Shown here in pieces: positions 1-64,000 of a stretch of 64,000 nt of DNA. Numbering within the stretch: the stretch's first letter is position 1; every line of letters starts with the position of its first letter. The stretch spans positions 3,872,001 through 3,936,000 of the forward strand of contig CBDCWI010000002.1 in the NCBI GenBank assembly GCA_965223325.1, in the 5' to 3' direction. Source of the DNA: Candidatus Multivoradales bacterium. GTDB taxonomy: Bacteria; Acidobacteriota; Thermoanaerobaculia; Multivoradales; Multivoraceae. The notes under the pieces were generated by a model. It had not been told where the DNA came from. It saw only the letters and a program-made list of their open reading frames with translations, and made no database searches. A program made the position numbers and the translations under genes.

Positions 1-568
1 TGCCTTGCCAGCCGAGATCAGCTACCTCGAGGAGCGTACGGTCGGCCCGTGGTTGGGTCGCGACTCGATCGAGCGTGGCCTGCGCGCCGGTGCCATCGGA
101 GCGGGACTCGTCGTGCTGGCGATGTTGGTGGTCTACAAGTTCACTGGCATCAACGCGGTCATTGCACTGCTCCTCGACTTCGTTCTCGTCTTTGGAGCCC
201 TGGCCTACATGGGGGCCACACTGACCCTGCCGGGGATCGCCGGCATCATTCTGACGATTGGTATGGCAGTGGACGCCAACGTGCTCGTCTTCGAGCGCAT
301 CCGAGAAGAGCTGCGTAACGGTCGAACGGTGCGCTCGGCCGTGCAGTCGGGCTTCTCCAAGGCCTTCTCGTCGATTCTCGACGCCAACGTCACGACGGTG
401 ATCGCGGCGCTCTTCCTCTTCCAGTTCGGTTCAGGCCCGATTCGCGGCTTTGCGATCACTCTGGTTGTGGGCATCTTCGCTTCGGTCTTTACCGCCGTCT
501 TCGTCAGCCGCTGGCTGTTCGACCTCTTCCTTTCGCGCCGCGCGCGGGTCGAGAAGCTCTCCATCTGA
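1..568 (+). CDS. secD: Protein translocase subunit SecD, C-terminal part (5' truncated by window)
   Basis: Motifs EERTVGPxLG, LTLPGIAGIILTIGMAVDANVLVFERIREE and ILDANVTT; directly upstream of secF. Confidence 0.97.
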   Translation, partial: ALPAEISYLEERTVGPWLGRDSIERGLRAGAIGAGLVVLAMLVVYKFTGINAVIALLLDFVLVFGALAYMGATLTLPGIAGIILTIGMAVDANVLVFERIREELRNGRTVRSAVQSGFSKAFSSILDANVTTVIAALFLFQFGSGPIRGFAITLVVGIFASVFTAVFVSRWLFDLFLSRRARVEKLSI

Positions 569-595
569 AGTCGCCGCGCGCGACGAGGTTTTGTC

Positions 596-1849
596 ATGCA
601 GTTCCTGCAGGATCCGAAAATCAACTTCATGGGCGTCCGGAAGATCTGGCTGTCCGTCTCGGCAGTTCTCGTTGCGGCCGCCCTGTTCATCATCTTCGTG
701 CAGCCACGGCTGAGCATCGGTGTCGACTTCGCGGGCGGTACGCAGCTGTCGGTCAAGTTCACCGAGGCTCCCGATCTCGAGCGCCTCCGTGAGGCCCTGC
801 GGGGAGTTGGTGTCGGCGACGCGATGATCCAGCAGGTCGGCGAAGCCGGGAGCAACGAGGTCATGATCAAGACTCGCCTGCAGGAGGCCGAAGAGAGCGT
901 AGAGGGCGATGCAGCCGAGGCCCTCGACCCGGCCGAGCGCGACGGCAGCTCCCGCTCACTGGTCGAGTCTGCCTTTTCCGATCTTCTCAACCAGGACCTC
1001 GGAGGTCGCTTCGACCTCAACCGTCGTGGGACAAGTGCTCTGGCGGCCGCTCTGATCGATGCTGATCCCGACGGACTGAGCGCCACGACCGACGACGTCG
1101 GGGTGCGCGATCACTACCGTGAAGCGGCGGCAAGCGTCATGGGAGTTCGTGAGTCCAACGGTGTCCTGACCGATATGGCAGAACTCGAGGGATCGGCCTC
1201 GCCAGAGGTTTTGGGTTTCCTCGAGCAGCAGGCTGGCGTCGGCGGCTTCACCATCCTCTCGGCCGACAACGTCGGGCCGCAGATCGGCAAAGAGCTGCGC
1301 CAACGCGGTGTTCTCGCCGTCGTGCTGTCGCTTCTCGGCATGCTGGCCTACATCTGGTGGCGTTTCGAGTTCCGCTTCGGGGTCGGCGCCCTGTTTGCAC
1401 TCACCCATGACGTCTTGATCAGTCTAGGTCTCTACGCCTTGATGGGTTACGAGTTCAATCTCACCACGATCGCCGCCTTCTTGACCGTTGTTGGCTATTC
1501 GGTCAACGACACCGTGGTGGTCTTCGACCGCGTACGCGAGAACTTGCGTCGAACGCGCCGGGAGCCACTGCTCCAGGTACTCAACCAGAGCCTCAATCAG
1601 ACCCTGTCGCGCACCATCCTGACGTCGGGCACGACCCTACTGGCGGTCACAACGCTGTTCCTATTCGGCGGCGAGGTGATTCGCGGTTTCGCCTTTGTCT
1701 TGATGGTCGGTGTCGTCGTCGGTACGTACTCGTCGATCTTCATCGCCTCGCCGATCGTGCTCTTCTGGGAGCGCTTCTTCGGGCGCGAGGCACGCACTCG
1801 TCGGGCCGAAGGCACAGGGCGCTCGACCAGCTCGGCGATTCCCGGCTGA
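596..1849 (+). CDS. secF: Protein translocase subunit SecF with enlarged periplasmic domain
   Basis: Motifs GVDFAGG, VGPQIGKEL, HDVLI, GYSVNDTVVVFDRVRE, QTLSRT and GTYSSIFIA. Confidence 0.97.
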   Translation: MQFLQDPKINFMGVRKIWLSVSAVLVAAALFIIFVQPRLSIGVDFAGGTQLSVKFTEAPDLERLREALRGVGVGDAMIQQVGEAGSNEVMIKTRLQEAEESVEGDAAEALDPAERDGSSRSLVESAFSDLLNQDLGGRFDLNRRGTSALAAALIDADPDGLSATTDDVGVRDHYREAAASVMGVRESNGVLTDMAELEGSASPEVLGFLEQQAGVGGFTILSADNVGPQIGKELRQRGVLAVVLSLLGMLAYIWWRFEFRFGVGALFALTHDVLISLGLYALMGYEFNLTTIAAFLTVVGYSVNDTVVVFDRVRENLRRTRREPLLQVLNQSLNQTLSRTILTSGTTLLAVTTLFLFGGEVIRGFAFVLMVGVVVGTYSSIFIASPIVLFWERFFGREARTRRAEGTGRSTSSAIPG

Positions 1850-1997
1850 TTCGACGTCTACCACCCCGGGGCTCGAGGTGAGGGCTCCTCGGGCGGCTGG
1901 CGTCTATCCCTCTTCTGCGCCGTCCGATGTCGATTCGTATCGCCTGGGCGGCGCGAAGGCCAATCGGTCAGCTCTCGTTTGGGGCTAGGGCCGCGCC

Positions 1998-2003
1998 TAT
2001 AAT
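1998..2003 (+). promoter_or_regulatory. Candidate -10 box for rel
   Basis: Perfect TATAAT in GC-rich context 34 nt upstream of the ATG; CAGGAG SD at 2021-2026. Confidence 0.5.
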
Positions 2004-2036
2004 TGTGGGTCCGTCCCACTCAGGAGTCGCCCGCAG

Positions 2037-4283
2037 ATGAGTCCACGAAAGGTCGAGTCGCCAGTCGAAGCCCCCAGCGGGCTGACGCTCGACCGCGTGA
2101 TCGCCAAGCTCGAAGAGGACGAGCGTGCGGTGGATCGTGAGTGGCTCGAGGACGTCTACGACTACGCCAAGGCGCGTCACGAAGGGCAAGTCCGCAGCTC
2201 GGGCGAGCCCTACATCGAGCACCCATTGGCGGTTGCCTGGCTGCTGGCGGATCTGCGCTTCGACACGGTCTGCGTGGCCGTGGCGCTCTTGCATGACGTG
2301 CTCGAAGACACCGGGGTTTCGCGTGACGAACTAGGGTCCAAGTGGGGCGACGAGATCGCCGCCCTGGTCGATGGTGTTTCCAAGATTGGTAAACACGCCT
2401 ATGTGCGGCGCGACGAGGCCCAAGCGGAGACGTTTCGCAAACTGGTCCTGGCGTCTGCCCGAGACATTCGGGTGATCGTCGTCAAGCTGGCTGACCGGCT
2501 CCACAACATGCAGACCCTCGGTCCCCTACGGCCCGACAAGCGTCGACGCATCGCGCGTGAGACGCTCGAGATCTACGCGCCGATCGCCCATCGCCTCGGT
2601 ATGTCGGCTGTGCGCCAGCAGCTCGAAGATCTGTCCTTCTTTCACCTCTACCCGCATCAGTACACCGAGCTCGCGACCAGCCTGCGCGCTACGGTCAAGC
2701 TACGCAAGTCAGCGACGCGCAAGATTCGCGGCGAGCTCGGAGCGGCGCTCAAGGACGCCTCGATCCCTGCACAGATCAGCCATCGGGTAAAGGGCTTCTA
2801 TTCGATCTACCAGAAGCTGCGTCGTCAGGACATCGATATCTCGCAGCTCTACGACTACATCGCCTTTCGCATCGTGGTCGACGAGGTGGCGCAGTGCTAC
2901 GCCGCCCTGGGCGTCGTCCACCAGTCGTGGCGCCCGATTCCGGGGCGCTTCAAGGACTACATCGCAGTTCCGAAGCCCAACCTCTACCAGTCGCTCCACA
3001 CGACCCTGGTGGGCGAGAAGGGGCAGCCGTTCGAGGTCCAGATACGCACTCACAAGATGGACCTCATCGCCGAGGAAGGCATCGCCGCGCATTGGAACTA
3101 CAAGGAGGGACGGGTCGACACCCAGACGTCGGACCCCAATATCCTCTGGCTGCGCCAGCTCCTCGAGTGGCAGCAGGAGGTTCAAGACCCGCGCACCTTC
3201 CTCAACACGCTCAAGATCGATCTCTACCCGGACGAGGTCTATGTTTTCACCCCCAAGGGCGAGGTGCACTCCTTCCCACGCGGTGCAACGCCCCTCGATT
3301 TTGCCTACCGGATCCACACCGACCTCGGCCATCACTGCTCTGGGGCGCGCGTCAACGGTCGCCTCGTGCCACTGCGAACTGCCCTTTCGAACGGCGACAT
3401 CGTCGAAGTGATGACCAACCCCAGCCGGGAGCCGAGCCGCGACTGGCTGAACATCGTCGTGACCCCGCGCGCCAAGTCGAAGATCCGCCACTGGTTGAAC
3501 ACCCGCCAGAAGGATCGCGCGATCGAGATCGGCCGCACGATGTTCGAGAAGGAGGCGCGCAGGCTCAAACGCGGTATCAAAGGAGTCGTCGAGTCAGAAG
3601 AGATGCGTGCCCATCTCAAGGAGGAGGGCCTCGCATCGGTCGACGACCTTTACGGGCGGATTGGTTTCGGGCGCGGTTCGGCGCGCTCGATCCTGGCTCG
3701 ACTGGTTGGTGAGGCGGAGCTCGAGAATCCTTCTCTGCCGGCCGGCCGCCTGAGAAAAGCGGTCTCGCGCATTCTCCCCTTCGGCGGCGAGGCGCACGTC
3801 ACGGTGCGCGGAGATGGGGACATGCTCGCTTACCTCGCGAAGTGCTGCAGTCCGCTTCCTGGAGACGAGATCGTTGGCTACGTAACCCGCGGCCGCGGTG
3901 TCGCCGTGCACTCGGCGGAGTGCCCCAACGTGCGCAATCTGCTCTATCACCCGGAGCGCGAGATCGAAGTCGAGTGGGCCAGGCGGCCTGAGCGTGACTT
4001 CGAGATCACCCTGGTGATCACAGGCTCCGACTCACCGGGTTTGCTGGCTCGCATTACCGACGTGATCGCTCGCCACCAGACGAACATCAAGAACATCGAG
4101 GCCCGGACGGACGATATGGGGCGCTACACCATCGATGTCGTCGTGGTTGTCTCGGATCGCCGACAGCTCGAGCAGCTTTCAGAAGGCTTGCGCGAGTTGC
4201 CTGGAATCGCCCGCGTCGAACGTCGGATGAGCGGTAGCGGCCGCGAGCGTGAGGCACCGCCGCGGTCGCGTCACAGCCCTTAG
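2037..4283 (+). CDS. relA: Long bifunctional (p)ppGpp synthetase/hydrolase (Rel/SpoT)
   Basis: RxSGEPYxxHP, intact HD motif (LHDVLED), KLADRLHNM, PKPNxYQSLHT, EVQIRT, TGS domain (FTPKG..DFAY), KCC zinc finger and C-terminal ACT. Confidence 0.96.
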   Translation: MSPRKVESPVEAPSGLTLDRVIAKLEEDERAVDREWLEDVYDYAKARHEGQVRSSGEPYIEHPLAVAWLLADLRFDTVCVAVALLHDVLEDTGVSRDELGSKWGDEIAALVDGVSKIGKHAYVRRDEAQAETFRKLVLASARDIRVIVVKLADRLHNMQTLGPLRPDKRRRIARETLEIYAPIAHRLGMSAVRQQLEDLSFFHLYPHQYTELATSLRATVKLRKSATRKIRGELGAALKDASIPAQISHRVKGFYSIYQKLRRQDIDISQLYDYIAFRIVVDEVAQCYAALGVVHQSWRPIPGRFKDYIAVPKPNLYQSLHTTLVGEKGQPFEVQIRTHKMDLIAEEGIAAHWNYKEGRVDTQTSDPNILWLRQLLEWQQEVQDPRTFLNTLKIDLYPDEVYVFTPKGEVHSFPRGATPLDFAYRIHTDLGHHCSGARVNGRLVPLRTALSNGDIVEVMTNPSREPSRDWLNIVVTPRAKSKIRHWLNTRQKDRAIEIGRTMFEKEARRLKRGIKGVVESEEMRAHLKEEGLASVDDLYGRIGFGRGSARSILARLVGEAELENPSLPAGRLRKAVSRILPFGGEAHVTVRGDGDMLAYLAKCCSPLPGDEIVGYVTRGRGVAVHSAECPNVRNLLYHPEREIEVEWARRPERDFEITLVITGSDSPGLLARITDVIARHQTNIKNIEARTDDMGRYTIDVVVVVSDRRQLEQLSEGLRELPGIARVERRMSGSGREREAPPRSRHSP

Positions 4284-4472
4284 ATTCCGACCCCAACCAA
4301 GCGGCGGGACCGCCGCCGCTCATCCCGCCGGCGGGCAGATGGCCGAATCCGGCGAAAAAGTGGCGTCGGTGTGCCTTTGAGAGCCTCGAACCGGCGCAAG
4401 AGCCTGAAAACAAAGGACTCCGGAAGCGTGAGAAAGCTCGTCCGCCGCCGCCAAACTTTTTCACCAAAAGAC

Positions 4473-4501
4473 TTGCAAAGCTACACAACCTCCACTACCA
4501 T
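4473..4501 (+). promoter_or_regulatory. Sigma70-type promoter of the pil operon
   Basis: TTGCAA-17nt-TACCAT with an AT-rich UP-like tract (TTTTTCACCAAAAG) just upstream. Confidence 0.6.
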
Positions 4502-4789
4502 CACCTTCCGTTGATCCTCTTGGCGTGTCCTCGAGGTCACTCGTTAGGCTCCTACCTGTTCCGTAGCTTCGATCGGTCAAGTACTTAGTATTCTGCAGCT
4601 TCGACTTGGCACCCCCCCTTGAAGCACTCGTTCGTTTCCCTTAGACAACTCGCTTACCGCATCACAATCACCCCGGATCATGGATCTGGGAGAGCGTTGG
4701 CGGTCCTTGGATTTCTCTGACAATGGTGTATCCGGCCTGGACACGCCACTTTTTCGAAGGATTTCAGGCCGCCAGGAGGCAACCGACCC

Positions 4790-5845
4790 GTGGGTCTCTT
4801 CTCTCGTTCGAAAGGTCTCGTTGGACTCGACGTCGGCAGTTTTGCCGTCAAGTTGGTCGAGCTCAAGGAAAAGAAGGGTGAGTACCAGCTTCAGCGGCTG
4901 GGCATCGAGCCCCTCTCTCCGGAAGCGATCGTCGATGGTTCGATCATGGACTCCTCCCTCGTAGTGGATGCGATCCAGAAGTTGAACGACGAGACCGGTG
5001 TCAAGAACAGCAACTTCGCCACGTCGCTGTCAGGCCACTCGGTCATCATCAAGAAGATCGAACTGCCCGCCATGGCTCCTGAGGAATTGGCGGAGTCGAT
5101 TCAGTGGGAGGCCGAGCAGTACATCCCCTTCGACATCAACGACGTTCGACTCGACTATGTCCTGCTCGATGACGGCATGGCGACCGACCAGATGGACGTG
5201 CTCCTGGTTGCGGTCAAGCGCGACAAGGTCAACGACTACGTTTCGGTGATCAGCCAGGCAGGCAAGGTGCCCGCCATGGTCGACGTCGATGCCTTCGCCA
5301 TTCAGAACGCCTACGAGGCCAACTACGACCTCGATCCGATGAAAGTCGTCGCACTGGTCAACATGGGTGCGAGCGTTACCAACATCAACATCCTGGCTCG
5401 CGGCACCACCGTGTTCTGGCGCGACATTTCCTTTGGTGGCAACCAGTTCACCGAGGCTCTGCAGCGTGAGTTCCGGCTGTCGTTCGAGCAGTCTGAGGCA
5501 TTGAAGCGCGGCAACCCGGTGGACGACAAGACGCCGGCCGACGCAGCGCCTGTTCTCGAGTCGGTGGCCGGCGAGATGGCAGGCGAGATTCAGAAGACCT
5601 TTGACTTCTTCGGCGCAACGTCGAGCGACGGCTCCGTCGACGAGCTCGTGCTCTCAGGCGGCTGCGCGCTGACGCCCAACCTGCTTCAGGTTCTGCGCGA
5701 GCGTTTCGGTGTGCCGACTGAACTGATGAACCCTCTCCGTCGCATCACCTTCAAGGAGAACGACTTCAACAGCGAGTGGCTGAACAGCGTGGCGCCCATG
5801 ATGACGGTGCCGATCGGCCTCGCAGTACGGAAGCTGGGGGACTAA
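4790..5845 (+). CDS. pilM: Type IV pilus assembly protein PilM
   Basis: VGLDVGS..VKLVEL, EAEQYIPF and LSGGCA (actin-like fold); first gene of the MNOPQ order. Confidence 0.95.
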   Translation: MGLFSRSKGLVGLDVGSFAVKLVELKEKKGEYQLQRLGIEPLSPEAIVDGSIMDSSLVVDAIQKLNDETGVKNSNFATSLSGHSVIIKKIELPAMAPEELAESIQWEAEQYIPFDINDVRLDYVLLDDGMATDQMDVLLVAVKRDKVNDYVSVISQAGKVPAMVDVDAFAIQNAYEANYDLDPMKVVALVNMGASVTNINILARGTTVFWRDISFGGNQFTEALQREFRLSFEQSEALKRGNPVDDKTPADAAPVLESVAGEMAGEIQKTFDFFGATSSDGSVDELVLSGGCALTPNLLQVLRERFGVPTELMNPLRRITFKENDFNSEWLNSVAPMMTVPIGLAVRKLGD

Positions 5846-5850
5846 AGCCC

Positions 5851-6501
5851 ATGATCAAGATCAATCTGGTTGGCGAAGGCCGCAAGGTCGTTGCCTCCAA
5901 GAAAAAGGCGGATCGCGGCGCCGGGCCATCGATGTCGCTCGGTGGCGAGAACCTCGCGAACATGTTGCTGATTGCCCTGACGATCGCTGGTCTCCTGATC
6001 GCGGCGGGTTGGTGGTTCGTCACCAACCGGGTCAAGCAGTCCAAAGCCGAGGAGATCCGAGTAGCGCAGCAGCGCGTCGAGGAGCTCGAGGAGATCATCG
6101 CGCAGGTTGATGAGGCCAAGCGTAAGAAGGCGTTGCTCGAGCAGAAGATCCAGGTCATCACCGACCTGAAGAACAACCAGACCGGCCCAGTGAAGATCAT
6201 GGACGAGGTCTCGAAGGGCCTGCCCGACCTGCTCTGGCTCGATCGCCTCGACCTGAAGGGTGGCCAGGTTTCTCTGACCGGTCGCAGCTTCAGCTGGAAC
6301 GCGGTTGCGAACCTGGCCGAGTACCTCGATGAGGTACCGGCGTTCAGAGAGCCGGAGGGTACGCGACTCACTCAGCAAGGTGATGTCTACAACTTTGCGA
6401 TGAGCTTCAAGTTCGATCCAACTGCGGTCTCGACGGGTGCTTCGACCGACGAAGAAGAAGACGCCGACGAAGACACTGTCACGGAGGACGACGAGCAATG
6501 A
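5851..6501 (+). CDS. pilN: Type IV pilus assembly protein PilN
   Basis: N-terminal MIKINL PilM-binding motif, one TM helix, coiled coil, LPDLLWL. Start moved to ATG 5851. Confidence 0.92.
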   Translation: MIKINLVGEGRKVVASKKKADRGAGPSMSLGGENLANMLLIALTIAGLLIAAGWWFVTNRVKQSKAEEIRVAQQRVEELEEIIAQVDEAKRKKALLEQKIQVITDLKNNQTGPVKIMDEVSKGLPDLLWLDRLDLKGGQVSLTGRSFSWNAVANLAEYLDEVPAFREPEGTRLTQQGDVYNFAMSFKFDPTAVSTGASTDEEEDADEDTVTEDDEQ

Positions 6502-6569
6502 GGCGTGGAGGTGACTCGTTCATGAGTCGCCTCGAGAAGGCCCCCCATGCCCATCGATAAGGAATTGTC

Positions 6570-7169
6570 ATGCAGACAGGTCTAGAAGGAAAACCCTGGT
6601 ACTTCGGTCTCCTCGGCGGTTTGGTGGTTGCGGCCATCCTCATCGGCCTTGGCTACCAGGTGAAGGTGAAGGGTCTCAAGGAGGAGATCGCACGCCAGGA
6701 CAAACAGCTCGCCAAGCTCGAGGCACGCATTCAGGAGGGTGAAGCGGCTCAGAAGCAGCTACCCGAGTTCCAGGAGATGGTGCGTCGCCTGGAGGCCGAC
6801 CTCGAGAAGCTCCTCCGCATCCTGCCCGACAAGCGTGCGGTGCACGATCTCATCCGCCAGTTCCGCGCAGTAGCCGAGCGCGAGGACTTCGACCTCATTC
6901 GATTCCAGCCAGGGCGAGAGGTCGAGAAGGAGTTCTTCAACGAGTGGCCGATGCAGCTGTCCGTTCGCGGTAGCTACCACGCACTGGCGCGCTTCTTCGA
7001 TCGCATGAGTCGCTTCTCTCGAATCATCAATATCGATCAGTTGAGGGTGCAGGGCAACCGCAGAGGGAATACCGACCCGACGCGCACGATCGAAGCGAAT
7101 TTCACCGCGAAGACTTTTGTGTACAAAGAAGATGAAGGTGCGGCCGACGCCGCTGGAGGTGGGGGATGA
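6570..7169 (+). CDS. pilO: Type IV pilus assembly protein PilO
   Basis: TM helix plus coiled coil, ILP, GSYHALARFF..RIINI. Confidence 0.92.
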   Translation: MQTGLEGKPWYFGLLGGLVVAAILIGLGYQVKVKGLKEEIARQDKQLAKLEARIQEGEAAQKQLPEFQEMVRRLEADLEKLLRILPDKRAVHDLIRQFRAVAEREDFDLIRFQPGREVEKEFFNEWPMQLSVRGSYHALARFFDRMSRFSRIINIDQLRVQGNRRGNTDPTRTIEANFTAKTFVYKEDEGAADAAGGGG

Positions 7170-7816
7170 CCTTCTTTCTGCGAGGCCTGGGCCTTGCCCT
7201 CATCCTGCTCCTGGTTCCCACAAGTGGGGTTCTAGCGCAGGAAGAAGACGACTTTGAAGATCTCGAAAACCTCTTCGAAGAAGAGGACGGCGGCCAAGAA
7301 GCCGGGGCGGAAGACTTCGCCGGGGACGATGAAGGCTTCGACGCCGCCGAGTTCGAGGACCCGAGTGACGCCGGCACCGGCGTGGCAGACGGTCCCGATG
7401 CCGACTTTGAGTACATCGACGATCTTCTCGCGGGAGACGAGGACGTGCTCGACAACACGGGCTATTCCTACGACGACCGCAACCGCCGTGACCCCTTTCG
7501 ATCGTTGCTCATTCGCAACGATGCCGGTCAAAGGGAAAAGACGGGTGAGAGACCGGAAGGTATCGCCGGGCTCGCAGTGAATGAAATCACCGTGACCGGT
7601 GTCTGGGTGACCGAAGACGGTCCCGTGGCACAGGTCCAGGCTGCCAATAAGGCAAAGAGTTACTTAATCCGCCCGGGCGATCAGCTCTGGGACGGAGAGG
7701 TCCTAAGGATTACCTATGAACGCTACGCGGGTTCCGAGATCGTCTTCAATCAGGAAGTCACCGATCCACAGGCCCCCAAGCCGTTCCGTGAGGTCATCCG
7801 GAGACTCGAACCGTAG
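7166..7816 (+). CDS. pilP: Type IV pilus assembly protein PilP-like (no lipobox)
   Basis: Y..RRDPF motif, beta-rich C-terminal domain (YLIRPGD), position between pilO and pilQ. Confidence 0.8.
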   Translation: MTFFLRGLGLALILLLVPTSGVLAQEEDDFEDLENLFEEEDGGQEAGAEDFAGDDEGFDAAEFEDPSDAGTGVADGPDADFEYIDDLLAGDEDVLDNTGYSYDDRNRRDPFRSLLIRNDAGQREKTGERPEGIAGLAVNEITVTGVWVTEDGPVAQVQAANKAKSYLIRPGDQLWDGEVLRITYERYAGSEIVFNQEVTDPQAPKPFREVIRRLEP

Positions 7817-7831
7817 GCCTTTGGCCTACGG
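7811..7831 (+). other. Intercistronic hairpin before the pilQ SD
   Basis: Perfect 9-bp stem CCGTAGGCC-TTT-GGCCTACGG abutting GGAGGGAGG. Confidence 0.6.
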
Positions 7832-7848
7832 AGGGAGGCGAGTGTCAC

Positions 7849-10572
7849 ATGTCTAGTGCATTCAATTTGATGGAATCGTCAATGAATCGTAAATCATTTC
7901 TCGTGACCCTATGCGTCGTGTTGGCGCTGGTGGTCTCTTCAAGTGCCTTTGGTCAATCGGCAACTCGCCTCGATCCTGTGAAGGTCGAAGACCTCGCCCT
8001 TCAGCAGGGTGCGGCTGATGCTCAAGTGGAGCTACGCGCAAGCGGCAGCATCGTTTGGACTCAGTACCGGGACGCCGACGCGAACCTGGTCATCGAACTA
8101 CCAAACACCACTGTTGACCCGGGTTTCGAAGGCCTTGCCGCCCCCGAAGGGTTGGTCGAAGCCATCGAAGTCGACGCCGACACGAGTGGGCCACGCCCGC
8201 TGACCAGGATCGTCGTCAAGACGCGTCAGGCGGCGGAGCACACCCTGAGTGTCGATGGCTCGCTCTTGCAGCTTCAGCTCACCGAGGTTGGCGCGGTCGT
8301 CGCGGACGCGGCGGCGAACGACCCGGCTCCCGAGCTCATGCCTGTCGAGCAGCCACTGCCCACCGTCGAAACTGCTCCCGAGCAGGCCTTTGAAGAAGCA
8401 CCGGTTGACACAGCGTTTGACGCGGGCTCCGAGGCCATCGAAGCGCAACCGGCCGTCGAGGAGCTCGGAACCGAGGTTCTCGCCGCTGACACGGTGACGC
8501 CGCTCGAGAACAGCGATACGACGGAGACCTGGGAAGAGGCGCCAGCTCCGATCGCCCCAGTACCCCCCGTGCCGGCGATCAGGCTGGGAACAGCGGACAA
8601 CCCGGCCTGGGGCCCAGCCCCGACCGGAATTGCAGCCAGCCGTCTGGAAGGCGTCCTGCTCGAGCAGGGTGCTGTCGCTAGCGACACTGTGGTTCGCGTT
8701 CTCGGGGACGGGCAGTTTCGCTACACGACCTTCCTGCTCGAAGACCCAGCGCGCTTCGTGATCGACCTGCAGGGCGCAGTCAACGTGTCCTCGCAGAGTT
8801 CGGTCGCCGTGTCGGGCGGATACCTCGATCGCGTGCGCATGTCCCAGTTCGCTCCCCAGCCCGATCCCGTCTCTCGCGTCGTTTTCGATCTCGCGGACTC
8901 GGCTTGGCCGGTGATCGAGACGACGGACTCCGGTCTTGCCGTTCGGTTTGTCGAAGATGGTCATCCGGCCCTGGCGGCCGCGACGCCCACAGCGACCGAC
9001 TGGGAGTCAACCGCCAGCCAGGATTCCTTCGCCGAGACTGCCGTGGCGAGCTCCGATTCTCTCGGCGAGCCCGTGGTGGTCGCGGAGACGGCCGAGTGGG
9101 CCGAGGAAACGCCCCTCGTCGTCGAGCGCGGTGAGATGCCGGCCTACCCGGTGGACGAGAACACGACCGGCAACGTCAGCCTCTTTGAAGCACAGGATGT
9201 CGAGATCGAACAACCGCAGCCGCTCGTGCAGTCGGCCGGTTCCGATCCGTTCGGAGTTCGCAACATCGATGCAACTGGCCAGCGCGAGTACTTCGGCGAG
9301 CCGATCAGCATGAGCCTCAAGGACGCCGACATCACCGAGGTCCTGCGTTCGATCGCGCGCCTCTCGGGTCTGAACATCGTCATCCAGCCTGGAGTTGATG
9401 GCCCGGTAACCGTCGAGCTCGATCGGGTGCCGTGGGATCAGGCGCTCGAGCAGATTCTCAAGATCAACAACCTGGGCATGCAGCTCGAAGGCAATATCTT
9501 GCGCATCGCACCGGTCGGCCAGCTGCGCAAGGAGGCTCGAGAGGCTCAGGAGCTCCAGCTTGCCAAGGCGCTCTCAGTACCGCTCAAGACGGTCCTCAAG
9601 CGCATCAGCTACGCCAAGGCCGCGAACATTGCTCGGATCTTGACCACTGCGCAGCGTTCGCGCGGTGGCAACCGGGGCAACATAGCCCTCAATCAGCAGC
9701 GTGGCATTCTCAGTCAGCGCGGCACGATCTCAGTCGATACGCGCACCAACACGCTCATCATTCAGGAACTACCCGACTACCTGGACACCGTGATTCAGGT
9801 GATCGAGAACCTCGACATCCCTGAGAAGCAGGTGATGATCGAAGCCCGCATCATCGAGACCACCCGCAATTTCAGTCGCACCCTGGGTGTGGGTTGGAAT
9901 TTCAGTGGTGTCGCAGACAACCGTTACGGCAACACGACGGGCTTGCAGTTCCCGAACAACATCACGGGAGCCAACGGGGCCGAGCGCGCACAGGGCGGGG
10001 TCAACTTGCTGACTGGTGGCAACAACGGGTTCTTGAACTTCGGGCTGGGCAACATCCTGAACACCTTCGAGCTCGACGTGCAACTTCAAGCCGCCGAAAC
10101 CGATGGCTTGGTCAACGTGATCTCGGCCCCCAAGGTGGCGACGCTGAACAACGAACAGGCATCGATCCAGACGGGTCTTCAAATTCCGATTCAGACCGTC
10201 GCCAACAACACGGTTTCGGTTCAGTTCATCAACGCGACCTTGCGCCTGGATGTCACCCCACAGGTCACGGCCGAGGGCACGATCCTGATGGACATCAACA
10301 TTCAGAAGCGTGAGCCTCAGCTCGGCCTGATCATCACTGGTGCAACGAACGCACCGATCGCCACGCGCGAGGCACGTACCCGGGTGATCGTGCGCGACGG
10401 CGGCACGGCGGTCATCGGTGGCATCTACGAAGTTTCGGCCAACCAGGGTACCGACAAGGTCCCGGGTCTCGCCAACATCCCCCTCCTTGGCCATCTCTTC
10501 AAGAATCGAAGCAAGAGCAACCAGAATGAGGAACTGCTCATCTTCATCACGCCTCGAGTGATTCAGCTGTAG
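7849..10572 (+). CDS. pilQ: Type IV pilus secretin PilQ with two AMIN domains
   Basis: Signal peptide, AMIN-like repeats (LEDPARFVIDL), YxGEPISxxLKDAD, VPWDQAL, QVMIEARI, KVPGLANIPLLGHLF..ELLIFITPR. Confidence 0.96.
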   Translation: MSSAFNLMESSMNRKSFLVTLCVVLALVVSSSAFGQSATRLDPVKVEDLALQQGAADAQVELRASGSIVWTQYRDADANLVIELPNTTVDPGFEGLAAPEGLVEAIEVDADTSGPRPLTRIVVKTRQAAEHTLSVDGSLLQLQLTEVGAVVADAAANDPAPELMPVEQPLPTVETAPEQAFEEAPVDTAFDAGSEAIEAQPAVEELGTEVLAADTVTPLENSDTTETWEEAPAPIAPVPPVPAIRLGTADNPAWGPAPTGIAASRLEGVLLEQGAVASDTVVRVLGDGQFRYTTFLLEDPARFVIDLQGAVNVSSQSSVAVSGGYLDRVRMSQFAPQPDPVSRVVFDLADSAWPVIETTDSGLAVRFVEDGHPALAAATPTATDWESTASQDSFAETAVASSDSLGEPVVVAETAEWAEETPLVVERGEMPAYPVDENTTGNVSLFEAQDVEIEQPQPLVQSAGSDPFGVRNIDATGQREYFGEPISMSLKDADITEVLRSIARLSGLNIVIQPGVDGPVTVELDRVPWDQALEQILKINNLGMQLEGNILRIAPVGQLRKEAREAQELQLAKALSVPLKTVLKRISYAKAANIARILTTAQRSRGGNRGNIALNQQRGILSQRGTISVDTRTNTLIIQELPDYLDTVIQVIENLDIPEKQVMIEARIIETTRNFSRTLGVGWNFSGVADNRYGNTTGLQFPNNITGANGAERAQGGVNLLTGGNNGFLNFGLGNILNTFELDVQLQAAETDGLVNVISAPKVATLNNEQASIQTGLQIPIQTVANNTVSVQFINATLRLDVTPQVTAEGTILMDINIQKREPQLGLIITGATNAPIATREARTRVIVRDGGTAVIGGIYEVSANQGTDKVPGLANIPLLGHLFKNRSKSNQNEELLIFITPRVIQL

Positions 10573-10593
10573 GACCCTCCGGAGAAAACAGGA

Positions 10594-11181
10594 ATGAAAA
10601 AGACACTTGCAATCCTCATTTCGCTTTTCGCGGCTGTCTCACTGATCAGCTGTGAGAGTTCGACGCAGAAGACCGATGGTGGTGGCATTATCTTGTCGAT
10701 CACCGACTTCGGCGAGGCCCCGCTTTCGCCGAGCGTGAACTTCGCGGCGTCGCCTTTCGACCCCCAGAACGAGTTTCTGACCGGTGGCTATATCGCCTTG
10801 TCGAACGTCGTGATCGCGGCGGTCGTCAAGGAGCCCAATGCGCCGACCGCCAATCTGCAGAACGTCGAGCTGCAGGCGATCGAAGTGACCTACACCCGCG
10901 GCGATCAGGGGACTCGCGTACCCCCGCCGATCGTGCAGAACATCTTCGGCGTCATCACGCCGGGCGGCACGAACACCCTGAATCGCGTCGACATCATTAC
11001 TCCAGAGCAGCTCAGTGAGCCGCCGGTCGAGGACCTTCTCTGGGAGAACGGTGGCCTTGATCTGGAAACCCGCGACGAGTCGATCGTTCTCGTCGCCCAC
11101 ATCCGCGCCTTCGGTCGCGGCCTGTCCGGAGAAGAGCTGGTGTCGGCCCCGGCTAAGTATTCCTTTCGTTTGGTGCCCTGA
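10594..11181 (+). CDS. Lipoprotein of unknown function (beta-rich)
   Basis: MKK-hydrophobic-LISC lipobox; 21 nt after pilQ. Confidence 0.8.
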   Translation: MKKTLAILISLFAAVSLISCESSTQKTDGGGIILSITDFGEAPLSPSVNFAASPFDPQNEFLTGGYIALSNVVIAAVVKEPNAPTANLQNVELQAIEVTYTRGDQGTRVPPPIVQNIFGVITPGGTNTLNRVDIITPEQLSEPPVEDLLWENGGLDLETRDESIVLVAHIRAFGRGLSGEELVSAPAKYSFRLVP

Positions 11182-11196
11182 GGAGACTTCTAAATC

Positions 11197-13146
11197 ATGA
11201 ACATGCAATCTAAACTGCCGGCGCGCTGGCGCCACCTGGGATACTTCTTCCTGTTGGTGGCTTTCCTGGTGAGCATCGGCTGCTCAAAGGACCGTCCTTC
11301 GGAACCTGTTCCGAATGAGACTACGGTGCCCGTTGCGACGTACAACGTCACTGTGGCTTTGTCGCAGAACTCAATCGAGGCGAACTCGCCAAACACTGTC
11401 AACGTAACGGTGACAGTGCGACATGCCGGCAACGGCAATCCTCCCCCGCGTGGAACGAAGGCCGTCGTCACGACGACGATGGGTGGCTTCATCTCCGGAA
11501 CCGAGCAGTTTCAGCGTATAGAGGTCGAACTGCCTGACAACGGTCAGATCACCCTGGCCCTGTCGCCAGGCGCAGCCGCCGGACGCGCTGTCATCGATGC
11601 GCTCGTCCAGGGCGCTCGCGGTCGCAATGAGCTGCAGATCACGGGTGGCCAGGTCTTCTCGTTGAACCGTGTTGACCCCAACCGTGGCAGCCCCAACGGT
11701 GGAGAAGCGATTCGTATCTACGGTTCGGGCTTTGTCTCGCCGGTTACGGTCAAGTTCGACGGCGTCGATGCCCGTGTTCTCGGTGTCACCCCAACCCAGA
11801 TTCGGGTCGAGGTGCCGGGGCTTCCGAACGGTTCCCTGCCGGGCGGTGGCACCGAGCTTGCTGTGGACGTGTCGGTTTCCAATGGTTCCGGTGGAACACA
11901 GACCCTCACCGACGCCTTCTTCTACTCAGAACTCGGTTCGGCCTCCGACAAGCCGCGCATCTTCTCGATCGATCCGAATTCCGGTCCGACTGCGGGCGGC
12001 AACCAGGTCACCATCCGAGGCGATGGCTTTGTCCAGCCGCTGCGGATCGAGTTCCAGTCGGGACCAGACCTCAGTTCTGCCGCCGGCGCTGGCGCCGAAG
12101 CACAGTTGGTGTCCTTCTCGCCGACGGAACTGGTGGTGATCGCACCGCGGGTGACGACGATGAACGGCGCCGGCGATGTTCGGGTAACCAACGTCGAGAC
12201 CGGCAGATTCGGAGTCTTCACCGACGGCTACACCTTTACCGATATCGAGGTCTTCTCGGTCTCTCCGAGTCAGGGGCCGGCAGCGGGTGGCACGCAGGTG
12301 ACCATCTTCGGCTCAGGTTTCACGGAACCTCTGGAAGTCAAATTCGGTGGAGCAATCGCCACCGTGGTGTCGGTGACCTCGGATCAGATCGTTGCAGTCA
12401 CGGGGCCGGCAACTCTGACGAGTTGCGCCGACTTCACGACGCCGGTGACGGTCACCCAGCTCACCGCTGGAGTGTCCGGCACGGGCGGAGCGTTCACCTA
12501 CCTGGTGAGCATGCCGACCGTGACGTCGATCTCGCCGTCGAGCGGGTCGCAGAACGGCGGAGCCAACTTGACGATCACAGGTACCGACCTGGGCCAGGTG
12601 CAGGAGGTCCGCTTCGGAGACGGAGGATCGACCTTCGGCACGTCGAACGCGAGTAATGCAACGTCGACGACTGTCAACGTCGTAACGCCATCTGCCCCGG
12701 ACAGCTTCTTCGACACCGTCAGCTGCACGATCGCGGGTGGCGGTAGCGGAACCCAGGCGGTGAACACGACGGCAACCGTTTCGGTCGTCGACTCGGCGAC
12801 CACTTGCACGGCATCGGGCACCTTTACCTACAGTCCCAGCAACCCGACCTGCCAGGCCGGCGGTGGCGGTGGTGGAACGGGCGGTGCGTGTGCGGTGGCT
12901 GACTTCACCGCGACGGTTGATCCGGTGACCTCGATGGTGACCTTCACGGATCAGTCGACGGGCGACATCGGCTCGTACTTCTGGGACTACGACGACGGCA
13001 ATACGTCGACGGTGATGGGTACCAACACCTACACCTACGCCGCACCCGGGACCTACTCGGTCACCCTGGTGGTCACCTACTCCGGCCCGTCCGGTGGCAC
13101 CTGCCCCGGCTCGTCAATGGACTCTCAGGCGGTCGTCGTGCCGTAG
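11197..13146 (+). CDS. Lipoprotein with Ig-like, about 4 IPT/TIG and C-terminal PKD domains
   Basis: SIGC lipobox; repeated (V/I)xPxxGxxxGGxxVTIxGxGF units; PKD signature FTDQSTG...WDYDDG...YxxPGTYSVTL. Confidence 0.88.
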   Translation: MNMQSKLPARWRHLGYFFLLVAFLVSIGCSKDRPSEPVPNETTVPVATYNVTVALSQNSIEANSPNTVNVTVTVRHAGNGNPPPRGTKAVVTTTMGGFISGTEQFQRIEVELPDNGQITLALSPGAAAGRAVIDALVQGARGRNELQITGGQVFSLNRVDPNRGSPNGGEAIRIYGSGFVSPVTVKFDGVDARVLGVTPTQIRVEVPGLPNGSLPGGGTELAVDVSVSNGSGGTQTLTDAFFYSELGSASDKPRIFSIDPNSGPTAGGNQVTIRGDGFVQPLRIEFQSGPDLSSAAGAGAEAQLVSFSPTELVVIAPRVTTMNGAGDVRVTNVETGRFGVFTDGYTFTDIEVFSVSPSQGPAAGGTQVTIFGSGFTEPLEVKFGGAIATVVSVTSDQIVAVTGPATLTSCADFTTPVTVTQLTAGVSGTGGAFTYLVSMPTVTSISPSSGSQNGGANLTITGTDLGQVQEVRFGDGGSTFGTSNASNATSTTVNVVTPSAPDSFFDTVSCTIAGGGSGTQAVNTTATVSVVDSATTCTASGTFTYSPSNPTCQAGGGGGGTGGACAVADFTATVDPVTSMVTFTDQSTGDIGSYFWDYDDGNTSTVMGTNTYTYAAPGTYSVTLVVTYSGPSGGTCPGSSMDSQAVVVP

Positions 13147-13182
13147 TCAGTATGCAGGCCTGGATGGGCCTGGATGGATTCG

Positions 13183-13217
13183 AGGGAGGGTGGTTGAAAG
13201 ACCATCCTCCCTTTGTC
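13183..13217 (+). terminator. Intrinsic terminator after the IPT/PKD lipoprotein gene
   Basis: AGGGAGGGTGGT-TGAAAG-ACCATCCTCCCT stem followed by TTGT. Confidence 0.6.
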
Positions 13218-13285
13218 CGTTTCGCGCTACCAGGATGTTGGGCACTGCAATAGACGATCTCGAGCCTCGCTCCGTATACTGAAAC

Positions 13286-14215
13286 GTGATGAGAAACCCC
13301 ATGCGCCTATTCGTCGTCCTAGCACTCTCCCTCGCGGCTCTAGCGGCCCTCGCCGCTTGTGATTCCGCGAGCCCTGTGGCTCCCGAAGGGACGGTACTGA
13401 CCATCAGCGTCAACCCGACGCGGATTTCAGCCACCGGCGAAGCCGACGTGCGCGTGGTTGCCCGCAAGCCCAATGGCAACGCGGTCAACACTGGGACCTT
13501 GATTCGGTTCACTACCAGCCTGGGCGACATCCCGTCGACCGTGCCGACGGACGGTTTCGGCGAGGCGCGTACCAAGATCAGGGGGACCGGCGTCGCCGGC
13601 GTCGCCTCGATTCGTGCCAGCACGGGCAGCTCCGAGGAGGTCACCGTCGACGTGCGCATCGGGCTGCAGGCCGGTGCGGTCAGTCTGCAGGCGAACCCGT
13701 CGTCGGTCCCCGAGACGGGCGGCGATGTCACTCTCCTGGCGGTGATTCGCGATGATGAGGGTCAACCGCTCGAGAACGCGACAGTCAACTTCCGCTCCTC
13801 GACCGGCTCGCTAGCTTCGGGCGGCGGCATTCTCACGACCGACAGCCAAGGCAGCGTCAGTGACGTTCTAACCGTCGCCGCCAGCGACATCGACGCTCTC
13901 GCTGGTGACAGCTTCCCGGTCGACGTCGAAGTCGGTAGTTCCGGTGGCAGCCTGACTGCCCAGACCACCGTGTCCGTTCTGCGCCTGCCCAAGGCAGACT
14001 TCAGCTTCAGCGCCAACAACCTCAATGTCGTCTTCCAGGACACCTCAACCGGCAACCCAACCGAGTGGCGCTGGGAATTCGGTGATGGCAACACGAGCAC
14101 GTCGCAGAACCCAAGCAACGCCTATCCCGGTCCCGATACTTATACCGTGACGCTCCGGGTCTCGAACAGTCTCGGGTCCTCGACTACCTCGAAACTGGTG
14201 CGTGTGAATCAGTAG
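13286..14215 (+). CDS. Lipoprotein with two Big_1/invasin-like Ig domains and a PKD domain
   Basis: LAAC lipobox; VIRDDEGQPLENATVNF..TTDSQG; PKD signature FQDTSTGNPTEWRWEFGDG..YTVTLRVSN. Confidence 0.88.
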   Translation: MMRNPMRLFVVLALSLAALAALAACDSASPVAPEGTVLTISVNPTRISATGEADVRVVARKPNGNAVNTGTLIRFTTSLGDIPSTVPTDGFGEARTKIRGTGVAGVASIRASTGSSEEVTVDVRIGLQAGAVSLQANPSSVPETGGDVTLLAVIRDDEGQPLENATVNFRSSTGSLASGGGILTTDSQGSVSDVLTVAASDIDALAGDSFPVDVEVGSSGGSLTAQTTVSVLRLPKADFSFSANNLNVVFQDTSTGNPTEWRWEFGDGNTSTSQNPSNAYPGPDTYTVTLRVSNSLGSSTTSKLVRVNQ

Positions 14216-14345
14216 CTGACACCTGCTTGCTCAGTTGCAGTTGCTGTGTTGCGCGGGCGCGGACGGCCAGGTTCGCGTGGTGAGTTCGGGATTGTGAGGA
14301 TGTGCCAGGCCGCCCTTTCGGAGTTGGCTTGCGCTCGTGTGTGGG

Positions 14346-14382
14346 GTGAGGGGGGTGTACGCTCGTGCTTCGCACATCGCGC
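14346..14382 (+). repeat. Dispersed repeat core motif, copy 1
   Basis: GTGAGGGGGGTGTACGCTCGTGCTTCGCACATCGCGC, near-identical to copies at about 40.4, 40.6 (reverse), 46.85 and 47.0 kb. Confidence 0.9.
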
Positions 14383-14496
14383 GTTCATGCGCGCGCCTGC
14401 GGCGGCCTGCGCGGAAAGCTACTTCCATCCAGGCTGGCCGGCAAGGACGGTGGTCTTGCCGATGTACTCTTCGTTGCGAAGGGAGGCTAAGGGCTT

Positions 14497-15249
14497 ATGG
14501 GTTTTCGCTGGATGGTTGGAGTGACGGTGGTTATTGTTCTTGGTTGTGCTCCGGTCGTGAAGGAGTCGGCTGAGTCTTCGGGGCCGGCGGCCTCTGCCCT
14601 GCCAGGGGCCCGCTTGCAGCCGGGCACCGAGCTGGGGATCTATGCGCCGGAGCAGCACATGCCCTATGACGGGCGCTTCCGGATTCGGGGCTCTTCGATC
14701 TTCCAAGTGGGGACGCTCTCGGACCCGTCACCCTGGGACCACATGGGGGACGACGCGGCGTCGTTGCGCCCGGTGGAGGGGATCGTGGAGTTCGATGTCG
14801 ATGAGATCAACAACACGGGGACCTTTCGGGCGGCGCTCGACTTGCCCGAGGGGCACTACGTGGTGGAGCTCGAGGAGGTGGTTGAGTTTTCGCCGTGTCA
14901 GGACGGGGGCATCGCGGCGTTCATCTTTGAGCACGGCGATGCGGGGTGTGGAGACAGCAACTGGCCCAAGAGCCTCCTCTATGTCGCCGGCTGGGGCACG
15001 GGCAAGGCCACCCTCGACGGTGAACTGCTCTACCAGGACTACCAGATCCACTTCATGGTTACCCAGGGCATGCGTGATCGCGAGACACTCGAGGTCTTTG
15101 CGAATCCCGAGCGCTCGGGCCCAGGGGCCGTGAATCCGGCCGCGCAGCAGCTCGACTTCTATATCCGGAGTCCCGAGAAGAACGCCGAGAACCATCCTCA
15201 GCGTGAGGTCTTTGACCACTTCTTCGCCATGGAAGTGGCTTGGCGCTAG
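14497..15249 (+). CDS. Putative lipoprotein, unknown function
   Basis: VLGC lipobox-like; globular composition; GGGAGG SD upstream. Confidence 0.75.
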   Translation: MGFRWMVGVTVVIVLGCAPVVKESAESSGPAASALPGARLQPGTELGIYAPEQHMPYDGRFRIRGSSIFQVGTLSDPSPWDHMGDDAASLRPVEGIVEFDVDEINNTGTFRAALDLPEGHYVVELEEVVEFSPCQDGGIAAFIFEHGDAGCGDSNWPKSLLYVAGWGTGKATLDGELLYQDYQIHFMVTQGMRDRETLEVFANPERSGPGAVNPAAQQLDFYIRSPEKNAENHPQREVFDHFFAMEVAWR

Positions 15250-15364
15250 CCAGAGGATCTGAGCCGAGGGGCTATTTTCCTGGTTTTTCGCTGTTATACT
15301 CGTTTACTTGACGGGAGCCTCGGCTCCCCGTGTGTCTGGCTGGAGCCTGAAGGAGCCAAGTGCA

Positions 15365-16993
15365 ATGACGGATCGTCTGGAACAACTCGAGACAAGGTGG
15401 GCGAATGACCCCGAGTCGCGCATCTTTCTGCAACTGGCGGAGGAGTACCGGCGCGGCGGTCGCGCCGCCGATGCCATTCCCGTCCTCGAGAAGGGCCTGG
15501 AGCACCATGGCAACTGGATCGGTGCTCAGGTATGCCTTGGGCGCTGCCGGCTAGAGACCGGTAACCCGGTTGGAGCGGCGGCTTGCCTCGAGGCGGTGGT
15601 GCGCAAGGACCCGACACAGTTGATGGCCTACCGGCTGCTGGTCGAAGCCTACATCGACCTCCACGACGCCGAGTCGGCGACCGATCGTTTGCAACTCTAC
15701 GACCAGCTCAACGAGGGTGATCCCGAAGTCGAGTTGCTGCGCGAGCGCGTTTCGGCGCTCCAGGGTGGGGAGCCCGCGGTTTCCGTGGCCGAGGTCGCCA
15801 CAGAAGGGGATGCGTCCGACCACGAAGCGTTGATCGACGAGGACGACACGGCGTCTGAGGTGTCGGTGATGGAGATTCCGCCGGAGGAGGCGCCTCCGCT
15901 CGCGGAGGCTCCGACGCTGGAGGCCGTCACGCTGGTCGAAGACGACATGGCGGAGCAGCCGGAACTCGCGGTGGTCGACGAAGATTCTTACGCTCTCGAC
16001 CAACCGATCAGCGCCGAATTCGAAGCACCCGTTTCGCTCGATCCGGAACCGGCTTCAGCCGCGCAAGTCGAAGCGCAGGAGGAAGAGAACTTCGAGGACG
16101 AGACCATGGAGCTGTCGTCAGACTCGTTTGGCCAGACATTCGACCAGCCAACCGATTTGTCTGCCGAAGAGGAGTTCGACGCTCCCGAGGAAGTCGTCGA
16201 CGCGCAGCCTGAACTTTCCGCCTTCGACGATCAGGACGAGGCCGCGGCCGATGACGAGGACTTCGGCGAAGACGCGGTGGCGGCTTCTGACTGGCACCAT
16301 GCTGAACCCGAAGAGCTCGAGGCCGTTGTGGAGAGTTCTGAGGCCATGGACGACGTCCCAGTACGCACCCCGGTAGCTGCAGTGGCAGCGGGTCCGGTAC
16401 CGGCCGCCTCCAACGATGGGCCGCTCACATTCGTGCCGTCGGCAACCCCACCTCCCGATCTGGTCTCAGTCCTCACCGTAGCGCCACCGCGGATCCTCAG
16501 ACCACGCGAACGCCGATCGCCCGCGACCTCGAACGACCTGCCCGAGGCACCGGAGGTCCCCGAGCCTGCCGCTCCAGGAGTTCTTGCCGAGGAGAGCATG
16601 GACCGCAGCGGCGAGGTGGTTCCTGCGCCGCTGCCATTCAAACGAGCGACCGCAGAAGTCGTAGGCGAGGTGGTTGCGGCATCCTCTTCCCCGGCCATGG
16701 ATGCTCTCCGGCTTAGCGGTTCGATGCCAGCCCTCGATCTGTCGAAGACCCTTTCGGAGGGTGCCGAAGAGGTCTCCGCGGCGACGGGCCTATGGCCTGA
16801 CGATGAGCCGACTGCGGCGTCCGGAGGGCTTTCAACCCTCGGGCCGACCACCGTGGACGTGAGGGAGACCGGCGCAATGTCGGTGCGTGAACTCGTTGGC
16901 GATGCGGTGGCCGAGGGCGACTCGGAGGTCGAGAAGAAGTCGAACGTCTTGAAGTCGTACCTCGACCGGTTGCAGTCCAACAAGGACGACTAG
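15365..16993 (+). CDS. N-terminal TPR protein with long acidic disordered region
   Basis: DPESRIFLQLAEEYRRGG TPRs, D/E/P/A-rich linker, C-terminal amphipathic helix (LKSYLDRL); AAGGAG SD before ATG 15365. Confidence 0.85.
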   Translation: MTDRLEQLETRWANDPESRIFLQLAEEYRRGGRAADAIPVLEKGLEHHGNWIGAQVCLGRCRLETGNPVGAAACLEAVVRKDPTQLMAYRLLVEAYIDLHDAESATDRLQLYDQLNEGDPEVELLRERVSALQGGEPAVSVAEVATEGDASDHEALIDEDDTASEVSVMEIPPEEAPPLAEAPTLEAVTLVEDDMAEQPELAVVDEDSYALDQPISAEFEAPVSLDPEPASAAQVEAQEEENFEDETMELSSDSFGQTFDQPTDLSAEEEFDAPEEVVDAQPELSAFDDQDEAAADDEDFGEDAVAASDWHHAEPEELEAVVESSEAMDDVPVRTPVAAVAAGPVPAASNDGPLTFVPSATPPPDLVSVLTVAPPRILRPRERRSPATSNDLPEAPEVPEPAAPGVLAEESMDRSGEVVPAPLPFKRATAEVVGEVVAASSSPAMDALRLSGSMPALDLSKTLSEGAEEVSAATGLWPDDEPTAASGGLSTLGPTTVDVRETGAMSVRELVGDAVAEGDSEVEKKSNVLKSYLDRLQSNKDD

Positions 16994-17136
16994 ACCAGGC
17001 CTTTCGGGTTCGGGTAGCGTAGCGCGAGGTCGCTTGGCTCACCGCCAGCGCGACGAGACAAAACCCTTCTTGCGGCCATCACAAATGCCTCGAAAGAGCG
17101 CAGGGGGCCGTGGGACGGTCTGGAAAGGCTGACCTG

Positions 17137-17508
17137 GTGTTCCTGGAGCCGCTGAGCCGCATCGCAGAACGGATCGAGGGTGCGCAGGCGCTCGGCTTGT
17201 TCGCCGAGGACGGCGTGCAGATCGAATGCATCGAAGCGCGGGTAGACCCAGCGCCTTCGCTCGAAGAGTTGGGCGTCGAGTTGATGGCTCAGGCGCGGAG
17301 GATGCGCGCCAACCATCGCGAGATGGAGGCCGGCGGCGTTCGCTGCTACGTTGTGCAAACACAGGAGCGTGTCCTGGTCCTCGAGCGCTCGGTAGACGAG
17401 CACTGGTTGGTGCTGGTCGGCGACCCCGGAACCCCACTCGGAAGAGCGCGTTGGGAGTTGCGGCGCGCCGCCATCGAGCTGGGCCGCGAGCTCTCCGGTT
17501 TGCAGTGA
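17137..17508 (+). CDS. Roadblock/LC7 domain protein (MglB/MglC-like)
   Basis: MFxxxLxxI..IEGAxAxxLxxxDGV.. and C-terminal LGRARWELRRAA pattern; lies between the TPR gene and accB. Confidence 0.72.
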   Translation: MFLEPLSRIAERIEGAQALGLFAEDGVQIECIEARVDPAPSLEELGVELMAQARRMRANHREMEAGGVRCYVVQTQERVLVLERSVDEHWLVLVGDPGTPLGRARWELRRAAIELGRELSGLQ

Positions 17509-17766
17509 GTTGAGCCCGTAGGATCTCGCCTCGCTCCGATCTTGCGGTGGTAAGCTCTCGCTTTGCCGACCTGCAATTCCTACACTCACCAATCCTGCAT
17601 TCACCAACCCTTCTTTCAGCATCCTGACCGGGGCCCCCTCAGTCCGTAGCGCGCAACCGGCGCACTCGGCTGTGGGTTGATGTGAGGCACCCGCGTAGCC
17701 TTCGCCGCCCTCTCTTCGTGGGCTCGACCAGAGGATGGGTTTTGAACGCTTAGAGGGAGAACACCC

Positions 17767-18252
17767 TTGCTGACCTTCGAGGAGATCCAGCAGCTGATCG
17801 AGACGGTCGCCGACCGAGAACTGGAGCGTGTGGAGATCGAGCGCGCCGGCTTTCGGCTTCAGATCGTCGGCCAGTCGGCACCAACCGTAGTTCAGGCTGC
17901 GCTACCGCCGGCCCAGGCCCCGCAAGCTCCGGTTGCGGTAGCAGCACCCGAAGTCGCTCCCGCTCCTGCGGCTGCTGCTGCCGGCGAGTCCGAGGGTACT
18001 GTCGCGTCTGATGCGCACATTCTCGAGTCGCCGATCGTCGGGACCTTCTACAGCTCGCCCAACCCCGAGGCCGATCCTTATGTTCGGCCCGGTGATCGAG
18101 TGCGCCAGGGTCAGGTCCTGTGCATCGTCGAGGCGATGAAGCTCATGAACGAAATCGAAGCTGACGTCGACGGCGTCATTGTCGAGGTGTTCCCCAAGAA
18201 CTCGCAGCCGGTCGAATTCGGCGAACCATTGTTCGCGATCGACGCGGACTAG
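17767..18252 (+). CDS. accB: Acetyl-CoA carboxylase biotin carboxyl carrier protein
   Basis: SPIVGTFY and biotinylation motif EAMKLMNEI. Confidence 0.97.
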   Translation: MLTFEEIQQLIETVADRELERVEIERAGFRLQIVGQSAPTVVQAALPPAQAPQAPVAVAAPEVAPAPAAAAAGESEGTVASDAHILESPIVGTFYSSPNPEADPYVRPGDRVRQGQVLCIVEAMKLMNEIEADVDGVIVEVFPKNSQPVEFGEPLFAIDAD

Positions 18253-18341
18253 AAGAGCTCCACCAACGGACTGCCGGAAGCTTCCCTCGTCGCCTTTTTC
18301 CCTGGCGATTCGGAGACTGCGGCTGAAGGGTCACAGAGACT

Positions 18342-19703
18342 TTGCTCAAGAAGGTGTTGATCGCCAATCGGGGCGAGATCGCGTTGCGCGTCATCTACGC
18401 GTGTCGAGAACTCGGAATCCAGACGGTAGCCGTGCACAGCTCGGCGGACGAGGAGTCCATGCATGTGCTCTCTGCGGATGAGGACATCTGCGTCGGGCCG
18501 GCGTCGTCGGCCGAGAGTTACCTCGACATGAGTCGCATCCTGTCGGCGGCGGAGATCACCGGTGCCGATGCGGTACACCCGGGCTACGGTTTTCTGGCCG
18601 AGAACGCGCACTTCGCCGAGGTCGTCGAAGAGTGTGGGATGACCTGGATTGGTCCCCGCCCCGAGACCATTCGTCTGATGGGCGACAAGGCGGCAGCTCG
18701 CGAAACCGCCCAGCGGGCTGGCGTGCCAGTGCTGCCTGGCAGCGAAGGTGGCATTGACACGGTTGACGACGCCAAGCGTCTTGCCGGTGAGATCGGCCTG
18801 CCGGTCATTCTCAAAGCAGCTGCTGGCGGTGGTGGTCGTGGTATGCGCATCGTGAGAGACGAAGAGGAGCTCGAAGACGCCTACCAGACCGCGCGCTCGG
18901 AGGCCAAGATCGCCTTCGGTGACGACACCGTGTACCTCGAGAAGTACCTCGATGCGCCGCGACACATCGAGTTCCAGATTTTCGGCGACCGTGATGGCAA
19001 CGCCTTCCAGCTCGGCGAGCGTGAGTGTTCGATTCAGCGCCGTCATCAGAAGCTCATCGAAGAGTCGCCTGCGCCCGGGCTGACCGAGGGTCTGCGCCGC
19101 CGAATGGCGGACGCCGCGGTGCGCTTGACCGCCGAGGTCGGCTACGTGAATGCCGGCACGATCGAGTTTCTCGTGGACCGGGATGGCAGCTTCTATTTCA
19201 TGGAGATGAACACCCGCATTCAGGTGGAGCATCCTGTGACCGAGTTGGTCACCGCCCTCGATCTGGTCAAGATGCAGCTGCGCATCGCGTCCGGTGAGTC
19301 CATCGAGGTACCGTCTGACCTGCGCTCACGCGGCCATGCCATCGAGTGCCGGATCAACGCGGAAGACCCGTTCAGCTTCCGCCCGAGCCCGGGACGCATT
19401 GAGACTTTCCACCCGCCTGGCGGCCCGGGGATTCGACTCGACACCCACGCCTACGAGCAGTACTACTTCCCGCCTCACTACGACTCGCTGGTCGCCAAGC
19501 TACTCGCCTGGGGGCGCGACCGAGAGGAAGCGATCGCTCGCATGTCCCGAGCCCTCGATCTGTTTGTCATCGAGGGAATCCAGACCACGATCCCGCTCCA
19601 TCAACAGCTCATGCAACAGGATGACTTTCGGGCTGGAAGACTTTCAACCCGATTTCTCGAGCGTTACCTCGAAGAACGCCCCCCGGGGAACGAGAAGGGG
19701 TGA
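18342..19703 (+). CDS. accC: Acetyl-CoA carboxylase biotin carboxylase
   Basis: [49 protein letters not shown]. Confidence 0.97.
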
Positions 19704-19765
19704 ACGCTTCGACCGTCTCCTCAGGTCGTCTAGGTAGAGTGGCCTCGGGCGACGAAGGTTGAGAC

Positions 19766-20428
19766 GTGTCTCCTGATCAGGTTCCGCTTCTCTACGCGAT
19801 CGCCGATGTCGCGGCTCTTCATCCGATCCCGCCAGACGAAGCCATTTGTGCCCTGGCCCATGCCGGGGTCGGGTGGATTCAGCTGCGCGCCAAGGCGGTT
19901 TCGGATCGGGAGCTCTGGCGGGTGGTTGAACGAACCGTCAAACGGCTCGGTGAATCGACGGCTGCCGAGTGCCTGTGGATCAACGACCGCCCCGACATCG
20001 CCGCGCTGTTCCCCGTCCTGGGCGTCCATCTCGGCCAGGACGACCTGCCGCCCGAAGCCGCCCGCGCCGTCGTTCCCGCGCACATGTTGGTGGGCCGCTC
20101 GACTCATGACCTGGCCCAGGCGCGCGTTGCCGAGGCCGATCCGGCGGTCGATGTTGTAGCCATCGGGCCAGTTTTTGAGACCAGCGGGAAAGTTGACCCG
20201 GATCCGGTCGTTGGCTTGACTGCTCTCGCCGAGATTGCCGGGGTGGTCTCCAAACCTCTGGTTGCCATCGGTGGCCTGGATGCACAGAATGCACAGAGCG
20301 TGCTCGATGCGGGTGCTGATGGCTTGGCCTTCCTGGGCGCGATCAGCCACGGTGCGCGAGCGCCGAAAGACCTCGCTCTGCGCGCCTCGGTTCTGGCGTC
20401 GTCGTTCCAACCCACTGACCGATCGTGA
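19766..20428 (+). CDS. thiE: Thiamine-phosphate synthase
   Basis: QLRAK, INDRPD, GVHLGQDD, GRSTH, GPVFETxxK, VAIGG. Confidence 0.93.
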   Translation: MSPDQVPLLYAIADVAALHPIPPDEAICALAHAGVGWIQLRAKAVSDRELWRVVERTVKRLGESTAAECLWINDRPDIAALFPVLGVHLGQDDLPPEAARAVVPAHMLVGRSTHDLAQARVAEADPAVDVVAIGPVFETSGKVDPDPVVGLTALAEIAGVVSKPLVAIGGLDAQNAQSVLDAGADGLAFLGAISHGARAPKDLALRASVLASSFQPTDRS

Positions 20429-20443
20429 TGATGGGGGTGACTC

Positions 20444-20554
20444 TTGACTACTACAGCTCTTCTCTGTTTCGTGGCGATTTGCGGCACCGTGTGGGGCGGC
20501 TTTCTCCTCCTCGTCTTCAAGGCCAGCCGCGGAGAACGCGCTTCGGATCGCTAG
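20444..20554 (+). CDS. 36-aa single-TM peptide resembling the MetS family (NSS transporter small subunit)
   Basis: Hand translation MTTTALLCFVAICGTVWGGFLLLVFKASRGERASDR; TTG start with GGGGGTG SD; not in the ORF track. Confidence 0.65.
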   Translation: MTTTALLCFVAICGTVWGGFLLLVFKASRGERASDR

Positions 20555-20595
20555 TAGTTTTCACCTTCCCTGCTGAAGAACACTCTGACCTCGAA

Positions 20596-21180
20596 ATGTC
20601 GAATCGCTGCGAAACGTCCAGAAGGCTCCCAGAGCGCATCTATCTGGTCGGCTTCATGGGCTGTGGCAAGACCACGGTCGGAAGAAGGCTGGCGCGCGAC
20701 CTCCGCTGGTTGTTTCTCGATCTCGACCGGGAGATCGAGATCGAGACCGGTATGTCGGTGCGGGAGATCTTCCGTAGCGAGGGGGAAGAACACTTCCGTA
20801 GGCTCGAGCGCAGTGAACTCGAGCGCACCGCGACGCTTTCGAATGTCGTGGTGGCGACCGGCGGTGGGCTCTGGATGAGACCTGAGAACCGCGAGTTGAT
20901 CGCGGAGTCGGGCCTTTCGCTATGGCTCGACCTGCCGCTCGACGAGCTCCTGACGCGACTCGATCGTTCGGCAGGATCACGCCCGCTGCACAAAAACCGC
21001 GAGTCGACGACCCAGCTGTTCGAAGAGCGATTGCCGGCCTATCGGGAGGCAGCCTTGCGGGTGCCGGTGAGTGACGCTGAGGCGCCTGCGCAGGTCTCGC
21101 GCCGGATCGTTTCGCTTCTCTACCGTGGCTGGCAGAAGGCCGTGCGCTCGGAGGCTCGTGTAGATCGATGCGCTACCTGA
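20596..21180 (+). CDS. aroK: Shikimate kinase
   Basis: IYLVGFMGCGKTTVG, DLD..IE, GEEHFRRLE, VATGGG, RPL. Confidence 0.93.
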   Translation: MSNRCETSRRLPERIYLVGFMGCGKTTVGRRLARDLRWLFLDLDREIEIETGMSVREIFRSEGEEHFRRLERSELERTATLSNVVVATGGGLWMRPENRELIAESGLSLWLDLPLDELLTRLDRSAGSRPLHKNRESTTQLFEERLPAYREAALRVPVSDAEAPAQVSRRIVSLLYRGWQKAVRSEARVDRCAT

Positions 21181-21911
21181 TCGTCAGCGACATGCACGGC
21201 AACGGGGAAGCCTTTCGCACCGTGTTGCGTCGGGTGCGCCGCAAGCGCTTCGGTGCAACCCTGGTGCTTGGTGACCTGGTCGGTTATGGAGCCGAACCCA
21301 ATCAGGTCGTCGAGACCCTGAGCAGGCTCCCTGGGCGTCGCTACACCGTGCGCGGGAACCACGACAAGGTGATCGCTGAGATCGAGAACGGGTCGGGCTT
21401 CAACGACGCCGCCCTGCGTGCGGCACGCTGGACCACCGCCAAGCTGACCCCCAGGAATCTGAGCGTCGTGCGCAACCTGCCCGAGGGTCCGATGAACATC
21501 ACCGACGAGCTGGCTATCTGCCACGGCTCACCGGTCGATGAAGACCAGTACCTGTTCTCGGAGTACGACGCGAGCGGTGTTTTCGATCGATTTCCGGCCA
21601 ATGTCACCTTCTTCGGCCACACGCACCTGCCTTCGGTGTTCATCTTGCATGCCGGTGGTGTAAAGGGGATTCTGCTCGTCGGCGACCGCGGTCGCATTTC
21701 GATTCAACCCGGGTTTCGCTACCTGATCAACCCGGGGTCGGTAGGCCAGCCGCGCGACCGCAACCCGCGCGCCGCCTTCATGATCTACGACGAGACGTCA
21801 CAGACCGTGCACTGGTATCGCGTGCCTTATGCGGTGGGCGAAGCGCAGCGCCGGATCGTCGCAGCCGGCCTCCCGGAGCCGCTCGCGGATCGCTTGGCCT
21901 ACGGAGTCTGA
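21168..21911 (+). CDS. Calcineurin-like metallophosphoesterase
   Basis: SDMHGN, GDLVGYG, RGNHD, HGSP, GHTH, NPGSVGQPRD. Confidence 0.92.
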   Translation: MRYLIVSDMHGNGEAFRTVLRRVRRKRFGATLVLGDLVGYGAEPNQVVETLSRLPGRRYTVRGNHDKVIAEIENGSGFNDAALRAARWTTAKLTPRNLSVVRNLPEGPMNITDELAICHGSPVDEDQYLFSEYDASGVFDRFPANVTFFGHTHLPSVFILHAGGVKGILLVGDRGRISIQPGFRYLINPGSVGQPRDRNPRAAFMIYDETSQTVHWYRVPYAVGEAQRRIVAAGLPEPLADRLAYGV

Positions 21912-21969
21912 GTTCGGGCGTTCGCGCGATTCAGGTACCCTGCCTCCAGATTGTGCTTGGGAGGCCGCC

Positions 21970-22626
21970 ATGAAGGAGAAACGATCCCGGTCGACGGAAT
22001 CGGTAGCGGGGACTGCGGAGCTCGACGGGACCCGTCGCCGGGTCTTGCAGGTGATTGCAGGCGGCGCAGTGGTCGTTGGTGCTGAGCCGCGATCTCTCTT
22101 CGCCTGGGCGCGGGCGCTTCACGAAAGCGGAGAGTTGGGCGAGACGTCACCGCTCTCTCGTTTGACAGAGGGAGAGGCCGAAGCGGTTGCCGTTCTTGTC
22201 GATCGCATCCTCCCGGCGAGTGACACACCGGGGGCGCGCGCCGCCGGCGTTCACCTGTTCATCGACCGCATGCTCGCGGGCTGGCTCGACGAGCGTGCGG
22301 CGCGTCGATTTCTGAAAGGCCTGCGTGGGACCCTGCGTCGTGCGCGGCGGCAGTTCGGCGTGCCACTCGCTGCCCTTCTGCCCGAGCAGGTCGACGAGCT
22401 GTTGACCGCCGCCGCCCTTTCGGCGCGCAGCGAGCGGCCAGGAGAGAGCTTCTCGACGTCGCGTGCGACGCTTCATCGGCAGCCCTTCTTCGATGTCTTG
22501 AAGTGGCTGACGCTGGTTGGCTACTACACCTCCGAAGTCGGGATGCGTGAAGAGCTGGGGTACAAGACCCTTCCCGGGACCTACGACCCGTGTGTCGATG
22601 TCGCGGCTCTCGGACGAGGGGAGTGA
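21970..22626 (+). CDS. Gluconate 2-dehydrogenase subunit 3 family protein (Tat hitchhiker small subunit)
   Basis: TRRRVL twin-arginine-like motif, ILPASDTPGA..AGV..FID, FF..LK..TLVGYYTSEVG. Confidence 0.88.
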   Translation: MKEKRSRSTESVAGTAELDGTRRRVLQVIAGGAVVVGAEPRSLFAWARALHESGELGETSPLSRLTEGEAEAVAVLVDRILPASDTPGARAAGVHLFIDRMLAGWLDERAARRFLKGLRGTLRRARRQFGVPLAALLPEQVDELLTAAALSARSERPGESFSTSRATLHRQPFFDVLKWLTLVGYYTSEVGMREELGYKTLPGTYDPCVDVAALGRGE

Positions 22627-22630
22627 GTCA

Positions 22631-24334
22631 ATGCAGGCGATCAAACAGCGTAAGGTCTGGGACGCTATCGTCATCGGCTCGGGAATGACCGGTGGTTGGG
22701 CGGCGAAGGAACTGAGCGAAGCGGGTCTCGAGGTCCTGGTGCTCGAAGCCGGTCGCCAGATCGAACCCGAGGACTACGAAGACCACACGCCACCCTGGGA
22801 GCTCGAGTACCGTGGCCTCGAAGATCATCGGAAGGCAACCCGCGAGCAACCCATTCAAACGCTCTGCTACGCGTGCGACGAGTGGGGCAGTAAGTTCTTC
22901 GTCAACGACCACGACGAGCCCTATTCGGTAGCGCCCGAGAGCCAGGGTTTTCGCTACATCCGCGGCCGCCATGTCGGCGGGCGCTCGATCATGTGGGGCC
23001 GGCAGAGCTATCGCTGGTCAGACCTCGATTTCGAGGCCAACGCACGTGACGGCTTCGGGGTGGATTGGCCTATTCGTTACGCCGACCTGGCGCCAGCCTA
23101 CGACCGCGTCGAACGGTTCGCTGGCATCTCAGGGCAACGCGAAGGCAACGCCCAGTTGCCCGACGGTCAGTTCCTGCCTGCCATGCCGCTCAACTGTATG
23201 GAGGAGCGTTCCCGCGAGCGGCTCATGAAGGCCTTCGGCGGCAGCCATCTCTTGACCCCGGCACGTGTGGCGGTTCTGACCGAACGTCACAACGGTCGCA
23301 GTGCTTGCCACTACTGCGGCCCGTGCCGCCGTGGTTGTCGAACGCGTTCCTACTTCAGTTCGATCAACGCCACCCTTCCGGCCGCGGCTGCCACCGGTCG
23401 TATGACCCTGCGGCCTCACAGCGTCGTCGCCGAGTTGATCTACGACCAAGAGCGCGATCGCGTGCGCGGTGTTCGGGTGATCGACGGCCAGACGAAAGCG
23501 GACATGGAGTTTGACGGGCGCATCGTCTTCTTGTGTGCGTCGGCGATCGAGTCGGCGCGCCTGCTCTTGAACTCGAAGAGCCCACGCTTCTCCGATGGCC
23601 TGGCCAATTCGAGTGATCAGGTGGGTCGCAACCTGATGGACCACACCTTTCAGGTCGGTGCCAGCGGTCGCCTCGATGGTCTCGAAGACAAGTATGTGCG
23701 CGGCCGGCGGCCAGGCGGAGCCTACGTGCCGCGGTTTGTGAACGTCGATCAGAACAGCAAGCGGGACTTCTTGCGCGGCTACGGTTTCCAGGTCGGGGCG
23801 AGTCGTTCATCGAGGTGGCGCTCTGGGGTAGGCACCCCCGACTTCGGCGCCGACTGGAAAAGCGGCCTGCGCGGCTTGACCCAGTGGCGCATGAACTTCA
23901 CCGGCTTTGGTGAATGCCTGCCCAATCCCGATAATCGGGTGACCATCGATTCGAAGCTGGTCGACAAGTGGGGTATCCCCGCACCGCGTTTCAACGTTTC
24001 GTTCGGCGAGAACGAGCGCGCGATCCGCGAGGACATCAAGAAGACCGCTGTCGAGATGCTCGAGGCCGTCGGCGCACATCACATCACCACCTATGACCGT
24101 GATCCGCCGCCGGGCTTCGCGATACACGAAATGGGAACTGCCCGCATGGGACGCGACCCGAAGACTTCGGTGCTCAACCAGTGGTGCCAGTCCTGGGACG
24201 TTCCCAACCTCTTCATCTCGGATGGCGCCGCGATGGCGTCGTCAGCCTGCCAGAACCCGTCCCTGACCTATATGGCCCTCACGGTCCGTGCCTCTGGGCA
24301 CGCGGTGGCCGAGCTCAAGCGCGGCGCAATCTAG
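22631..24334 (+). CDS. GMC-family FAD oxidoreductase with Fe-S motif (glycoside 3-dehydrogenase-like)
   Basis: DAIVIGSGMTGG, GGRSIMWGRQSYR, DWPIRY, CHYCGPCRRGC, GRNLMDH, HEMGTARMG, NPSLTYMA. Confidence 0.92.
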   Translation: MQAIKQRKVWDAIVIGSGMTGGWAAKELSEAGLEVLVLEAGRQIEPEDYEDHTPPWELEYRGLEDHRKATREQPIQTLCYACDEWGSKFFVNDHDEPYSVAPESQGFRYIRGRHVGGRSIMWGRQSYRWSDLDFEANARDGFGVDWPIRYADLAPAYDRVERFAGISGQREGNAQLPDGQFLPAMPLNCMEERSRERLMKAFGGSHLLTPARVAVLTERHNGRSACHYCGPCRRGCRTRSYFSSINATLPAAAATGRMTLRPHSVVAELIYDQERDRVRGVRVIDGQTKADMEFDGRIVFLCASAIESARLLLNSKSPRFSDGLANSSDQVGRNLMDHTFQVGASGRLDGLEDKYVRGRRPGGAYVPRFVNVDQNSKRDFLRGYGFQVGASRSSRWRSGVGTPDFGADWKSGLRGLTQWRMNFTGFGECLPNPDNRVTIDSKLVDKWGIPAPRFNVSFGENERAIREDIKKTAVEMLEAVGAHHITTYDRDPPPGFAIHEMGTARMGRDPKTSVLNQWCQSWDVPNLFISDGAAMASSACQNPSLTYMALTVRASGHAVAELKRGAI

Positions 24335-24360
24335 CGCGCCAGACATCTCCCGCCTGAGGG

Positions 24361-25353
24361 TCAGGCGCCGCCCGAGAGGATCTCTTGATCTGTTGCGCCT
24401 TGCCGAGCGAGCTCGAGCAGGTTCTCGATGCGATCGTCGGTGACCCCCCGCGCCAGGGTGTCCTCCCAGGCGTCGACCGCTCCCTCGCGGTCGCCGGTTT
24501 GCAGGCGTAGGACGCCGAGAATAAGGCCGGTCTGGGCGTTTTGCGGGTCGACCTCGATGGCGCGCTCGATCAGGCCGAAAGCCTCGTTGGGCTGGCCCAT
24601 CATGTACCGCACCACTCCGGAGACGTAGAGCCCCTTGGGTTCGTCGGGCTCGAGCTCCAGCGCCCGTTGTGCCTCTTGAAAGGCATCGATCGGGCGCTGC
24701 GCGGCCAGCATCAGGTCGGCAATCGCACCATGGGTTGGCGCATCGGTCGCTCCATCGCCGGTGAGGGTACCGCGCAGGCGCTCGACCTCGGCTTCGACCG
24801 CCGGAGGAAGTGGCGGCTGAGCGGCGCCGGCCGGCGGTGCCCCTGAGTCTGCACCGCCACCAGCGGCGGCGTTGCTGTTGACAGGCGGCATCGGTTGGCC
24901 GTCAGGGCCCATGGTGTCGGCCGGCTGCGCTGCCTTGCCGGCCTGGAAGATCAAGATGCCGAGCAGTGCCACCATCGACGCCCCGAGTGCAAAGCCGGCG
25001 AGCAGCGGGTGGCGACCGAAGAAGCCGGGATCGACGCTCGGGCGCTCGCTTGCGGGTTGCGCCTCGCCCCGACGCTTGCTGGCGTCTTGTTGCAGCAGGT
25101 CGAGTTCGCGCAGGGTGATCGCGGCGTGGCGTTCGAGCTCTGCGCGGTCGCGTTCAGCGAGCTCCACAGATTCCGACCCGCGGAGCCGGTGGTAGAGCTC
25201 TTCGCGACGGCGCTCGAGATCCTCGATCTGCAGCTCGAGGTCCTCGAGCACCGGATCTCGGTTGGGCTCGGTACGCAGTAGTCTGACGGCGGCGATGATG
25301 CCGCCGATGAGTGCGAGCACGGCCGTGGTGACGGCGAGGGTGATGTCGGTCAG
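24361..25353 (-). CDS. CcmI/CycH-like TPR membrane protein of cytochrome c maturation
   Basis: Two TM segments separated by a charged coil, then TPRs; last gene of the ccm operon. Start extended to CTG 25353 (AAGGAG SD); the ORF track start is 25320. Confidence 0.7.
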   Translation of the reverse strand: MTDITLAVTTAVLALIGGIIAAVRLLRTEPNRDPVLEDLELQIEDLERRREELYHRLRGSESVELAERDRAELERHAAITLRELDLLQQDASKRRGEAQPASERPSVDPGFFGRHPLLAGFALGASMVALLGILIFQAGKAAQPADTMGPDGQPMPPVNSNAAAGGGADSGAPPAGAAQPPLPPAVEAEVERLRGTLTGDGATDAPTHGAIADLMLAAQRPIDAFQEAQRALELEPDEPKGLYVSGVVRYMMGQPNEAFGLIERAIEVDPQNAQTGLILGVLRLQTGDREGAVDAWEDTLARGVTDDRIENLLELARQGATDQEILSGGA

Positions 25354-25886
25354 GAGGCCGTCTCCTTTCGCACCTGCTCGCGGTAGGCGGCGAGGTCATC
25401 GTCCGTATCGACGTTACCCTCCGGTTGCCGCACGTCCTTTCGCAGCCACAGAACGAGAAACAGGGTGCCAAGTGCAAGACCGACGAACGGTGCGATCCAG
25501 ACGAGCAGGTTGAAGCCGCGCTTGGTGGGCTCGAGGCGAACAAACTCGCCGTAGGTGCCCTCGAAGTAGGCGATCACTTGCGCTTCGCTGTAGCCGCGGC
25601 CCAGCAGCTCGCGGACCTCGGCGACCATCGCAATGGCGCTCGGTGAGGGTGAGTCCTGGATCGAGAGCCCCTGGCAGACGGGGCAGCGTACGTCGCCCGA
25701 GACGCGCGCCGTCGCCTCCTCGAGCAGCTCACCCGCGAGAGGTTCGCCCAGCGGCGCACCGATGACTTCGGCCGGGTCAACGCCCAGCTCGAGAGGCGGG
25801 GCCACCTCGTCGACTCCTTGAGCTGAGAGTATGGATGGCAGCACGAGACCGCCTCCCACCAGCAAGAGGGTGAGCAGCTTCTTCAC
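25350..25886 (-). CDS. ccmH: Cytochrome c biogenesis protein CcmH
   Basis: VRCPVCQGLSIQDS, YF..YGEFVRLEP, C-terminal TM helix. Confidence 0.92.
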   Translation of the reverse strand: MKKLLTLLLVGGGLVLPSILSAQGVDEVAPPLELGVDPAEVIGAPLGEPLAGELLEEATARVSGDVRCPVCQGLSIQDSPSPSAIAMVAEVRELLGRGYSEAQVIAYFEGTYGEFVRLEPTKRGFNLLVWIAPFVGLALGTLFLVLWLRKDVRQPEGNVDTDDDLAAYREQVRKETAS

Positions 25887-26401
25887 AGCATCTCCTCGAG
25901 GCGGCGCTGCATCACCTCGCCAGACACGGCGCCGATCACCTTGTCGACGATCACGCCGTCTTTGCCGATGAAGTAGGTCTCGGGTGGACCATAGACGCCG
26001 TAGGCCACTGCGACCTCTCCTTCGGTGTCAACGAGTGCCGGCCCCCACGAGCCCCGCTGGCGTTCGAACTCTTCAATCAGCGCCGGGTCGTCCTGGTAGA
26101 TGATGCCAAGGAACTGAACGTCGTCGCCGTAGTGTTCCGAAGCCGCCATGAAGAGTGGATGTTCCTCCCAGCAAGGAGCGCAATAGGTTGCCCAGAAATT
26201 GATCACCACTGGCTTCCCGCGCAGGTCGCGGAGGCTCCAGACGCGGCCGTCGGTGTCGGCAAGCACAAAGCTGGGTGCCGGTTTCCCCACCAGGGGCGAG
26301 AAGAACTCGGTCGCGGGGTCGTCGTTCTCGAACCCGACGCGCAGCACCAGAAGAAGCGGCACGAGCAAGAGGAGGCCGATGATGAGAACGGTTCGGTTCA
26401 T
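25883..26401 (-). CDS. ccmG: CcmG/DsbE thiol-disulfide oxidoreductase
   Basis: INFWATYCAPC..EHP and YGVYGPPETYFI. Confidence 0.9.
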   Translation of the reverse strand: MNRTVLIIGLLLLVPLLLVLRVGFENDDPATEFFSPLVGKPAPSFVLADTDGRVWSLRDLRGKPVVINFWATYCAPCWEEHPLFMAASEHYGDDVQFLGIIYQDDPALIEEFERQRGSWGPALVDTEGEVAVAYGVYGPPETYFIGKDGVIVDKVIGAVSGEVMQRRLEEML

Positions 26402-26408
26402 GTTCCCC

Positions 26409-28409
<2,001 letters not shown>

Positions 28410-28432
28410 GCGAGGGGTCCTGAGTCTCCCCG

Positions 28433-28897
28433 TCAGGTGTCGTTGGACTCGAACTGCAGCGTTTTCATGATCTCGTCCATGCTGCGGTCGTCTTCGACGT
28501 CGGGGGCTTGGTATTCGTTGTCGTGCTTGACCATCAGGCGATTGGTTTCGAAGGTTCCAGAGCGCGCCATGGTGCCCTCGAGGACAACGCCGATGCCTTC
28601 GCGGAACATGGCAGGTGGAACGGTCTCGGCGTGGACGGGAATCGAGGTCTCGCCGTCGGTCACCCGGAAGTTGAGCGTCAGACCGTCACGGCCGCGTTCG
28701 ATGGTGCCTTCCTCGACCAATCCACCGAGGCGGATGCTCGCCGAATAGGCATCGTCGCCGGCAGCCTGGAGCTCGGTCGGGCTCCAGTAGTAGACGAGGT
28801 TCTCACCGAGGTCTCCGAAAGCCAGAAACGCGAAAGCGCCTCCCGCGATCACGACGGCTACCGCAAGCAGAGCACGTCGTCTGGTCACATCGTTCAT
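28433..28897 (-). CDS. ccmE: Heme chaperone CcmE
   Basis: NLVYYWSP, IRLGGLV, MFREG, heme-binding HxxxY motif (KHDNEY). Confidence 0.94.
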   Translation of the reverse strand: MNDVTRRRALLAVAVVIAGGAFAFLAFGDLGENLVYYWSPTELQAAGDDAYSASIRLGGLVEEGTIERGRDGLTLNFRVTDGETSIPVHAETVPPAMFREGIGVVLEGTMARSGTFETNRLMVKHDNEYQAPDVEDDRSMDEIMKTLQFESNDT

Positions 28898-28993
28898 CTA
28901 GAGCTCCTGGCTGGCGAGGTCGTGTTTGGCTTCGAGTGCGTCTCCGGAGCTGTGCCCCGCGAGAACTAGCATGGCTTGAAGGCTGCCTTCGGC

Positions 28994-29149
28994 TCAATGG
29001 GCGTCGTTGGCTTCGTCGCGTTGTCGCGCACGCCAGAGGAGCGAAGCGACGTAGAGAGCGAGGCCGACCGCGAGCACGGCGTAGGCAGCGATGACGTAGT
29101 TCCAGCCACCAATGATAACGCCTTCGGGCATCACACCGACTTCCTGCAT
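28994..29149 (-). CDS. ccmD: Heme exporter protein CcmD (51 aa, absent from ORF track)
   Basis: Hand translation MQEVGVMPEGVIIGGWNYVIAAYAVLAVGLALYVASLLWRARQRDEANDAH; YV.AAY TM motif; AGGAG SD; lies between ccmC and ccmE. Confidence 0.8.
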   Translation of the reverse strand: MQEVGVMPEGVIIGGWNYVIAAYAVLAVGLALYVASLLWRARQRDEANDAH

Positions 29150-29174
29150 GGCTCAGTCTCCTGGGGGATTGCCG

Positions 29175-29876
29175 CTAGGCGGGTTGGGCGTCGCCGTCGG
29201 CGACAGTGGCTTGGACGCGCGCCGGTGGGGCGGTTTCCTCGGCCGCCATCCGACGCCGCTCGAGCATGGCGCGCATGGCGATACACCAGATGGCGATGAA
29301 CAAAACGGCGAAAGCGTTGATGCGCAACGGTCCCACCATGCTCGAAGATACCGTGTCGGGTGACGACTGCAGTTGGTGCAGACTCCGCCACCAACGCACG
29401 CAGAAATAGATCAGTGGGATGTCGACCCAGGCCACGATGACGGCTACCGCACTCCAGGTCGCACGCTGGGCCGGGTCGGAGAGAAAGGCGCGTAGCGCCA
29501 GGACGCCGGCGTACAGCAGTACCCCGATGAGAGTCGTCGTCAGACGCACATCCCAGTCCCACCAGATTCCCCAGGTCGGTCTCGCCCAGATCATGCCGGT
29601 TGGCAGGAGGATCAGACCAAGCGCGATTCCGGTTTCGATCGCGCCGACCATGCGGGCGTCGTGCTTGCGGTCTCCGGTCCACAGAGACAAAACGGCGAAG
29701 CCGAAGGCAAACGTCATGATGAGTAACGTGTTCCAGGCGATCGGAACGTGCGCGTAGAGAATGCGGGAGACGTCGCCCATGTGGCGTTCGGGCGGCGAGT
29801 AGAAGAGGCCCATGCCGCTGCCGATCAGCAGTAGCAAAAGCCCTAGGAGGCCGAGGAAATGGATCGATCTGCTCAT
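29175..29876 (-). CDS. ccmC: Heme exporter protein CcmC
   Basis: ILYAHVP, TGMIWARPTWGIWWDWDVRLT, WWRSLHQ. Confidence 0.95.
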   Translation of the reverse strand: MSRSIHFLGLLGLLLLLIGSGMGLFYSPPERHMGDVSRILYAHVPIAWNTLLIMTFAFGFAVLSLWTGDRKHDARMVGAIETGIALGLILLPTGMIWARPTWGIWWDWDVRLTTTLIGVLLYAGVLALRAFLSDPAQRATWSAVAVIVAWVDIPLIYFCVRWWRSLHQLQSSPDTVSSSMVGPLRINAFAVLFIAIWCIAMRAMLERRRMAAEETAPPARVQATVADGDAQPA

Positions 29877-30020
29877 GTCAGCTCAGTCGCTTCCAATGGT
29901 TCTTACCTTTGAGGGTTCTCGTGGATGGGAAGCAAGAGAGAGTCTGGCAGAAAGACGGCCGAAAAGTCTCGCCTGCCCCTCGATGCGGTGCCTGTGGCAA
30001 CCACCTGGTCTCGCTCCGCG

Positions 30021-30728
30021 CTACAGGCCCTGGTCGTCGATGTAGGGGTAGAGCACGCCCCCCAGACACCAGTAGATGACGGCGAAGAGAAACAGCAGCA
30101 TGCTCCAGGAGGAGAGCTGGCCCATTGCGTCCACCGAGAGCGCCAGGGATGACGCTTTGGCCATTGCACCGAGGACCGGGATGACCAGCGGAAAAAGCAG
30201 GAGCGGCAGCAGCACGTCCTGGCTCTTGAGGCGGCTGGTCATCGCCGCGTAGAGGGTGCCGGGGGCCGAGAGCCCGGCAGCGGCGAGGGTCCACAGCCCC
30301 CAAAGCTGCAAGATACCCATAAGGTCGGTGTCGACGGCATAGAGGATTGGCACCAGGGGCAGGAGGATCGGCCCCAGAACCGTCAAGAAGATGGTGTTGC
30401 TGATCGCCTTGGCGTAGTAGAGGGCGGCCGGGTCGATGGGCAAGAGGGCCAACCCTTCGAGCCCGCGGTCGATCTGCTCGATGCGAAAACTCTCGGTCAG
30501 CGCGAGGGTCGAGCTGAGCAGGAGAGCGAGCGTCAGAAAACCGCCGGCGCCCTCTCTCATCACCTCGGTATCTGGTCCGACGGCGAACGAGAACAGGATC
30601 AGGGTCACGATGCCGAACATCACCACCGCGACCAGCCGCGATCGACCCCGCCACTCGAGCCGTAGGTCGCGAAGCAGCAGGGTCCTGATCTGCGACAGGA
30701 AGGGGGTCTGGCCCGGGTTGGCGCTCAC
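30021..30728 (-). CDS. ccmB: Heme exporter permease CcmB
   Basis: RDLRLEWR and LLPLLLFPLVIP; multi-TM; follows ccmA. Confidence 0.92.
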   Translation of the reverse strand: MSANPGQTPFLSQIRTLLLRDLRLEWRGRSRLVAVVMFGIVTLILFSFAVGPDTEVMREGAGGFLTLALLLSSTLALTESFRIEQIDRGLEGLALLPIDPAALYYAKAISNTIFLTVLGPILLPLVPILYAVDTDLMGILQLWGLWTLAAAGLSAPGTLYAAMTSRLKSQDVLLPLLLFPLVIPVLGAMAKASSLALSVDAMGQLSSWSMLLFLFAVIYWCLGGVLYPYIDDQGL

Positions 30729-31450
30729 CTCAGCCTCTCGATCGGTAGTTGTGCGGCGGGTCCGCTCCAGACCAGTTGGCCACGCTCGAGAATCAGGCCG
30801 CGGTCGGCGTGCCGCCTACTGCGTTCGAGGGCGTGGCTCGCGATGATGACGGTCATGGCGCGGGCCCGGAAGCCCTCGATCCAGGTCTCGATGAGTTCCT
30901 GGCCGGCCGGGTCGAGTGCCGCAAACGGCTCGTCGAGCAGCACCAGACGTGGTTCTTCGAGCCGCGTGCGCAAGAGCGTCAGGCGTTTCTTCATTCCGGC
31001 CGAGAAACCGCCAACCCGTGCCGCGTGCCGGTCGGCCAGACCGACCTCGTCGAGCAGCGAGACCAGCGATTGCTCGCTGTCGTGACGGCCTAAGAGACGA
31101 CTCCACTGCGCGAGGGTTTCGAGTGCGGTCAGGCGTGGATAGAGGTAGCTCTCGTGAGAAACCAGAGTGAGCTGCCTTCGCACGGCGCGCTGTTCCTTGA
31201 TCGGGTCATGGCCGAACACCTCGAGAGAGCCGCTCGAGGGAGGCTGCAGGCCGGCGAGCAGGCGCAGCAGCGTGGTCTTGCCCGATCCGTTGGCTCCGGC
31301 CAATAGAACCGCCTCGCCCGCGCGGACTTCGAGATCGAGGTGGGCGAGCGCCCAGTGGCGCCCGAAGCGCCGGCCCAGACCCTCGGTGCGAAGGGCGGAC
31401 ACGCTTTTGTTTGCCTCATTCTGGTCGGCCTCGTCGGCGTTCCTGGTCAT
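30725..31450 (-). CDS. ccmA: Heme exporter ATP-binding protein CcmA
   Basis: GANGSGKTT, FSAGMKKRL, LLDEPF. Confidence 0.9.
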   Translation of the reverse strand: MTRNADEADQNEANKSVSALRTEGLGRRFGRHWALAHLDLEVRAGEAVLLAGANGSGKTTLLRLLAGLQPPSSGSLEVFGHDPIKEQRAVRRQLTLVSHESYLYPRLTALETLAQWSRLLGRHDSEQSLVSLLDEVGLADRHAARVGGFSAGMKKRLTLLRTRLEEPRLVLLDEPFAALDPAGQELIETWIEGFRARAMTVIIASHALERSRRHADRGLILERGQLVWSGPAAQLPIERLR

Positions 31451-31586
31451 GGGCGTATTGGATCACGGCAGACCGGCCACCTGTGGCCTTTTGATCGCTC
31501 TCACTCTCTGGTTTGCGGCCCTGGTTGCCACATCTCGACCATCGTCTAGTGACCTGGGGGCCACCGTTGCGTGTTAAACGTGTCTC

Positions 31587-33851
31587 ATGAAGAAGTTCTT
31601 CGAGTGGGAAGCTGCATCCTTGCAACTGATGGCGCGCTGCTTGTCGATGGCACTCGCAGTCGGTGGAGTCTTCCTGCTCGGCGGTTGTGCAACGACCGGC
31701 ACCGCATCGATCGACCCGGACCCGCGCCCCGATCGGGGAGCTGGCCAGGTCCCTGATGCTGTGCAACCGGCGTTGCCGGTCCGCGAACATGAGCTCCTCT
31801 TGATGCTCGAAGACCGCCGGCTGTACGAGGCCTTCGCCGTCAACACAGCGCTGGCGGGTGAGCCCCCGCTTCGGTCACGCCTCGCCCTGGCTCTGGGACG
31901 GGCCGGTGACCCAGCCGCGGTTCCCGTTCTCGAGGAGCTGGTGCGCGACCCCAACCCGGCTGTGCGTCGCTCTGCGGCTTTCGGGTTGGCCACTGCGGCG
32001 GGACTGGGAGCACTTCTCGACGCCGACGTTCGAGCCGGCAGCATTGTCTGGAACGCGATGCGTGATGACGACCTGGAGACCGCGCGCTGGGCGGCCATCG
32101 CGTTCGCTAGAAGCACCGCTGATGGCACCCGCCTGGCTCAGGCGCTGGCGCAGCGGGCCGAAGGTGTCATTGATCCTGAAGCTCCGCCGAGCGAAGCCGA
32201 GATCGACTTCTGGGCGCGGCTGCTGCCGGCCTTGGCGGTGCTCGAGTCGAGCCAGACGAGCCGCGATCTCGCCCGGGCGGCCTATCAGCGTCTCGCTGGT
32301 TACGAGGTCGAACTTGCAGGGGTGGCTCTTGCCATTCTTCTCGAAGAAGACCCCGCGGCGAGCGAGCACGCTGAGCACGCACTTTCGTCCAGCGACCCAT
32401 GGACCCGCTCTCTGGCCTGGACCTTCATCGGGCGCCATGGACCAGCTTCCACCTCGCTGCGTGAGACCGCCTTGGCGCGACCCGCTACAGAAGACCTGGA
32501 TCTCGCCGAAGTGCGCGAAGCCGCCAGCATCGTCGCTGCGTTGGCGCGCCAGGTCGAGCGCGGGGTTGTGGCGCCGGCACCCGAGATCGCGTCGGTGCTC
32601 GCGGCGTTGCTCGACCATCCTGCATTGATGGTGCGTTTCGCGGCGCTCGAGGCGGCGCGGTTCTGGCTACCCGAGCCCACGCTCACGGCGGCCTTGAGAG
32701 AGCGCGTCGAAGCTGCAGATGCTGGTCTCCCCAAACAGTCGGCGAGTTCGGCGGTGCGGGAAGGGGCCGTGGCGCTCCTCAGCCTCGCGGCCGGCTCGGA
32801 CAATCGGGCGGCCGATCTTATCCGTCGTTGTCTACGCAGTGGCCATACCGATCTGCGAGCTGCAGCGGCGGCGGCAGCAGTTCTCACCGCCGACCGAGAA
32901 TTGCTCGGGCGACTCGAAGAAGCTCCCGAGCCGCTGGTTCAGGTTGCTCTAATGGAAGCCTGGGTCGAGGCGCTCCTGCGCTACCGGCCGCCTCCTTGGG
33001 ACCCAGCCCTGCGCGAGGCCGTGCAGCTGGTCATCGAGCCGCGGCTCCTGGGGAACGACTCTGGAGTTCGCAGTGCGGCCTGGGCGCTCGCCGCTCGATA
33101 CCCCGTCCTGCCGGTCGAGAGCCTTGCCGCGGGCCTTCAGCGTCTCGCCGGCAACCTCGACGAGACCCTCGAGTCGCGGCTACAAGCGGTTTCCGCTTTC
33201 GACGCCCTCGCGCGGGCCGAGCGGCTCGAGCGCGGCGCCGCGATTGCCAAGCTCGAAGAGCTGGCGGAGGACCCGTCCTGGCCGGTCCGGCGTGCCGCGA
33301 CGGCGGCCCTTCGGGCGCTCGATCGGCAGGTGGACCGGCCGGCGCGGCCCGTGGCTCATGCCCGGCAGCTCTATCGGGAGTGGGCGGAGCGCTTCGGCGG
33401 CCGCCGGATGCTCGAGATGGTGACTGAAGAGGGAGTCCTGCGCTTTGAGCTCGACTGTTCCCTGACCCCGCAGGCCTGCAGTAGCGTCTTTCAGTTGGCT
33501 GCGCAGGGGTACTACGACGACCTGGTGTTCGAGGGTGGCGAGCCGGGACGCATGCCGGCGGACAGCCGGCTCGTGCTCGGCAACAGTGGGGTCGCGGGTT
33601 GGCGGAGTCCCGGATATCGCATTCGGGATGAGCCCACGCCTGAGTTCTTTCTGCGCGCCGGCGTGCTCACTCTCGAGCGCCTGGCCCCAGACGCGGGGGC
33701 CGCTGGGCTCTCCGTCACCCTCGAACCACGACCGCAGGCGACGGCGAGCGAGGTGGCGCTGGGTCGCTTGATGGATAGCGACTTCGCGATTCTTGCCCGG
33801 CTCGGGCAGGGCAGCCGCGTTCACACCGTGCGGGAAGGCCGGAGCCGCTGA
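31587..33851 (+). CDS. HEAT-repeat lipoprotein with degenerate C-terminal cyclophilin-like domain
   Basis: LLGGC lipobox, HEAT repeats (DPNPAVRRSAAFGL, DPSWPVRRAAA), C-terminal TEEG..FEL..TP..F.QLA..GYYD..PGYRIRDE. Start uncertain. Confidence 0.75.
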   Translation: MKKFFEWEAASLQLMARCLSMALAVGGVFLLGGCATTGTASIDPDPRPDRGAGQVPDAVQPALPVREHELLLMLEDRRLYEAFAVNTALAGEPPLRSRLALALGRAGDPAAVPVLEELVRDPNPAVRRSAAFGLATAAGLGALLDADVRAGSIVWNAMRDDDLETARWAAIAFARSTADGTRLAQALAQRAEGVIDPEAPPSEAEIDFWARLLPALAVLESSQTSRDLARAAYQRLAGYEVELAGVALAILLEEDPAASEHAEHALSSSDPWTRSLAWTFIGRHGPASTSLRETALARPATEDLDLAEVREAASIVAALARQVERGVVAPAPEIASVLAALLDHPALMVRFAALEAARFWLPEPTLTAALRERVEAADAGLPKQSASSAVREGAVALLSLAAGSDNRAADLIRRCLRSGHTDLRAAAAAAAVLTADRELLGRLEEAPEPLVQVALMEAWVEALLRYRPPPWDPALREAVQLVIEPRLLGNDSGVRSAAWALAARYPVLPVESLAAGLQRLAGNLDETLESRLQAVSAFDALARAERLERGAAIAKLEELAEDPSWPVRRAATAALRALDRQVDRPARPVAHARQLYREWAERFGGRRMLEMVTEEGVLRFELDCSLTPQACSSVFQLAAQGYYDDLVFEGGEPGRMPADSRLVLGNSGVAGWRSPGYRIRDEPTPEFFLRAGVLTLERLAPDAGAAGLSVTLEPRPQATASEVALGRLMDSDFAILARLGQGSRVHTVREGRSR

Positions 33852-34011
33852 GTATTGCCTCTGCCGGTGGCCCTTCCCGGTACGGTTTCTGCCCGGTACG
33901 ATGCGGGCCCCTGGCGGCTGACCCGAAACCGGGGATCAAACAGCAAGATTCGCGCATTCGCGAGGGTCCTGACGTTAGTTCGCTCGCCCCTTGGGCCCGG
34001 GCCGAAGCCCC

Positions 34012-34039
34012 TGAAACCCTGGTGTTCACCCTCCGTAAA
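34012..34039 (+). promoter_or_regulatory. ECF (SigW-type) autoregulatory promoter
   Basis: TGAAAC-16nt-CGTAAA ending 15 nt before the ECF sigma ATG. Confidence 0.75.
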
Positions 34040-34054
34040 AGGTCGCAGAGAGGT

Positions 34055-34627
34055 ATGGCAGAGACCGACGAAGAACTCGTGGCAGCCGTCCTCCAGGGCA
34101 AAGAGGATTGCTTCCGTGAGCTCGTTCTCCGTTACCAGGGTCGGATCGTCAACTATCTCAACCGTTCCCTTCGGGACATTGAGGAGTCGCGCGACCTCGC
34201 CCAGGAAGTCTTCGTTCGCGTCCACCGAGCGTTGGATCGCTTCGATCCGACCTACCGCTTCTCGACTTGGCTCTTCCGGGTCGCGCAGAACGCCGCCATC
34301 GACCGTATTCGAAAGCGACGTCTGCAGACCGTTTCGATGCATCGCTCCGACAAGGACGAAGGTGGGGGCGGTGACTGGGAGTTCGAAAGCCCCGAGCGTG
34401 ACCCCTACGGTGACCTTCGTAACGTCGAGCGCGGCCAGGCGATTCACTCAGCAGTCAATGGTCTTGCCAACGAATACCGAGAACTCATCATGTTGCGCCA
34501 TTTCGGAGAACTCTCCTACGACGAAATCGCCGAGCTGAAGAAAATGCCGCTGGGCACGGTCAAGAACAAGCTCTTCCGCGCCCGCCAGATGCTCAAACAA
34601 GAACTCTCCGACTACCTGACCGACTGA
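34055..34627 (+). CDS. ECF RNA polymerase sigma factor (SigW/RpoE-like)
   Basis: DLAQEVFVR, FSTWLFRVA.N, LSYDEIA...PLGTVKNKLFRAR. Confidence 0.94.
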   Translation: MAETDEELVAAVLQGKEDCFRELVLRYQGRIVNYLNRSLRDIEESRDLAQEVFVRVHRALDRFDPTYRFSTWLFRVAQNAAIDRIRKRRLQTVSMHRSDKDEGGGGDWEFESPERDPYGDLRNVERGQAIHSAVNGLANEYRELIMLRHFGELSYDEIAELKKMPLGTVKNKLFRARQMLKQELSDYLTD

Positions 34628-34708
34628 ACCGAAGCTTTCTCGAACCAACCTTCTAGGCGCCAGAGCCCAATCTGAGTCCCATCGCCCCTCCTCGCCCCGA
34701 GGCCTGCC

Positions 34709-35260
34709 ATGAACAAACCCCGCCAGCCAGCCGACCCAGCCCCATCTGATTCGATCGGAGATCCCGTCGATCGCCGTCTCGATCTTCTCTTGGGTGAGCT
34801 GGTTGTTCCTGTCGAATCAGGCTTCACCGAGCAGGTCATGCGCCGGGTCATGGCTCGGGAGCCGGAGGTCCTGCCTTCGGTCGACTGGTTTGGCGAGTCC
34901 GAAGCGAGTCGCGGTCGATTGTTGGCTCGCCCTGGTTGGCTGGCAGCCGGACTGCTGGCCGCCTTCCTTGGAATCGCCGCTGTACTCGGAGGGTTAGGTG
35001 GCGGCTCGGCCTCCGCCTCGGTGCTCGCTGCGCTGACTGACTTCGCTGGAACCTCACTAGCAGCAGGTGCCGGTCTGCTCGGCGCTTCCTGGCAGGGCAT
35101 AGGCGGTGTGCTCGCGGCCTGGCTCGGTGAGTCGATCTGGAACCTGCTGCTCTTCGGTGGCGTTGTCCTCGGCCTCGACGTCTTGTTCTTCATGATGATT
35201 CGCCGTCGCCGCCACAGCGCTTCGGTTACAGCTTCAACGCGACTGAGCGACCCAGACTGA
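34709..35260 (+). CDS. Membrane protein, probable anti-sigma factor
   Basis: GFTEQVMRRV motif typical of anti-sigma N-termini plus 2-3 TM segments; directly after the ECF gene. Confidence 0.6.
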   Translation: MNKPRQPADPAPSDSIGDPVDRRLDLLLGELVVPVESGFTEQVMRRVMAREPEVLPSVDWFGESEASRGRLLARPGWLAAGLLAAFLGIAAVLGGLGGGSASASVLAALTDFAGTSLAAGAGLLGASWQGIGGVLAAWLGESIWNLLLFGGVVLGLDVLFFMMIRRRRHSASVTASTRLSDPD

Positions 35261-35324
35261 GCGACCCAGACTGAGCGACCCAGACTGAGCGACCCAGACT
35301 GAGCGACCGGCACTGAGCGACCCC
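35241..35324 (+). repeat. 14-bp tandem repeat, 6 units
   Basis: (GACTGAGCGACCCA)x4 followed by GACTGAGCGACCGG and CACTGAGCGACCCC. Confidence 0.95.
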
Positions 35325-35478
35325 GTTCGCCGGGCCTGGCACCGTGCCGGGGGGCGGCTTGCGAAGTCAACCAGGAACGAGGCCTCGAGGGTGTAGCGTT
35401 GACACCCTAGGGGTGCCCCCCGGCACCCGTGAGGACGTGAAGGAAACGTTCGCGGTGTACCGCTCGAGGAGAGCAGCT

Positions 35479-36396
35479 TTGACGCCCGAAAACAGTCCAT
35501 TACGGCTCGCTATGTGTGTGATGGTCATGGTGCTTGCGAGTGCCGGCGCTTTTGCCGCCACCGGTCAAGCGCCGGCAATGGTGCTCGAGCAGGGTTCTGT
35601 GACGTTTTCGCAGGTCGTGGCGATGTCACGCGATCTGATCATCGAGGGCGACTGTCGTGCGGGCGCGGCCGTCGTTGGAGGCTCGGCTCGGGTGCGAGGC
35701 ACCGTGGACGGTGATCTCGTAGTCCTCGGCGGGAGCGCAGCGCTCGAGGAGGGTGCGCGCATCAAGGGTGATGTCTTCGTGCTTGGCGGCACCCTAGAGT
35801 CCGCCGGCACCGCCACGGTAGACGGCCAGGCGGTCGCCTATCCAAGTGCACCGTCGACCTGGGTGCTGTTGCTCGAAGGACCGGCGCTCGGGCGCTCGGC
35901 TTTCGACCCGTTCGTTCTCGCCACGCGGCTCACCTTGCTAGCGGCCTGGCTCTTGGTCGGCGTGCTTTTGATGTCGGTGACCGGTCGCCAGATGGTGACG
36001 ACGGCAGACACGGTGGTAAGGGAGCCTGCGCGGTGCTTCTTCGTTGGCTTGACCGGAGTTCTAGCGGTGCTCATGACGATCCTGTTGTTCAGTTCGTTCG
36101 CGGCCGCGGTGGTGGGTGTGCCGATCGTTCTGCTTCTACTTCTGGGTGCCCTTTTGCTCAAGCTCTGGGGTACGGTGGCGGTGGTCTTGGCGTTCGGGCG
36201 CTTTGTCCTTGCGCGCCTGGGCCGCGCGCGAGAACTGCCGCTGACGGCAGTTCTGGCGGGTCTCTTGTCGTTGGGGCTGGTCAAGTTCCTGCCAATGATG
36301 GGAACCTGGGTCTGGACAGTTGTCACCCTGGTTGGGGTCGGCGCTGCCCTTTTGAGTAAATTCGGCCGCCGCGAGCCCTGGTTGATGCCCGCCTAG
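35479..36396 (+). CDS. Exported beta-helix (bactofilin/polymer-forming-like) domain fused to a multi-TM domain
   Basis: Signal peptide, repeated VxGDxxVxGG units, then 4-5 TM helices; GAGGAG SD before TTG 35479. Confidence 0.75.
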   Translation: MTPENSPLRLAMCVMVMVLASAGAFAATGQAPAMVLEQGSVTFSQVVAMSRDLIIEGDCRAGAAVVGGSARVRGTVDGDLVVLGGSAALEEGARIKGDVFVLGGTLESAGTATVDGQAVAYPSAPSTWVLLLEGPALGRSAFDPFVLATRLTLLAAWLLVGVLLMSVTGRQMVTTADTVVREPARCFFVGLTGVLAVLMTILLFSSFAAAVVGVPIVLLLLLGALLLKLWGTVAVVLAFGRFVLARLGRARELPLTAVLAGLLSLGLVKFLPMMGTWVWTVVTLVGVGAALLSKFGRREPWLMPA

Positions 36397-36439
36397 CGCG
36401 CCCTTGAGAGGTAAGGAGTCTCGAAGCGTCGTTTGGCTG

Positions 36440-36469
36440 TTGACCGGGCCCTTCGAGGATCGTTAAACT
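36440..36469 (+). promoter_or_regulatory. Sigma70-type promoter candidate
   Basis: TTGACC-18nt-TAAACT upstream of the TPR gene. Confidence 0.5.
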
Positions 36470-36563
36470 AGATTTTGTAGAAAACCGGGGCGAGGTGCTT
36501 CGGCCGGGTGCTCGAGCCCTCACAGTCCAAAGGACTGGGGTCGCTCGAAAAGGAGTCAGACGC

Positions 36564-38396
36564 TTGTTCTGTCAGGTTTGTGGAACCCATCAGGCAGATG
36601 ATGTCGATCATTGCGGCAAGTGCGGGCACAAGCTGCTGGTGCTCTCCGGCATGCCCAGCCTGGTCGAGGAAACGATCGATTCCGGCGAGGAGTCGTTCTC
36701 GCTCGAAGAGCATCTCCTCGAACGGGTTTCGATCCTCGAAGAGGTCCTCAAGCGCACCGGCGAAACCGTCCGCAACATCCTGGGCGCCCTGCACAAGCAG
36801 GAAGAGAACATCCTGATCAACCATGCTGGCCTGGTCGCGTTGCGTGACCTGCTCGAGCAGAAGGCGATCATTGGCCGCGATGAGTGGAGCCAGCTCTGGG
36901 AGTCCAAGATGGACTACCAGCTCCTCTGCCTCGAGAAGCGTGAACGTTTCGGTTCGATCAAGGACAAGATCACCGGGCTCTTTCAAGGTGCCAAGCGCAA
37001 GCTCTTCCACCAGTATCTGGAAGAGGCTGAGTACGCACTCTACGCCTTCGACCTCGACAAGGCGATCGTCGGTCTCGAGGCGGCGTTCAAGCTCGACAAA
37101 GAGAACTATGAGCTGGCGCACTTCCTCGGCGAGACCTGGTTCAACCAGGGCCAGACCGAGCGTGCCCTGGGCTACTACCAGAAGGTCCTCGAGGCCAAAC
37201 CAGATCACTACGAAGGCCTCGTCTACAGCGGTGTGATTCACCACCAGCTCGGCAACAACGAACGCGCCAAGCTGCTGCTCGAACGCACCACTCAGCTCTA
37301 TCGCGACAACTTCCTGCCGCACTTCTCACTTGGTGCCGTGCTCGCCAGCGAAGGCCAGTTGGCCAAGGCAGTGGTGTACCTGTCGCGTGCCGTCGAGATC
37401 GACGCGGTTCCCGATGCGCACTACCTGCTTGGTTCCTGCTACTACGAGATGGGCAAACTCGGTCCGGCGTCGGAGGCACTCGCCGAAGCGGTCAAGCTCG
37501 ACCCGGCCTACGAAGAGTGTTACCACCTTCTGGGACTGACCTACCTCGATCGTCGCTGGAACCAGAAAGCCCTCAACGCCTTCCGCCAGGCGCAGCAGCT
37601 CAATCCCAAGAAGATGCACTACGAGCATCTGGTCTCGTACCTCTCAGGCCAGAGCGGCGAACTCCCTGCCCTTTCTGAAGAGGCACAGGTTCACGTTACT
37701 GCGGCCGAGAAGGCGTTGCACGCTGGGGCGCAGAAGAAGGCACTGGCCTGCTACCAGCGTGCTCTGGCGATCGAGCCAGAGAACCCGGCCGTTTTGATGG
37801 CGACGTCGCTGGCGTGCCTGCATCACGATCGCAACCACGAGAGCAAGGCGATCGCTGAGAAGGTCATCGAGCTCGACCCTGGCGAGATGCTGCGCGCCAC
37901 CGCCTACGCCACTCTGGTCGAGATCCTGCGCACCGAGGGTCAGTACCGCGAGGGCAACAGGATCGGCCGTCTGCTGCTCGAAGAAAGCACGACAGACTTC
38001 TCGCGCACCATCGCCTACTACGAACTCGCCTACAACCTCGCCGAGCTCGAGGAAGACCTCGACGAGGCACTCGACCTCGCCCGCCGTTCGCTCGACTCGT
38101 CGCCGGAAGAACTTCGACAGTTCCCGCTGGCGGTGCTCGGTTGGGTGCACTACAAGCGCGGCGAACTCGAGGAAGCCATCGATTTTCTCGAGCGCTCGAC
38201 CGGCCTGGCCGAAAGCTCCACCACCCTCACGCACCTCGGTATGGCTCTGCTCGCCCAGGGCGACGACGAGCGCGCCCGCGAAGCGCTCGATCGGGCGCAC
38301 CGGCTGAGTGACCGCGGTGGCGCTCTCGAGGAGCGCATGATGGAAGTCATGCGGGATTCGGCGAAGGTGCTCGAGCGCGTACGACGACGAGCGTAG
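36564..38396 (+). CDS. TPR protein with N-terminal zinc ribbon
   Basis: MFCQVCG..CGKCG, a coiled segment, then many TPRs; AAGGAG SD before TTG 36564. Confidence 0.85.
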   Translation: MFCQVCGTHQADDVDHCGKCGHKLLVLSGMPSLVEETIDSGEESFSLEEHLLERVSILEEVLKRTGETVRNILGALHKQEENILINHAGLVALRDLLEQKAIIGRDEWSQLWESKMDYQLLCLEKRERFGSIKDKITGLFQGAKRKLFHQYLEEAEYALYAFDLDKAIVGLEAAFKLDKENYELAHFLGETWFNQGQTERALGYYQKVLEAKPDHYEGLVYSGVIHHQLGNNERAKLLLERTTQLYRDNFLPHFSLGAVLASEGQLAKAVVYLSRAVEIDAVPDAHYLLGSCYYEMGKLGPASEALAEAVKLDPAYEECYHLLGLTYLDRRWNQKALNAFRQAQQLNPKKMHYEHLVSYLSGQSGELPALSEEAQVHVTAAEKALHAGAQKKALACYQRALAIEPENPAVLMATSLACLHHDRNHESKAIAEKVIELDPGEMLRATAYATLVEILRTEGQYREGNRIGRLLLEESTTDFSRTIAYYELAYNLAELEEDLDEALDLARRSLDSSPEELRQFPLAVLGWVHYKRGELEEAIDFLERSTGLAESSTTLTHLGMALLAQGDDERAREALDRAHRLSDRGGALEERMMEVMRDSAKVLERVRRRA

Positions 38397-38467
38397 GCTC
38401 CCGAAGCCCCAGGGCGGCTGTGTGAGTATGATCCGGCGACTCGAAAGGCTTGCCAAGGAGCGACCCG

Positions 38468-40180
38468 ATGCGTTGGAGCCAGTACTACCTGCACACCACC
38501 CGTGAAGTGCCTTCAGACGCGGAGGTCACCAGCCACCGCCTGATGATGCGCACCGGCATGCTGCGCAAGCACGCCGCCGGCATCTACACCTACCAGCCCT
38601 TCTTCTGGCGTAGCCTGCGCAAGTTGATGGAGATCGTGCGCACCGAGCTCGACCGCGCCGGCGCGATTGAGCTGGCGATGCCCTTTGTGCAGCCGGCCGA
38701 GCTGTGGCGCGAGTCTGGTCGTTGGCGCGAGTACGGGCCGGAGCTCCGCCGCCTCGAAGATCGACACGAGCGCGACTTCTGTCTCGGCCCGACGCACGAG
38801 GAAATCATTACCGAGATCGTGCGTCGCGACGTACGCAGCTATCGCCAGCTGCCGGTGAACCTGTACCAGATTCAGACCAAGTTCCGCGACGAGGTACGGC
38901 CGCGTTTCGGTGTCATGCGGGCGCGCGAGTTCATCATGAAAGACGCCTACTCGTTCCACACCGACGAGGCGAGTCTCGACGAGGCCTACAGGGCGATGCA
39001 CGATGCCTACTGCAAGATCTTCGAGGCCTGCGGGCTCGACTACATCGTCGTCGAGGCCGACACCGGCTCGATCGGCGGTTCCTCGTCGCATGAGTTCATG
39101 GTGGTCGCCGAAACCGGCGAAGACGCGGTGGTGCGCTGCCCGGGTTGCGACTACGCGGCAAACGTCGAGAAGGCGACTACACGACTCTCTGCTTTTGCCG
39201 GAACAGGTGACGCGGGCGAGACCTACGAGACGGTCGACACGCCGGGCAAGGCAACGGTCACCGACGTTGCGGCGCAGTTGGGCATTGAGCCCTCCCAGAT
39301 GGTCAAGACCCTGATCTACGAGACCGATGCCGGTCTCGTTGCGGTGGCAATCCGCGGCGACCGCGAGATCAACGAGATCAAGCTCAAGAACGAAACCGGC
39401 GCCGAGTGGATCCGCCTCGCCGAGCCAGCTCAGGTAAAGCGCGCCACCGGCGCCCCCGTAGGCTTCGCCGGCCCCGTAGGTCTCGCAGACGACGTCCGCC
39501 TGCTTGCCGACCTGTCGACCGAAACCGACAAGAGCTTCGCCTGCGGCGCCAATGCCAACGACCAGCACCTCACCGGCGTGCAGTGGAAGCGCGACGCAAG
39601 TCCAGAGAAGTTCATCGACGTACTGCTGGTAGGCGCCGGCGACCTTTGCCCGAAGTGCGGCGAGCACCCTCTGGAGCTCTTCCGTGGCATAGAAGTCGGT
39701 CATATTTTCAAGCTCGGCACCAAGTACTCAGAAGCCATGGGTTGCAACTTCGCCGACGAAGACGGCCAGGACAAGCCGATGCTGATGGGCTGCTATGGCC
39801 TAGGGGTTACCCGCACGATCGCTGCGGCAATAGAGCAGGGAAACGACGACAACGGCATCATCTGGCCCCTGCCCCTGGCCCCCTTCCAGATCACCCTCCT
39901 GTCACTCAACGCCTCAAAAGACGAAGCAGTGCGCGAAGCCGCCGACGACCTGTACGAGACCTTGAAGGCGGCCAACTGGGAGGTGTTGTATGACGACCGT
40001 CCTGAGCGTCCAGGCGTCAAGTTCAAAGATGCCGATCTACTCGGAATCCCGCTGCGGTTGGTTGTTGGTGGGCGCTCGTTGGCTGAAGGCAACGTTGAGT
40101 TGGTGGAGCGTCGAGGCGGCGAGAAGGAGATGGTCGCTGTCGGTGATGTCTTGGCCGAAGCGGAACGTCGTTTGGGCTGA
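38468..40180 (+). CDS. proS: Proline--tRNA ligase with editing (INS) domain
   Basis: LGPTHEE, QTKFRDEVRPRFGVMRAREF, GIEVGHIFKLG, MGCYGLG. Confidence 0.97.
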   Translation: MRWSQYYLHTTREVPSDAEVTSHRLMMRTGMLRKHAAGIYTYQPFFWRSLRKLMEIVRTELDRAGAIELAMPFVQPAELWRESGRWREYGPELRRLEDRHERDFCLGPTHEEIITEIVRRDVRSYRQLPVNLYQIQTKFRDEVRPRFGVMRAREFIMKDAYSFHTDEASLDEAYRAMHDAYCKIFEACGLDYIVVEADTGSIGGSSSHEFMVVAETGEDAVVRCPGCDYAANVEKATTRLSAFAGTGDAGETYETVDTPGKATVTDVAAQLGIEPSQMVKTLIYETDAGLVAVAIRGDREINEIKLKNETGAEWIRLAEPAQVKRATGAPVGFAGPVGLADDVRLLADLSTETDKSFACGANANDQHLTGVQWKRDASPEKFIDVLLVGAGDLCPKCGEHPLELFRGIEVGHIFKLGTKYSEAMGCNFADEDGQDKPMLMGCYGLGVTRTIAAAIEQGNDDNGIIWPLPLAPFQITLLSLNASKDEAVREAADDLYETLKAANWEVLYDDRPERPGVKFKDADLLGIPLRLVVGGRSLAEGNVELVERRGGEKEMVAVGDVLAEAERRLG

Positions 40181-40232
40181 TTCGGGTTGTAGCGTTGATG
40201 TGGCGTGCCGTTGGCGTGGAGGTGTGCCAGGT

Positions 40233-40456
40233 CGCCGGGTGAGAACGGGGGACGTGCGCCTTCCGCGCCGCTCCAAGGCTGGTGTCGCGATGCAGTTCAG
40301 GTTGCTGACTGGGATCGTGTCATCGGCTTCGCCCTGATGGGAAGCGGCTGACCGCTCCCTGGACGCACGTCCCCCGCCCTCACCCTCTCGGTGTGATTCA
40401 CGGCCGTCAATGTGGTGGGGGGGGTGCACGCTCGTGCTTCGCACATCGCACTTGCT
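40233..40456 (+). repeat. Dispersed repeat, long copy 2 (stem plus core motif)
   Basis: Collinear with 46669-46890; stem arms 40237-40260 and 40361-40385; core motif 40412-40449. Confidence 0.85.
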
Positions 40457-40585
40457 CTTCTGGGTAGTGGCGGCGACCCGGAGCCTGGGTGTTTGTACTT
40501 GTGGTCTGAAGTCGACGTTCGGTGAGCCCATCGAGTTAGCCGACTCGGTCTCGAGAATGCAGGTATGTCTCCAGCTTGGCCGCGG

Positions 40586-40671
40586 GCGCGATGTGCGAAG
40601 CACGAGCGTGCACCCCCCTCACCACACCCGGGGGGCAGCTCGGACAGCCCTGAGGGTTTCTCACCCGGCGC
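40586..40671 (-). repeat. Dispersed repeat, short inverted copy 3
   Basis: Reverse complement reads GCGCCGGGTGAGAAAC...GTGAGGGGGGTGCACGCTCGTGCTTCGCACATCGCGC. Confidence 0.9.
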
Positions 40672-40920
40672 ACGCCTAACCGCACCCCAATCCCGCCACC
40701 GTTCCACCAAGAGAATCCATCAAGAAAACAACCAACACCCTGATAACCTAAGAAACCCGTGATGGACGAATCCTCTGAATCCGCCTCCGAACCACCGTCT
40801 AGAAACACCTACGACGGCCAGCACGCGACTGAGTCCCCACGGATCGCAGCCACGCAGCGCGCGCTAGAACCAGTCCCGCCGCTCGCTAGAGCCTGCTCGC
40901 CGGACTAGTTCCCTGTCCTG

Positions 40921-42312
40921 ATGAGTCAAACCTGGCTGGCTCTTGCCAGCAATCATGTTGAGACGGGGATGAGTCCCTGGGTGAGCGTTCTGCTTGCCGG
41001 CGTGTTGATCTTGATCAACGGCTTCTTCGTGGCGGCGGAGTTCGCGCTCGTCAAGGTGCGCTCGACCCAGCTCGAGCCCATGCGCGGAACCAAGCGCGGC
41101 GACCTGGCGCTCAAGATGCTCGACAACATCGACGCCTACCTCTCGGCATCGCAGTTGGGGATCACGCTTGCCAGTCTGGCGCTGGGTTGGATCGGTGAGC
41201 CGGCCTTTGCGTGGATTTTCGAGTCGATGTTTGGTGGGCTCGAGCTTCCGGAGCCCACCAGCCGGCTGCTGAGCGTTGTGTTGGCTTTCGTGACCATCAC
41301 CGCGTTACATATCGTCATCGGCGAGCAGGCGCCAAAGGCGATGGCGATTCGTCGGCCACGGCGCACTTCGGTCTTCGCTACCGTTCCGCTCTACGTCTTC
41401 TACATCGTCACCTACCCTGCGATCTGGCTCCTGAACGGAATGGCCAACGGCTTCCTGATGCTGTTCGGGGTCAAACCGGCGCGCGAGGGTGAGTTGGCGG
41501 TCAGCGAAGAGGAGATCCGTCAGATTCTCGCCGACGAGCACGAGAGCCGCCTGACCGAGGAGAAGCGCGAACTGCTCGACAACGTGTTCGAGCTCTCCGA
41601 TCGCATTGCTCGACACGTCATGGTGCCGCGTTCGGAGGTTGTCTTCCTCGACATCATGCTCTCGGTCGAAGAAAACCTCGAGACCGCCCGCGCCAGCGGT
41701 CACACCCGCTTTCCGCTTTGTGAAGAAGATCTCGACCATGTGCTCGGCATCGTGCACATCAAAGATCTCTTCCGAGCCAACAATCCACCCGCCGCGCTCG
41801 AAGACGTGCGGCGCGACACGTTCTTCGTGCCCGAAACCCAGTCGCTCGACGAGGTGCTCAGGCGCATGCGCACAGAACGCATTCACATGGCGGCCGTGCT
41901 CGATGAGTACGGCGGCATCAGCGGCATCATCACGCTCGAGAACATCATCGAAGAGATCGTTGGCGAGATTCAAGACGAGTTCGATTACGAGCTTCCCGAG
42001 GTCGTCAAAGAGTCCGAGGGGGTGTTCGAGGTCCAAGGCTCGACGTTGATCCGCGACCTCGAAGACGTGATTGGTGTCGACATCGCCTCCGGTGAGCGCG
42101 AAGAAGACACGGTCGCCGGCGCCGTTCTCTCCGAGCTCGGCCGTCGCGGTCAGGTAGGCGACAAGGTCGATGTCGGTCCGCTGTCGATCGTGGTGCGTGA
42201 GATCGACCACAACCGCATCGCCGCCGTGCAGGTGACGGTCAAAGACGCGATGGGCGAGGAGCTCGAGGAAAAGGTCGTCGAAGGTCTGGGGCCGGGGCGC
42301 GGCGCGCTTTAG
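40921..42312 (+). CDS. CNNM/TlyC family protein (DUF21 + CBS pair + CorC domain)
   Basis: NGFFVAAEFALV, QLGITLASLALGW.GEP, GEQAPK, VMVPR, DEYGG..G..TLENIIEEIVGEI.DE. Confidence 0.93.
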   Translation: MSQTWLALASNHVETGMSPWVSVLLAGVLILINGFFVAAEFALVKVRSTQLEPMRGTKRGDLALKMLDNIDAYLSASQLGITLASLALGWIGEPAFAWIFESMFGGLELPEPTSRLLSVVLAFVTITALHIVIGEQAPKAMAIRRPRRTSVFATVPLYVFYIVTYPAIWLLNGMANGFLMLFGVKPAREGELAVSEEEIRQILADEHESRLTEEKRELLDNVFELSDRIARHVMVPRSEVVFLDIMLSVEENLETARASGHTRFPLCEEDLDHVLGIVHIKDLFRANNPPAALEDVRRDTFFVPETQSLDEVLRRMRTERIHMAAVLDEYGGISGIITLENIIEEIVGEIQDEFDYELPEVVKESEGVFEVQGSTLIRDLEDVIGVDIASGEREEDTVAGAVLSELGRRGQVGDKVDVGPLSIVVREIDHNRIAAVQVTVKDAMGEELEEKVVEGLGPGRGAL

Positions 42313-42323
42313 GGGGCCGGACG

Positions 42324-42680
42324 GTGACTGAGGAGCATCACCAGTTCCGCGGCGGTCGCAAGCTGACGTGGCGGGTCGCCCGCTTGATCGAGTTGGCGCG
42401 TGAACTTCCCGTAGGAGAGAAGGCGCTCGCAGAGATCGACGAGTTCGACTCGGTCTATTGGTTCGACGACTCCTGGAAGCCGACTTGTCGCGCGGTCACG
42501 GAGCACGCGCTGCGCATCGAGCGCGCCAATCTCGACGCTCCGATCATCCTCTCCGAGCGTGGCCTGGTCATGGACGGCATGCACCGGGTCGCAAAGGCCC
42601 ATCTGCTCGGTCACCAAACGATCAAAGCGGTCCAGTTCCCTGTCGACCCGGATCCGGACGCTGAGGCAGAGATTCGATGA
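42324..42680 (+). CDS. Small ParB/sulfiredoxin-like domain protein
   Basis: PIIL..G.VMDGMHRVAKA motif; 118 aa. Confidence 0.65.
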   Translation: MTEEHHQFRGGRKLTWRVARLIELARELPVGEKALAEIDEFDSVYWFDDSWKPTCRAVTEHALRIERANLDAPIILSERGLVMDGMHRVAKAHLLGHQTIKAVQFPVDPDPDAEAEIR

Positions 42681-42699
42681 CCGGGTCGCGAGTCTGTCG

Positions 42700-42783
42700 A
42701 AGCGCGCTCGAAACGGAACCCGGCATTCGGTGACGGTGTTTCCGATCTCGTCGAAGTGGTCCCAGCCGCGGGTCTCGAGCGTG
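42700..42783 (-). pseudogene. Displaced, frameshifted copy of the ilvA 3' end
   Basis: Direct repeat of 43910-43992 with a 34-bp identical core; encodes TLETRGWDHFDEIGNTVTE / AGFRFERA with a 1-nt insertion. Confidence 0.88.
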
Positions 42784-43007
42784 GGACAACAGCCACCCGC
42801 TCGTTCCATTCCTCCAAGGCATGTGCTGGCGGTACGACGGAAAGCGACTCGAGGTCGTCTGGATCCGGCCAGGAGTTGGGAGTTGGCAGTTGGGCGAGGG
42901 AGTTTCGCGATGGCGGCGAGGACGACATCGACCTCGAGGAGAACGCCCAACTGACTGTCCCCTTACGAGCCTGAAACCAAGAGGGGAGACCAGGCCCAAC
43001 AAGAGGC

Positions 43008-43403
43008 TCACCAGATCAACGACAACCCGAACGTTTCAAGGGGGGCATCACGGCTGACCAGCGGCATGTTCTCAATGGAACTCTGTGCAGCGAGCATCCG
43101 GTCAAACGGATCGCGATGCGGCTGCGACCAATGTCCCGCTCTCTCTGCGTGTTGGATCGTGACAGCAAGCTCGCTGAGACCTGCACGGGACACCCAGCCA
43201 GCGATGTCCTGGACCAGCGTGTCAGCGCTCGGAAGCTTCCCGATCCTATGTTTGGTGCTGATCTCCCAGGCACTGGCGCTGGAGACAAAGATCTGGTTCG
43301 CCGGATCCTCAATGATCCGATAGGCCTTCTTCGAGAGCCTTGAGTCGTCGAACAACCACCACAAGAGAGTGTGCGTGTCGAGCAGGAACTTCAGCTTTCC
43401 CAC
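43008..43403 (-). CDS. vapC: PIN-domain toxin (VapC family)
   Basis: LLDTHTLLWW, SSASAWEI..K, HRDPFDRMLAAQ, LVSRD. Confidence 0.93.
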   Translation of the reverse strand: MGKLKFLLDTHTLLWWLFDDSRLSKKAYRIIEDPANQIFVSSASAWEISTKHRIGKLPSADTLVQDIAGWVSRAGLSELAVTIQHAERAGHWSQPHRDPFDRMLAAQSSIENMPLVSRDAPLETFGLSLIW

Positions 43404-43615
43404 GCCGCCAACTCCTCCTCGGGCAGCGGGTCAAAGAAGCTGTCATCGAGAGTCCCCACGAGAAGTCCGGGCTGGCGTTTCTCGGGAGGCGCCAGTGGGC
43501 AGAGCCTCGCGTAAGGCTTCCCGTTCTTTGAAATGACCACCTCTTCGCCTGCCTTCGCCCGTTCGAGCAGCCGGGAGAGGTGCGTCTTCGCTTCGTGGAC
43601 ATTGATCGTCTTCAT
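43391..43615 (-). CDS. Phd/YefM-family antitoxin
   Basis: MKTINVHEAKTHLSRLLE..GEEVVI..GKP.ARL; overlaps the toxin start. Confidence 0.93.
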   Translation of the reverse strand: MKTINVHEAKTHLSRLLERAKAGEEVVISKNGKPYARLCPLAPPEKRQPGLLVGTLDDSFFDPLPEEELAAWES

Positions 43616-43621
43616 CCAACG

Positions 43622-43650
43622 AGATTAGTCCACAAGAAAGACTAAGTCAA
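43622..43650 (-). promoter_or_regulatory. TA promoter (probably leaderless) with overlapping operator
   Basis: Minus strand TTGACT-17nt-TAATCT, 6 nt before ATG; inverted repeat TTAGTC-N9-GACTAA at 43625-43645. Confidence 0.75.
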
Positions 43651-43907
43651 CCAGATCTCTCCTGCGCCGGCCTCGGCTGGTAGGGAGCGGGGCCTCGCCG
43701 TTCCAGAGGACCTATTCGAGCTCTCCGACGCGCTCAGAGGATTCGACGGTGCGGAAGGTGCGCCACAGGTGAACCCAACGCAGAAGCGACTGCCTCAGGT
43801 TCCTGAATAGTGACGACGAGGCGTATGAAGTTGTTGTTCTTGCAGCCGCGACCAGGCGCACCTGTCGAAGTGGGTGGGTGGATACCGAGGCGTCAGGGCC
43901 GCGGAGC

Positions 43908-45116
43908 CTAAGCACGCTTGAAGCTGAAGCCAGCTTCGGTGACGGTACTTCCGATCTCGTCGAAGTGGTCCCAGCCGCGGGTTTCGAGGGTGAGCTCGAC
44001 GACGACGTCGCCGAGAGCGGCGTTTCCGAAGGTGCGTTGGTGGTGAACTTCGATGACGTTGGCTTCTGTGTCGGCTACCAGTTGGAGCAGTGACGCGAGG
44101 GCGCCGGGGCGGTCGCGGATCGTGACCTCGACTTGGATCATGCGGCCGTCTTTGGCCAGGCCGCGTTCGATGATCCGCGACAGGACGTTGACGTCGATGT
44201 TGCCGCCGCCAAGCACCATGGCGACGTTCTTGCCCTCGATGTCACCGAGGCGGCCGTTCATGACGGCGGCGAGTGCGGCGGCGCCGGCGCCCTCGGCGAC
44301 GGTCTTTTCTCGCTCGAGCAGCAGCAGAATCGCGTTGGCGATTTCTTCTTCGCCGACGGTGACGATCTCGTCGACGTGTTTGGCGACCATTTCGAGCGTC
44401 AACTGGCCGGGTTGCTTGACCGCGATGCCGTCGGCGAGGGTAACCGCGGGTTCCAGGCGCGTCGGTCTACCGGCCTCGACGCTCCGTTTCATCGACGGCA
44501 GCACGCGGGCCTCGACGCCGACGATGCGCACCTTGGGGCGCAGCGACTTGTAAGCGGCGGCGATGCCGGCAATCAAGCCACCGCCGCCGATCGGGACGAC
44601 GACCACGTCGAGTGCTGGCTGCTGCTCCATCATTTCGAGCGCGATGGTGCCCTGACCGGCGATGATCATCGGGTCGTCGAAGGGGTGCACGAAGGTGAAG
44701 CCATGCTCCTCCTCGAGCTCGCGGGCGCGGGCGTAGGCTTCGTCGAAGTCGGTGCCCTCGAGGCGTACGTCGGCCCCGAAGCTACGTGTGTTCGACACCT
44801 TGATAAGCGGCGTGCTCTCGGGCATCACGATGACCACCGGAAGGCCGAGGACGCCGGCGTGATAGGCGACGGCCTGGGCGTGGTTGCCGGCCGAGGCGCA
44901 GATCAGGCCGGCGGCGCGCTCTTTGTCGCCGAGGGTAGCGAGGCGGTTGAGGGCGCCGCGCTCCTTGAACGATCCAGTGCGTTGCAGGTTCTCGAGTTTG
45001 AGGAAGGCGTTCAGGCCGCAGGTCTTCGAGAAGTACTCGGAGCGCGGGCACGGCGTCAGGTAGACCGCATCGCCCAGCCGCTCGCGCGACTGCATGATCT
45101 CTTCGAGTCCAACCAT
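43908..45116 (-). CDS. ilvA: Threonine ammonia-lyase (medium form with one ACT domain)
   Basis: KLENLQRTGSFKERGA, ASAGNHAQ, HPFDD..AGQGT, PIGGGGL, C-terminal ACT (DRPGAL..LETRG). Confidence 0.92.
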   Translation of the reverse strand: MVGLEEIMQSRERLGDAVYLTPCPRSEYFSKTCGLNAFLKLENLQRTGSFKERGALNRLATLGDKERAAGLICASAGNHAQAVAYHAGVLGLPVVIVMPESTPLIKVSNTRSFGADVRLEGTDFDEAYARARELEEEHGFTFVHPFDDPMIIAGQGTIALEMMEQQPALDVVVVPIGGGGLIAGIAAAYKSLRPKVRIVGVEARVLPSMKRSVEAGRPTRLEPAVTLADGIAVKQPGQLTLEMVAKHVDEIVTVGEEEIANAILLLLEREKTVAEGAGAAALAAVMNGRLGDIEGKNVAMVLGGGNIDVNVLSRIIERGLAKDGRMIQVEVTIRDRPGALASLLQLVADTEANVIEVHHQRTFGNAALGDVVVELTLETRGWDHFDEIGSTVTEAGFSFKRA

Positions 45117-45145
45117 TGGCGGATGCTATCCCGCCGGCTTTCTCG

Positions 45146-46351
45146 TTACGGGTTGCGTTGGGCCAGAACGGGGGCGGTTGCCGCGAAGCGAGCGGTGTGA
45201 GTCTGATTCGCTGCGTTTCTCAGGCGGTGCAAGCGGCGAAACTCCGCATACGCCTCGCGCGCGAGGTCACCGTCGCCGCGCGCGGCGAGAGCTGAGCGGC
45301 GACGCAGCCAGGCGGTGGGGAACCCCGGGTTGAGCGCGATGGCGCGATTGGCCGATTCGAGTGCGTCGTCCAGCTGCCCGGCCAACAACTGCACGCTGGC
45401 GAGGTTCGAATGCACGATCGGTTCGGTGTCTTTGGTGTCGAGGGCAAGCAGAAAGGTCGCGCGAGCGGCGTCGAGATGACCGAGCTCGCGCTGTGCCAGG
45501 CCGAGGTTGTTGAGCGCGCCGAGACTTCGCGGGGTGATCTGGAGGGCCTGCTGCGCATAGAAGAGCGCATCGTTTGGGCGACCGGCATGGATCAGTCGTG
45601 CCGAGGCGAGCTCCCAGGTGTTGGCCAGAATCTCTCGCCAGCCGCCAAGGAGCGTCGCTCGCTCGTGGCGCTCGGCTTCGAGCGCTCGGGCATAGCGCTC
45701 TGCGTCGTGCCACTGCAGGCTGGTGCGTTTTCCGGTGCGCGCCGGAACGTTCATGTCGGCGATGCGCAGAGTGCCACCTTGTCGGATGGCGAGTGCCATG
45801 TGGTCGGAGTGGCTGACCGCGAAGGTGTTCTCGATGAGGGACGCTGCCGGATCGCGTTGATCAATCGCTTCGAGCGTTGCGTACACCGCCAGGACGGCGG
45901 CATCGCAGTCGAGCTCGATGGGTGCCTGATCGAACGGAACGCCGAGGTGGCGTGAGAAGAGGTCGATGAACAGGTGGTTGTTGCCGGTTCCGCGAAGCAT
46001 CCGGACTCCGGCTTTTGTCCAGCCGGCCTGGACTTGTTCGATGATCTGGGCGAGTTCGATCTCCTGCGTGACCACTTCGGCTGCAACCTGGTCGCGTAGG
46101 GAGGTGAATGTCTCCCAGGCTAGCTGGGCACGATCAGCGGCCTCGGGTTCGTCGGAGAGGCTTTTCTCGATCCAGAATTTGGCTTTGAGGCCCTGGTCGG
46201 CGTCGAGCAGTCGCTGGACTTCGGCCACCAGGGTTCGATGCGCTGGTGGCAAGGGGACTTCTGGAGCGGCGGCGTTGAGAGGCGCTAGCGGCAGAAGGGT
46301 GAGGGCACTGATGAGAGCAAGAGATGAGAAAGCAGCCGAATGGGTGGTCAT
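45146..46351 (-). CDS. Exported TPR protein with possible transglutaminase-like N-terminal domain
   Basis: Signal peptide; DCD..H..D pattern; C-terminal TPRs (ALNNLGLA, HSNLA). Confidence 0.7.
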   Translation of the reverse strand: MTTHSAAFSSLALISALTLLPLAPLNAAAPEVPLPPAHRTLVAEVQRLLDADQGLKAKFWIEKSLSDEPEAADRAQLAWETFTSLRDQVAAEVVTQEIELAQIIEQVQAGWTKAGVRMLRGTGNNHLFIDLFSRHLGVPFDQAPIELDCDAAVLAVYATLEAIDQRDPAASLIENTFAVSHSDHMALAIRQGGTLRIADMNVPARTGKRTSLQWHDAERYARALEAERHERATLLGGWREILANTWELASARLIHAGRPNDALFYAQQALQITPRSLGALNNLGLAQRELGHLDAARATFLLALDTKDTEPIVHSNLASVQLLAGQLDDALESANRAIALNPGFPTAWLRRRSALAARGDGDLAREAYAEFRRLHRLRNAANQTHTARFAATAPVLAQRNP

Positions 46352-46599
46352 TGGGTGCCGGCGACAACCGACTTAAGGGTGGGTGGGCCTCGCGGTCGCG
46401 GCGTCGTACCTCCGTTTCTTTGAATGTCTTGGGCCCGGTATTGGGCGGCGATGACCTATAGAAGCAAGATGTATACCAGTTATACGAGATAATGGATTGG
46501 TGGATTCAAGCTGTTGGAGTGCCAAGAATCGGGAGTTCGTGCCGGCTGTCTTGCCGTCTTTTGGTTGTTTCTGGATGTTGGATGGGTGGATGGTTGGTC

Positions 46600-46641
<42 letters not shown>

Positions 46642-46668
46642 TGGTGGGGGGGTGTGGGTCTGGAAGGG

Positions 46669-47046
46669 CGCCGGGTTCGAAACCTGGGGCGTGCGCCTTC
46701 CGCGACGGTCCTCGGCTGGTTCTTGGGTGCTGGTTCGGTATGGGGCTGCAGGTCTTTTGGGCGTCGCCTTGATGGTTGCCGCCTGACTGCTCCCTGGCGC
46801 ACGCCCCAGGCTCCGAACCCTCTCGTTGTATGCCCCGCCCGCTCAGTTTGAGGGGGGGTGTGCGCTCGTGCTCCGCACATCGCGCTTGCTGGTTCTTGGG
46901 TGCTGGTTCGGTATGGGGCTGCAGGTCCTTTCGGCGTCGCCTTGATGGTTGCCGCCTGACTGCTCCCTGGCGCACGCCCCAGGCTCCGAACCCTCTCGTT
47001 GTTTGCCACGCCCGCTCAGTTGAGGGGGGGTGGGCGCTCGTGCTTC
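46669..47046 (+). repeat. Dispersed repeat copies 4 and 5 (173-bp tandem duplication)
   Basis: 46715-46887 is repeated nearly identically at 46888-47046; stem arms 46673-46697 and 46796-46820; core motif at 46849-46885, truncated core at 47021-47046. Confidence 0.9.
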
Positions 47047-47053
47047 AGGCAAA

Positions 47054-47082
47054 TTGACACCCCAGAACGGCTCTGCTAATTT
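47054..47082 (+). promoter_or_regulatory. Sigma70 promoter of the tRNA-Val/thrS operon
   Basis: TTGACA-17nt-TAATTT with extended TG and a GC-rich discriminator (GCGCG). Confidence 0.75.
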
Positions 47083-47184
47083 GCGCGTTCTTCGGTGACA
47101 GCCGCCACTTGAATCTGGGGTTCTTCGGATCTCCTCGGTTCGAGTACCCCTCCAGGACGTCCCAGGCTTTGGTTGCCGATGAAT

Positions 47185-47261
47185 AGGCCCGTAGCTCAGC
47201 TGGTTAGAGCGCTACGTTGACATCGTAGAGGTCAGCGGTTCGAGTCCGCTCGGGCCTACCA
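47185..47261 (+). tRNA. tRNA-Val(GAC)
   Basis: 77-nt cloverleaf: acceptor AGGCCCG/CGGGCCT, anticodon arm CTACG-TTGACAT-CGTAG, TTCGA T-loop, encoded CCA. Confidence 0.97.
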
Positions 47262-47351
47262 GTGCGCGATCCAGGTGGGTCGGCTACTTGTTCAGGGCAG
47301 TCAGGCTTGGGTGTTGCTCGGGTCTTTTGCCCTTCTTTGGTGTCCGTACAG

Positions 47352-47428
47352 AGGCGCTTAGCTCAGCTGGTTAGAGCGCTACCTTCACACGGTAGAGGTC
47401 AGCGGTTCGAGTCCGCTAGCGCCTACCA
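47352..47428 (+). tRNA. tRNA-Val(CAC)
   Basis: 77-nt cloverleaf: acceptor AGGCGCT/AGCGCCT, anticodon arm CTACC-TTCACAC-GGTAG, encoded CCA. Confidence 0.97.
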
Positions 47429-47480
47429 GGCCGCCTGTGGGCCTGGCGTGCGGCCCCTACGCTCCCTTCCGTTTTCCGTC

Positions 47481-49415
47481 ATGACCACCAACCAAGCCAT
47501 CGCTCTCACGCTGCCTGACGGCTCGGTGCGTGAGGTTCCTGCCGGTTCGTCGCCGGCGGATGTTGCGGCGTCGATTGGGCCGGGTCTGGCGAAGGCTTCT
47601 GTTGGGGCTTCTCTGAACGGGGAGGTCGTTGACTTGCGCACGCCGCTTCATGAGGGCGGTGACTTTGCGTTGTTTACGACGAAGAGTCCCGAGGCGGGGG
47701 ATTTCGTGCGCCATACGGCTGAGCATGTTCTGGCCGATGCGGTGCAGCGCTTGTGGCCCGGTACGGAGATCGATGCGGGTCGCCAGGATCACTCGGAGAA
47801 GTTTCAGTACGACTTCCGCTTCGCGCGCCCTTTCACGGCTGAGGATCTCGAGAAGATCGAGAAGAAGATGCGCGAGATCGTCAAGGAGAAGCTGCCACTC
47901 GAGCGTCTCGAGGTGACGCGCGAGGAGGCTCGTGAGTTGATGAAGGAGCGCGGCGAGAACCTCAAGCTCGAGCGCCTCGACGACATTCCCGAGGGCGAGG
48001 CGATTACGCTCTATAAGCACGGCGAGTTCGTTGACCTGTGTCGGGGGCCGCATGCGCAGACAACGGGACAGATCGGGGCGCTCAAGCTGCTCGAGAGCTC
48101 GGTGGTGTACTTCCGGGGCGACGAGGCGAATGAGCGCCTGCAGCGCATCTACGGCACGGCGTTTCTCACCAAGCAGGAGATGGCCGACTACGAGGAGCGC
48201 ATGGAACTGGCGCGGGCGCGGGACCATCGGCGGCTTGGGCCGGAGCTCGATCTCTTCAGTTTCAGCGAGCACGCGCCGGGCAGTCCGTTCTTCCATCCCC
48301 GGGGGACGGTGGTCTACAACTTGTTGGTCGGGTACATCCGCGAGCTGCTTTTGCGGGGCGGCTACGGCGAGGTGCGGACGCCCTTGATTCTCGATGAGGA
48401 GCTTTGGCACCGCTCGGGCCATTGGGACAACTATCGCGACAATATGTACTTCGTCGACATCGACGAGCGGCGCTACGCGGTCAAGCCGATGAACTGCCCG
48501 ACGCACTGTTTGATCTTCGGTACCCGCCTGCGCTCCTACCGCGACCTACCGATTCGTTACGCTGACTTCGGTCACCTGCATCGGTACGAACGGAGCGGCG
48601 TGATCTCAGGCCTGACGCGGGTGCGTACCTTTTGCCAGGACGATGCGCACGTGTTCTGCACCGAGGAGCAGATCGAGAGCGAAGTGCTGGGGTTGATTGG
48701 CACGATTCAGGAGATCTACGACACGTTCGGCTTCGGCGAGGTCGGGATCGAGCTGTCGACTCGCCCGGAGAAGGCGATCGGCACGGCCCAGATGTGGGAT
48801 CGCGCCGAGGCTGCCCTCTCTGCGGCGCTCGAGAGCGCTGGCATCGACTATGTGGTCAATGAGGGTGACGGTGCCTTCTATGGCCCGAAGATCGACTTCC
48901 ACATCCACGACACGCTGGGACGCTCCTGGCAACTGGGTACCGTCCAGCTCGACTACCAGATGCCTGAGCGCTTCGATCTCGACTACGTCGGTGCGGATGG
49001 CTCGGGTCACCGCCCGGTGATGATCCATCGCGCCATGTTGGGTTCGGTCGAGCGCTTCATGGGCATTCTCATCGAGCACGCCGGCGGCGCCTTTCCGCTG
49101 TGGCTGGCGCCAGTGCAGGCGATGATTCTACCGGTGTCGGACAAGTTCCAGGACTATGCCGCCACCGTCCGTGATCAGCTCATCGCCAAGGGCCTGCGGG
49201 CAGAGGTCGATGAGCGCTCGGAGAAGCTGGGCTACAAGATTCGCGAAGCCCAACTCCAGAAGATCCCCTACATGTTGATCGTCGGTGCGCGAGAGGCCGA
49301 GGAGGCGACGATCTCGGTGCGGTTGCGGGCGGGAGAGGAGCTCGGCGGCATGTCGGTCGATGACTTCGCGGAGCGCACGCGACCGCTAGTCGAAAGCCGC
49401 AGCCTGGAGCTCTAG
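47481..49415 (+). CDS. thrS: Threonine--tRNA ligase
   Basis: TGS N-terminus, DLCRGPH, LQRIYG, RDHR, KPMNCP.H, RYERSG, GAFYGPKID, IHRA.LGS.ERF. Start reset to ATG 47481 because the longer ORF overlaps a tRNA. Confidence 0.97.
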   Translation: MTTNQAIALTLPDGSVREVPAGSSPADVAASIGPGLAKASVGASLNGEVVDLRTPLHEGGDFALFTTKSPEAGDFVRHTAEHVLADAVQRLWPGTEIDAGRQDHSEKFQYDFRFARPFTAEDLEKIEKKMREIVKEKLPLERLEVTREEARELMKERGENLKLERLDDIPEGEAITLYKHGEFVDLCRGPHAQTTGQIGALKLLESSVVYFRGDEANERLQRIYGTAFLTKQEMADYEERMELARARDHRRLGPELDLFSFSEHAPGSPFFHPRGTVVYNLLVGYIRELLLRGGYGEVRTPLILDEELWHRSGHWDNYRDNMYFVDIDERRYAVKPMNCPTHCLIFGTRLRSYRDLPIRYADFGHLHRYERSGVISGLTRVRTFCQDDAHVFCTEEQIESEVLGLIGTIQEIYDTFGFGEVGIELSTRPEKAIGTAQMWDRAEAALSAALESAGIDYVVNEGDGAFYGPKIDFHIHDTLGRSWQLGTVQLDYQMPERFDLDYVGADGSGHRPVMIHRAMLGSVERFMGILIEHAGGAFPLWLAPVQAMILPVSDKFQDYAATVRDQLIAKGLRAEVDERSEKLGYKIREAQLQKIPYMLIVGAREAEEATISVRLRAGEELGGMSVDDFAERTRPLVESRSLEL

Positions 49416-49485
49416 TACGTCGTACCAGTGAAACGGCCAGCGTCTGCCACGATCCGATCCAGGTACGGGGCACTGGCGCGAGGCA

Positions 49486-49514
49486 TTGAGGGGCCCTGGG
49501 TTCTCTGTTACGCT
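49486..49514 (+). promoter_or_regulatory. Candidate internal promoter for rpmI-rplT
   Basis: TTGAGG-17nt-TACGCT with extended TG. Confidence 0.5.
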
Positions 49515-49577
49515 CACCAATTCGGAAACTCGAACACCTTCGGGCTCAGCTCGCCCGAAATCGATAGGCAGGAAACA

Positions 49578-49772
49578 ATGCCAAAGCTCAAGACTCACAA
49601 GGGTGCCGCCAAGCGCTTCAAGACCACCGCCTCGGGCAAGGTCAAGCGCAACCACGCCGGCAAGAACCACATCCTCACCAAGAAGTCGCAGAAGCGCAAG
49701 CGCAAGCTGCGTGACTCGACGCTGGTCGAGGGCAAGTTCGCCCGCAACATCAAAGAAATGATCGGCGGCTAG
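49578..49772 (+). CDS. rpmI: 50S ribosomal protein L35
   Basis: [20 protein letters not shown]...K.HILTKK. Confidence 0.97.
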
Positions 49773-49946
49773 CCGAAGCCTCCGATTCCAGATCCCCCGT
49801 GGAGCTGTCGCGACGCGCGTCGCGATAGATGACCTGGGAGGCGGCGCACCGGTGGAACGAACCTGTCCATCCCGTCGCGAATCTGAGACGAGCCGTACGA
49901 GGCTCTCTACTCAGGCTCCCGTAGTTTCGAACACAACGAGGTTCTC

Positions 49947-50300
49947 ATGAGAGTTAGAAGAGGCACCAAGCGCGTCCAGCGCCGCCGCAAGATTCTGAAG
50001 CGTGCCAAGGGCTACTACGGCACCAAGTCGAAGGCCCATCGAGTTGCGAAACTCGCGGTCCAGAAGTCCCTTCAATACGCCTATCGCGACCGGCGTCAAA
50101 GAAAGCGCGAAATGCGCAAGCTCTGGATCGTCCGCATCAACGCGGCGGCCCGGCTTTCGGGCATCTCCTACAACCGCTTCATCTCTGGCCTGAAGTTGGC
50201 CGGGGTTGAAGTGAACCGCAAGGTCCTCGCTGACCTCGCGGTTCATGACGAGGATGGTTTTAGGGCTCTCGCCGAGAAAGCCAAAGCAGCTCTCGCCTAG
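49947..50300 (+). CDS. rplT: 50S ribosomal protein L20
   Basis: [35 protein letters not shown]. Confidence 0.97.
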
Positions 50301-50390
50301 GGCGTTCCGGTGGGCGGGAGCCTTCCGGAAACCCAGAGAGAGCACGAATGAAACCGTTGGGGAAACGCGCGCTCCGCCGTTTGCCTGGAG

Positions 50391-51467
50391 GTGAGCATGG
50401 TTGAGCTTCCATCCGAACTCACCGAGGCGATGGTGCGTTTCGAGAACGAGGCGGCAAGCGCTTCTGATCGCGCTGGCTGGGAGACCCTGCGGGTCACCTG
50501 GGTGGGGCGCAAGAAGGGTCTGGTGCGAGACTTCGAGCAACGCATCCGTGAGGCGCCTAAAGAGGAGCGCCGGGCCTGGGGTCAAGGGGTCAACCAACTC
50601 AAGACCCTGGTCGAGCGCCGTCTCGAAGAGATCGATCAGGAACTGTCACGATCGGAGCGCGCCAAAGAGCACGCTGCGGCCGCTGTCGACGTCACCCTGC
50701 CGGGCCGGCGACCACAGGTCGGCGGGTTGCACCCGGTGACGGTGGTCAACCGCGAGTTGACGCGCATCTTCCGCGGCCTCGGTTACAGCGTCGCAGAAGG
50801 CCCCGAGATCGAAGATGACTTCCACAACTTCGAAGCGCTCAACCTGCCACCCGATCACCCCGCACGAGATGAGCAGGACACTTTCTTCGTCGAGGGCGGT
50901 TCGCTTCTGCGAACCCACACCTCGCCCGTACAGGCGCGCATCATGCTGTCGCGCAAGCCGCCGATTCGGGTGATCTGCCCGGGGCGGGTGTACCGGGTCG
51001 ACAACGACCTGCGCCACTCACCGATGTTTCATCAGGTCGAGGCGCTGTGCGTTGACGAGGGGATTACCTTCGGGCATCTCAAGGGGACCCTCGAGGCGTT
51101 CTCGAAGGCGCTGTTCTCAGAGGACACCGAGGTGCGCTTGCGCCCGAGCTTCTTCCCCTTCACCGAACCGTCGGCTGAGGTCGACGTATCGTGCCCGTTC
51201 TGTAAAGGCACGGGCGCGCTCTCAGATGACAAACCCTGCGGAACCTGTTCGGCCACCGGCTGGATGGAGATCATGGGCTGCGGCATGGTGGACCCGCGGG
51301 TGCTCGAGAAGTGCGGTATCGATCCCGACCGTTACAGCGGCTGGGCGTTCGGGCTCGGCATCGATCGAGTGGCGATGATTCTCTATGGCTTCCCCAACAT
51401 CCGTGCGCTGTTCGAGAACGACCAGCGGCTGCTCGGCCAGCTCGAGGGTGGAGGGCCGGCACGATGA
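50391..51467 (+). CDS. pheS: Phenylalanine--tRNA ligase alpha subunit
   Basis: DVTLPG, HPARDEQDTF, LRTHTSPVQ, FHQVE, FPFTEPSAE, CxxC..CxxC insert, GWAFGLGIDR. Confidence 0.97.
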   Translation: MSMVELPSELTEAMVRFENEAASASDRAGWETLRVTWVGRKKGLVRDFEQRIREAPKEERRAWGQGVNQLKTLVERRLEEIDQELSRSERAKEHAAAAVDVTLPGRRPQVGGLHPVTVVNRELTRIFRGLGYSVAEGPEIEDDFHNFEALNLPPDHPARDEQDTFFVEGGSLLRTHTSPVQARIMLSRKPPIRVICPGRVYRVDNDLRHSPMFHQVEALCVDEGITFGHLKGTLEAFSKALFSEDTEVRLRPSFFPFTEPSAEVDVSCPFCKGTGALSDDKPCGTCSATGWMEIMGCGMVDPRVLEKCGIDPDRYSGWAFGLGIDRVAMILYGFPNIRALFENDQRLLGQLEGGGPAR

Positions 51468-53563
51468 AGTTCTCCTATCGTTGGTTGAGCGATCGCGCCG
51501 ACCTTTCAGGTCTCGCTGCCGAGGACGTCGCCCAGGCACTGACCCGCGTGGGCATGGCGGTCGAGTTGGTCGAAGAGCACCAGCGCGCCGACGGGGAGCT
51601 CGACCATGTCTTCGAGGTCGAGGTCACGACCAACAGGGTCGATGCGATGAACCATCTCGGTCTGGCGCGCGAAGCGGCGGTCGCACTCGAGCGCCAGCTC
51701 ACACCGGGTGACCCCGGCCCGGCGGGAGACCCAGGGAAGGCCGGCGACCTCGGGGCCACCGTCGAGGTCAGCTGCCCGGAGCTCTGCTCGCGTTTCACCG
51801 CGCGAGTGATCGAGGGCGTGACGGTCGGCCCCAGCCCGGGCTGGCTGGTCGAGTATCTCGAGGCGATTGGGCTGCGCTCGATCAACAACGTCGTCGATAT
51901 CACCAACTTCATTCTTCAGGACCAGGGCCAGCCGCAGCATGCCTACGATCTGGCAACCCTCGCCGAGAAGCGATTGATCGTGCGGCGCGCCGAGGCGGGT
52001 GAGAAGCTCACCACTCTCGACGGCCAGGAGCGCACCCTCGAAGAGGGGCAATGCCTGATCTGTGACCCCAAGGGAGCAGTCGGTATCGGTGGTGTCATGG
52101 GTGGTCTCGAAACCGAGGTCACCGAGAAGACGAAGACCGTGCTGCTCGAAAGTGCCTGGTTCGACCCGGTTTCGGTGCGCAAGACCTCGCGTGCGGTGGG
52201 TCTCCACACCGATGCCAGTCACCGCTTCGAGCGTGGCGTCGACTGGAGTGCGGCGCTTTCGGCCAATGACCGCGCCTGCCAGATGATTGTCGACCTCTGT
52301 GGTGGCGAGATCCTGCCCGGCGTCATCGATCTGCGCGCGGAGGAGTTCTTGCCGCAGCCGAGCCCGATCGACGTACGGACCGGTCAGATCTCCCGCTTCG
52401 CAGGAACTGAGATCAACCATGACAATGCCGTTCGCTGGCTGTCGGCTCTCGGGTTCAACGTCGAAGCTGGTGCCGATGACCAGATCACGGTGACACCGCC
52501 TTCCTGGCGGACAGAAGATGTCGAGCGCTCGGCAGACGTCTATGAAGAGGTCATCAGGGTCTTTGGCTTCGACAACGTTCCGGCGGAGCTGCCGGCGATT
52601 GCCGGCTCGGACGCCCCCGAAACCGAGATGCAGCAGTTGCTGCGGCGCCTTCGCGATCGCCTGGTCGCCGCGGGCTATCTCGAGGCCATCGATTGGTCGT
52701 TCCACGATGACGCCACCGACCAGGCATTCGGCGCGTTACCGCTGGGAGACGGTGCGAACCAGCCGGTACGTCTGGTCAATCCGCTGTCTGAGCTCTACAA
52801 CGTCATGCGGCGGTCTCTCTTGCCGGGTCTGGTCGCGAGCGCGCGTTTCAACCAGCGGCGCGGCGCTGAGGCGGTGCGGCTGTTCGAAGTCGGGCACATC
52901 TTTGGCCGTTATGGGAAGGCCCCAGAAGGGGCGCGCGCCGAAGTCGAGGTCGAAGCGCTCGGCTGGATCGGCGGTGGAAACGACCCGTCGCCATGGCAGC
53001 GCAAGAGCGCCTACGACTTCTTCGATGCCAGGGGGGTACTGGATGCGCTGTTCGATGTCATTCGGCTGCCGTTCGAGGTCAGGCCTGGCGAGTTCGCCGG
53101 CATGGTGGCCGGCACCGTCGCCGAGGTCTACGTCGAAGGCGAGAAGGTCGGGGTCCTCGGCCAGATCGACGACGGTGACGAGACCTACGCCTACCCGGTG
53201 TTTGCGGCCGAGCTCCTGATCGAGCCCCTGGTGCGCGCGAGCGACTCGCTCGGGCTGCGAGTCGACGCCCCGTCGCGCTATCCCAGCATCGAGGCCGATC
53301 TGACGCTGACGCACGCGCACGAGGTCTCGTGGAACCAGATCACCGCGGCGATCGAGGGCCAGGAGGCGGCTGGCAAGCTGCCGGGCCTCGAAGCGTTCTG
53401 GCTGCGCGACCGTTACCAGGGCAAGGGCGTGCCCGACGGAGCGGTCAACAGCACGTTGTCGTTCCGCTACGGCTCGACCGAGCGCTCTTTGACCCAGGAC
53501 GAGGTCAATGAGCAGCACGAAGCACTCCGTGGTGCGTTGCAAGAAGCCTTCGGTTGGGGGTAG
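51464..53563 (+). CDS. pheT: Phenylalanine--tRNA ligase beta subunit (short form lacking the B2 OB domain)
   Basis: MKFSY.WL followed directly by EVTTNR.D, INNVVDITN, DASHRFERG, P.WR..D, NPLS, C-terminal FDX-ACB domain. Confidence 0.95.
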   Translation: MKFSYRWLSDRADLSGLAAEDVAQALTRVGMAVELVEEHQRADGELDHVFEVEVTTNRVDAMNHLGLAREAAVALERQLTPGDPGPAGDPGKAGDLGATVEVSCPELCSRFTARVIEGVTVGPSPGWLVEYLEAIGLRSINNVVDITNFILQDQGQPQHAYDLATLAEKRLIVRRAEAGEKLTTLDGQERTLEEGQCLICDPKGAVGIGGVMGGLETEVTEKTKTVLLESAWFDPVSVRKTSRAVGLHTDASHRFERGVDWSAALSANDRACQMIVDLCGGEILPGVIDLRAEEFLPQPSPIDVRTGQISRFAGTEINHDNAVRWLSALGFNVEAGADDQITVTPPSWRTEDVERSADVYEEVIRVFGFDNVPAELPAIAGSDAPETEMQQLLRRLRDRLVAAGYLEAIDWSFHDDATDQAFGALPLGDGANQPVRLVNPLSELYNVMRRSLLPGLVASARFNQRRGAEAVRLFEVGHIFGRYGKAPEGARAEVEVEALGWIGGGNDPSPWQRKSAYDFFDARGVLDALFDVIRLPFEVRPGEFAGMVAGTVAEVYVEGEKVGVLGQIDDGDETYAYPVFAAELLIEPLVRASDSLGLRVDAPSRYPSIEADLTLTHAHEVSWNQITAAIEGQEAAGKLPGLEAFWLRDRYQGKGVPDGAVNSTLSFRYGSTERSLTQDEVNEQHEALRGALQEAFGWG

Positions 53564-53616
53564 CTTCGAGGTAACCCAACAAACCCCTGGAACCGTGCCA
53601 CTGCTGGAGAGCGACC

Positions 53617-54168
53617 ATGGCGAAGAGCCCATCCCCCAAGAAGAAAGCCTCCAAGAAGGGTGCTGCCAAAAAGAAGGCCGCAGCCCGGACGGCGTCCTCC
53701 GGCGGGGCCCCTTCGGGCGGCGCCACCTCCGGAGTGGCCCGCCTCCGGAAGGCAATCAAACGGACGGTGACGGAGCTCGATACCCTGCGCACCCGCAACC
53801 ACGAGCTCGAGGAAGAAGTCCGAGCTCTTGGGAAGGCGAATGCCGCAAAGAGTGCACCTGCTCCTGATGAGGCGACCTTGGCACAGCTCGAGAAGGCGCG
53901 CACCAAACTCGAGGAAGAAAACGTCGCCCTCAGGCGCCGCGCGGCTGAACTCGAAAAGGCCTCGAAGGCGCTCGAAGCCGAGAAGTTGGCGGCTCTCGAG
54001 GCCGGCGATGAGGCGCGGTCGGCCTTGGCGGAGCTCGAAGGCGGCAGTGGTTCTAGAGAGCAGGAGCTCGCGTGGCAGGACGAGAGGCGCGAGCTACGTC
54101 AGCGGGTCGAAAGCCTGGTGGCCGGGCTTGAAAAGGTGGCCAGTCGGGTGGCCGAAGCCAGCCGGTAG
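53617..54168 (+). CDS. Coiled-coil protein (ZapB-like) with Lys/Ala-rich N-terminal tail
   Basis: Heptad coiled coil ending WQDERRELRQRVESLV; located after pheT. Confidence 0.55.
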   Translation: MAKSPSPKKKASKKGAAKKKAAARTASSGGAPSGGATSGVARLRKAIKRTVTELDTLRTRNHELEEEVRALGKANAAKSAPAPDEATLAQLEKARTKLEEENVALRRRAAELEKASKALEAEKLAALEAGDEARSALAELEGGSGSREQELAWQDERRELRQRVESLVAGLEKVASRVAEASR

Positions 54169-55496
54169 TGGCTGCAGGAGCAGCGGCCGCCTCTACCCGG
54201 CGGTGGGTCGACACGATCCTGCGAACCTATGGCGGGCATGGCCTGCCGCCGACCGCCGGGTCGGTTGACCGCGGGAGTGTTCCCCGAGCCGTGCATCGCG
54301 ACGACGAGATGCTGCTCGAGGCCATCGAGACCTCCGGGGGCGACCGTCGCGCCGGCGTGCTCGCCTACTTTCTGACCGGTTGTCAGGTGGCCGGCCTTGT
54401 CCGTCAGTTGGCAGAGCGCCAACGCGGCCCCGATGGTGGCGCGCCGCGTCTGCTCGACATGGGGTGCGGGTACGGTCGGCTGGGGCGTCATCTCACCGCG
54501 GCTGCCGGTGTGCCGCCGACCTTGATCCATCCTGACCGAGTCTGGGTTTCGGACCTGCTCGAAGGCGCCTTGCGCTTCCAGGCGGAGTGCTTCGGGTTCC
54601 ACGCCTTCGCCTCGACAACCGACCCGGCGTCTTTTGAAGCCCCAAGCGACTTCGATTTGATCTGGGTGGGCTCCCTCTTCACTCATCTCCGAGAGGAACG
54701 CTTCGGCGCCTGGCTCGAGGTCTTGTTCGCCTGCCTGGCCCCGGGCGGCATGCTCGCGTTCACGGTGCACGACAAGGCGCTCGTTCCCACTGGCTACCGG
54801 CCGGGCGACGCCGGCATGCTGCACCTCCCGAGCAGCGAGACGCGCACCCTGAACAGCGACGACTATGGCACCAGCTGGGTCTCGTGGGAATTCGTCGAGA
54901 GGCTGCTCGAACTGCTACCTGGTCCACCGTATCGCCGCCTCAGGCCGCGCGCCGTCGCCGGATACCAGGACATGTGGGTGGTCAAGAAGGACCTCGAGGA
55001 AGGGGCGATCGACCCTGCAGCCGTCGAGGTCGGCCCGCGCGGAATGCTCGAGTGGCTGGCCATCGATCGAGCGGGCGAGCTCGAGGTCTCGGGGTGGGCC
55101 TGGCATCCGACTCGTGAAGTCGGGGTGGCAGCGGTCGAAGTGGCAATCGACGGTCAGGTCAGAGCGACCATCGATGAGTTCGCTGACCGCCGGGATGTCA
55201 CCGGCGCGACCTGGGTGCCGGCCGGGTTTGCGGCCACAGTGCCCGTGCCGGCTCGTCTGGACCGCAGTGAGGTGCTGCTCGAGGTGCGGATGCGCTCGCA
55301 CGACGGCCAGCTCTGGCCCCTACGGGTGGGGTCGCTCGAGAGTCTTCTCGGTGCCGTTGCACGCGAGCGCCTGGAGGCCGAACGCCTACGGGCCTTTTCT
55401 CTCGAGCGCGAGATCGACTGGATGCGCCAGAGCAGGTTCTGGCGCCTGCGTGAGCGCTGGTTCAAGTTCAAGCAGAAGTTTGGCGGCTCGACTTGA
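54168..55496 (+). CDS. Class I SAM methyltransferase with C-terminal Ig-like and coiled regions
   Basis: LLDMGCGYGR, FDLIWVGSLFTHL, LAPGG; later VSGWAW..VEV..DG; tail M..SRFWRLR. Confidence 0.82.
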   Translation: MAAGAAAASTRRWVDTILRTYGGHGLPPTAGSVDRGSVPRAVHRDDEMLLEAIETSGGDRRAGVLAYFLTGCQVAGLVRQLAERQRGPDGGAPRLLDMGCGYGRLGRHLTAAAGVPPTLIHPDRVWVSDLLEGALRFQAECFGFHAFASTTDPASFEAPSDFDLIWVGSLFTHLREERFGAWLEVLFACLAPGGMLAFTVHDKALVPTGYRPGDAGMLHLPSSETRTLNSDDYGTSWVSWEFVERLLELLPGPPYRRLRPRAVAGYQDMWVVKKDLEEGAIDPAAVEVGPRGMLEWLAIDRAGELEVSGWAWHPTREVGVAAVEVAIDGQVRATIDEFADRRDVTGATWVPAGFAATVPVPARLDRSEVLLEVRMRSHDGQLWPLRVGSLESLLGAVARERLEAERLRAFSLEREIDWMRQSRFWRLRERWFKFKQKFGGST

Positions 55497-55987
55497 GTGC
55501 CGGGCGCCGTGCGTTGGACGGAGCGGCTCTCATCTCTACGGCGCTCGCCGTCCTGGCGCTGGTTCTGGCAGTCAATGAGGCACGAAAACGGCCGGAGACA
55601 GCGCCCGAGCTTCTGCCGGTGCAGTGGCAACTCGGTGGTCCGCAGCCAGAGCGCTTAGCGGAGTGGTTGGGGCGAGTCGATCGTCGTGTGCCCTACCAGT
55701 CGACGCTTCTGCTCGAAGCACCACGCCGCTCGCGCGACGACCTGTTGGCACTGCTTTCCTGGACCTCGTACTACCTGCCGAGGCAGCGCGTGTTGCTCGC
55801 GAGCGAGAGACCGGGTTCCGGGCGTCCGCTGTACCTCTTGATGATCGGGGCGGGTGTTGAAGACCATCCGGAAGCGCGTGGTGAACTCCTCGAGCTGGAC
55901 TCGGTGGGTGCGCTGGTGCGCATTCCCGCGTCAGCAGCCGACCCCGACGCGCTGCTCTCGCTCGGGACGGCCGAGGTGTCGAGGTGA
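55493..55987 (+). CDS. Single-TM membrane protein, unknown function
   Basis: N-terminal TM helix; 4-nt overlaps with both neighbours. Confidence 0.6.
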   Translation: MSAGRRALDGAALISTALAVLALVLAVNEARKRPETAPELLPVQWQLGGPQPERLAEWLGRVDRRVPYQSTLLLEAPRRSRDDLLALLSWTSYYLPRQRVLLASERPGSGRPLYLLMIGAGVEDHPEARGELLELDSVGALVRIPASAADPDALLSLGTAEVSR

Positions 55988-57381
55988 CGGTTTTCGAAGG
56001 CCTGGTGCTGCTTGCGTTTGTCGCGCTGGTGTTGGCCGCAGGAAGGGTGGCCGCTGGAGCGGCGGTCTCGGTACGCCCGGCCTACGCACTGGCCGCCGGT
56101 TGGTTGGTCTTGCACACAGCGATGCTGCAGCTCGACTTTTTCGGTTTCAACTGGACCCGAAGCTCGCTCTTCTTCGCTACCGCTTTCCTGGCGCTGGGGT
56201 TGGCGATCGGCCGCCGGCGTGCCGAGGACCTTGTCCCGTCGTTGGCCACCGACCAGGAGTCTGTACCGGAAGACAGACAAAACCGTCGCCTGGGTCTCGG
56301 CGACCTGGTGGCGGCAGTTTCGGTTGTGGCGTTGTTCTGGGCCGCTCTGGCTCTCAAGGCGCCGCACTCCGACTTCGTCTATCACTGGGGGGTCAAAGCG
56401 CGCCATTTCGTCGAAGCGCAGCAGATCGATCGTGACTTGTTGAGTTACTCCTTGCCTGACCACATGCATCCGGACTACCCGCAGGGTCTGCCGGACCTCC
56501 TGGCTGCCGAAGCCTTCATGCAGGGGAGAGTCGCCGAGGGTGCCTGGCTGGCGATCTCGGCGTTTCTGTTGCTCGGCATCGTCCTGGCCGCTCGTCGGTG
56601 CCTGTGCAACGTGGGCGCAGACCGCACCGTCGTGCAGTGCGCTGTCGCAACCGTCGCAGCGAGCACCGCTGCCTTCTCGATTCAGTACTTCCAGGCCGGC
56701 GGACCGGACCTACCACTGGCCCTCGCTGTCACCCTTGGCATCGCCAGTATCGCCGAGACTGCTTTTCGCAGCGCGCCTGGAGAGACCCGAGGGGTACCGC
56801 TTTCGGCCGATGTGCGCCTTGGCCTGGCGGCGGCGCTGGCGGCCGCTCTCAAGGTCGAAGGAGTGGTGTTTTCGGGAGTCCTGCTCCTCTTGTGGTGGAT
56901 GGCGCCGTTCGGGCCTTTCCGAGGCGGGCGCAGCCTTGCCGAACGCAGTGTACGCCTGGGTGCGACGATCGGTCCATGGATGTTGGTGGTCACCCCCTGG
57001 CTGGCGATGACCGTCGCCCTCGATCTCTGGCCGGCGCGCGGCGGTCTGGCCGATCCCTCTCGGCTGAGCGAGGTCCTCGCCGTCGCCGTGCCGCAGTTCT
57101 TTGGCCGTGCCTGGATGGGGCTTGACCTGGTGTTGATCCTCGTGCCGGTATTTGTCGTGCGGCGCGCCACTCGCTGGATGGCGTTGCCGCTCCTTCTACA
57201 GGCGGCCTTCTATCTCTGGGTCTACCTGAGCACACCGCTCGACATCTCGCGCGTCGTGGCGACGACCTTCCCGCGCTTGTTGTTGCACCTCGTGCCAGCC
57301 GCCTGGCTGTTGGCCTTCATCGGGCTCGCTCAGGTCACGGCAACACGGCCGGGATCCGCAACGATTCCCGCTAGGGTCTAG
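55984..57381 (+). CDS. Multi-TM protein, GT-C (ArnT/PMT-like) glycosyltransferase-like
   Basis: More than 10 TM segments with D..HWG.KA, HPDYP..LP, DLPLA and K.EG motifs. Confidence 0.7.
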   Translation: MTVFEGLVLLAFVALVLAAGRVAAGAAVSVRPAYALAAGWLVLHTAMLQLDFFGFNWTRSSLFFATAFLALGLAIGRRRAEDLVPSLATDQESVPEDRQNRRLGLGDLVAAVSVVALFWAALALKAPHSDFVYHWGVKARHFVEAQQIDRDLLSYSLPDHMHPDYPQGLPDLLAAEAFMQGRVAEGAWLAISAFLLLGIVLAARRCLCNVGADRTVVQCAVATVAASTAAFSIQYFQAGGPDLPLALAVTLGIASIAETAFRSAPGETRGVPLSADVRLGLAAALAAALKVEGVVFSGVLLLLWWMAPFGPFRGGRSLAERSVRLGATIGPWMLVVTPWLAMTVALDLWPARGGLADPSRLSEVLAVAVPQFFGRAWMGLDLVLILVPVFVVRRATRWMALPLLLQAAFYLWVYLSTPLDISRVVATTFPRLLLHLVPAAWLLAFIGLAQVTATRPGSATIPARV

Positions 57382-57383
57382 AC

Positions 57384-58379
57384 ATGAGCGATTCCGTGGC
57401 CCCTCCCGAAGACCTCCCCGTGCCTGCCGACGTCGAAAGAGCAGCCGAGCGTTTGGCGGGGCGCATACATCGCACGCTGGTGGCGCGCTCGCGGACGCTC
57501 AATGAGCGGCTCGGTGCCGAGGTGTTCGTCAAGTGCGAGAACCTCCAACGCACCGGTGCGTTCAAGATCCGCGGTGGCCTCAACGCGCTCGATCGCTACG
57601 CCTCAGGCGAGACGCGGTCTGAAGGAAGCCGCGGCGTCCTCGCGTACTCCTCGGGCAACCACGCCCAGGCGGTTGCCCTGGCGGGTTCGCTGCTCGATGT
57701 GCCAACGACGATTCTGATGCCGAGCGATGCTCCCGAAGCCAAGTTGGAGGCGACCCGCGGTTACGGAGCGGAAGTGATCATCTATGACCGTAGCGAAGCA
57801 ACGCGAGAAGAACTGGCCGCCCAACTCGCCCCCGAACGGCAGCTGTGTCTCATTCCGCCCTACGATCATCCCGACGTTATTGCCGGCCAGGGCACCGCCG
57901 CACTCGAGTTGTTCGACGAAGTTGGTCCGTTGGACTATCTGCTCACACCGCTCGGTGGTGGGGGTCTGGTGTCGGGTTCGGCGCTTGCCTGTGCCCTCTT
58001 GTCGCCGCAGTGTCGGGTCATCGGAGTGGAGCCCGAGGCCGGCGACGACGCGGCTAGAACCTTTAGAACCGGCGTTCTTCAAACGGTGCGTGACCCAGAG
58101 ACCATCGCCGACGGGGCGCGCACGCCCTCACTCGGTCGGTTGACGATGCCGCTGGTCCTCGAACATCTACACGACGTGGTGACGGTTCCCGATCGCGCCC
58201 TGGTCGATGCCATGCGCTTCGTATGGCAGCGCATGAAGCTGGTCGTCGAACCGACGGGTGTCCTGGCGCTCGCCGCGTTGCTCGAGAAGCGCGTCGACGT
58301 GCGCGGTGCGCGGGTCGGCGTCGTGTTTTCGGGCGGCAACGTCGATCTCGAGCGAGCCGCCAGCCTCTTTTCGCCGTGA
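57384..58379 (+). CDS. PLP serine/threonine dehydratase family (threo-3-hydroxyaspartate ammonia-lyase/serine racemase-like)
   Basis: KCENLQRTGAFK.RG, SSGNHAQ, IPPYDHP.V.AGQGT, TIADGA, MKLVVEPTG, SGGNVD; no ACT domain. Confidence 0.88.
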   Translation: MSDSVAPPEDLPVPADVERAAERLAGRIHRTLVARSRTLNERLGAEVFVKCENLQRTGAFKIRGGLNALDRYASGETRSEGSRGVLAYSSGNHAQAVALAGSLLDVPTTILMPSDAPEAKLEATRGYGAEVIIYDRSEATREELAAQLAPERQLCLIPPYDHPDVIAGQGTAALELFDEVGPLDYLLTPLGGGGLVSGSALACALLSPQCRVIGVEPEAGDDAARTFRTGVLQTVRDPETIADGARTPSLGRLTMPLVLEHLHDVVTVPDRALVDAMRFVWQRMKLVVEPTGVLALAALLEKRVDVRGARVGVVFSGGNVDLERAASLFSP

Positions 58380-58429
58380 CGTCTCTGAGGTGGGCAGCTC
58401 GCCCACCCCAGAGAGTCAAAGTGCAGACC

Positions 58430-59062
58430 TCAGTCCGCGGGGCCGAGTTCTTCCGGCTGGAAGTAGCGGAAGAGGCCGGCCGCGATTGCCCCACCGAGCA
58501 GCGGGCCGATCCAGTACAGCGCCAGGTTGGCCAGACCGCCGGTTCCCTGAATCGTCTGCCAGAGCAGCGGGCCAGTTCCAACCGCCGGGTTGAAGGCGCC
58601 GCCCGAGATGCCGCCCGCGCAAATCGCGGCTGCGGTCACCGTCAGGCCGATTGCGAAGCCATAGATGTAGTTGCCCTTGAGTGCTTTGGTGGTCGCAGTG
58701 TTGAGAACCACCGAGGCGAGCACGAAAGTAAACAGCACCTCTGCGCCGAGCGCCTGGGCGAAGCCAACGCCTTCGCCGGGTGCCGGGCCGAAGATCGTAC
58801 CGGCGACGAACTGGACGGTGGCTGCGGCGGCGAGTGCACCAAGCACTTGCGCAACCCAGTACTGAACCATTTCGGCGGGTGTCATACGGCCGCGTGCCCA
58901 GACTGCCAGTGAGACGGCGGGGTTGTAGTGAGCTCCACTGACGTGGCCACCGACGTAGATCATCACCGCCAGGGTGAGACCGATGGCGAGCGGGTTGCCC
59001 GACAATCCGACAGCCAGCACGAGAAAGAACGTGCCGACGAATTCCATAACCAGGTTGCGCAT
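58430..59062 (-). CDS. MIP family channel (aquaporin)
   Basis: EFVGTF, SGAHYNPAV and SGGAFNPAV. Confidence 0.94.
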   Translation of the reverse strand: MRNLVMEFVGTFFLVLAVGLSGNPLAIGLTLAVMIYVGGHVSGAHYNPAVSLAVWARGRMTPAEMVQYWVAQVLGALAAAATVQFVAGTIFGPAPGEGVGFAQALGAEVLFTFVLASVVLNTATTKALKGNYIYGFAIGLTVTAAAICAGGISGGAFNPAVGTGPLLWQTIQGTGGLANLALYWIGPLLGGAIAAGLFRYFQPEELGPAD

Positions 59063-59352
59063 TCTCAACTCCTCGTTTTCGCCGCTTGCGCCATGCTGCC
59101 ACCGACAAGGACGTTGAGCAGGCGGAATTCCGCGCGCTCACGACCCAGGGTGGGAATGCCCGGCGGGCGGCGAGAGTTTCTTCAGTCGATCTGTGGGTGG
59201 GACGGACTGAACTCTCTCACAGGCCGCCGGTGGTTCCCAAGAACCCTCAAGATGCGTCGTGGTGAGCCGCCTCTCCCCGAGCGACCGACCACCGCTACAA
59301 TGTCCATCCACCCTTTCGAATTCACCCTCGGACCAACTCGGAAGCCCTCGCC

Positions 59353-60567
59353 ATGAAGACTCCTGATCTGCGCCGCGCGGCGCTCGCGCTTTCCCTGTTC
59401 GCACTCACTGCGCTCCTCAGTTTCCCGCTCTCCGCTCAGAAGAAGGTGCCGGTCGAGGGCGAGGTGCAGAACACGCAAGGCAAGGCGGTTGGCAAGGTCT
59501 CGTGGACCCTGGTGGCTGCGGACGGGACGGTAGCTGCCAGCGGTGCGGCCGACAAGAAGGGGCGCTTCAAAGCCACTGTGCTTCCTGGTTCCTACACCTC
59601 GCAGCTCGCACACCCGGACTACGCCACGACCGAGAAGACACTCGAGATCGGCGAGAACGGTTCGAAGTTGGGCCTCAAGATTCTCACCGGCCCCGAACTC
59701 GCCGGGAACACCTTCAACGATGGCGTCGGTCTTTTGCAGTCCGGTGAGCCCGACGCAGCGCTCGAGAAGTTTCTGAAAGCTCGCGAGCTCGATCCCACCC
59801 TGCCGCAGGCGCCGCTTGGAATCGCCCTGGTCAAGCACGGCAAGCAAGAGTGGGATCAAGCGGCGCAGGCGGTCGATAAGGTGATGGAGCTGGCACCGGG
59901 GCAACCGATGGTTCCTCCCGTAGTGCTCTATGACATCGCGCTCAATACGGATCGCCAGGATTGGCGCGACCAGGCCAAAGCACAGCTCGTCGGGACCCCA
60001 GCGGCAACCGACGCTGCCAAGGGGGTCTACAACAAAGGCGTCAGGGCGGCTAACGCGGAAGACGACGAGGCCGCGGTTGCGGCTTTCACGGAGGCCCTCG
60101 AGCTCGACCCGAAGCTGCCGGCCGCACACCAGTCACTGGCCGCCATCTACTTCAACAAGGGCGAGCACGCCAGAGCACTGCCGTTCATCGACAGCCTGCT
60201 GGCGGTCGCACCTACCAACGCGGCGGGTCAGCGCATGGCCTTCTTCAGTCACATGGAACTGGGCGATACCCAGAAGGCCGGCAAGGCCTTTGGCGTTTGG
60301 TCAGGTGAGGCTTCGAGTGCCGCCGGCGAGGTCCTCGAGCAGGCAGAGAACCTGTTCAAGGCGAACCAGCAAGACAAGGCGCTTTCCTATGCCGAGGCGA
60401 TGCTGATCGGAGCCCCCGACAACGCGCGAGCGCACTACCTCAAGGGCCGCGTACTGGCGGCCACGGGTCAGGTCGCTGCAGCCAAAAGCGCCTTGCAGAG
60501 ATTCCTCGACCTGGCGCCTGACGACGCGGAGGCTGCGGCAGCGCGCCAGATGATGGAAGGGCTGTAG
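59353..60567 (+). CDS. Exported carboxypeptidase-regulatory-like (beta-sandwich) + TPR protein
   Basis: Signal peptide, G.V....G..V...D..G.F..LPG.Y pattern, then TPRs. Confidence 0.8.
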   Translation: MKTPDLRRAALALSLFALTALLSFPLSAQKKVPVEGEVQNTQGKAVGKVSWTLVAADGTVAASGAADKKGRFKATVLPGSYTSQLAHPDYATTEKTLEIGENGSKLGLKILTGPELAGNTFNDGVGLLQSGEPDAALEKFLKARELDPTLPQAPLGIALVKHGKQEWDQAAQAVDKVMELAPGQPMVPPVVLYDIALNTDRQDWRDQAKAQLVGTPAATDAAKGVYNKGVRAANAEDDEAAVAAFTEALELDPKLPAAHQSLAAIYFNKGEHARALPFIDSLLAVAPTNAAGQRMAFFSHMELGDTQKAGKAFGVWSGEASSAAGEVLEQAENLFKANQQDKALSYAEAMLIGAPDNARAHYLKGRVLAATGQVAAAKSALQRFLDLAPDDAEAAAARQMMEGL

Positions 60568-60703
60568 ATGAGAGAGGGTAGGGCCGCTTCCGTTGCCGCG
60601 GCCCAGTCGGCCTATCTCCTGTGGAATGAAGCCTTTGCGCCTATTCAAATAGGCCCGCGTCGGTTAGGCTGGCGAATTCACCGGATTCTCTGGTTGGTTC
60701 GTC

Positions 60704-62059
60704 ATGAAGCGCACGGTTCACCAATTCGCAGCCTGGAAGAGGAGCGCAGTTTGCGCGCTCGTCCTGTCGTGGGCAGGTCTGGGTGCGCTCTCGTCGCAAG
60801 TGGTGTGGTCGAACCGGGTCGAGGTCGAAGGTGCCTTTCAGCCTGACGGTGAGGTCTATCAGAAGGGCGAAGTGGTCTGGGAGCCGCGCATCCAGGCGCC
60901 TCTCGGTCGCCATTGCTCGGCAACCTTCGAAGCACGACTGCGCGCCGACACCGAAGACATCATCGAGCCCGGGGTTCCAGACCAGCGAACCCGCTCGGCT
61001 GCCAACGAACGCTGGTTCATTGGCACGCAGATCGATAGTGCGGTACGCGAAGCCTGGGTTCGCTGTGCGAGCGGTGGCTTCCAGATCGACGTCGGCAAGC
61101 AGCAGACCGTCTGGGGCAAGGCCGATGGCCTCAAACTGCTCGACGTGGTCAACCCACAGTCATTCCGCGAGTTCATCCTCGACGACTTCGCGGACTCGCG
61201 CATTCCACTGTGGACGGTGTCGGCAAGCTACTCCTTCGGTCCCAGCAGTCTGCAGGTGCTGTGGATTCCCGACACGACCTACCATGAGCTACCCGCGAGT
61301 GGCTCCCCGTTCGCGTTCACTTCGCCGCTTCTCGCACCGAGGGTGTCGACCGCCGTTCCGGTTGAGCTCCTCGCCGTTTCCAAGCCGGGCGATGCCTTCG
61401 ACGACGCGGACTGGGGGGCGCGGTTTGCGACCTTCCTGGGTGGGTGGGATCTCTCGGCGGTGTACCTGCATCACTACGATGATCTACCAGTTTTCCGTCA
61501 ACAGGTGGTTGCTGATGGGCTGGGCTCACGGGTTGTCGTCGAGCCGACCTACGAACGGACCGATCTCTACGGCGGGAGTTTCAGCAACGCTTTCGGCAAG
61601 TTGACCGTACGCGGCGAGATCGGTCTGTCGGACGACAAGGCCTTTACCTCGAACGATCTCTTCCACGCCCGTTCTGACTCCTTCGGCCTGGTTCGTTCCG
61701 ATGAGCTCGGCTGGGTCCTCGGACTCGACTGGTACGGCATGCCTCAGTCGATGCTGAGTTTTCAGTACTTCGAGAGTCGCGTCGACGACGACCTGCCCCT
61801 CGATCGCGAAACCGTCGAGAGGAACGTCACCGGCTTCTACCGCTGGTGGAGCCGCAGTGAGAAGCTCGAGGCGCGCTTGATGTGGATGCACAATCTCGAG
61901 CGCAACGACGGTCTCGTACGGCCGGAGGTCCGCTATCAGTGGTTGGACATGACCCGGCTATGGATCGGCTATGACCACTTCTACGGAACGCGCCTCGGGC
62001 TGTTTGGCCAGTTTCGTGATCAGAGCCGCCTACGCATGGGCCTCGGCCTGCAATGGTGA
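60704..62059 (+). CDS. Outer-membrane beta-barrel, DUF1302-like
   Basis: Signal peptide, REAW, GKQQTVWGKADG..LDVVNP, amphipathic strands, C-terminal aromatic residue (W). Confidence 0.75.
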   Translation: MKRTVHQFAAWKRSAVCALVLSWAGLGALSSQVVWSNRVEVEGAFQPDGEVYQKGEVVWEPRIQAPLGRHCSATFEARLRADTEDIIEPGVPDQRTRSAANERWFIGTQIDSAVREAWVRCASGGFQIDVGKQQTVWGKADGLKLLDVVNPQSFREFILDDFADSRIPLWTVSASYSFGPSSLQVLWIPDTTYHELPASGSPFAFTSPLLAPRVSTAVPVELLAVSKPGDAFDDADWGARFATFLGGWDLSAVYLHHYDDLPVFRQQVVADGLGSRVVVEPTYERTDLYGGSFSNAFGKLTVRGEIGLSDDKAFTSNDLFHARSDSFGLVRSDELGWVLGLDWYGMPQSMLSFQYFESRVDDDLPLDRETVERNVTGFYRWWSRSEKLEARLMWMHNLERNDGLVRPEVRYQWLDMTRLWIGYDHFYGTRLGLFGQFRDQSRLRMGLGLQW

Positions 62060-62068
62060 GCAAGGGCC

Positions 62069-64000
62069 TCAGGGTTGTTCCAACGCCTCCTGCTGGAACA
62101 TGCCGGTTGATAGATCCGTGTCATAGGCGACGTCGCTGAAACGGAAGGTCGTCGAACCGCCGGTCGCGTGATTGATGCACTCGAGACGGTGCACGGTGTC
62201 GATGCCGTCGACCTTCCTGATGTCGTGAGCGGTGATGGTGCGCTCGAGCGTCTGGCCGGTCCAGTACTCGACTCGTCGAGTGAGCCAGGTCTCACTGTCG
62301 ACCCAGCGCGTCGCCCGCTCGTGACCGAGCACCTTGGCCAACCGGCGACTCTTCACCAGGCCGTCAACGACAATGCACTGGCAGTCGTCGAGGGTCTGCC
62401 AGCCGACGGTCTGCCAGTTGTAGTCATCGAGCTCGACCTTCATCTCGTTCTTGATGTTCTCGTAGGTGAAGTCGGTGCCAAGGAAAGACTCGCCGCGGTT
62501 GGAAGCAGAGATGCGCCGGACGCGCCGGTACTCCGGCAGGTAGAGCCACTGGTCGTCGGCTTTACCGTCGCCGTAGTCCCAGGTGAGAAACGCAGTGCCC
62601 CGAACGGAAACCGGCTCGACGTAGCGGATGAGGCTCTGCTTGCGGTCGCCGTCGTAGCGTCGGAACACGGATGCCTTGCGGTGACGCTCGCGCCCGCGGG
62701 CGTCACGGACAGTGATCTCTAGAGATTCGCGCAGAGTCTCGCCATCCGAGCGCGCATTGACGAGCTGGGCGACGCGTAGGCCCTCGATCTTTGTTCCCGG
62801 TGCGAGGGCGGAGTCGGCTTCGGTGGAGGTGCCACGCGAGTGGCCGGTGCCGAGGGCGACAGAGAGCCCGAGCAACAAAACGACCAGCGTCGCCGGGGAG
62901 CCGACCCCGGCCTGGGCGCGCCGTCTCGCCTCGAGCTGGCGCGCAATCGCGGCGGGGGCGCTTTCGCTGCGTTCCTTCTCTGGCACATGTTCGTGGAGCT
63001 CGGCTTCGTGAAGCGGCCAGCCGACCAGCCGCAAAAGGCTCGGAAGCAGGAAGAGGTCAGCGGCAAGCGCGACGACCAGGGTTATCGCGGTTGCCAGACC
63101 CATATGGGCGATCGGTTGAAAGTCCGAGAACAAGAGCACCAGAAAGCCGAGTCCGAGGCAGACAGTGGTCACCAGGAGCGCCGGGCCAACGCGTTCGTAG
63201 ATCGCGGAAAGCGCCTGCCGTGGGTGATGGTTCCCCTTACCGCCGAGATGACCGAGGACGTGGGCGGTGTCGTCGACGGCCAGGCCCAGCGCCAGGCAAC
63301 CAGTGATACTGGTGACGAAAGACAGCGGAATTCCGGTCCAACCCATCAGCCCGAGGCAGGTTGCGATCGGGACGACGTTCGGAATCATCGAGAGTAGACC
63401 CAGTTTGAACGAGCGCAGGGAGGCCATCATCAGGAGTGTGATGAGAGCCACGGCTACGGCCAGGCCACGCAGCATGTTGCGCACGATCCCGTCCATTGCT
63501 TTGGGAAACAAGAGCCAGGTACCGAGGACTTCGACATCCAGGTTCGCCGGTCGGGTCGGGGTCTCGGCAGCAAAGCCGAGCAACCGCTGGCGCAGATCGA
63601 GCACTGCCTTCGACGAGCGGCTGTCGACCTTGAGGAAGACGTTGAGCGCTGAGCGGTCGAAGTTGACGTAGTACTCGAAGTCTTCTGGGCTGCCGCTACT
63701 CTCGTAGAGCACCATGTACTGCGCGGCGAGTGCCGGAGAGGTGAAGTAGCGTCGTTCGCTGTCGGGCTCGCCGGGCGGTTCGGGGTTCATCGCGTCGTCG
63801 ATGAGCGCCAAGTAGTCGAGCAGTGAGACTGAGCGGGTGACGATCGGATCCGCCATTGCGGTTTCGATGGCGCCGTGCGCGAAACGCAGCACCGACGGGG
63901 CGAGGGCTCCTTCGCCCTCCTCGGTCGACAGAACCAGGTTGACCCATAACGAACCGTCGAAGCGGTCGCTGAGGAACCCATCGCTCAGGCGATGAAAGCT
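62069..64000 (-). CDS. MMPL/RND transporter fused to a LolA-like (outer-membrane lipoprotein-sorting) domain; 5' end beyond window
   Basis: SMIPNVVP, LGLAVDDTAH, GFLVL.FSDF.P; then P..VRGTAFL, DDQWLYLP..RRVRRI, FLGTDFTYE. Frame stays open to 64000. Confidence 0.85.
   Translation of the reverse strand, partial: SFHRLSDGFLSDRFDGSLWVNLVLSTEEGEGALAPSVLRFAHGAIETAMADPIVTRSVSLLDYLALIDDAMNPEPPGEPDSERRYFTSPALAAQYMVLYESSGSPEDFEYYVNFDRSALNVFLKVDSRSSKAVLDLRQRLLGFAAETPTRPANLDVEVLGTWLLFPKAMDGIVRNMLRGLAVAVALITLLMMASLRSFKLGLLSMIPNVVPIATCLGLMGWTGIPLSFVTSITGCLALGLAVDDTAHVLGHLGGKGNHHPRQALSAIYERVGPALLVTTVCLGLGFLVLLFSDFQPIAHMGLATAITLVVALAADLFLLPSLLRLVGWPLHEAELHEHVPEKERSESAPAAIARQLEARRRAQAGVGSPATLVVLLLGLSVALGTGHSRGTSTEADSALAPGTKIEGLRVAQLVNARSDGETLRESLEITVRDARGRERHRKASVFRRYDGDRKQSLIRYVEPVSVRGTAFLTWDYGDGKADDQWLYLPEYRRVRRISASNRGESFLGTDFTYENIKNEMKVELDDYNWQTVGWQTLDDCQCIVVDGLVKSRRLAKVLGHERATRWVDSETWLTRRVEYWTGQTLERTITAHDIRKVDGIDTVHRLECINHATGGSTTFRFSDVAYDTDLSTGMFQQEALEQP

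Follow-up and report, generated by a model that had tools for sequence, protein, structure and literature searches.

Does a short intergenic repeat mark sites at which the neighbouring DNA has become enriched in G and T on one strand? The question arose in a stretch of 64,000 nucleotides (hereafter, the window) from the genome of a Candidatus Multivoradales bacterium, where a first-pass annotation had counted G+T on selected 60-nt lines and described a local skew that follows the orientation of the repeat and reaches into adjacent genes. The counts were exact: 51/60 at 46561-46620, 11/60 at 40681-40740, 44/60 at 14521-14580, and 40/60 at 47581-47640. Over all 60-nt segments of the genome, G+T has a mean of 29.3 and a standard deviation of 4.2, and the respective shares of segments with at least 51, at most 11, at least 44, and at least 40 are 3.9e-5, 1.05e-4, 8.4e-4, and 8.5e-3.

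Structure and distribution of the repeat element

The repeat is recognized by the palindromic 21-nt core CGCTCGTGCTTCGCACATCGC, which is present genome-wide in 35 copies distributed over 18 loci, of which 17 are independent; of the 31 genomes searched, one was found to contain the motif. Comparison of the copies revealed several characteristic features: (i) the arrays combine a run of 7-9 G, the core, and small hairpins, often with a long covarying hairpin on the 5' side, (ii) the core contains the palindromes GCACG-CT-CGTGC and GTGC-TTC-GCAC, and (iii) the arrays have periods of 46, 90-92, 100-201, 112, 157-158, and 173 nt. In the alignment of six copies of the long hairpin (type B), 28 of the 65 predicted pairs are changed on both sides. 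The core appears to be under constraint, because 25 of the 35 copies are identical while the neighbouring modules have diverged to 52-93% identity, and this conservation is consistent with a sequence that may be recognized by something. The units are intergenic, stand head to tail, and vary in number (5 versus 2 in two paralogous copies of one locus), as in bacterial minisatellites (VNTRs) of the MIRU-like kind. No promoter-like site was detected by a consensus scan, and searches with Rfam covariance models yielded tRNAs alone, in the window at the gathering score and, at E<=0.1, in a further 10 loci.

The element shares with the REP/BIME and REPIN-RAYT systems its short palindromic intergenic form, the occurrence of some inverted pairs and mosaics, and a genome rich in Y1 HUH genes. 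Assignment to these systems was nevertheless rejected, since they require hundreds of intergenic copies, against only 35 here, and a cognate Y1 gene, whereas none of the 23 PF01797 matches with a gene call has the modules of this motif (fam9/fam12) within 600 nt. The PF01797 genes are flanked by fam8 or fam11 modules or by nothing. Members of the REP family have a conserved terminal tetranucleotide, GTAG or CGTC (PMC3733652); within the 21-nt core, the part of the element covered by this comparison, neither is present. The tandem arrangement, with periods of 46-201 nt, further distinguishes the element from REPs, and no skew in the flanks of REPs was found in the literature searched.

Skewed regions in the window

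A single copy of the repeat on the forward strand, consisting of a G-run and the conserved core (14342..14382; repeat search, core match at C2:3886360), precedes a forward gene whose codons 1-100 (14497..14796) have a third-position G+T of 0.69 (z +3.04). Line 14521-14580 lies within these codons, and its high count is in part an amino-acid effect: positions 1+2 of codons 1-30 have a G+T of 0.77, and the N-terminus is hydrophobic. A similar qualification applies to the 3' end of proS, for which a switch to G/T-rich codons had been claimed. In the last 60 codons (40001..40180, forward), keto3 is indeed 0.60, versus 0.30-0.43 more upstream, with T3 at 7-9 per 30 codons; however, this keto3 is not exceptional, the values of 10 orthologues spanning 0.43-0.67 and 0.23-0.67.

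Downstream of proS, a long hairpin module of type B (40238..40400, forward; direct reading and 6-copy alignment) is located 5' of motif copy 2 (40411..40449, forward). The latter forms an inverted pair, 138 nt apart, with a reverse copy on the lagging strand (40586..40627). On the 5' side of the reverse copy, in that copy's orientation, lies a non-coding tract (40630..40920) that is C/A-rich on the forward strand and G/T-rich on the reverse strand; it contains line 40681-40740 and shows an excess of +0.11 in the orientation of the reverse copy. The genes beside the pair have no gene-level skew (z -1.27 to +1.27).

Line 46561-46620 belongs to a G/T-rich tract (46490..46660, forward) with the micro-repeats (TGGATGGT)x3.4 at 46572-46597 and (TCGTGG)x8 at 46600-46647. 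The tract is locus-specific, and a DNA search found no homologue of it at other loci. G/T-rich micro-repeats, different at each locus, adjoin the stop codon. The tract is followed by a type B hairpin (46673..46820, forward; arms 46673-46697 and 46796-46820) and by a two-unit tandem array (46715..47044, forward; period 173 nt, 96% matches) with one core at 46845-46885 and a degenerate one at 47020-47044. Two tRNA-Val genes (gac and cac; 47185..47428, forward) lie between the array and thrS, the first 300 codons of which (47481..48380, forward) display a gradient of silent-site skew. Here keto3 is 0.67, 0.83, 0.80, 0.63, and 0.70 over codons 1-150 and then declines to about 0.5 by codon 300, and T3 per 30 codons drops from 8-11 to 2-4. 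The divergent TPR gene on the reverse strand has, in codons 1-100 (45929..46228), a third-position G+T of 0.71 on the forward, or motif, strand against a background of 0.57 (z +2.36). Within the window, the extension of the skew into neighbouring genes is seen in thrS, the TPR gene, and the gene at 14497, but not in the genes beside the inverted pair at 40411 and 40586.

Genome-wide association of the skew with repeat arrays

For every flanking gene we determined the third-codon G+T of the motif strand in the nearest 300 nt and expressed it as a z value against a class-matched genome background. The gene set comprised 5076 genes from a custom caller, and four flanking genes common to two loci were counted twice. 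On average, z amounts to +1.05 on the upstream side of the motif loci and +1.92 on the downstream side. A z of at least 2.5 was observed in 12 of the 34 flanks, compared with 3.0% at 771 motif-free control intergenic regions. This genome-wide test supports the main claim of the first-pass annotation, which is confirmed in part. In 100000 resamplings of 17 control intergenic regions, P was 1.4e-4 upstream, and downstream the result was 0/100000. Only 25 clusters in the genome have a 300-nt G+T of at least 0.68, and 9 of them are located within 1 kb of motif loci, versus about 0.2 expected.

Loci with at least two units have a mean z of 2.53 (n=9), versus 0.32 for single copies (n=8; Mann-Whitney p=0.011); the effect is mainly a property of tandem arrays rather than of single copies. 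In co-oriented downstream genes the G+T value decays from 0.66 to 0.47 over 900 nt, and in upstream genes the baseline is regained within 150-300 nt. The skewed domain extends from about -1 kb to +1.4 kb around the arrays (about 2.4 kb in total). The density of runs of at least four G in the domains is 6.0 per kb for the motif strand, versus 2.5 for the opposite strand and 2.9 for the genome as a whole. A C-rich module (type A), situated in the middle of several domains, is unskewed.

The loci are heterogeneous. Negative z occurs in at least one flank of seven of the 17, and at one locus both flanks are negative (-2.95 and -1.14). An array in a duplicated integrase island, a copy that we regard as young, has no flank skew (z 0.3). 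Of the three lagging-strand copies, the first is without effect, the second has only an adjacent non-coding tract that follows its orientation, and the third is skewed in a single flank. Polarity is positive on both sides of 10 of the 17 loci; four are negative upstream and positive downstream, and none is positive upstream and negative downstream. Break-resection clusters, which need opposite polarity on the two sides, were rejected on these grounds.

Strand-wise and silent nature of the skew

Among two-fold codons, co-oriented flanks have a T/(C+T) of 0.390 versus 0.258 and a G/(A+G) of 0.857 versus 0.764; opposite-sense flanks mirror this shift (0.091 versus 0.192 and 0.531 versus 0.709). 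Four-fold sites have likewise moved to G and T on the motif strand. At these sites G has increased from 0.34 to 0.43, as much as T, and C>T changes alone would thus be insufficient. Codon positions 1+2 are shifted only slightly. As in replication-type asymmetry, G exceeds C and T exceeds A on one strand at silent sites regardless of gene sense, including the GCS2 gene. These observations support the view that the skew is a strand-asymmetric property of DNA and not of proteins or codon preference. The asymmetry proposed earlier for flanking DNA is supported: opposite-sense genes show the skew on the motif strand, as co-oriented genes do, and orthologues in relatives not found to carry the motif lack it.

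Ordinary causes, such as amino-acid composition, codon preference linked to high expression, DNA of foreign origin, or faulty gene calls, might be suspected from the hydrophobic residues contributing to line 14521-14580, from the orthologue-like end of proS, and from thrS and the tRNA genes, which are likely to be highly expressed. However, such causes are contradicted by the skew of opposite-sense genes on the same DNA strand, by orthologues that lack the skew in the same tRNA-thrS arrangement, by Pfam domains of the flanking genes that extend to the skewed ends, and by an island count independent of gene calls. Amino-acid composition alone, which the first-pass annotation had named as a possible explanation, does not account for silent sites that shift while positions 1+2 barely do. 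The artefact reading is largely refuted, and we regard it as extremely improbable.

The dependence of the skew on repeat orientation, as originally claimed, is not cleanly separable from replication direction, because 14 of the 17 independent loci carry the motif on the leading strand (binomial p=0.013). Furthermore, the leading strand is the G/T-rich one in 23 of the 25 strongest islands, and the codon classes shift in the direction of the genome's leading/lagging difference, at about twice its size. The leading-strand G/T skew of bacteria is ascribed mainly to cytosine deamination in the single-stranded template (PMC2031905). The skew described here resembles it in the excess of G over C and T over A, in the involvement of both transition classes, and in its independence of gene sense. 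It might be an exaggerated leading-strand skew unrelated to the repeat, with which the repeat is merely co-oriented. We consider this unlikely, since mean z is close to 0 in leading-strand-oriented controls (646 regions without repeats and 771 without the motif) and large palindromic MITE-like repeats are without effect. Unlike replication asymmetry, the skew is local and array-centred, is about twice the whole leading/lagging difference, and in at least two places appears to follow, in part, a copy oriented against replication. The gene at C2:1352415-1353728 lies between two opposite copies, and each of its ends is skewed to the strand of its own copy (z +2.66 and +3.04); in the window, tract 40630..40920 follows the adjoining reverse copy. 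A different hairpin family has an own-strand G+T of 0.59 on the 5' side of 12 lagging-oriented copies.

Comparison with relatives

The skew of thrS is absent in six relatives with the same tRNA-Val/tRNA-Val/thrS order. It is also absent in the orthologues of the genes for an enoyl-CoA hydratase (2 relatives), an AMP-binding enzyme (4), and a CitMHS transporter (8), and of the opposite-sense GCS2 gene (7). By these sequence comparisons the skew is lineage-specific, and the relatives compared were not found to carry the motif. In the nearest relative, thrS has about 75% nucleotide identity, and the amino-acid changes of thrS that were polarized represent few events.

Alternatively, the repeat could have been inserted or expanded in DNA that was already G/T-rich on one strand, or both could have a common cause. 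Possible routes are single-stranded DNA transposition into the exposed lagging-strand template and slippage in G/T-rich microsatellites. The genome has 28 matches to the Y1 HUH transposase (PF01797), 25 of them above the cut-off, which would be in keeping with this alternative, as would the leading-strand bias of the motif; locus-specific G/T-rich micro-repeats beside stop codons point the same way, and the correlation of array size with skew would be expected if both grow in permissive DNA. However, no pre-existing skew was observed at the 5/5 orthologous gene ends examined in a same-genus relative, and the motif flanks no Y1 gene. Moreover, the divergence of the modules indicates that the loci are old, and therefore that skew and element have long co-existed. 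In our judgement, this reading, with a reversed order of events or a common cause, is not a likely one.

Candidate mechanism of the skew

The skew zones resemble a mark left by a mutation process that acts locally and on one strand. In the domains the motif strand would have gained G and T and lost C and A, most likely because C>T and A>G changes were in excess on it; this is the deamination-type signature typical of DNA that is frequently single-stranded. Enrichment affects one and the same strand on either side of the array, whatever the orientation of the genes. The process would therefore act on the DNA strand and pass across the array, without a symmetric origin at a break. We infer that mutation rather than selection is the cause and that single-strandedness is the driver.

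Selection on composition would imply that a G/T-rich strand, or its C/A-rich antisense RNA, is useful, for instance in RecA pairing at an oriented recombination signal or as a C-rich, G-poor, Rho-loading antisense RNA. The motif is rich in G and lies preferentially on the leading strand, features shared with Chi-like signals, and the core is strongly conserved. TGG-type repeats are preferred by RecA and resemble Chi (PMC3763553). However, selection would have to act on each of hundreds of silent sites as far as 0.9 kb away, and the smooth decay with distance and the equal contribution of both transition classes are predicted by mutation bias. Chi-type signals normally occur once per few kb, a density far above that of the 35 copies. 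We therefore hold selection to be very unlikely.

Two known systems offer parallels to recurrent exposure of one strand. In animal mitochondrial DNA, the asymmetry of the heavy strand grows with the time spent single-stranded. This asymmetry (cf. PMC2939890) is similar in the loss of A and C from one strand and in its gradient with distance; it differs in affecting the whole replicon and being tied to the replication mode, whereas here a 2-kb chromosomal zone is affected. A second parallel is found at the 5' ends of mammalian genes, CpG-island promoters, and immunoglobulin switch repeats, where transcription-associated asymmetry and R-loop-prone G-skewed regions occur. The shared features are clusters of G that precede a G-rich non-template strand, tandem repeats, a G+T excess on one strand, and one-way decay over about 1 kb; the runs of 7-9 G at the core and the strand difference in G runs agree with the sequence pattern of R-loop formation. 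In contrast to such regions, the skew extends upstream into divergently transcribed genes, and the arrays have no promoter match in the consensus scan.

Recurrent single-strandedness of the motif strand is the reading that we prefer, and we give it about an even chance of being correct. The strand may be exposed as the displaced strand of R-loops or by heavy transcription through the G-run arrays, which is possible though far from assured; gaps in the lagging-strand template at the structured arrays would be a less probable route, and strand displacement from a site-specific nick quite an improbable one. We tentatively suggest, with less confidence than in single-strandedness as such, that the 21-nt core is a putative recognition site, either for site-specific nicking with strand displacement or for obligatory R-loops, and that the arrays are single-stranded DNA hot spots at which one strand is hypermutated. 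If so, each array would have rewritten the silent sites of neighbouring housekeeping genes over about 2 kb, and the arrays would represent a bacterial counterpart of immunoglobulin switch regions.

The repeat element

The best-conserved part of the element is CGCTCGTGCTTCGCACATCGC, usually with GGTGAGGGGGGTG before it. In the genome under study (G000; 6.69 Mb, 64% G+C, contigs C1 and C2; the window spans C2:3872001-3936000), 18 loci carry the 21-nt core with at most three mismatches, in 35 copies of which 25 are exact. The copies are frequently arranged head to tail, with periods of 46, 90-92, 100-201, 112, 157-158 or 173 nt, and the repeat behaves as a minisatellite. The element is a mosaic, in which the core is preceded by a C-rich module (type A), a long hairpin (type B) or a short module. 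In six aligned copies of the type B hairpin, 28 of the 65 predicted pairs stay paired despite changes on both sides. Identity of the modules falls to 52-93% while the core is invariant; thus, the loci are old and the core is constrained. Seventeen of the 18 loci are independent, one being duplicated via C2:1-30 kb and C1:29.6-60.5 kb. These regions, each about 30 kb long, are inverted segmental duplicates of one another (C2:1-30000 versus C1:29579-60543, 95.7-99.3% identity) bearing a tRNA-Arg and a phage-type integrase, and the array has five units in one copy and two in the other.

Among the 31 genomes searched, the motif is present in G000 alone; a 99%-complete genome of the same genus (G001) has zero copies. 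Rfam contains no family for the repeat, tRNAs being the sole matches. The repeat is not a member of the REP/REPIN class with respect to copy number and cognate transposase, and a cognate Y1 transposase was rejected, as none adjoins the motif in G000. The Y1 family PF01797 has 28 matches in this genome (25 over the cut-off; ORFs of 300-333 aa), many of them tandemly clustered near two contig ends (C2:4.455-4.487 Mb and C1:2.126-2.144 Mb), plus scattered copies, and these genes carry their own flanking repeat modules (fam8 and fam11). Two further identities were discarded: a sigma-54 site, judged by eye, for its wrong GG/GC spacing, and a tRNA association, as a tRNA lies within 1.5 kb at only two independent loci. 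A scan with the sigma-70 consensus returned no site in either intergenic region. At 47053-47081 of the window, where the last degenerate repeat unit has just ended and tRNA-Val follows after about 100 nt, TTGACA-17 nt-TAATTT was noticed by eye; it scores under the scan rule and may be the tRNA/thrS promoter.

Local strand skew around the repeat

Bacterial strand asymmetry is usually regarded as extending over the whole chromosome and as determined by replication and by the orientation of genes. Judged by cumulative skew, the origin of G000 lies around C2:3.45 Mb and its terminus around C2:0.3 Mb, and the minus strand is the leading one for the whole of C1. A simple codon-likelihood caller gave 5076 genes (89% coding). 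Keto3, the G+T share at third codon positions of the coding strand, lies at 0.49-0.50 in leading-strand genes and at 0.41-0.42 in lagging-strand genes, and it varies little towards the gene ends.

The first-pass annotation had counted G+T by hand on four 60-nt lines of the window, and all counts proved exact: 51/60 at 46561-46620, 11/60 at 40681-40740, 44/60 at 14521-14580 and 40/60 at 47581-47640. Genome-wide, 60-nt windows have a mean of 29.3 (sd 4.2), and the frequencies of values at least 51, at most 11, at least 44 and at least 40 are 3.9e-5, 1.05e-4, 8.4e-4 and 8.5e-3, respectively. When all loci are oriented by the motif, G+T reaches 0.65-0.69 in non-coding DNA 200-500 nt upstream, and 0.59-0.69 at third positions of downstream genes, held for about 1.1 kb.

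The nearest 300 nt of each neighbouring gene was scored (z) against genes of the same class, defined by gene end and replication strand. At many loci these flanks have keto3 of 0.69-0.82, and the highest z is +4.9. An oriented skew, which the first-pass annotation had suspected from selected lines, was found genome-wide: over the 17 independent loci, z averages +1.05 on the upstream and +1.92 on the downstream side, values matched in 14 and 0, respectively, of 100000 draws of 17 leading-strand-oriented intergenic regions of at least 280 nt. A z of at least 2.5 was observed in 12 of 34 flanks, compared with 3.0% of control flanks. By locus, both sides are positive at ten and both negative at three, and four have a negative upstream with a positive downstream side; a positive upstream side with a negative downstream side was seen at none. 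Independently of gene calls, the whole genome contains 25 clusters of 300-nt windows with G+T of at least 0.68 on one strand, and nine of these strongest clusters lie within 1 kb of eight motif loci (about 0.2 expected).

Profiles of individual loci are two-lobed, from about -1000 to -100 and from +200 to +1400, and the element itself is unskewed. In co-oriented downstream genes keto3 declines from 0.66 to 0.47 across 900 nt; in upstream genes the baseline is regained 150-300 nt from the gene end. The shift points the same way as the leading/lagging difference of the genome as a whole and is roughly twice as large. A small repeat array predicts a local domain of this strength.

The strength of the skew depends on the array. 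The mean flank z is 2.53 for arrays of at least two units (n=9) versus 0.32 for single copies (n=8; Mann-Whitney p=0.011), and array size correlates with flank skew with a Spearman rho of 0.58, or 0.81 without the duplicated integrase-island locus. Insertion of the repeat into DNA that was already skewed is a possible explanation of the association; the integrase-island arrays (five and two units) have unskewed flanks, which fits skew accumulating in place over time.

Silent sites and strand specificity

On the motif strand, third positions near the element change from 0.42 to 0.30 for C, from 0.35 to 0.44-0.48 for G, from 0.14 to 0.21 for T and from 0.085 to about 0.045 for A. The G+T share of codon positions 1 and 2 makes a small move, from about 0.52 to 0.54-0.56. 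In two-fold codons of co-oriented flanks, T/(C+T) is 0.390 versus 0.258 (p=1.6e-7) and G/(A+G) is 0.857 versus 0.764 (p=3e-4), and the coding strand of opposite-sense flanks is the mirror image (0.091 versus 0.192 and 0.531 versus 0.709, respectively). Since both two-fold classes shift and the opposite-sense flanks mirror them, the skew belongs to the DNA strand. It is not due to amino acids, codon preference or expression, and it overrides gene orientation. Selection for G/T-rich DNA as such is another possible source of this composition.

Comparison with orthologous genes

The genes beside the motif are of ordinary kinds, with Pfam domains that extend to the skewed ends. The first bins of thrS have keto3 of 0.67, 0.83, 0.80, 0.63 and 0.70 in G000; relatives have mostly 0.43-0.60, with single bins of 0.30, 0.67 and 0.70 (the comparison used six of the 11 relatives retrieved, each with the order tRNA-Val/tRNA-Val/thrS). 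Similar differences were obtained at the 3' ends of genes for an enoyl-CoA hydratase (0.82, 0.72 and 0.72 versus 0.30-0.56 in two relatives), an AMP-binding enzyme (0.80, 0.84 and 0.64 versus 0.40-0.60 in four) and a CitMHS transporter (0.74, 0.78 and 0.82 versus 0.30-0.66 in eight). The convergent GCS2 gene, read in the opposite sense, has coding-strand values of 0.10-0.27 over 180 codons, versus 0.33-0.63 in seven relatives. Thus, the skew of these domains is absent from the orthologous genes in relatives. The 3' end of proS, described in the first-pass annotation as turning G/T-rich towards motif copy 2, is not exceptional: its last 60 codons (0.60 and 0.60) fall within the range of ten orthologues (0.43-0.67 and 0.23-0.67), and only codons ending in T (7-9 per 30) are rather numerous. 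Silent sites of thrS are saturated, because the nearest relative has only about 75% nucleotide identity in this gene, and polarisation of derived amino-acid changes against 11 relatives yielded just five inferable events in its skewed part.

Motif orientation and replication

The motif is on the leading strand at 14 of the 17 independent loci (p=0.013). No effect is seen in control regions oriented by the leading strand, and position on that strand is therefore not sufficient by itself. The three lagging-strand copies gave mixed outcomes with respect to the proposal that the skew tracks repeat orientation. At C2:1352390 it does so in part: one flank is skewed (z +2.66), and the gene between this copy and an oppositely oriented one is skewed at each end towards the strand of the nearby copy. 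The reverse copy of the window also agrees in part, its non-coding tract being G/T-rich in the copy's own orientation and gene-level skew being absent. The copy at C2:3302743 has no skew.

Other repeats in the genome

Hairpins in general were rejected as a cause of skew, since large MITE-like palindromes have z of about 0. Other repeat families have a weaker, mirror-type pattern that is strand-independent. About 110 hairpins genome-wide (e.g. C2:3622573-3624092, C2:4069360-4070788 and C2:3088160-3089055) hug a stop codon: the end of the upstream gene, stop codon included, supplies the 5' arm, and the reverse complement beside a conserved GTTACCACG...TGCGGCGCAAGCGGTCCG box forms the 3' arm. They have G/T-rich loops and often stand in tandem, and around them the skew is weak and of the mirror type (z about -0.4 to -0.9 upstream and +0.5 to +0.9 downstream). 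A third hairpin family (GGGCGACGGTCC.GGGCACGGCGACGCTT...; e.g. C2:453512-454297 and C1:856438-857252) has 19 copies, 12 of them on the lagging strand; read on the strand of the element, the 250 nt to its 5' side have a G+T share of 0.59-0.63, irrespective of replication direction.

Arrays of a 9-nt repeat of the (TTCCCGGGC)n type have about 100 members in G000, one of which adjoins the best Y1 transposase match (C1:1306077). The window also contains about 6-7 tandem units of 14 nt (GACTGAGCGACCCA) at 35227-35337, and a 58-nt direct repeat (42726-42783 and 43935-43992; 93% identity, 1209 nt apart). The second copy of the latter lies inside the 3' part of a PALP-family gene (43908-45116, minus strand), and the repeat may be a gene-end remnant.

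Possible mechanism and implications

The pattern is silent-site, strand-wise, distance-decaying, array-size-dependent and lineage-specific, and is best read as a local deamination-type mutation bias on an often unpaired strand. That both sides share one polarity speaks against resection starting at a break and would suit a process running through the array. Three candidate routes to such a bias can be suggested: (i) R-loops or transcription through the arrays could expose the motif strand, which would fit the longer reach downstream and the G-run layout (runs of G7-9 are followed by G-rich DNA, with 6.0 runs of at least four G per kb on the motif strand versus 2.5 on the other), (ii) gaps in the lagging-strand template might be involved, with which the prevailing leading orientation and locus-specific G/T micro-repeats fit, and (iii) strand might be displaced from a nick, the genome having 28 Y1 HUH transposase-like matches, none beside the motif.

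The domains are alike in their workings to replication- and transcription-associated strand asymmetry, but are local and centred on a repeat. Searches of the openly accessible literature found no account of flanks skewed in this way beside intergenic repeats of bacteria, REP-like ones included. If the cause is mutational, codon-usage and horizontal-transfer detectors would misread such skewed segments as foreign, and non-coding repeats can alter how fast essential neighbouring genes such as thrS evolve and which codons they contain. The arrays would then report, in nature, the places and the strand at which a bacterial chromosome is chronically single-stranded.
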